From Synechococcus sp. (GTDB lineage: Bacteria > Cyanobacteriota > Cyanobacteriia > Thermostichales > PCC-7336), in the NCBI GenBank assembly GCA_051439605.1, contig JBFRWN010000096.1, positions 1-28,068 on the forward strand: DNA of 28,068 nt, in the 5' to 3' direction. The notes beneath the pieces are model-generated. The model made no database searches, was not told the origin of the DNA, and was given only the letters and a program-made list of their open reading frames with translations. A program made the position numbers and the translations under genes. How positions within the stretch are numbered: the first letter of the stretch is position 1; the number at the start of each line of letters is the position of its first letter. Positions 1 through 28,068 of the stretch are shown here, one piece after another.

Positions 1-235
1 GTACATACTGGAGCGATGGTGCAAGGCTTTTGGCCGATTATTTCAATTTCCCTTGCACTTGGCCACTGCTTTATGAGCTTGAAAGCCACCAATAGCAATA
101 GAACTAGACTTCAACAGCTGGCCCTACATAGCAGTAATGCATAGCAATCTGCTGGGGTCTACTCCCAAACCTCATTGGGGCTTATACATAAGAGGCCATC
201 TCTTAACACTCACAACTGAGGCCAAAGAAGCATTA

Positions 236-940
236 ATGCCCGAAACCATAGCCATCTTTTTTTGTGCCACACTACTCCGCGCGGTATTTGGCTTTGGGGA
301 TGCTCTGATTGCCATGCCCTTGCTGAGCATAACTCTGGGCCTCAGTACAGCTACGCCTCTCTTCGCCCTAATCGCCACCAGCTCGTCACTAACAATTTTC
401 GTCTCAACTTTCCGCCAGATTGACTTCAAAATCTCCCGCCAACTGGTGCTAGCCAGCATACTGGGCATCCCCTTCGGCCTCATCCTGATTAAATTTGTCC
501 CGGAAGCGATCGTCATGAGACTCTTAGGAGTTTTCTTGATAGTGTTTGCCTTCAATCGCCTCATCCAAAAGCAAGCCCCCCGCATCAAAAGCCGCTGGTG
601 GGGATACGGATTTGGGTTTATCGCAGGAGTGCTGGGCAGCGCCTTCAACACCAACGGGCCACCCATCGTCACCTACGCTGCCTTGCGCCAGTGGCCCCCC
701 GAGTCATTCCGGTCGAACCTGCAGGGGTACTTCTTCCCCATTGGTCTCCTGATTGTTGCCAGTCATGGCATATCGGGGTTGTGGACCGTTCAAGTTGGCC
801 AGCTCTATCTGGTTTGCTTACCGGCAGTGTTGATGGCGATCGCGATCGGCAGCAAAATTCATCAAGCTCTCTCCCCCAAAAAGTTTGAAACCCTGCTGTC
901 TCTTCTCCTGGTTATCCTCGGGATTGTTCTGATGGTTTAG
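236..940 (+). CDS. TauE/SafE family membrane protein (sulfite exporter-like)
   Basis: Hydrophobic throughout with repeated TauE-type motifs (FGFGDALIAMPLL; GFIAGVLGSAFNTNGPP). ATG at 236 preferred over 137 because the first 33 aa do not look like the family. Confidence 0.85.
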   Translation: MPETIAIFFCATLLRAVFGFGDALIAMPLLSITLGLSTATPLFALIATSSSLTIFVSTFRQIDFKISRQLVLASILGIPFGLILIKFVPEAIVMRLLGVFLIVFAFNRLIQKQAPRIKSRWWGYGFGFIAGVLGSAFNTNGPPIVTYAALRQWPPESFRSNLQGYFFPIGLLIVASHGISGLWTVQVGQLYLVCLPAVLMAIAIGSKIHQALSPKKFETLLSLLLVILGIVLMV

Positions 941-1172
941 TGGCGATCGAACAGATGCAAGCAAATAAGGGTATTCGTTATTGTGCGACAAATACGGTAT
1001 GGCGATCGCCCGAACGAACCGTACATGTCGTTAGATCTACGCATAAATATTTTGAATCGCACCAAATACTAACGTGATAGCTAACCTGCACAATTGGTAG
1101 TCCCCATCACAAAGCCTTCAAAAGAATCCCGATTGAATTAGCACAACTCTATCGGCTTTGAGAGACGAATTC

Positions 1173-2639
1173 ATGACTGCTACTAGTTGCTCGAAGTGGA
1201 CACAGGGGCTTGCAGCATCGGTACTGATATTTGGTGCTTCAGCCCTCAGTGTTGATGCAGAAACCATCCGAATTTCGATCGGTACGCAAGACCAAGTGAT
1301 TAACACTGCCGTGGGTGGTGCCACCGTCCGTGAATTAGAGCTACTTGAAAAGTACTTACCCACCACAGGCGAATACGAAGGGGTCGAATACGATATTCAG
1401 TGGTCCAGCTACACATCCGGCCCTCCCATCACTAACAAAATGCTGGCCGACCAAATCGACATTGGCTTGATGGGCGATTTCCCAGCTGTCATTAATATGA
1501 TCACGTTCCGGGAGGAAAGCGACGTCGAAACAACCTACATCGGTACGCTGGCCTACAGTCCCAACGGTGCCGGAAATGCTGTTGTTGTCCCCAGAACCAG
1601 TGACGTTAGCACTCTAGAAGACTTACGCGGTGGAGTCGTCTCCGTTCCGTTTGGTTCTGCGGCTCACGGCATGGTGTTGAAGGCCCTGCAAGATGCGGGG
1701 ATCGATCCAGAGAACGATCTCAGACTGATTAGCCAGGCCCCCGAAGTCGGAGGCACCAGCCTGCGCACCGGTCAAATTGACGCTCACGCAGACTTCGTCC
1801 CGTTCGGCGAACTGTTTCCCTTCCGAGGGTTTGCCCGCAAGATTTTTGACGGCGCACAAACCGGAGTGCCCACTCTGCACGGCATTGTCGTTCGAGATGA
1901 TTTCGCGGAAGAACACCCCGAAATCGTGGTGGCATTCATGAAAGCAATGTTGGAGGCTAACCAGACGTTCCGAGACACCCCCGAGGATATTTCGGCTCAA
2001 ATTGAAGAGTGGTCGGGCATTGATAAAGAAGTGGTCTACATGTTCTTAGGCCCCTCGGGATTGCAACCTCTCGATCCCACCATTCGCCCCGTTCACCTAG
2101 AAGCTTTGCAAAACAGCATTGCCACTCTAATTTCTCTCGGAAAAGTCGATGAAGCGATTAACCCGGAAGATGTCGACGGTTGGGTGGATGAAAGCTTCTT
2201 GCAAACGGCAATGGATGAAATGGGCCTTGAATATGATGCCGTAGTCGAAGCCGGCGCTACCTACCAGATTGAAGGCAGCGATGCGTTAACAGACGAACCG
2301 ATTACCGATCCCACATTGGCAGCCCAATTTTGGGTACAGGGGGAGGACACGGTCACGAACTTTGCCTCGATTGAGAACATGGTTGGTGGCTTGGAGCAAT
2401 TGCTGGACGAGGGCAAAGCGGCTGACGTGATGTTCGTACACGATCGCGACAACGGCTGGAAGCTGTTTGCCGAAAATTCCTACTACGTCAAAGATGGCGA
2501 TGAAATTTCTGCGTTTCTTTTAAAGGATGCTGCAGAAGCTTACGCGGTCTCCTCCGGAGGGGAAGTGACTAATTTTGGAGAGCTGCAAGAAGCTTTGGCG
2601 GCAGGCAGCGAAGTTGCCAACAGCGACGTTTCTAACTAA
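1173..2639 (+). CDS. ABC transporter substrate-binding protein, NMT1/SsuA/TauA-like (AsfC-like), with C-terminal extension
   Basis: Signal peptide (…LIFGASALSVDA|ETIRISIGTQ), SGPPITNKMLADQIDIGLMGDFP, VSVPFGSAAHGM, HGIVVRDDFAEEHPEIV. Upstream of the permease and ATPase. Start at ATG 1173 rather than TTG 1158. Confidence 0.9.
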   Translation: MTATSCSKWTQGLAASVLIFGASALSVDAETIRISIGTQDQVINTAVGGATVRELELLEKYLPTTGEYEGVEYDIQWSSYTSGPPITNKMLADQIDIGLMGDFPAVINMITFREESDVETTYIGTLAYSPNGAGNAVVVPRTSDVSTLEDLRGGVVSVPFGSAAHGMVLKALQDAGIDPENDLRLISQAPEVGGTSLRTGQIDAHADFVPFGELFPFRGFARKIFDGAQTGVPTLHGIVVRDDFAEEHPEIVVAFMKAMLEANQTFRDTPEDISAQIEEWSGIDKEVVYMFLGPSGLQPLDPTIRPVHLEALQNSIATLISLGKVDEAINPEDVDGWVDESFLQTAMDEMGLEYDAVVEAGATYQIEGSDALTDEPITDPTLAAQFWVQGEDTVTNFASIENMVGGLEQLLDEGKAADVMFVHDRDNGWKLFAENSYYVKDGDEISAFLLKDAAEAYAVSSGGEVTNFGELQEALAAGSEVANSDVSN

Positions 2640-2764
2640 AGGACTGCTGACGTAGTCGGCAACACTCTTTTGTTTGACATATCTGGCTACTTTACTAGAG
2701 TCAATTGTTTGCATCACAGTTGACTCTAGAGCTTATTTCCTAGACAGAATACTCGGATGAAACC

Positions 2765-3625
2765 ATGGCATATACCAAAACTCCTCCTGCCACGGCAGAG
2801 CTTCTAGAAAATATGCATCAGGGGATGGTCAGTCTGAGGTTGAATTTGTCCCACAATACAGCTGCGAGGAAAACCCTGTCCTTGTGCCTGTTCTTTGGAA
2901 TTTGGCAGTTGCTATGCATCATTAATTTCAAGTTCTTAATCAATTTTCAGTTTGTTCCATCTCCAACAGAGGTGGTGGCCGCAACATTTGAATTTATGGG
3001 GTCGAATCCTTTTGTTCACTTCAGATCCAGTATTTCGAGAGTCCTGATTGGGTTTGCGATCGCCTCTGTCTTGGCCGTGTCTTTAGGAATTCTGATTGGC
3101 ACGTTCCAGAAGGTGGAAGATTTACTGATGCCTGCCTTAGAAATTCTGCGTCCGATTCCTGCCGTAGCCTGGATTCCACTGGCTATTCTGATGTTTCCGT
3201 CCGCCGAATCTGGCATGATCTACATCACATTTATTGGTGGCTTTTTCCCGATTTTAATCAGCACGATTCGGGGGGTAGAAAGTATGTTGAGCGATACCGT
3301 GCTTCTGCGCGTGGGGCAATGCCTGGGGGCCAAGCCTTGGGATATTTTCAAAGACATTGTTGTACCCGGTGCGCTTCCCAACATTGCCAGCGGACTAGCC
3401 ATCGGGATGGGGAATGCCTGGTTTTGCTTGGTGACGGCCGAGATTTTGGCCGGTCGCTACGGCATTGGATACATCACCTGGGAATCGTATGTGACCTCCA
3501 ATTTCCCACCAATTGTGATGGGAATGTTGTTGATTGGCATTATGGGAGCCTTTAGTTCCTGGGCAATCGATCGGGTGATGTCAGGGTTGATGCCTTGGAG
3601 GCGGTTTGAGAAGAAAGGGGTTTAG
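2765..3625 (+). CDS. ABC transporter permease (SsuC/TauC/NrtB-like)
   Basis: LEILRPIPAVAWIPLAILMF, an EAA-like loop (RVGQCLGAKPWDIFKDIVVPGALP) and AWFCLVTAE. Confidence 0.93.
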   Translation: MAYTKTPPATAELLENMHQGMVSLRLNLSHNTAARKTLSLCLFFGIWQLLCIINFKFLINFQFVPSPTEVVAATFEFMGSNPFVHFRSSISRVLIGFAIASVLAVSLGILIGTFQKVEDLLMPALEILRPIPAVAWIPLAILMFPSAESGMIYITFIGGFFPILISTIRGVESMLSDTVLLRVGQCLGAKPWDIFKDIVVPGALPNIASGLAIGMGNAWFCLVTAEILAGRYGIGYITWESYVTSNFPPIVMGMLLIGIMGAFSSWAIDRVMSGLMPWRRFEKKGV

Positions 3626-3690
3626 GGGAGTTCAATCAAGTGTCCGGTCCACCTCTGATGGTTTGAGTTGATTGTGAGTGAGATAGCGGT

Positions 3691-4533
3691 ATGAATACTT
3701 CGAGCAGACCCAGTAGCCTTTCTCCGTTACCGTCGATTCCGAGCAAGGGGTTTGTTGAGATTAACGACCTGTCAATTTCGTTTCACAGTAAAGACAGAGT
3801 TCACGAGGTATTGAAGTCCGTTCATTTTCGGGTGAGTCCTGGGGAATTTGTCTGTTTGCTGGGGCCTTCGGGGTGCGGAAAATCGACATTGCTGAATGCG
3901 ATTGCCGGATTTGTTTCCCCCAGCCAGGGATCTGTTTCTGTGGATGGCAAACGTGTGATTCGTCCGGGAGCCGATCGCGGGTTTGTGTTTCAGCAATATT
4001 CGCTGCTGCCTTGGAAAACCACCTTTCAAAATGTCGAGATGGGATTGAAATACCAGCAAATGCCCAAGGGTGAGAGAACGGAGCTGGTCGATCGCTATCT
4101 TAACCGTGTTGGGTTGTACAAACACCGGAACTCCTATCCCCATCAACTGTCGGGGGGGATGCAACAGCGAGCCAGTATTATTCGGGCATTAGTGAATTCT
4201 CCTGCGGTTTTGTTGATGGACGAACCCTTTGCAGCTCTAGATGCTCAGACTCGGCACATGATGCAAGAGCTATTGTTGGATATCTGGGATGAGTACAAAA
4301 CGACCATTGTGTTTGTGACACACGATATTGAGGAGGCTGTATTCTTAGGCGATCGCATACTCGTGATGGGTGTTAATCCCGGCCGAATTAAGGAACAGAT
4401 CGATATTCCTCTTAACCGTCCCCGTCATATCGACGATATGCTGACTGCAGAATTCACGCGATTGAATCGTCAGGTGTTTGAAATCATTCGCGAAGAGACT
4501 CTCAAAAGTATGCAGATTGAGTCGGAGATCTGA
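3691..4533 (+). CDS. ABC transporter ATP-binding protein (SsuB/TauB/NrtD-like)
   Basis: Walker A GPSGCGKST, Q-loop VFQQYSLLPW, signature LSGGMQQR, Walker B LLMDEPF, VTHD switch. Confidence 0.96.
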   Translation: MNTSSRPSSLSPLPSIPSKGFVEINDLSISFHSKDRVHEVLKSVHFRVSPGEFVCLLGPSGCGKSTLLNAIAGFVSPSQGSVSVDGKRVIRPGADRGFVFQQYSLLPWKTTFQNVEMGLKYQQMPKGERTELVDRYLNRVGLYKHRNSYPHQLSGGMQQRASIIRALVNSPAVLLMDEPFAALDAQTRHMMQELLLDIWDEYKTTIVFVTHDIEEAVFLGDRILVMGVNPGRIKEQIDIPLNRPRHIDDMLTAEFTRLNRQVFEIIREETLKSMQIESEI

Positions 4534-4574
4534 TTTGTTGTGCTGCAGGCCTAATTTTGTTAAGCAGGGTCTGT

Positions 4575-6599
4575 TTAATTTCTCATAGCGGTTGCCATGA
4601 AGTCCTCGTCAACCCAGCGGCTGAGGTGGAGATCGGAAAATTCGCGATCGTTGGCCGCTAATTGATAGTGGCTAATGTGGTCGAGAATCCAATCTTCCCG
4701 AATTTGAGTATCGGGGAAATACAGTCCCTGAGAATCTTGAGTGGGGCAAGTGCCGATAATGCTGTCGATGATGTGGGGAGAGTTTTGAGTCCATTGGCTT
4801 AACTTTTGACTGGCGCTAGGAACTGTGGATTGCCAATGCTGGGCTGCCTTCAATCCTTTGAGATAGCTCACCACTAAGTCAGGATGTTCTCGAGCGAATC
4901 CTTTACGAGCGACCACACCATAGAATGCAGGCAAGCCGCCCACATTGCCATCAAACAGGTAGCGAAACTTGTTGCGTTCCAGCGCGAGTTCGTGAAATGG
5001 AGAGAAATAGGCGTATCCGGCGATCGAGCGATCGGCTCGTCTCATTTCCAGACTGTTTGATACTGGAAGTAACTCAACTTCAGAAAGCAATCCATGTTGA
5101 TGCAGAACGCGCAGTACCATGCCATGGGCGGTCGATCCATCAGGGATGGCTAGAACCTGCCCGCACAGATCTTCGATCTCGTTAAGATTGGAATGCTGTG
5201 GGACGATCACGGCGTTGCGACAGCCATCGGGATTGATCGCTACAAAGCCAATTAATATGGTTGAATCATCCTCGGCTGCAATCTTCTCTCCATTTGCTAT
5301 TTGCTCGTTCCTGAGGGCGCTTAACAGCATTGGGTAATCCCCCAAAATCCCGAGATCCAACTGGCGAGAATGCAAACCGTTCACGATTGGCATGCCTGTG
5401 TCAAAATCTTGCCACTGAATACTGTATTGGCTAGAAGCATACCTCCCAGATTTGGGCAGATAATGCTTGAAAAGACCCAGCTTCTGCATGATGATGCCTC
5501 CAGAAGCTGCAGGCAATGTTCGATTTTGAATGCCAATACGGATCTGCAATGATTCGGTTTTTTCAACGGTACGAAGAGAGGTTGTATAAGCCGGTGGCTC
5601 CATGGTGAGTGCTGGGAGTTTGTTTGCGGATAGTGTCGAGTCAACTCCTCGATTGTCGACCGACAGCACCTCCAGAAACTTCAGCATTTTCTGGGTGGGG
5701 CTTTCGATACCCCCACGCATACCTATTGCCTGCTCTTTTTCTTTGAGATCGTAGAACTTTTTTGAGGACAGGGCGATAAAAATTGATGATGGCAGCGTAA
5801 ATTCATGAATGGGGAGTGAAATTAGCTGTGCAGATTTCACCTCTGCCTGAAAACTCAACTTAGATGAAAAACCGAGATATCCACCTGACAAGATATAGGT
5901 TCTCATCAGATTCTCTGTCTCGACTATTTCTACTTTGGCTAGATCGTCAGTTCCTAACCCAATATCCGAGAGTCGCGATTCAAAAATAGACCGAGCAATC
6001 ACATCTTGGCGATTTAGGACCCAAGGTTCGCCGATGGTTTCATTCAGACTAATACAATTGCGGATTGACCAAGGGCTACGAGGCCCACAAATGGCACTGT
6101 ACTCGGTCGAAGAAATTGCTTCACAATGCACTTCAGCTGTATCTGCAAAACTAATTTCCGAAATCGCAAAATCTACTTCTGATGCAGTAATCGCATGATA
6201 AATATCTTGACTTGAACTGAGGATTTTGAGATGAAGATTGATTTCTGGGTTCTGCTCCCTAAAATTAAAAATGATATCGGAAATGAAGCCAGATGAAATA
6301 GCGGTAGAACAGGCAATATATAGCTCTCCTCTGCATCCATTTTTGTAGTCTTCCAGTTTCTGATGCAATACAGATTCTTGCTCGACTAAATCGCTGGCTC
6401 CCTCCAATAAAAAGTGCCCAATTTCAGTCAGCTGGACTTTCCGACCTAGACGGTGAAATAAAGGGGAACCAATGTCTGACTCAAGAGATTTGATTTTTGC
6501 ACTAACTGCAGGTTGGGTCAAATTGAGAGAATGTGCTGCCTCAGTAAAGCTCAGATATCGTGCCACTTGTAAAAAGACTTTTAGCTGGTAGATTTCCAT
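4575..6599 (-). CDS. LysR-family regulator fused to a C-terminal NMT1/SsuA-like substrate-binding domain
   Basis: N-terminal LysR HTH (MEIYQLKVFLQVARYLSFTEAAHSLNLTQPAVSAKIKSLE…LFHRLGRKVQLTEIG), ~300-aa LysR body, then ~325 aa that align by eye to the SBP at 1173. ATG 6599 preferred over TTG 6668. Confidence 0.9.
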   Translation of the reverse strand: MEIYQLKVFLQVARYLSFTEAAHSLNLTQPAVSAKIKSLESDIGSPLFHRLGRKVQLTEIGHFLLEGASDLVEQESVLHQKLEDYKNGCRGELYIACSTAISSGFISDIIFNFREQNPEINLHLKILSSSQDIYHAITASEVDFAISEISFADTAEVHCEAISSTEYSAICGPRSPWSIRNCISLNETIGEPWVLNRQDVIARSIFESRLSDIGLGTDDLAKVEIVETENLMRTYILSGGYLGFSSKLSFQAEVKSAQLISLPIHEFTLPSSIFIALSSKKFYDLKEKEQAIGMRGGIESPTQKMLKFLEVLSVDNRGVDSTLSANKLPALTMEPPAYTTSLRTVEKTESLQIRIGIQNRTLPAASGGIIMQKLGLFKHYLPKSGRYASSQYSIQWQDFDTGMPIVNGLHSRQLDLGILGDYPMLLSALRNEQIANGEKIAAEDDSTILIGFVAINPDGCRNAVIVPQHSNLNEIEDLCGQVLAIPDGSTAHGMVLRVLHQHGLLSEVELLPVSNSLEMRRADRSIAGYAYFSPFHELALERNKFRYLFDGNVGGLPAFYGVVARKGFAREHPDLVVSYLKGLKAAQHWQSTVPSASQKLSQWTQNSPHIIDSIIGTCPTQDSQGLYFPDTQIREDWILDHISHYQLAANDREFSDLHLSRWVDEDFMATAMRN

Positions 6600-6616
6600 C
6601 TTAGATATTCCTATAG

Positions 6617-6631
6617 ATAGAATTAGTTTAT
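6617..6631. promoter_or_regulatory. Candidate LysR box in the divergent promoter
   Basis: ATAG-AATTAGT-TTAT (T-N11-A with ATA/TAT dyad), 18 nt from the LysR start codon, where autoregulatory sites usually lie. The motif is short and the context AT-rich. Confidence 0.35.
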
Positions 6632-6822
6632 GGATGTATTCCAAGTTGCGATAAGATCGCCGTTCCAATATCTAATGGGCCAGTCTAAACTAAAGGTCAT
6701 CAAAGATTAAAGTACTTTGGTTCAAACTAAATCAGAGGGCGATTGGCACGGTACGTAAGTAATGTGTCTTGAGAAACATTTGTTTGACCCGTTATAGCCC
6801 CTTTTCTCTAGGAGAAATGTTT

Positions 6823-8532
6823 ATGGTGAGCACCCAGAGGCTGCAGACTGACGTTCTTGTTGTCGGAGGTGGAACAGCGGGAACCATGGCTGCTATTAAA
6901 GCCAAGCAGGCAAATCCTGAAGCTGATGTTCTGGTTCTTGAGAAGGCGAACATCCGTCGGAGTGGTGCGATCGCCATGGGCATGGATGGGGTGAATACAG
7001 CGGTCATTCCCGGTAACTCCACCCCAGAACAATACGTTCGTGAAATCACCATCGCTAATGACGGCATCCTCAATCAAGAGGTGGTGTATCAGACGGGGAA
7101 GCTAGGCTACGAAGTTATTCAGGAGCTGGACAGTTGGGGGGTGAAGTTTCAGAAAGATGCCTACGGTAACTACGACCTCAAGCAAGTGCATCGGGTGGGT
7201 AAGTACGTTTTGCCGATGCCGGAAGGGAAAGATCTCAAGAAGATTCTGACCCGCGAGGTGAAACGCCATAAAGCGAAGGTCATTAACCGCGTTATGGCCA
7301 CCCGCGTCATCGTCCAAGATGGCCGTGCCGTTGGGGTGACGGGATTTGACGTTCGCAATGGCGATTTTGTCATTATTCAAGCCAAGGCAGTCATTCTATC
7401 TACAGGAGCCTGCGGTCGCTTGGGCTTGCCCCAGTCCGGATACTTGTACGGCACTTACGAGAACCCCACGAATGCTGGGGATGGCTATGCGATGGCCTAT
7501 CACGCTGGGGCCGAACTGAGCAACATCGAATGCTTCCAAATCAACCCGCTGATTAAAGATTACAACGGCCCTGCCTGTGCCTATGTCGCCGGGCCATTTG
7601 GAGCCTACACCGCTAACGCTGAGGGAAATCGCTTCGTCAGTTGCGATTACTGGAGCGGTCAGATGATGCTAGAGATTTATAAAGAGCTGCACTCCGGTCG
7701 CGGCCCCATCAGTCTCAAGCTCAACCATCTGGATGAGGACACGATTTCCGAAATCGAACAAGTCTTGTGGGCCAACGAACGCCCCAGTCGCGAACGCTTT
7801 CACGAAGGTCGAGGGGAAAACTACCGCACCCACGGTGTAGAGATGGAAATTTCCGAAATTGGCCTCTGCAGCGGTCACAGTGCATCCGGTGTGAGAGTGG
7901 ATGCTAGGGCTGCCACCACTGTTCCGGGTCTGTACGCGGCAGGTGACATGGCCTCTGTGCCCCACAACTATATGATTGGTGCTTTTGTCTTCGGGCGCAT
8001 CGCCGGTACGAATGCCACTGACTATTGCCGGGATCTACCCCACATTGAGCCCGACCCCGATTTCATTTCCACCGAAATGGATCGCATTTACCGACCGTTA
8101 AATCAGCCGGATGGAGTGCCCCATACCCAGGTGGAATACAAGCTGCGCCGCTTCGTGAACGACTATCTGCAGCCTCCCAAAAACACCCACAAGATGGAGA
8201 TTGCTCTAGATAAATTTGTTAATTACCATTCCACCCTCGACTTGATGGGAGCCCGCGACCCCCACGAGTTAATGCGCTGTATGGAGGTCCATGCCATCCG
8301 CGACTGTGCGGAAATGGCTGCCCGTGCCTCTTTATTCAGGAAAGAAAGTCGCTGGGGGCTGTACCACTACCGAGTGGATTACCCCGAGAAAAATAACCAG
8401 GAATGGTTCTGCCACACCCACCTTAAGAAAGACGAGTCGGGCATGATGACCCTTTCCAAAGCCCCCATCGAACCCTATGTGGTGGATGTGGATCTGGAAA
8501 GCGAAACCTACGACGTTGCCATCAAAGCCTGA
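6823..8532 (+). CDS. FAD flavoprotein of the APS reductase alpha/SdhA superfamily (AprA/AsfA-like)
   Basis: DVLVVGGGTAG Rossmann motif, RRSGAIAMG, AKAVILSTG, NAGDGYAMAYHAGAEL, TTVPGLYAAGD, RKESRWGLYHYRVDYP. AGGAGA RBS ahead of ATG 6823. Followed by a ferredoxin. Confidence 0.9.
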   Translation: MVSTQRLQTDVLVVGGGTAGTMAAIKAKQANPEADVLVLEKANIRRSGAIAMGMDGVNTAVIPGNSTPEQYVREITIANDGILNQEVVYQTGKLGYEVIQELDSWGVKFQKDAYGNYDLKQVHRVGKYVLPMPEGKDLKKILTREVKRHKAKVINRVMATRVIVQDGRAVGVTGFDVRNGDFVIIQAKAVILSTGACGRLGLPQSGYLYGTYENPTNAGDGYAMAYHAGAELSNIECFQINPLIKDYNGPACAYVAGPFGAYTANAEGNRFVSCDYWSGQMMLEIYKELHSGRGPISLKLNHLDEDTISEIEQVLWANERPSRERFHEGRGENYRTHGVEMEISEIGLCSGHSASGVRVDARAATTVPGLYAAGDMASVPHNYMIGAFVFGRIAGTNATDYCRDLPHIEPDPDFISTEMDRIYRPLNQPDGVPHTQVEYKLRRFVNDYLQPPKNTHKMEIALDKFVNYHSTLDLMGARDPHELMRCMEVHAIRDCAEMAARASLFRKESRWGLYHYRVDYPEKNNQEWFCHTHLKKDESGMMTLSKAPIEPYVVDVDLESETYDVAIKA

Positions 8533-8610
8533 TGGACCTCACCCTTGACAGGGGACGATCGCTCGATCTCCCTCAGAACCTAGATCGCCCAAACAGGAGA
8601 ACGAACAAGC

Positions 8611-8838
8611 ATGGCTCTAACCTCTCAACGTGTTGATGTCCCCGTGATTGTGGATGAATCGAAATGCTTGGAGAAATGTACTGCTTGCATCGAGGTGTGT
8701 CCGCTGGACGTATTAGTGAAAAATCCCGAAACCGGCAAAGCCTATATGAAATATGACGAATGTTGGTTTTGCTTGCCTTGTGAGAAGGAATGTCCGGTAG
8801 ATGCAATTACGGTGCAGATTCCGTTTTTGTTGAGATGA
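8611..8838 (+). CDS. 2x[4Fe-4S] ferredoxin (short AprB/AsfB-like)
   Basis: CLEKCTACIEVCP and CWFCLPCEKECP cluster motifs, with AGGAGA RBS upstream. Confidence 0.93.
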   Translation: MALTSQRVDVPVIVDESKCLEKCTACIEVCPLDVLVKNPETGKAYMKYDECWFCLPCEKECPVDAITVQIPFLLR

Positions 8839-8895
8839 GGGGGAAGTCATTGGTTATTTGCGATGGATCGCTAGATTTGGAGGACAAATCCGGAT

Positions 8896-9858
8896 ATGGA
8901 TAACGAACTGCAGCAATGGGTTGAGATGTTGCAATCGACAGATGTGGGCGATCGCCTAGTGGCGGTGAAGATGCTGCAGCATTTGGGGGATGAGGATGCG
9001 GTTGAGCCGTTGATTGCTGCTCTCCCCGATGAGAATGCAGGAGTCCAGAAGCTGGCGATTACCACGCTCTGGGAGATGGCGAACCATCAGGCGGTGCGTC
9101 CGTTGATTCCCTGTTTGAGGTCCCCCAATGAAGAGGTGCGAACAGAGGCATTGGGAGCCCTCAAAGAATTGGTGATTCCCGATGATTTGCTGCTGCTGTT
9201 GGATGCCCTTCAGCAAGAGGATTTCCACATGCAGCTGAATATCATCATTTTGTTACGCAAGATCCACGACGTGCAGGCATTGCCCTACATCCTGCCGTTT
9301 TTTGAGTCCGAGCGAGAGGAGTTGCGGGAAGCAGCGGTGACGACATTGCGGTATCTCAATCAGGTAAACAGCTGTGCCCCTGCCCTTGCCCTGATCGAGG
9401 ACCCGTCGCCAGTCGTGCGGCGCGAGGCGGCATTGACGATTGGGTATTTGGAGGATGAAGCGGTCGTTGGGCTGCTCAACCAAGCGTTAGAGGATGAAGA
9501 TTGGCAGGTGAGGCGAAATGCGGCCCAATCGATCGCCATCCTGAAACCTACGGCTTCTATTGCGGCCTTGGGTGCCGCCATGCAGGACGACCACTGGCAG
9601 GTGCGCAAGTTTGTCGCTCGAGCATTACAGCAGGTACCGGATGACAGCGTCATTCCAGTGTTGGTTAACGCCTTGGCGGATGAATATTCGGATGTGCGTC
9701 GGGATGCAGCGATCGCCCTCGGCAATGTTGGCAATCCATCGGTGTTGAATTCCCTGCAGCAAACCCTCGACGATCCCGATGCGGATGTGCGGATCTTTTC
9801 CCAGCGGGCGATTGACAAAATTGAAGGGGCTCAGGCGGCGGAGGTGTCCAATGGTTAG
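8896..9858 (+). CDS. HEAT/PBS-lyase-like repeat protein
   Basis: Repeated LxDxxxxVRxxAAxAL units (DPSPVVRREAA, DEDWQVRRNAA, DDHWQVRKFVA, DEYSDVRRDAA). Confidence 0.92.
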   Translation: MDNELQQWVEMLQSTDVGDRLVAVKMLQHLGDEDAVEPLIAALPDENAGVQKLAITTLWEMANHQAVRPLIPCLRSPNEEVRTEALGALKELVIPDDLLLLLDALQQEDFHMQLNIIILLRKIHDVQALPYILPFFESEREELREAAVTTLRYLNQVNSCAPALALIEDPSPVVRREAALTIGYLEDEAVVGLLNQALEDEDWQVRRNAAQSIAILKPTASIAALGAAMQDDHWQVRKFVARALQQVPDDSVIPVLVNALADEYSDVRRDAAIALGNVGNPSVLNSLQQTLDDPDADVRIFSQRAIDKIEGAQAAEVSNG

Positions 9859-10984
9859 TCATGCGTCTCCTTTTCGCTTAGCAGACACATCGTCCTCGTC
9901 TACCACGGCTCAAGATGCTGGAGCCGCTGCAGAAGCCGATCGAGAGCAGGAGGCGATCGCCGCTCTTAAAACCATCGTTGACCCCAACTTGGGGACAGAC
10001 ATCGTCAGTTTGGGGATGGTGCGCAACCTCCGTATCGTTGAAAACTACGTCTCCGTGCGCCTCTATATCGGTTCCCATCAGACAGTCATAGAATCTCGAG
10101 TTCTAGACGCGTTGAATGGTTTGACGTGGTGCAAGAAAGGATACGTGCAACGGTGCTCCATTCCAGGCGTACGCACCACCATTGCGGTATCTAGTGGAAA
10201 AGGGGGAGTAGGAAAGTCCACCACTGCGGTGAATTTAGCGGTGGCTCTTCGGTTGCAAGGGGCGAAAGTCGGTCTGCTAGATGCCGATGTCTACGGGCCT
10301 AACATTCCGCAGATGCTGGGGTTGGGTCATTCGGATATTCAGGTACTGGACACCCCTGAAGGACAGCGCTTTCAACCCTTAGAGGCCTTTGGCATCAAGG
10401 TGATGTCTGTTGGATTGTTGGCCGAACCCGACCATCCTCTGGCTTGGCGCGGTCCAGTTTTACACAAGATTGTGACCCAATTTATTCAAGATGTGGATTG
10501 GGGGCAATTGGACTACCTGCTGATCGATCTGCCTCCAGGCACTGGGGATGCTCAAATCACCATTGTGCAAGAAAGCCCCATTTGCGGAGTGGTACTCGTG
10601 ACAACGCCACAGCAAGTGGCATTGGGTGATGTGCGTCGCAGCATTCACATGTTCCGTAATGTGGGGGTTCCTGTATTGGGGGTTGTGGAAAATATGAGCT
10701 ATTTGCAGTTAGACAATGGCGATCGCATGCCGGTGTTTGGCAGTGGTGGTGGCGAGCGACTGGCAACAGAATTGCAGGCTCCTCTGTTAGGGCAAGTTCC
10801 GCTCGATCCTCGAATTTGCCAGCAGAGCGATCTGGGACAACCGATTCCTTTGTTGGATGAAAACTCTGAAATATCAAAAGTGTTTGCTCAATTAGCTTCC
10901 GGTCTAATTGGCACATTCGGTATGGCACATGGGGACATCAACTCTGAGATAGTCACTCAAGAAATCAATCTCTCTACGATATGA
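9851..10984 (+). CDS. mrp: Mrp/NBP35/ApbC family Fe-S carrier ATPase with N-terminal DUF59-like domain
   Basis: LKTIVDPNLGTDIVSLGMV, deviant Walker A GKGGVGKST, LLDADVYGP, WRGP, DLPPGTGD, VTTPQ, VENMS. ATG 9851 follows GGAGGTG and overlaps the HEAT gene stop. Confidence 0.93.
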   Translation: MVSHASPFRLADTSSSSTTAQDAGAAAEADREQEAIAALKTIVDPNLGTDIVSLGMVRNLRIVENYVSVRLYIGSHQTVIESRVLDALNGLTWCKKGYVQRCSIPGVRTTIAVSSGKGGVGKSTTAVNLAVALRLQGAKVGLLDADVYGPNIPQMLGLGHSDIQVLDTPEGQRFQPLEAFGIKVMSVGLLAEPDHPLAWRGPVLHKIVTQFIQDVDWGQLDYLLIDLPPGTGDAQITIVQESPICGVVLVTTPQQVALGDVRRSIHMFRNVGVPVLGVVENMSYLQLDNGDRMPVFGSGGGERLATELQAPLLGQVPLDPRICQQSDLGQPIPLLDENSEISKVFAQLASGLIGTFGMAHGDINSEIVTQEINLSTI

Positions 10985-11115
10985 ATCGATTGAAGCTTCG
11001 AAAGCAGAATTTGCAAAATATAGGCTGCATTTGAATGAGCTGCACTAGCTGACTGTAGATATCGACCCTCTCACTAGACTCCCTTTCGCTGTGTTGAACT
11101 TCTAGGGCATGAATC

Positions 11116-11907
11116 ATGCTGATAGCGATTTTCGGGCATCTCTTAGGACTGGGTGTTGGCATCAGTCTAGGGTTAATGGGGGGCGGCGGGGCTGTTTTGG
11201 CAGTCCCAATTTTGATTTACATCATGGGATTGGGAACGCAAGAAGCGATCGCGATGAGTTTGGTTTGTATTGGCTGTGTCAGTCTTATCGGGGTTATACC
11301 CCACTGGCGACAGGGTCATGTCTGTCTTAAAACAGCCGCAATGTTTGCCCCCCCCGCAATGCTTGGAGCTTATTTGGGAGCGAGGGCTTCTACATTTTCA
11401 TGGGTGACCGATTCCATGCAGTTGATGTGCTTTGCTTCAACTGTCATAGTTGCCAGCTTTTTAATGATTTATAAGGGTAAGCGAACACCACGAGATTCTT
11501 TTGACCTTCATGCCAAATCTGGTTCTCAGGGCACAAGCCGGTTCAAATATCTTGCCATTCCAGCTGAAGGACTCAGCATTGGAGCGCTTACAGGATTTGT
11601 CGGAGTCGGTGGGGGATTCGCAATTGTTCCAGCCCTAGTCCTGTTGTCTGGAATTCCAATAAAAACTGCTGTTGGGACTTCTTTACTGATTATTTCGCTG
11701 AAATCAGTGACAGGATTTATTGGATATGCAGACAGTGTGACTGTGAACTGGATTCTTTTGGCCTCGTTTACACTATCGGCAAGTATGGGGAGTATCATTG
11801 GTGCGCAATCTATCCGTTTTATTCACCCCCCAGATTTACAAAAAGGATTTGGATTTTTTATCCTAGCAATCGCGATTGTTATCCTTGTTGGACACTATTC
11901 CGTCTAA
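11116..11907 (+). CDS. TauE/SafE family membrane protein (second copy, different subfamily)
   Basis: GLMGGGGAVLAVPIL and GFVGVGGGFAIVPALV duplicated motifs, plus AVGTSLLII. Confidence 0.9.
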   Translation: MLIAIFGHLLGLGVGISLGLMGGGGAVLAVPILIYIMGLGTQEAIAMSLVCIGCVSLIGVIPHWRQGHVCLKTAAMFAPPAMLGAYLGARASTFSWVTDSMQLMCFASTVIVASFLMIYKGKRTPRDSFDLHAKSGSQGTSRFKYLAIPAEGLSIGALTGFVGVGGGFAIVPALVLLSGIPIKTAVGTSLLIISLKSVTGFIGYADSVTVNWILLASFTLSASMGSIIGAQSIRFIHPPDLQKGFGFFILAIAIVILVGHYSV

Positions 11908-12202
11908 TTCTATAGAGGTTTTTAGTAAAGTTGTGTTTATATTAATAATAAAGTCTGCTTTAAATTCTAGTCTAATAATGAGCTAATTTTGACTGAAATT
12001 GTTAAATATTTAAACGTTGAACACCATGATTGAGGATGCTAGGAGTATTTTCAATACTTCTCTAAAGTCATATTCGCATCTTGCTATCGCGCTCTTCAAA
12101 CCCCTATGGCAATTTCGAAAGGCAAAACCCCTACCGAGAGTAGAGCTGTTGTCCTAATTGAGTTCTCTCCAGCTAAATATGTAGTCATTCTGTAGGTAGA
12201 TC

Positions 12203-13240
12203 GTGACCAATCAAATTCATCGACCTAAACCTGTTTTGATGACCCCCATCCGCCGTTGTGGAAGTCATGCCTTGCGCTTGCGGTTGAATAATTCTCCAGA
12301 GTTTTATTCCCCCTATCCCCTACATCTAATTGATTTCATGCCTCTGGTGAAGATATATGGCGATTTGGACAATGATTTCAACTATTTTCAAGCAATTGTC
12401 GATTTAGTGGGCTTGCAAGCTGCAACGATGGTCAAGTGGGACGGTGTTGCCTTAGACCCAGTCCGTATTTTTAATGCGATCGCAAATCAACCGCGCAATA
12501 TTCATCGCATTGCTTGGGAAATGTTGTTTCAGGCAGGACAGCAGCACAATGCCCAAGTCGTGATGGATAAGTCCCTCGATAATATTGTGTATGCCGAAGA
12601 GTTGATTGAGTTATTTGACGATATTCTTTTTCTGAATGTTGTTCGCGATCCTCGGGCACAAATCGCTAGCATCAATCAAGCCATCATTCACGATTTCGAT
12701 ACGATTTTGAATGCCATCAGTTGGGTAAAGGCTCACGACATTGCCTATCAACTGTCCCAAAAACATCCTGATCGCGTGCTAACCATTCGTTTTGAGGACT
12801 TTATTAACCATCAAGAGGTCACTCTGCGAAAGGTCTGTCACTTTATTGGCATTCCTTTTCTGGAAGACATGCTAGATGTCTCCTCCTCTTCGGAAGCCCA
12901 ACAACTTGCTGGGTTGTCGGCACTTTGGCAAACCAATCTTTCTGCTCCCATCTCAGCCAACATCAATAAGTTCCGCAAATCACTTAGTTTGGAGGAAATT
13001 GAGGCGATCGAAACGTTGGCTGGAGAACATATGGATCGGTATGGCTACGAGCGTATGACAGATGCAACGTTGACGCTTAGCGAAGAAATGCTAGCTGAGG
13101 CTCAGCAGCGAAGCATTCTCAGAAAGCACCAAGCGTGGGAGGAACTGAAGGTTCAAGATCCGCGCGACTATCAGCTGAGATGTTTCCGTGCCGACTATCT
13201 CAATATGATTCGCGATCGCGATCTTCGCAAAGTGGCTTAG
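12203..13240 (+). CDS. Sulfotransferase (PAPS-dependent fold, Sulfotransfer_3-like)
   Basis: 5'-PSB-like loop PIRRCGSHAL, MDKSLDN, 3'-PB motif VVRDPRAQIAS, IRFEDF…LRKVCHFIGIPF, C-terminal MDRYGY. GTG start. Confidence 0.85.
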   Translation: MTNQIHRPKPVLMTPIRRCGSHALRLRLNNSPEFYSPYPLHLIDFMPLVKIYGDLDNDFNYFQAIVDLVGLQAATMVKWDGVALDPVRIFNAIANQPRNIHRIAWEMLFQAGQQHNAQVVMDKSLDNIVYAEELIELFDDILFLNVVRDPRAQIASINQAIIHDFDTILNAISWVKAHDIAYQLSQKHPDRVLTIRFEDFINHQEVTLRKVCHFIGIPFLEDMLDVSSSSEAQQLAGLSALWQTNLSAPISANINKFRKSLSLEEIEAIETLAGEHMDRYGYERMTDATLTLSEEMLAEAQQRSILRKHQAWEELKVQDPRDYQLRCFRADYLNMIRDRDLRKVA

Positions 13241-13354
13241 ATTGTCAGAGAGTTCGTGCAAACTCTCGTTTAACGGGAGCAAAGTTGGTGAATAGAAATA
13301 GGTTCCAGAACTTTGCAGCCTACAGACTGATTACTCAGGATCGTCGGTAAATTT

Positions 13355-15001
13355 CTAACACTCGTATATCAAACCACCGGATAGAGTCGCTCCGCATAAG
13401 TTTGCTTTATTCAGTTGCGCCCCTCCAAGCTCGCTGCCCGAGAGATTGGCTTGGCCAAGATTTGTGCCAGCCAGGTTTGCGCCAGTCAAGTTGCTCTGCT
13501 GCAGATTCGCTTCACTTAAATCGGTGCCAGTCAGATTCGCATTTTGCAGATTGCTACCGCTGAGATTGGCCTGTCGCAAATCGAGGTCGCTGAGGTCAGC
13601 CCCCCTTAACTCGACTCCACTCAGGTCGACCCCTTCAAGTTTTGCCCCTTGAAGGATATTGCTGCTGACTGTCGCCCCATCAAACTCTGTGCCAACCAGG
13701 CGGGCTCCGATCAAATTCACTCCATCCAGCTTGGCCTGGTATAAGTCCGCTCGGGATAGATTGGTCCCTTGCAAATTGGCCTGACGCAGGTCCGAACCCA
13801 CCAGATCGGTTGCTGACAAATTGGCATCGACTAGAGATGCCTGCCGTAAGTTCGCCCGATCGAGGAAAGCCCGATCGAGGTCAGCTCCGCTCAAGTCAGC
13901 GGCAGCTAAGTCAGAATCCCGCAGATCGCTCGCTCGTAAATTGGCCAGAAATAAGCTGCTGCCCTCCATCTTGGCAAGCCGAAGATCCGCAAGTGCAAGA
14001 TTGGCTGCGAACAAATTGGCACCTTCGAGGTCGGCATGACTGAGGAATCCCCCAAGCATATCTGCTCCAGCCAAGTTCGCTTCGGTCAGGTTGGCACTGC
14101 GCAGATCGACCCCTCGCAGGTTTGCACCACTGAGGTTGGCTCGGCGCAGATCCGCGTCTTGACCGCCATGGGTTACGAGGTCCCGAACTGTGCGCCATTG
14201 CTGCACTAATACGGTGCGATCGCTCACGATAGTATTGTGCAGCAGGGCTCCCTCCAGCTGCACTCCTGTTAGATCGGCCCCATCCAGATTGGCATTCCGC
14301 AAATCGGCTCCCCTGAGATCGGCGTTGGTGAGGGAGGCCTCTCGAAGATCGGCTCCATTGAGGTTCGCGAACTGAAGGTTGGCCCGTCGCAAATCGGCCA
14401 ACTGGAGAAACTGGGTGGACAGGTCAGTGCCAGCAAGCACGCAATCCGGACAAGTTCGGGTTTCTTGCAGTTGCAACACTTGGTCTGGATTGGCCTCAGG
14501 GGGAGGGGGAGGTTGCTTCAGTAATTGGGCTCCGGTAAAGGTTATGGCTGTAATCAGAAAAACGGGCACAAGGGGATTGAGGCTCACCTCTTGCGGCTCC
14601 ACAAATTGAAGGACAGGATCTTCCGATGCCGAATGGGTGTAATTGGGGGGTGCCAATGAATCGGCGGAAACCTCTTGCTGCTGGAGTTGTGCCCCAGCCA
14701 AGCTGGCATTTCTGAGATCGGCATCGTGCAACAGTGCCCCAGTTAGATTCGCATGCCGCAAATCCGTCCCTTTGAGCAGTGCTTGTCGCAGATCTGCTCC
14801 CGCAAGATTCGCTTGTTGCAAATCTGCTTTGATTAAATTGACTTGCTTCAGTTCCAGCCCTGCCAAATTGGCCCCTTGCAGATCGCACCCAACGCATTCC
14901 CCGGTGGCAAGCAGCCGATCTAAGGCACCAGGTTCTGCCGCTAGAGCGGGACTTGCGATCGCCAAGGCTACCACAATAGCGCCCATCCAATATCTCGGCA
15001 T
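13355..15001 (-). CDS. Exported pentapeptide-repeat protein
   Basis: Long A(D/N)Lxx tracts, signal peptide MPRYWMGAIVVALAIASPALAA from ATG 15001, and CxxC caps (TGECVGCDL, TRTCPDCVL). Confidence 0.93.
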   Translation of the reverse strand: MPRYWMGAIVVALAIASPALAAEPGALDRLLATGECVGCDLQGANLAGLELKQVNLIKADLQQANLAGADLRQALLKGTDLRHANLTGALLHDADLRNASLAGAQLQQQEVSADSLAPPNYTHSASEDPVLQFVEPQEVSLNPLVPVFLITAITFTGAQLLKQPPPPPEANPDQVLQLQETRTCPDCVLAGTDLSTQFLQLADLRRANLQFANLNGADLREASLTNADLRGADLRNANLDGADLTGVQLEGALLHNTIVSDRTVLVQQWRTVRDLVTHGGQDADLRRANLSGANLRGVDLRSANLTEANLAGADMLGGFLSHADLEGANLFAANLALADLRLAKMEGSSLFLANLRASDLRDSDLAAADLSGADLDRAFLDRANLRQASLVDANLSATDLVGSDLRQANLQGTNLSRADLYQAKLDGVNLIGARLVGTEFDGATVSSNILQGAKLEGVDLSGVELRGADLSDLDLRQANLSGSNLQNANLTGTDLSEANLQQSNLTGANLAGTNLGQANLSGSELGGAQLNKANLCGATLSGGLIYEC

Positions 15002-15152
15002 TGCGATACAGCTCCAACCCAGAGGGACAACAGCAGTCAAGGATTCATCAGAATGCTTCCAGAGTACTCTTGTGAACTGTGACAGCCTCTGAGGAAATGC
15101 AGGAAAAATTGCAACCAAGTAGCTGCTATGAACGTTATTTTCTCTGGCTCAG

Positions 15153-17021
15153 TTGACCTTTAACAGTCCAAGCACAAACCGCGCACGTGGAACATCCGGT
15201 TCGCTTTCGCTACTCTTGCAGTGCAACGCCAAGCTTGAGACAGGCGATCGGGGACCATTCCATTCCCCGATAGGAGGTGCTGCAGCTATTAAGGTCATCG
15301 TTCTGTGGTGTGCGGTGGGACAGGAAATTGACTGGCTGATTGCAATCGCAGGCGTTTGTGCGATAGGGATGCTACCAGCCGCATCGGCAAGCAGCCTTTC
15401 TAGCGATGGTTGGCCCGATCGCGCAGAAGGAACTGCGATCGCACCGCCTACTCTCGTAGCACAGCAACCGCAGCCATTAGACGGCCTGGAAGATTTCGAT
15501 TATTGGTTGGGGCTGTGTAACTTACAGGCCCAAGCAGGCGATTTCGAGGAGGCTCGTACCAGTTGCGAGCAGGCGATCGCTCTCCAACCCGGCCAGGCGG
15601 AGGTTTGGTCCGTACACAGCGAGGTTTTGCGAGAGTTGCAGCAGTTTCCCGAAGCCATTGCTTCTGCCCGCAAAGCTCAACAACTGGATCCGGAAAGTTC
15701 CTACGCCATTGCTCAGGAGTGTTTTGCCTTTGCTGCCTTAGAGCAAAACGAACCCGCTCTGGATGCTTGCGATCGAGCATTGGAGCTGAATGGAAATTGG
15801 GTCAAGATTTCGCCTGCCTTAGCCTGGTACCAGCGGGGAGTCATTCTCAGCCAGATGGATCGCTTCGAGGTGGCCGTAGCGGCGTTCGATCGGGTCTTGT
15901 TGTTAGAGCCAGATGATTCTCAAGCGTTAGCCAGTCGCTGCGAAGCCCTTATTCAGCTGGAGGACTATAGCGGGGCGATCGAGACATGCGCGCAGGCGGT
16001 CAACGGCAACGGACGCTGGGGAGATACGTCTCCCTCGGAAACGTGGTATTACCAAGGGGTAGCGCGCAGTCGTCTGGAGCAGTATCCGGCAGCAGTCTCC
16101 GCCTTCGATCGCTCGATTCGATTGGATGCCAGTCAAACCCAAGCCTGGCTGGAGCAAGGGATTGCCCTCGAACGCATGAGTCGTCGCCACGAGGCCCTGA
16201 CCTCTTTTCAGCAGGCGGCCCAATTACAGCCCGACTCTTCAGGGATACAGTTGCATCTCTGTGCCACCCTCAACCGGTTGGGGGAATACGAAATGGCCCT
16301 GGCTGCCTGTCAGCAGGCTCAGGAGGGAGATGGCAATTGGCAAGCGGGGAAACTGGCGCGGCTCTGGAGCGAATTGAGTCGATCGCTGGAGGGGACAGGA
16401 CAGTTTGATGAAGCGCTGGCGGCTGTCAACCGAGCGGTGGGAATTGCCCCCGAAAGCATTGCGGCCTGGAACAATCGGGCAGCAGTACTGTGGCACCTGC
16501 AGGATTACGATGAGGCTTTGAAATCTACCGATCGCGCTTTGGAACTGGACGAAGAAAATGCACGTGCCTGGTTTAATCGGGCGGTCGCGCTGCAGAGCCA
16601 AGGCAACTTTGGACCGGCGTTGGGAGCTTACAACCAAGCCCAAAAATGGGCTCCAGAGGACGCCAACATTCGAGCAAACCGCAGTGCGGTTTTGTGGCAA
16701 TTGCGCAACTACGAAGGTGCCCGTGACACCGCCAAAAAAGCGATCGAACTGGACAATCAGTCGGTGGTGGGTTGGTTCAATTTGGGTGTGGCACAGGCGT
16801 TTTTAGGAGAGTACGATTCCGCTTTGGCAGCCTTCGATCGCGTCTTGCAACTGGATCCCGAGAGTGTCGATGCCCTAGCTGGGCGGGGGTTAGTGCTGGC
16901 GCGGCTCAACCGCGATTCTGAGGCGATCGCGATCCTGGAATCAGTCCTGCAATCGCATCCAGATCATCCTTTGGCTGTAAACGCGCTGGAAGAGGTGAGC
17001 GCTGCCCCACCCAAGCTTTAA
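15153..17021 (+). CDS. TPR-repeat protein, probably exported
   Basis: Many 34-aa TPR units (AWYQRGVIL…AFDRVLLLEP; AWNNRAAVL…DRALELDE) and a hydrophobic segment near the N-terminus. The true start is uncertain and likely downstream of TTG 15153. Confidence 0.88.
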   Translation: MTFNSPSTNRARGTSGSLSLLLQCNAKLETGDRGPFHSPIGGAAAIKVIVLWCAVGQEIDWLIAIAGVCAIGMLPAASASSLSSDGWPDRAEGTAIAPPTLVAQQPQPLDGLEDFDYWLGLCNLQAQAGDFEEARTSCEQAIALQPGQAEVWSVHSEVLRELQQFPEAIASARKAQQLDPESSYAIAQECFAFAALEQNEPALDACDRALELNGNWVKISPALAWYQRGVILSQMDRFEVAVAAFDRVLLLEPDDSQALASRCEALIQLEDYSGAIETCAQAVNGNGRWGDTSPSETWYYQGVARSRLEQYPAAVSAFDRSIRLDASQTQAWLEQGIALERMSRRHEALTSFQQAAQLQPDSSGIQLHLCATLNRLGEYEMALAACQQAQEGDGNWQAGKLARLWSELSRSLEGTGQFDEALAAVNRAVGIAPESIAAWNNRAAVLWHLQDYDEALKSTDRALELDEENARAWFNRAVALQSQGNFGPALGAYNQAQKWAPEDANIRANRSAVLWQLRNYEGARDTAKKAIELDNQSVVGWFNLGVAQAFLGEYDSALAAFDRVLQLDPESVDALAGRGLVLARLNRDSEAIAILESVLQSHPDHPLAVNALEEVSAAPPKL

Positions 17022-17146
17022 CTGGTGGGGTGTTAGGGGGGATGCGATCGCGCAGCTCCAACCGGACTCCATACTTCGACCTTTAGGCAATAGCCTTGAA
17101 AGGAAGGATCGGATACCGTTCAATCGAGATTCTGTATCTTCATTTC

Positions 17147-18958
17147 ATGCCCGCAACCACCTATATCGCCAAGCCACTGCTGGAAATTGACGGCAAGAAG
17201 GCATCGGACGAGATGATTGACGACATTTTGCGCATTGAGGTGGAAGAGAGCCTGCACCTTCCCAGTGCCTTTACGCTGGTGATTCGCAATGACTACTTTG
17301 AAGGGCGCGGAGACTCCGATAAGGTCTGGCGCTACGACAAGCAATTGGCCATTGGCACAAAAATCAAAATCGGATTTGTGTCCAGCACCACCGACGATGC
17401 GGAGTTTTCGGATGCTGCCCAAGGAACGGTGTTTGACGGGGAAATTACGGGGGTAGAAGCCCATTTCACTAGCCAAGCCCAAGCCCCTGTTATCGTCCGC
17501 GGTTACGACCTGTCTCACCGCCTGCATCGCGGACGGTACAACCGCTCGTTTCAGGACATGAGCGATACCGATATTGCCAAAAAGGTCGTCGGGGAAGCAG
17601 GCATTCGGGTGGGTTCGATGGATAGCAGCGGATCCCCCCACGAGTACGTTTTTCAGGAAAACCAAACCAATATGGAGTTCTTGCAGGAGCGGGCTGCCAG
17701 GATTGGGTTCGAACTCTTCGTCCAGGATGGCAAGCTGCATTTCCGCAAGCCCAAGAAAGGCACGACCTTGGAGTTGGAATGGCTACAGGATCTGCACAGC
17801 TTCCGCGTGCGTGCCACCAGTGCCGAACAGGTGAGTGGGGTGGAAGTTCGCGGGTGGGATGTGAAGGAAAAGTCCGCGATTGTGGCTAAAAAGTCAGCAC
17901 CCTCGGTATTGACCGGTACCGAGTTGGGGGCTGGAAAAAAGACAACGACAGCCTTTGACAACAAACCCTCCAGCCCGACAGCCATTGTGGTCGATCGCCC
18001 TACCTTCACCCAGAAGGAAGCCGACACGATGGCTCAGGCGATCGCGGATGAATTGGGGGGGGAGTTTATCCGCGCAGAGGCCAAAGCGGAAGGCAATCCT
18101 GACATTCGACCGGGCAAGGTCATCAAGCTGAAGAATATGGGCAAGTACACCGGCCAGTATTACGTCACCGAAACCCTGCACCTGCTCAGCGATCGCGTCT
18201 ACAGTACCGAGTTTGGTGCGCGGGGATTGCGGAGTGGCGATCTACTGTCGGTCCTATCCCCTCCCACCCGCTTGCAGCCGGGACAAACCTTTCTGATTGG
18301 CAAAGTCACCAACAACAACGACCCGAAGAAGTGGGGCCGGGTGCGGGTGAAATTTCCGACATTGACGGAGGAGCACGAGAGCAACTGGGCGCGGGTGGTG
18401 GCGATCGGTGCAGGCAAACAGCGAGGGTTCGACTGTTTGCCGGAAGTGGATGATGAGGTTTTGGTGGGGTTCGAGCACGGAGACATCCATCGCCCCTTTG
18501 TGATTGGCGGGCTGTGGAACGGTAAAGATGCACCGCCGGAACTGCCGACGGACTCTGTGGCAGATGGCAAGGTAAGGCTGCGCACCCTGAAAACCCGCAC
18601 CGGCCATCAACTGCAATTTGTGGAGGAGGATAAAGGGAGCAGCAAGAAAGGTACCTACCTCGATACGGCGGGCGGTCACCATCTCTACCTCAACGACAGC
18701 GAGCAGGTGGTTGAGGTGAAGACCAAAGGAGGACACACCGTCGAATTGAATGACAAGAATAAGAAAATCGAGATTAAGACGGGCCAGGGCAGTAACTCGG
18801 TTGTGCTAAATGGCAGCTCGAATGCGATTGATATCCAAGCCGGCACCAGCATCACTCTCAAGGTGGGTGGCAACAAAATTTCAATCCAGAACAGCGGCAT
18901 CCAAATTTCTGCCACAGGTCCCGTTACCGTTAAGGGCACTCCGATCAAACTCAATTAA
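17147..18958 (+). CDS. vgrG: VgrG-like spike/hub protein of a contractile injection system (Afp8/Cis8-like; gp27-gp5 fusion)
   Basis: Late-control-D-like N-half (YVFQENQTNMEFLQERAARIG, GNPDIRPG), gp5 OB fold (DPKKWGRVRVKFP…SNWARV…LPEVDDEVLVGFEHGD…PFVIGGLWNG) and a short beta-helix C-terminus. ATG 17147. Confidence 0.93.
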   Translation: MPATTYIAKPLLEIDGKKASDEMIDDILRIEVEESLHLPSAFTLVIRNDYFEGRGDSDKVWRYDKQLAIGTKIKIGFVSSTTDDAEFSDAAQGTVFDGEITGVEAHFTSQAQAPVIVRGYDLSHRLHRGRYNRSFQDMSDTDIAKKVVGEAGIRVGSMDSSGSPHEYVFQENQTNMEFLQERAARIGFELFVQDGKLHFRKPKKGTTLELEWLQDLHSFRVRATSAEQVSGVEVRGWDVKEKSAIVAKKSAPSVLTGTELGAGKKTTTAFDNKPSSPTAIVVDRPTFTQKEADTMAQAIADELGGEFIRAEAKAEGNPDIRPGKVIKLKNMGKYTGQYYVTETLHLLSDRVYSTEFGARGLRSGDLLSVLSPPTRLQPGQTFLIGKVTNNNDPKKWGRVRVKFPTLTEEHESNWARVVAIGAGKQRGFDCLPEVDDEVLVGFEHGDIHRPFVIGGLWNGKDAPPELPTDSVADGKVRLRTLKTRTGHQLQFVEEDKGSSKKGTYLDTAGGHHLYLNDSEQVVEVKTKGGHTVELNDKNKKIEIKTGQGSNSVVLNGSSNAIDIQAGTSITLKVGGNKISIQNSGIQISATGPVTVKGTPIKLN

Positions 18959-19028
18959 GCCATTGTCTTTCCAAGTTGACTGACGTTTCAATTTCCACTT
19001 CAAATTCCCATTAACTGAGGTGTCAATC

Positions 19029-19526
19029 GTGGGCAAACCCGCAGCTAGAGTTGGAGATTTTGTCCAGCATCCACTTCCCCCAACATTGGGGCCTGGACCG
19101 GGAAGTTTAAATGTGCTGATCGGAAATATCCCCGCCTGGCGTGGGGTACCGGCGGCGGTAGCCAGTTCGTTGAAATCCGCCAAGAAAACTTCGGATACTG
19201 CCATTCAGGCGGCAGAAAAAGTTACGGCTGCAGCTCCCGACCCCACCTCTAAAGCGGCAGCAAAAACCGCAGAAGAGGCAACCAAAGCCGCTTCGGCAGC
19301 AGCAATGGGAACGTTGATTTCCTCGACAGCAGCGGGAGCCGATATTCACATGTGCTCGCAGTTGCTACCCGTTCCCCCCCACGGCCCGGGTGTAGTAATT
19401 GATGGTAGCAAGACAGTATTGATTAACGGCTTACCCGCTTGTTTTGTGGGCAACACTATCGTTGAAGCCGTGGGACCGCCCAATAAAATTACGAATGGTT
19501 TGGCAACCGTCCTGATCGGTGGCTAA
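19029..19526 (+). CDS. PAAR-domain spike tip protein
   Basis: GKPAARVGD, VLIGNIPAWR, VLINGLPACFVG, C-terminal TVLIGG. GTG 19029 lies behind GAGGTG, directly after vgrG. Confidence 0.92.
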   Translation: MGKPAARVGDFVQHPLPPTLGPGPGSLNVLIGNIPAWRGVPAAVASSLKSAKKTSDTAIQAAEKVTAAAPDPTSKAAAKTAEEATKAASAAAMGTLISSTAAGADIHMCSQLLPVPPHGPGVVIDGSKTVLINGLPACFVGNTIVEAVGPPNKITNGLATVLIGG

Positions 19527-19548
19527 TTCGTTGCCGATCGCCCACTGG

Positions 19549-20058
19549 TTAGCGGCGCGAAGATTCCGATTGCCGCTGGCTGCTGCTGGGGTTGGGGGTG
19601 CCGACTGAGGGGGGTGGATCCCACTCATCGAGTTCTTCCAGGGATAAGTCTGCAACAGCACGCACGGGGGTGCCATCGGGCAAAAACATCGTCAGCTTGT
19701 AACTCAAGCTTTTAACGAAGCAACGCAAGTATTCTTTATTGCCCCAGGAAAACAAATAGATCGGAGGGCGATCGGTGTTTTTAGCAAATTCCAAAGCTTC
19801 GCGCAGTTTGTCAATATATTTTTCCATCACATCTTCCCCCGATTCGTAGGTGTCGAACAGGATACTGCTCAAGCTGAGGCTGTAGGGATTGAAAAAGCCA
19901 AAGCTGATTTTGGGAATGCCTTTGTCGGTGCGTGCACCGCTGGAGGCATTGGTTTGCATGCTGCGGCTAAAGCTGAGTTCGGTGGGATTGAACATGAAGG
20001 TAATGGTAGTACCGCCGTCTTTGGCCACCAGTTCTGCTTTTACGGGATATTCGGGCAT
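19549..20058 (-). CDS. CIS tube-initiator/baseplate protein (Afp7-like CIS_tube domain, no LysM)
   Basis: FMFNPTELSFSR, LFDTYE, RPPIYLFSWG, LTMFLPDGTPVRAVADLSLEE, with GGAGG RBS. Confidence 0.88.
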   Translation of the reverse strand: MPEYPVKAELVAKDGGTTITFMFNPTELSFSRSMQTNASSGARTDKGIPKISFGFFNPYSLSLSSILFDTYESGEDVMEKYIDKLREALEFAKNTDRPPIYLFSWGNKEYLRCFVKSLSYKLTMFLPDGTPVRAVADLSLEELDEWDPPPSVGTPNPSSSQRQSESSRR

Positions 20059-20116
20059 TGTTTGTCCTCCACGCGATGTCTAGAGAATGTCTGGGCTAGG
20101 GGGGATAAAGGCGGAA

Positions 20117-23100
20117 TTACCAGGGAAGCCGACCGGTGTAGGAATTACCGTGCCGCTCCCGATCGCGTTCCAGTCGCAATCGCAACATGCTGTAGACCTC
20201 TCGGGCGAGGGTATCCAGATAGGCACTCAACTGCTCGGGATTGTCGGTCTCCTGTGGACTTGCTTGCAGTGTTTCGTCCCAATCGGAGCCGGGAGAAGAA
20301 CTGCTGGCGTTAGCTCCACTGTCTGTATCGAACGCAGCCTGGATGGTGGTTTCTGAAGTGGAGGAGCGATGGGAGATGGGAGATGGGAGCGGGGGAGCGA
20401 TCGCTGTTTCGGACATCAGTTTTGACAAACTGGACCGTTGCTCTGGCAAAGGCCTTGAAGATGGTTGGGGAGAACTCGATGTTTCGGACATCAGCTCTGC
20501 CAAACTGGACCATTGTTCAGGCAAAGCGCTTGAAGGTGACTGGGAGGCTCGCTGGATGGAAGAGCTGGTGGGTTTTGCACCCTTGCTCTGTCTCAAGCCC
20601 GAATTTTTTGCCAGATCGCCGAGACTATTCACCGGAGTTGGGAGTGGTAAAGACGTGCTGACTGGGAGGGCATCCACGTTCGAGGGTTGGGTTTGCGTAT
20701 CCGAGCGATGCGAGCTGGTGACTTGTGGGGTAATCGAAGGCTGAATGAGAGGCTGCAGTACGTTGAGAGTTTGCAAAACGCGGGGGAGTTGAGGGATTAT
20801 CGGTTGCTGCCCGATAGGATGCTGTGTTTGTAACTCTGCTGGTTCTTGGAAGGGGTCATTCGTATTAGCAGCTGCAGGTCGCTCTTCGGACTTTGTTGGA
20901 GCGGGTTCAACCGGAATTAGGGTCTGAGAATAAGGCTCGGTAGCAGTTTTTCTTTGGATGGCTGCTGTTCTAGAGATGTTCGGTGGGACAGGACTTGGGG
21001 GACGAGCAGAAATGTTAGCTGAGTTGGCTTCGGGCGATTGAGGGGATTGGCGCTGAATAGGAGATGACGCGATCGCCGATTCCTGACTTGGTTGTGACTT
21101 TGGAACAAGTTGCCCGATCTTGCCGCGATTTGCAGGGTTACTGTTCGGCTGCTGTTGAAGGCGCTTGGGAGGATCGACGTTAGACTCCAAAGCTGTATGA
21201 GACGGATCGGACGGGCTGACCGGTGTCGGTTGCCCATTATCCGACGATGCATTCACGGTTGGAGGACCCGATTGCTGCCTGTTGTTCTCCTGGATTTGCG
21301 AGGACGGATTGGCAGGCTGACTGGGCGATCTGCCCGGTAATGCTCGATCTGGCGCAGATACGGTGTCAGGTTGAATCGTTGAGGGGGAAGAGAGTGCTGC
21401 TATGGGAGTTTGCGACAATTCGACCGACGTTACAGGATGCTCCTCTGCCTTTTGTTGCAGTGGAAACGGAGTTTGCGAAGATGAGTGCTCTGTCGAGTTT
21501 CCCGAGCGATCGCGAGTTTGCCGTTGATTTGTTTCGCCTGCAACGGGATTGGAGCTGGAGGATTCTTGCTGGGAGGCTGGTGCTGGAGGGTGTGAGGCAG
21601 CTGCTGAAGAATCAGTCCGATTGCTGCCAGGTGACGTTTGGATCGGTTCGTTTAGCTGAGGACGTTGTTGTGTATTCGCTTCACCTGCAAGCTGACGTTG
21701 GAGTGAATGCGATTCAGATGAAGGGATGGTATTGCTCTCTTCCCGACTAACTGCACGATCGCCAGTTGGAGCCGGAGGAGTTTCAGTACCGGTCAGTTCC
21801 GATTTTGCGAGTTTCTCTGAATTGTCCTGTCTTAAGATCTGCGGTTCTGGCCGACTCTCGGGGTTGCGATCGATGGGGGGCGATGAAGGTGTGTCTGCAA
21901 ATGGAGGGGGTTGGATCGCAGGGCTCCCTGAGTCGCTTTTCAGTCCAGGATGAATGGTGGAACCTGCCGGTAAGTTCTGACTTGTCGTTTCTGTGGGATT
22001 GACAGCATCTGGGCTGCTCGGTGGGCTTGAAGATAATGTTTTGAGTTCCCCACTGGATTGGACGGCGGCAGTGTCAGATGGAGGCTCGGACGTCTCGAAC
22101 GCAGCAGCAGGAGCTGCCTCCGGCTGAGATTGAGGCGCGTTGGGGTCGGCAAGACCAGCAGCGGAGGATATTCCCGATGGAGTTCGCTGGACTGGATTGG
22201 GGGATGGATCGCTAGCGATGCCGGAACCGCTCCGATCGCTATCCAGAACCTCTACCCCTGGCGATTGCACGGTGTCTGCAGCGGGGGATTTGTAGCTGCT
22301 GTCCGTAGATTGCGCCTCTGCTCTCTCTGTCTTTGCACCAGTTGCTCTTGCAGAAGTCTCTTCTGGCGAACGATCGACTGTCGAGTTAGAGGGGGTTTGA
22401 ATAGCAGAGGCTTGGGGGCGATCGGTACTGGCTGCATCTAATGAGGGGTCTGCTGCAGAGGGGGTCGAAATCGTTTGACCGCTGGAACTCTTTCTATCTG
22501 AAGTTGGATTGGTTGCGAGGTTTTCCGCGTGAGAGTGTTGTGCGTTCTCCTGGGGCCCGGCTGTTGCTGGGTCGTCCATCCGAGCGGTTGGCTTAAGTTG
22601 GGGAACGGTCGTTTCAGAGCGAACAGTCTGAATTGCTTGTTCTGTGATCGCTCCATGGCTAGGGAGGATAGTTGATGGCGATGAGGTCTCAGCGGGAGCA
22701 GCGAGGTCGCTACCGTTTACCGAAGCCGGAAGGAATGTTGATTCTGCTGACAAGCCGGAAGCTTGGATATCAGGAGCTGGCGGGGTAGGGGCAGGCGTAA
22801 ACGAAGCTCTCTCTGGTTCTGGTGATTGACTGGATTCCTCGCCAGTAACGGATATTTCAGAGGGAGGGGTATGGGCGTCGGTGGAACTAGCAGTCGCGGG
22901 AATCGAAGAAGACTGCGATCGCTCGTTGTTGTGAGAAGTCCCAGACCAGACTGGCTGTGATTGCGAAGAAGAGTCTGAGTACCCATCCATATCGACTCTG
23001 GGAGTCATCTCTCGGGATGCTTCGGAGGCAGGTTTGGCTTGGATGGCAAGAGGCGGTGCATCGCTTCCTAGTTCTGGATCGCTTGCGGGATCTGAAGATG

Positions 23101-26041
23101 ACCTTGTCGGTAACGCCTGACCGGTCGTTGGTTCAGGAGTAAGACTGTCCGGACTATCCGATGGGTTTTCAGGGGAGTTCACTAACTCTTTTTCGGGCGA
23201 TCGCAGTAGTTCGTAAGAAGGAGCTGAAGAGGGCACTGGCGGATTGCTGACTTTAGGGGGCTCCTTAGGTTGAGAGTGTGCTGAAGGGGATTCGGTAACG
23301 ACAGGAGGATCGGACTTCGTTGATGGCGATCGCTGAACTTGGGTTGAGGGTGGCTCGGCAGCGATAGGAGGGGTAGATTTCGTTGATGGCGATCGCTGAA
23401 CGGAGAGGAATGCTGGATTGCGGGTACTGGTGGTATCGGTGCGGTCGCTGTCCTGTGCCTGCGAATCGTAAGACTGAAAAGTCTCCTGTGCTGGAGCGTC
23501 CAAGGACCAGCCATCGGGTTGCTCCGAAGCTCGCTTGGTACGTTTGCCTGCTTCTGTCGCGGGGGTATTCGCTGGCGATCGGTTCTCAGTTGAGTCTGTA
23601 GCTACTTGAACAACAGGGACATGGGTCGGCTCGGTACCGCTGATGTCCGAGGGTGGTTTTGCGGTTGGCTGTGACGCGATCGCCTGTTCGCTCGAACTTC
23701 TACGATCTGGATCCGAACTCTCTGAAGGGGAGGGCGCTTGTGGTTGGCTTACTCGTGAGGGTGGGCTGGCAGGTGTTGCGCTACTCGGTTGAATTGGGGT
23801 GTCTGCTTGAGAAGCTATCGCGCCTGAGTGTTGAGGCTGAATGGCTTGCTCTGCTTCTGAATTCAACGGCGCGTGAATTCCAGAGGTATGACGATGGGGA
23901 TTGTTGATACTTTCAGCTGAGTGGGAAAGTATGGATTGCGATTGCTCGCCACCAGTCGAGTTCCCCGATGAAAAAGGCTGCGATGGGGAAAATGCGGGGC
24001 CGGTCTGTCGCGGTGGGTCTGTCGCATTGTCTTGACGTTGAGTGACTAGTGACGGCTCAATACCTTCGTTTAGTCGATCTCTGGAGGACTGAGATGAATT
24101 TGGGGCTGTGCTCGCAGACTCGACAGGCGACTCGTTAGATATATTCTGCGAGGGAGTGGACGTTACGGAAGGCGTTGGTTGACGCTGAATATTGGGTGAT
24201 TCTGGGGCTGAGTTTTCGACGTCATTCCTGTTTGAAGGGCTTGTTGTTGGTAAAGACTGAGGTGACGGCAAGCCATCACTGCATGTCTGAGTCGGATGGA
24301 TGATTATATCTTGAGGGAGAGGAGAAGGTACTGGATTCTGCTCTACACCATTCATTCTTGGAGAGGTCTGCAGTCTCGATCCGGGGGCATCTGGCTGTGG
24401 TAAAGCCATCAATGCAGGATTGGCGGACTCATTGGTTTGGCTGGTTGGAGCTGACTGAGTTGCATCAGTCCGCGAGAGAGAGGGTTGGTTAGGGTCAATT
24501 TGTCTCTGAACCTGCGGTAGAGAGGTGGGGCGATCGCCCGGCTGAGTCTGACCTTCTATAGATGACTCAATTACTGGGTCGTTAGTCTCGCCGCTATTTC
24601 GGAGCTCTACAGCATTGATTTCTGAAGAGGTTTGCAGCTGTATCCCCGATGTATTTTGCTTTGGCGAAGCAATCGATGCCGCATTGGCAGACTCATTGAT
24701 TTGGCTTCCTTGAGAGGTTTGTTGAGTGGGTTCAGGGTTGGCTTCGCTGGTGCGATCGCTTGGTGTTTGCGGTGAGGGAGTTTGTGGGTGGGGAGCGGAC
24801 GTTGTGGGAGGCGTTCGTCGATTTTGAATATTGCCCGTTGTCACAGTAGAGCTTTCGCTGTTATCTGCTGGAATGCGGGCAATCGGTATAGATCCAGAAT
24901 TTTTAGCTGGCAGTGAACTTTGGGAGGGGGGACGTAACCCCTGTTCAGAGGTCAACGTTGACTGAGTTGCACCACTCTGCGAGAGAGACGGTTGATTGGG
25001 GTCAGTTCGTTTCTGCATCTGCGCGGGAGAGGAGGCGCGATTGCCCGATTGAACCTGTTTTTGTTTCGGTTGCTCAATTACAGGGGGATCGGTCTCGCGG
25101 ATAGGGGATGCGAGCGGAGCTGATGAAGACGCTTGGGATGCGCTAGAGCTAGGGTTAGAAGTCCTTTGACTAGGGTTTTCTATTGAAGGGGGAGTGGGGG
25201 GAGGACTCGGATCGGACTTGGGTTGGATTGCTGCATCGGCAGACTGGGTGGTACCTGCACGATCGCTTGGAGCCTGGGTGACAGGAATAGAAGATGGGCT
25301 CGAATTGGTTGGCTGATTGCTGGAGACTTGTTGCCCATCGTCAGAGGGGTTAACTGTAGGCGATCGCGAGCCTTGCGAGGGATGAAAGGAATGTGACGGC
25401 GATTCGGAGTTTGAAGTAGCTGGAGACAGCGAAGTAGATTCTAAAGATCTCTGATCGGCCAGATTTTCTTCACTTCCACTGGTTACAGGTCTGACCTCGC
25501 TGACAGAGGCATTTTGGGGTTCGTCAGATATTGAGGTCTGTGGCTTGGCTTGTGGTGATGGTACGGAAGAAGTTGCTTGGGGGCTGATATCGCGCTGGGT
25601 TGAAGGAGAAGGCTCTCCAGATTTCCGAGCGGTCTGTCTAGAAATTTGTTCCCCGCTTCCCGCAGGGCTAGAGGGGGGAGAAACAGTCTGCCGAGTAGTC
25701 GACGACGTGAGTAGAGATCGATCGCCACCTAGTGCCGCTTGTGTCCCATCAACTATTGCCGAAGGATTCGCCGTTCCTTCTGGCGGCAGTTGACTCGCTG
25801 GGAAAGCCCGATCGGAGAGGAGTTGTAGAACCGAAGTACTTGAAAAATTATCCTGCTGTAGACTGCTTGTCGATAGCGGAGCGAGGACGCCGAGGGAGCG
25901 GGTTCCCAGTCGAAATGCCGGCGACGATCCCTGTCTGCCTAAAGGGGGAGGAGGCAACAAGGGACTGTGAAGTCCTAGAGGGGTAGCGGTTTCCTCTAGT
26001 GGGGGGTGAGGGGAATGACGATCGGAGGGGTGAGAGGCCAT
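20117..26041 (-). CDS. Very large Ser/Pro/Gln/Thr-rich disordered CIS-associated protein with helical C-terminal motif
   Basis: 1974 open codons, starting 3 nt after the tube gene stop. Low complexity, recurring (I/V)QR motifs, C-terminus LDTLAREVYSMLRLRLERDRERHG. Confidence 0.8.
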   Translation of the reverse strand: MASHPSDRHSPHPPLEETATPLGLHSPLLPPPPLGRQGSSPAFRLGTRSLGVLAPLSTSSLQQDNFSSTSVLQLLSDRAFPASQLPPEGTANPSAIVDGTQAALGGDRSLLTSSTTRQTVSPPSSPAGSGEQISRQTARKSGEPSPSTQRDISPQATSSVPSPQAKPQTSISDEPQNASVSEVRPVTSGSEENLADQRSLESTSLSPATSNSESPSHSFHPSQGSRSPTVNPSDDGQQVSSNQPTNSSPSSIPVTQAPSDRAGTTQSADAAIQPKSDPSPPPTPPSIENPSQRTSNPSSSASQASSSAPLASPIRETDPPVIEQPKQKQVQSGNRASSPAQMQKRTDPNQPSLSQSGATQSTLTSEQGLRPPSQSSLPAKNSGSIPIARIPADNSESSTVTTGNIQNRRTPPTTSAPHPQTPSPQTPSDRTSEANPEPTQQTSQGSQINESANAASIASPKQNTSGIQLQTSSEINAVELRNSGETNDPVIESSIEGQTQPGDRPTSLPQVQRQIDPNQPSLSRTDATQSAPTSQTNESANPALMALPQPDAPGSRLQTSPRMNGVEQNPVPSPLPQDIIIHPTQTCSDGLPSPQSLPTTSPSNRNDVENSAPESPNIQRQPTPSVTSTPSQNISNESPVESASTAPNSSQSSRDRLNEGIEPSLVTQRQDNATDPPRQTGPAFSPSQPFSSGNSTGGEQSQSILSHSAESINNPHRHTSGIHAPLNSEAEQAIQPQHSGAIASQADTPIQPSSATPASPPSRVSQPQAPSPSESSDPDRRSSSEQAIASQPTAKPPSDISGTEPTHVPVVQVATDSTENRSPANTPATEAGKRTKRASEQPDGWSLDAPAQETFQSYDSQAQDSDRTDTTSTRNPAFLSVQRSPSTKSTPPIAAEPPSTQVQRSPSTKSDPPVVTESPSAHSQPKEPPKVSNPPVPSSAPSYELLRSPEKELVNSPENPSDSPDSLTPEPTTGQALPTRSSSDPASDPELGSDAPPLAIQAKPASEASREMTPRVDMDGYSDSSSQSQPVWSGTSHNNERSQSSSIPATASSTDAHTPPSEISVTGEESSQSPEPERASFTPAPTPPAPDIQASGLSAESTFLPASVNGSDLAAPAETSSPSTILPSHGAITEQAIQTVRSETTVPQLKPTARMDDPATAGPQENAQHSHAENLATNPTSDRKSSSGQTISTPSAADPSLDAASTDRPQASAIQTPSNSTVDRSPEETSARATGAKTERAEAQSTDSSYKSPAADTVQSPGVEVLDSDRSGSGIASDPSPNPVQRTPSGISSAAGLADPNAPQSQPEAAPAAAFETSEPPSDTAAVQSSGELKTLSSSPPSSPDAVNPTETTSQNLPAGSTIHPGLKSDSGSPAIQPPPFADTPSSPPIDRNPESRPEPQILRQDNSEKLAKSELTGTETPPAPTGDRAVSREESNTIPSSESHSLQRQLAGEANTQQRPQLNEPIQTSPGSNRTDSSAAASHPPAPASQQESSSSNPVAGETNQRQTRDRSGNSTEHSSSQTPFPLQQKAEEHPVTSVELSQTPIAALSSPSTIQPDTVSAPDRALPGRSPSQPANPSSQIQENNRQQSGPPTVNASSDNGQPTPVSPSDPSHTALESNVDPPKRLQQQPNSNPANRGKIGQLVPKSQPSQESAIASSPIQRQSPQSPEANSANISARPPSPVPPNISRTAAIQRKTATEPYSQTLIPVEPAPTKSEERPAAANTNDPFQEPAELQTQHPIGQQPIIPQLPRVLQTLNVLQPLIQPSITPQVTSSHRSDTQTQPSNVDALPVSTSLPLPTPVNSLGDLAKNSGLRQSKGAKPTSSSIQRASQSPSSALPEQWSSLAELMSETSSSPQPSSRPLPEQRSSLSKLMSETAIAPPLPSPISHRSSTSETTIQAAFDTDSGANASSSSPGSDWDETLQASPQETDNPEQLSAYLDTLAREVYSMLRLRLERDRERHGNSYTGRLPW
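20405..20535. repeat. Imperfect in-frame duplication, 75-nt period
   Basis: TGTTTCGGACATCAG…CAAACTGGACC…GGCAAAG…CTTGAAG at 20405-20460 and 20480-20535, encoding LPEQWSSLAELMSET / LPEQRSSLSKLMSET. Confidence 0.9.
23316..23401. repeat. In-frame duplication, 63-nt period, each copy containing HIP1
   Basis: Exact TTCGTTGATGGCGATCGCTGAAC at 23316-23338 and 23379-23401, encoding VQRSPSTK twice. Confidence 0.9.
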
Positions 26042-26044
26042 TGC

Positions 26045-26581
26045 TTAGTTGCTGGAGAAATATCCAGAGGGGCCGCGACGGTCAAGGTAGAGGGCGCCGC
26101 CGCTACCGTTGCGATTGCTCCCGGTGGCTATTTTTAATCCTTCGTAGGCGATCGTGAGCTCCTCTACAGCAACGTTGTTGGAATCTGCACTAAAGCTGGG
26201 TCCTTGCCAGCCGACGGGGACGGCACCGATCAGAGTCCAGCACTGCATCGTTTCCCCCGCCTGGTTGAACAGCAAGATATTGATGTTTCTTCGCAGGTCT
26301 TTCAGTCGGTTGTTGGCCCGCCGTACTTCCAGCATTTTGCCGATCCATTCCAAAAAGACCAGATCGTCGGTGATGCCTCGCTTGAGGGTGACGTCAGAGA
26401 AATCCGTTTGGCCGAGTATCAATCGCTGTTGGTCGTTGACTCCGCCCTCCTTTTGCTTGTCGCATTTCACCTGAAATCCCAAGCCGGAGCATTCTGTAAA
26501 CGCTGCCGTAATCCGGCTTTCGATTTCTACGTAGAAGCGGTTGGTGGTGACGTAGTTCAGTTGCGGGCTATCATCTGCCAT
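26045..26581 (-). CDS. Phage T4 gp19-type tail tube protein (Afp1/Afp5-like, likely Afp5/Cis5)
   Basis: RFYVEI…AFTECSGL, EGGVND, DVTLKRGIT, WTLIGAVPVGWQGPSFSADSNNVAVEELTIAYEG. Confidence 0.93.
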   Translation of the reverse strand: MADDSPQLNYVTTNRFYVEIESRITAAFTECSGLGFQVKCDKQKEGGVNDQQRLILGQTDFSDVTLKRGITDDLVFLEWIGKMLEVRRANNRLKDLRRNINILLFNQAGETMQCWTLIGAVPVGWQGPSFSADSNNVAVEELTIAYEGLKIATGSNRNGSGGALYLDRRGPSGYFSSN

Positions 26582-26807
26582 TTCGACTTCTCCCGCATCC
26601 GCGCTGCCGTTCCTGTTGGCGATGCAGGTCGTCTTGCATCAACCGATAGACGCGATCGCTCAATTGCTGTAGCGCTAGCGGATCGTCCAAAATTTTTTCG
26701 GCCAATCTTCCGAGTCCCTTTAGGTCGGCTGGACTGAGGGCTTCAAAGTCAACTCCAAACGCAGACCCGGTCAGGTCGTTGTTGATAGAGGAATGAGACG
26801 ATGGCAT
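26571..26807 (-). CDS. Small CIS-associated helical protein
   Basis: Overlaps the tube gene start by 11 nt. Contains LAEKILDDPLALQQLSDRVYRLMQDDLHRQQER. The start is ATG 26807 (GGAG upstream) or 26882. Confidence 0.7.
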   Translation of the reverse strand: MPSSHSSINNDLTGSAFGVDFEALSPADLKGLGRLAEKILDDPLALQQLSDRVYRLMQDDLHRQQERQRGCGRSRNGR

Positions 26808-27175
26808 TCCATTCAGCTCCGTTCGCTGTTCGCCCGCAAGTCGCCCGACTATCGCAAAGGCAATAGTCATAAAAAGCGGCATTTATACCCTATACATCAG
26901 GGGTCGGCATGCCTAGTAGCTGAAGGTCGAGGTGTAGGAAATCTGTAAGAGAGGGTCTCAGATTCAGAGGATGTTGAGACTCAGTGCGACTGTTTTGATG
27001 CTGAAAGGCTTGCCTGTTGCTTTTCCACTTTGATTCAAGAGGTAGGTATCGATATTGTTTGGCGATCGCTTAGATATCTTTGCTTCTGTCGATGCGATGT
27101 TTCTTTGGGTTTGAATTTCGGGCGCGTTCGAGTGACTATTTGGGATGTTAATGCCTCGTAACAACTGGGTTCGAT

Positions 27176-27378
27176 TCCGCCTAATTGCCTGTTTGGGGAT
27201 GTTAGGCGGATAAAGCCTCAGATACGGACCGAAGATACACAGGAAGTTTCCGCATAATACCCATTGAAAGGGTATTATGCGGAAAACTTGTCCTACTAAA
27301 CTTCATTTTTGAGGTGTTAGGCGGAAAGTTTCCGCCTAATCGCCCGATTGAAGGGTGTTATGCGGAATGAGTCCGTAT
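27176..27378. repeat. Array of four palindromic units TCCGCMTAA-N17/18-TTAKGCGGA
   Basis: Units at 27176-27210, 27249-27283, 27291-27325 (degenerate left arm) and 27331-27366. Unit 2 sits in a perfect 16-bp inverted repeat (27247-27262/27270-27285). ATACGGAC (27222-27229) pairs with GTCCGTAT (27371-27378). Confidence 0.9.
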
Positions 27379-27422
27379 ATTTAATAGTCTGCCACTGAAT
27401 TCACAAATCGCTGGGGGCTGTA

Positions 27423-27920
27423 GTGAGTGAGAAGAAGTCATTCTTTCAAACATTGCCGGGGATACTAACCGGTCTGGCTGCGTTGCTGAGTGCAGTGACG
27501 GGCTTGTACCTTGCTTTCAGAAGAGATGATCGACCAATCTATAGCCCGAGCTCTCCTACTGAGACTCCTATAGCAGCTCAGCCGCAGCCAACAGAATCTA
27601 ACTTTGCTGAGGTGATGCGTGGCATCTGGAAGAACGAAGACTCCAATACCCGGGGCGTGACTAAGATTGTAATCCTAAGGAAGAGCGGAGAAACATTTGT
27701 TCAAGCTTGGGGCAAGTGCCATCCTCAGGACTGTGATTGGGGTGAAGCCAAGGCCACAATCGAGGGGGATATTCTCAAGGTTACGTGGTACTGGGCTGGC
27801 GGAGAGCGTGATATGTCTCTCCGTTTGGTAGGAGATCGCCTACAAACAGAAACTATCCACGTTTACAACGACGACCGACCGCCACGCCGATCTTCATACT
27901 GGTTCGTAAGAGGGTCTTAA
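27423..27920 (+). CDS. Membrane-anchored hypothetical protein, cassette-like
   Basis: N-terminal TM (FFQTLPGILTGLAALLSAVTGLYL), Pro-rich linker, beta-rich domain with WGKCHPQDCDWG. GTG start. Confidence 0.8.
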   Translation: MSEKKSFFQTLPGILTGLAALLSAVTGLYLAFRRDDRPIYSPSSPTETPIAAQPQPTESNFAEVMRGIWKNEDSNTRGVTKIVILRKSGETFVQAWGKCHPQDCDWGEAKATIEGDILKVTWYWAGGERDMSLRLVGDRLQTETIHVYNDDRPPRRSSYWFVRGS

Positions 27921-27947
27921 TGATGCAATGTTGAAGATAGTCACCTA

Positions 27948-28068
27948 ATCGGGATAGGGAGAATCCTCACGAATCCCCCCTCCCACACCACCTGGCATGC
28001 GGGTCCGCACCAGGCGGTTCAGCATCACGGAGCAAACATTAATTTGACACCATCAAACGTATCCCTGG
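27948..28068 (-). mobile_element. 3' end (domains V-VI) of a group II intron, IIC-type, running off the window edge
   Basis: Minus strand reads GAACCGCCTGGTGCGGACCCGCATGCCAGGTGGTGT (DV with CGC triad), then GGGAGGGGGGATTC-GTGA-GGATTCTCCCT-A-TCCC (DVI with GNRA loop and bulged A), ending in AT at 27949-27948. Confidence 0.92.

Follow-up and report, generated by a model that had tools for sequence, protein, structure and literature searches.

Sites of the attI type are known for only a few classes of integron. In the class 1 system, attI1 spans about 65 bp between intI and the first cassette and is closed by two inverted 7-bp cores, crossover taking place at G/TTRRRY (here and below, a slash marks a crossover or insertion point); two further core-like boxes upstream, DR1 (GTTACGC) and DR2 (GTTATGG), are accessory IntI1-binding direct repeats, which, according to the same source, are missing from most environmental attI sites (PMC3146285). 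The authors of IntegronFinder state that the attI sequence is unknown for most integrons and that attI sites are therefore not searchable, and they describe CALINs, groups with two attC sites or more in which cassettes and recombination sites stand without a nearby integrase, probably through loss of intI (PMC4889954). Group IIC-attC introns, as defined in two further sources (PMC7923331 and PMC3001079), insert into the bottom strand of attC at the R'' box, opposite to cassette transcription, and their published target consensus is TTGT/T (IBS1/IBS3; PMC7923331). In the literature that we searched, no paper named integrons of cyanobacteria, and among the entries listed none dealt with a cyanobacterial attI in its title or in the opening of its abstract.

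Here, we examine the right end of a 28,068-nt stretch of Synechococcus sp. DNA (the window, which is the entire contig C96). We consider it likely that this right end is a decayed chromosomal integron platform, composed of an attI-type region, one cassette and an attC site split by a group II intron. The novelty lies in an attI architecture of several modules that extends across the phylum and of which many copies have no integrase.

The most conspicuous part of the locus is an array of four tandem inverted-repeat units of ~41 nt at positions 27173-27370. Scored with the covariance model R1 (see below), unit 1 (TTCCGCCTAA ... TTAGGCGGA) occupies 27173-27214 on the plus strand (43.9 bits); unit 2 (TTTCCGCATAA ... 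TTATGCGGAAA), which has the highest hairpin stability, occupies 27245-27287 (+, 42.6 bits); unit 3, whose 5' arm is degenerate, occupies 27288-27327 (+, 34.8 bits); and unit 4 (TTTCCGCCTAA ... TTATGCGGAA), the top match in the genome, occupies 27328-27370 (+, 45.5 bits). The spacer between units 1 and 2 (27215-27244, +) is kept in an alignment of arrays from sister genomes. Each unit is an inverted pair of 10-bp boxes that resemble integrase cores (TTCCGCCTAA and TTAGGCGGAA), the units are phased, and adjacent boxes form palindromes of 21 to 23 bp. The stem of a unit measures 10 bp and its inner stem 3 bp, and the window's own units contain no bulged bases. Within the array, the inverted repeat TCCGCCTAA/TTAGGCGGA spans 27176-27210, a 19-nt arm pair spans 27247-27285 and the inverted repeat TTAGGCGGAAA/TTTCCGCCTAA spans 27317-27339. 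The motifs named in the original prediction, CGTAACAA at 27157-27164 and GCCTAAT, GTTAGGC and GTTATGC in the arms, are all present.

For positions 27150-27400 (251 nt), the folding energy is -102.7 kcal/mol, compared with -64.5 ± 4.9 kcal/mol in shuffled sequences (z = -7.74; 0 of 200 shuffles equally stable). When both arms come from one unit, they pair at 7.59 of 10 positions, versus 7.25 with shuffled partners (10 of 2,000 shuffles reach 7.59), and at 7.39 versus 7.09 when the seed rows are removed (46 of 2,000 shuffles reach 7.39), in a count that leaves out 3 odd rows of 40 and uses an alignment that had been fitted to the model. Support for selection on hairpin pairing within units is weak at best. 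ARAGORN found no tRNA, despite the T-arm-like GGTTCGATTCC within unit 1, and an Rfam search of the hairpins at E ≤ 1 returned only chance matches to microRNA models.

Three tandem units of the same design lie between the start of an intI gene on contig C88 of this genome and the first ORF opposite. The model R1, seeded with seven units (the four of the window and the three of C88), finds non-seed arrays at positions 3159-3282 of contig C31 in the same genome and in the genomes G001, G002, G003 and G045. Of 151 genomes sampled from the class, 47 carry units at E ≤ 1e-4, and the unit design is kept across many cyanobacterial genera. Positions 27160-27387 of the window can be aligned over their full length with four arrays of G002 and one of G001, unit 1 aligning with unit 1. 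In 13 cyanobacterial genomes (G000, G001, G002, G045, G062, G068, G086, G088, G131, G133, G142, G147 and G170; the C88 locus of this genome is included), a unit stands 27 to 189 nt from the 5' end of an intI gene or gene fragment, and the arrays of these genomes are always on the 5' side of intI, within 200 nt. Both the homology of the arrays and their adjacency to intI at other loci are direct observations. Twenty further full-length intI loci were selected manually; nine contain a unit match at E < 0.01 and 11 do not. With the cut-off at E ≤ 1, these loci yield 43 unit matches, every one of them within the 600 nt upstream of intI, without any in the coding part. Units are also present in four genomes with no intI match at E ≤ 1e-15 (G051, G053, G095 and G102). 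In the complete integrons of G068, G133, G142 and G170, the array continues straight into the first cassette. Each platform has a single array, which precedes the first cassette on its intI side; none lies between cassettes.

Because the units are palindromic, tandem and alternating in orientation and occur at several places per genome, the array could also be a selfish small repeat (MITE or REP/BIME-like) that lies near intI by chance. Such a repeat seems exceedingly improbable to us, given that a genome holds three to six array loci and not hundreds, that arrays are found < 200 nt from the intI 5' end in 13 genomes, against a roughly estimated chance expectation of about 0.01 such events, that the 43 matches all lie upstream of the gene, and that the arrays showed neither flanking target-site duplications nor terminal repeats.

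The position of the arrays also bears on the original prediction, which took the ~250-nt multi-hairpin element for a branched, non-canonical attC-like site that bounds cassettes and replaces the single-stem attC. This idea draws on the core-like GCCTAAT, GTTAGGC and GTTATGC in the arms and on the place of the element directly upstream of a cassette-like ORF; like the canonical attC (59-base element), the units carry RYYYAAC-like and GTTRRRY-like cores in their arms and can fold as hairpins. However, an attC is a single bulged hairpin after each cassette, whereas the element consists of four tandem units of ~41 nt, found at the array head only, that have no L box and, in the window, no bulge. 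In the integron of the sister genome G002, the cassettes are separated by ordinary single bulged-hairpin attC sites of 84-91 nt, longer than the units. The further TCCGCMTAA hairpins that had been expected did not appear: the whole assembly contains 30 matches to the motif, 7 clustered at 27176-27366 and 23 singletons, and there is no second cluster. Homology to arrays that occupy the attI position, with intI on one side and the first cassette on the other, argues against a substitute attC, and an attC-like element is in our view very improbable. As part of the decayed-platform reading, and with the confidence that we give to that reading as a whole, the element is likely an attI-position array.

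The array leads into an attI-type simple site, GAGTCCGTATATTTAATAG/TCTGCC, at 27369-27393 (+), with the junction after G27387. Fourteen loci, including the window, end in ...ATAG/; 13 of the 14 continue with TT, the window with TC, and the core of the window, GTCTGCC, agrees with GTTRRRY in 4 of 7 positions. All 13 remaining loci carry ...CTAWT-N-ATAG/TT..., and most have a TTRRRY core. Similarity among the loci breaks at the junction: mean pairwise identity across the 14 loci is 0.55 in the 20 nt before it, 0.62 in the first 6 nt past it and 0.27 in nt 7-26. This end of inter-locus similarity corresponds to the predicted attI position and crossover point.

In their place between intI and the first cassette, their terminal inverted pair of 7-bp cores with a predicted G/TTRRRY crossover and their extra core-like boxes upstream, the cyanobacterial arrays resemble attI1. 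They differ in having six to eight accessory boxes instead of two, arranged in three to four phased inverted-repeat units of ~41 bp instead of direct repeats; they are also longer (130-220 bp), and their boxes measure 10 bp (TTCCGCCTAA). By their likeness to GTTRRRY/RYYYAAC cores and by their position, we infer the boxes to be putative IntI sites. Alternatively, the units might serve as operators for a transcription factor or an IntI repressor at divergent intI/cassette promoters, in which case attI would be the terminal simple site only. That the arrays overlap the region immediately upstream of intI, that TATAAT stands between the last box and intI on C88, that the palindromes of adjacent boxes suit a dimeric DNA-binding protein, and that within-unit pairing barely exceeds that of shuffled arms would all agree with operators. 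Yet the boxes have the TTAGG/CCTAA core in common with attC R boxes and with the simple site, arrays persist where intI, and hence its promoter target, is gone, and a crude consensus scan of 26800-28068 for promoters and terminators gave 0 sites, with no sigma-70-like promoter. We judge the operator alternative unlikely and retain the reading of the array as part of an attI-type region.

The search for an integrase suggested by the original prediction was successful for the genome. Integron integrases matching the TIGR02249 profile (cut-off, 265 bits) are encoded at C88:4341-5282 (451.8 bits) and at C7:4-771 (371.8 bits), where intI has no stop codon within the assembled part, and a fragment lies on C61. 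Beside the window array there is no intI, as no TIGR02249 match was found anywhere on C96. A possible intI relic of the first ~19 codons, with two stop codons, lies at 27097-27153 on the minus strand, the place and strand of the intI start in intact loci; the tblastn match to the C88 IntI (8 of 19 identities to residues 4-22, E = 1.9) is weak and non-significant alone, so that the relic is suggestive only. Across loci, intI remnants form a graded series, from full length through profile positions 1-163, 1-139, 1-129, 1-99 and 1-91 to ~19 codons and to none. In this genome, three of the four arrays (those on C96, C98 and C31) are without intI, and a cassette-like gene follows each. In G002, the arrays at 4.58, 0.47 and 2.23 Mb have no recognizable intI and the one at 3.07 Mb has a few intI codons only; toxin-antitoxin-like and other accessory genes come after the 4.58-Mb array and after that at 4.25 Mb, where a fragment of intI is retained.

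Such integrase-less or nearly integrase-less arrays, with cassette-like or accessory genes after them, could instead be working secondary docking sites that are served in trans by the integrase of C7 or C88; the C7 gene without a stop codon in its assembled part also counts in favor of this possibility. We regard it as rather unlikely: the crossover core of the window is degenerate, the graded series of intI decay fits the erosion of once complete integrons, and the sequence from array to ORF is at least 99% identical in contigs of four sequencing runs, so that no turnover is visible. Most likely, the window is a fossil one-cassette platform, and the missing intI, the degenerate core and an attC split by an intron of ~1.9 kb argue against current activity. 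The platform resembles CALINs and other degraded integrons in that a cassette and recombination sites stand without a nearby integrase, but its recognizable part is the attI-type region, and a single, split attC is visible before the contig ends.

The cassette-like segment begins at the attI junction and runs up to the attC R'' box (27388-27948, +), its limits being set by that junction on one side and the point of intron insertion on the other. Its ORF at 27423-27920 (+) is, as first proposed, the only one between the palindrome array and the antisense intron, and encodes a protein of 165 amino acids with an N-terminal hydrophobic segment. Its position fits that of a cassette and the locus is integron-derived, which agrees with the proposal that the ORF is a cassette. 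Full-length relatives with 49-84% identity are found in metagenomes, while no Pfam family matches the protein and the protein Atlas gave no function. The ORF was not found in the two other members of the genus that were searched and has matches in 12 of 300 other genomes of the class, most of which cover less than half of the protein; this distribution is scattered, as expected for an accessory gene. The sister species G001 has the neighboring phage-tail-like genes without the window locus, and its similarity ends at about position 26673 of the window; the position of the locus is therefore not conserved.

The last 120 nt of the window (27949-28068, minus strand) are domains V and VI of a group II intron that is cut by the contig end. 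Rfam family RF00029 matches at 27948-28019 (-) with 41.9 bits (gathering score, 40), and a domain V and a branch-site domain VI are present, with a bulged A 7 nt before the ...GAT 3' end. The intron ends in ...CCCGAT at 27949, and its 3' exon is TAGGTGAC (CACCTA on the plus strand, 27943-27948). The original prediction was right about an antisense intron with the 3' exon TAGGT, and off by one in the distance from the stop codon to the intron, which is 28 nt instead of 27. Because the right end of the window is an assembly break within the intron, the 5' exon lies outside the window. An identical intron 3' end occurs at the end of contig C98, where the same layout is found a second time (degenerate array, simple site, one ORF and GGCATA/intron). 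The unitig of the intron end has a depth of 318, compared with 32.5 for the flank (run X1), and in the region 26800-28068 no contig of the four sequencing runs spans the intron site or bridges to the next contig. Related copies of ~1.94 kb in G002 carry a protein with RVT_1 and GIIM domains and no Pfam nuclease-domain match. The G002 copy scores 133 bits with RF02001 and 58.9 bits with RF01998, and it may resemble the class C intron of Oceanobacillus; class C RNAs have a small domain I and lack EBS2. The protein of the G002 copy shares ~53% identity with ltrA from an intron in antisense orientation within a class 1 integron array (plasmid NZ_CP031121).

The intron cuts the R'' box of an attC, of which the left part, CACCTA/, at 27943-27948 (+), leaves only the first 5-6 nt of the site in the window. 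Intact attC sites of G002 start with ACCTAAC, and the intron-bearing attC of that genome is cut at the same place, interrupted at R'' antisense to the cassettes. The flanks on C98 and C132 rebuild GCATAAC...GT/TATGC, with 6 of 7 R-box positions pairing, and the four 5' junctions in this genome lie within bulged, attC-like hairpins whose ends on the cassette strand read GTTAGAC, GTTAGCC or GTTATGC; reconstituted attC sites in this genome measure 58-96 nt. Read directly from these junctions, the intron targets are GCGT/T, CCTT/T (twice) and CATT/T, with AGTG/T in G002. They are constant only in the T after the cut, and none of the junctions matches the consensus given in PMC7923331. The expected plus-strand ACAA after ACCTA/ was likewise not borne out, the four 5' junctions reading AAGG (twice), AATG and ACGC. 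Of the IIC-attC geometry that had been proposed, insertion on the bottom strand at R'' and antisense to the ORF stands, and the TTGT target does not.

In inserting at R'' on the bottom strand of attC, against the direction of cassette transcription, in having T as the first 3'-exon base and, for the G002 copy, in its small size and a protein with reverse transcriptase and maturase but no Pfam nuclease-domain match, the intron resembles group IIC-attC introns such as that of NZ_CP031121. It differs in its cyanobacterial host, in 5' exons that end in GCGT, CCTT, CATT or AGTG, not TTGT, and in the low identity of the G002 protein to the integron-borne ltrA. The proteins of IIC-attC introns form a monophyletic clade. 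In its behavior, the intron of the window is like an IIC-attC-type element that has entered an attC at the R'' box (ACCTA/).

Three contigs are candidate continuations beyond the intron. C104, with 5 of 7 R-box positions pairing with C96, is the best fit by folding, a weak and not decisive one, and shows the remainder of the interrupted attC only. C77 and C111 each have 3-4 further sites that end in R', with clear hairpins in C111. A finder that requires strict R''/R' complementarity reported 0 attC sites on C88, C7, C104, C111 and C132. A looser finder recovered two sites in G002, where about ten are seen by eye, and is therefore too insensitive for a census. A MAFFT alignment of nine G002 attC sites gave an unusable RNAalifold consensus (8 pairs, -0.22 kcal/mol).

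From left to right, the platform would comprise an intI relic (at most ~19 codons), the attI-type region, one cassette and the start of an attC, into whose R'' box an IIC-attC-type intron would have entered by reverse splicing into the bottom strand, in antisense to the gene. In relatives that are intact, the boxes together with the simple site would be bound by IntI, which would then recombine the double-stranded attI at G/TT with the folded bottom strand of the attC of an incoming cassette. We infer that a cassette was captured at the window site in the past; it is probably now frozen in place. More speculatively, attI of a cyanobacterial integron lineage might form an extensive, phased nucleoprotein platform with 3-4 ~41-bp units, 6-8 boxes and the simple site, for which the scattered intI-less copies would be extra docking sites of a single integrase acting in trans. 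We hold this to be a doubtful proposition; if true, the integron would be a multi-site system instead of a single locus. In a bolder version, the units would extrude as hairpins and attI would be recognized in folded form, like attC.

These findings leave the basic picture of integrons unchanged. An attI that can be searched for with a model across a phylum would make integron platforms annotatable even where intI has decayed, and its conserved architecture would allow true array heads to be separated from CALINs. It would also provide a defined substrate for studying accessory integrase-binding sites in cassette capture. The locus extends attC-targeting group II introns to cyanobacterial integrons, and the window shows how the insertion of an intron can lock a cassette in place.

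The window spans contig C96 in full, which comes from a 4.9-Mb assembly (143 contigs, 51% G+C), and all features listed in the original prediction were found in its sequence. These comprise CGTAACAA at positions 27157-27164, TCCGCMTAA/TTAKGCGGA inverted repeats between 27174 and 27378, a structured element at 27150-27400 (251 nt, -102.7 kcal/mol, z = -7.74; none of 200 shuffles folded as well), a single ORF of 165 aa (27423-27920), and an antisense group II intron matched by the Rfam domain V-VI model at 27948-28019 on the minus strand (41.9 bits, gathering score 40). The contig breaks off after 120 nt of intron sequence, so that both the body of the intron and the 5′ exon lie outside the window. 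The interpretation attached to these observations, a mobile cassette beside a non-canonical attC-like site, is supported in part: we retain the cassette, and read the element as an attI-type region. The start of the first repeat unit (27168-27183, GGGTTCGATTCCGCC) resembles a tRNA T-arm, a likeness that we attribute to chance because ARAGORN found no tRNA and homologous units of other genomes lack the resemblance. A dispersed repeat was also considered and rejected: of 30 TCCGCMTAA matches in the assembly, 23 stand alone and the only cluster, of 7, lies at 27176-27366. The motif GCGATCGC, which we take to be the cyanobacterial HIP1 repeat, has 4208 copies across the assembly.

To the left of the array, a phage-tail-like gene set occupies 20117-26882 on the minus strand. 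Among its members are the gene of a tail tube protein of the T4 gp19 type (26045-26581, minus strand; Pfam PF06841, 131.8 bits) and, both on the minus strand, a 103-aa ORF that lies upstream of the tube gene and a gene for a 1974-aa protein with no obvious domains and a high content of Ser, Pro, Thr, and Gln. The set possibly belongs to a contractile injection system. The sister genome G001 keeps these genes (its tube gene is 89% identical to the window's); similarity ends at window position ~26673, and the array is absent from the corresponding position in G001.

The genome carries integrons. Its best match to the integron integrase (intI) profile TIGR02249 (cut-off, 265 bits) lies at C88:4341-5282 (451.8 bits) and has one in-frame TAA near codon 31; a later start codon would give a 292-aa protein without the N-terminus. 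A second intI copy, C7:4-771 (371.8 bits), is cut by the contig start, contig C61 holds a fragment, and C96 has no match to the profile. In a complete genome of the same genus, G002, cassettes follow a frameshifted intI at 927-928 kb, with canonical attC sites between them. At least five of these cassettes, ~105 nt long and near-identical, lack an ORF (C1, 933.2-936.0 kb, loci L034 and L035); each has a GCGATCGC site, and they alternate with near-identical attC sites. In another cyanobacterial genome, G170, the same small cassette occurs twice in one array (locus L065 on C8; 274-627 and 2212-2538 of the reverse strand), with ORFs of 117 and 108 aa that have a common start; here a cassette has been duplicated within an integron of a cyanobacterium.

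The window's design recurs in three tandem units between the start of the C88 intI and the first ORF opposite; in each unit, a 10-nt TTCNNCCTAA-type arm and its inverted counterpart enclose ~20 nt that contain a CCC...GGG inner stem. A covariance model seeded with these three units and the four of the window detected further arrays in the same genome (C31:3159-3282), in G002 (at 4.25, 4.58, 3.07, 0.47, and 2.23 Mb), in the sister genome G001 (C172 and C98), in G003 (C122), and, several times, in G045, a genome of another family. Three of these non-seed arrays abut N-terminal intI fragments. Window positions 27160-27387 can be aligned over their whole extent to arrays of G002 and G001, in a common order (unit 1, a ~30-nt spacer, units 2-4, and the terminus GAGTCCGTCTATTAAATAG), showing that the element is homologous to them throughout.

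Among sampled genomes of the class, units were detected at E <= 1e-4 in 47 of 151 (35 of 80 genera) and TIGR02249 at E <= 1e-15 in 84 of 151. When the unit and intI tables were compared by eye, a unit lay 27-189 nt from the 5′ end of an intI gene or fragment in at least 13 genomes (12 from the class sample plus G001), among the intI matches listed. We also searched, with filters off, 20 further full-length intI loci hand-picked from the top of the list, leaving out loci already counted and those at contig starts: a unit at E < 0.01 was present at 9 of the loci and lacking at 11, and all 43 matches at E <= 1 fell within 600 nt upstream of intI, with none in the ~940-nt coding part. In the complete integrons of four genomes (G068, G133, G142, and G170), the array directly adjoins the first cassette.

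The boundary between array and cassette, which in the window follows G27387, is similarly shared. The terminus ...CTAWT-N-ATAG| was present at all 14 loci compared, including the window, and is followed by TT at 13 of them, mostly as a TTRRRY core (TC in the window). Mean ungapped pairwise identity among the 14 loci was 0.55 over the 20 nt before the junction, 0.62 over the first 6 nt after it, and 0.27 over nt 7-26 after it; the similarity between loci ends at the predicted crossover point. Given the position on the intI side, the run into the first cassette, and this break in similarity, we interpret the array as an attI-type region by position and behavior, in which accessory core-like boxes lead up to a putative simple site with its crossover at G|TT. 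Among described sites, attI1 comes closest; it has two direct repeats, DR1 and DR2 (PMC3146285), whereas the arrays here have six to eight boxes in inverted pairs with a ~41-bp period.

The units may fold as hairpins. Their arms, however, are mostly conserved sequence, not co-varying pairs: within a unit, the two arms are complementary at 7.59 of 10 positions versus 7.25 for shuffled partners (37 non-redundant units, after 3 odd rows of 40 were dropped; 10 of 2000 shuffles reached the observed pairing), and 11 of the 37 units have a C-T mismatch at one arm position. Because the arms are conserved rather than co-varying, we read the hairpins as mainly a by-product of inverted, predicted protein-binding boxes on double-stranded DNA, to which IntI may bind.

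The 165-aa protein has full-length relatives at 49 to 84% identity, all metagenomic, and no Pfam family or named Atlas neighbor. The search gave no match in the 2 other genus members covered and matches in 12 of 300 other class genomes, most of them to less than half of the protein, a patchy distribution that suits a putative accessory gene. On the plus strand of the window, the sequence CACCTA| meets the intron 28 nt past the stop codon. In G002, an intron lies antisense to a series of plus-strand ORFs, ~11 kb from an intI gene, and splits an attC exactly at R′′ (intact neighbors, ACCTAAC-CAC-TCGCTGC...; interrupted, ...AAA|intron|CACTCGCTGC...), and the window's CACCTA| would likewise be the start of an ACCTAAC-type R′′ box.

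This G002 copy (locus L021) is ~1.94 kb long, ends in ...CCCGAT|T, matches Rfam D1-D4 models (RF02001, 133 bits; RF01998, 58.9 bits), and encodes a frameshifted RVT_1 and GIIM protein; G002 carries related copies, and its intron protein shares 53% identity with the ltrA of an intron placed antisense in a class 1 integron array. Used as a probe, L021 located four intron 5′ junctions in the window's own genome, at the ends of contigs C104, C111, C77, and C132. Each of these 5′ exons is a long bulged hairpin, with cassette-strand termini GTTAGCC, GTTAGCC, GTTAGAC, and GTTATGC; when the 3′ exon of C98 is placed next to the 5′ exon of C132, the site reads GCATAAC...GT|TATGC, with 6 of 7 R-box positions paired. 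According to PMC7923331 and PMC3001079, IIC-attC introns insert into the bottom strand of attC at R′′, in the orientation opposite to that of the cassettes, with the consensus TTGT/T, and are also known in arrays without an integrase. The introns here agree in orientation and place, but their 5′ exons end in GCGT, CCTT, CATT, and AGTG, not in that consensus.

Past the attC remainder, the cassette strand carries three more R′-ending sites within 2.7 kb and then urease and other core genes on C77, two more attC-like sites and then pyrC on C111, and ORFs only on C104 and C132. Folding favors C104 as the candidate continuation of C96 and C132 as that of C98; no contig bridging C96 across the intron was found among the contigs of four metagenome runs. 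On the candidate continuation contigs, the general expectation of attC sites past the intron was borne out, as was that of unrelated ORFs with their own attC sites on C77 and C111. The ACAA anticipated after the cut was not seen at any of the four 5′ junctions, and the assembly holds no further TCCGCMTAA hairpins.

The intron interior is on no contig of the assembly (all contigs >=3 kb). The intron-end unitig has a depth of 318 versus 32.5 for its flank, ~10x, in the likely source metagenome run, so the intron is multi-copy, either within this organism or across the sediment community; several other 3′ exons are joined to the same intron end in the metagenome runs, and the intron appears abundant in that community beyond this one genome. 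Two further domain V-VI matches in the genome (C86:2557-2634, 49.6 bits; C13:30317-30404, 45.5 bits) appear unrelated, because BLAST with the 3′ end of the window intron missed both. In G002, the 3′ portion of an intron from the window intron's family adjoins an IS21-type transposase-helper pair (533 aa and 262 aa; C1, 2588.7-2592.7 kb, locus L017) ~14 kb from split intI fragments (2574.0-2575.1 kb), a neighborhood that may be another degraded integron region.

No integrase was found left of the window array. A 19-residue stretch with two stops there resembles IntI residues 4-22 (E = 1.9), in the expected place and strand. The junction core is GTCTGCC, not GTTRRRY, and the attC is split by the intron. 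Contig C98 has the same layout: a degenerate array leads to the simple site TTCCGTCTAAGTAAATAG|TTGGTA, then come one 427-aa ORF without a Pfam match and GGCATA| followed by the intron, of which the final 120 nt and 3 exon bases are identical to the window's. Across genomes, the intI beside an array ranges from full length through profile positions 1-163, 1-139, 1-129, 1-99, and 1-91 and ~19 codons to none; read most simply, this gradation reflects the decay of integrons that were once complete, and the window would stand close to the end of that process.

We consider it likely that the locus is a decayed integron platform in which an attI-type region is followed by one cassette and by an attC that an IIC-attC-type intron has split, all of them elements of kinds already known. 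Any present-day activity of the integrase-less copies would be conjectural. We found no description of a multi-unit cyanobacterial attI architecture in the literature searched; what appears to be new is this architecture, common to many cyanobacterial integrons, and the frequency of its integrase-less copies.
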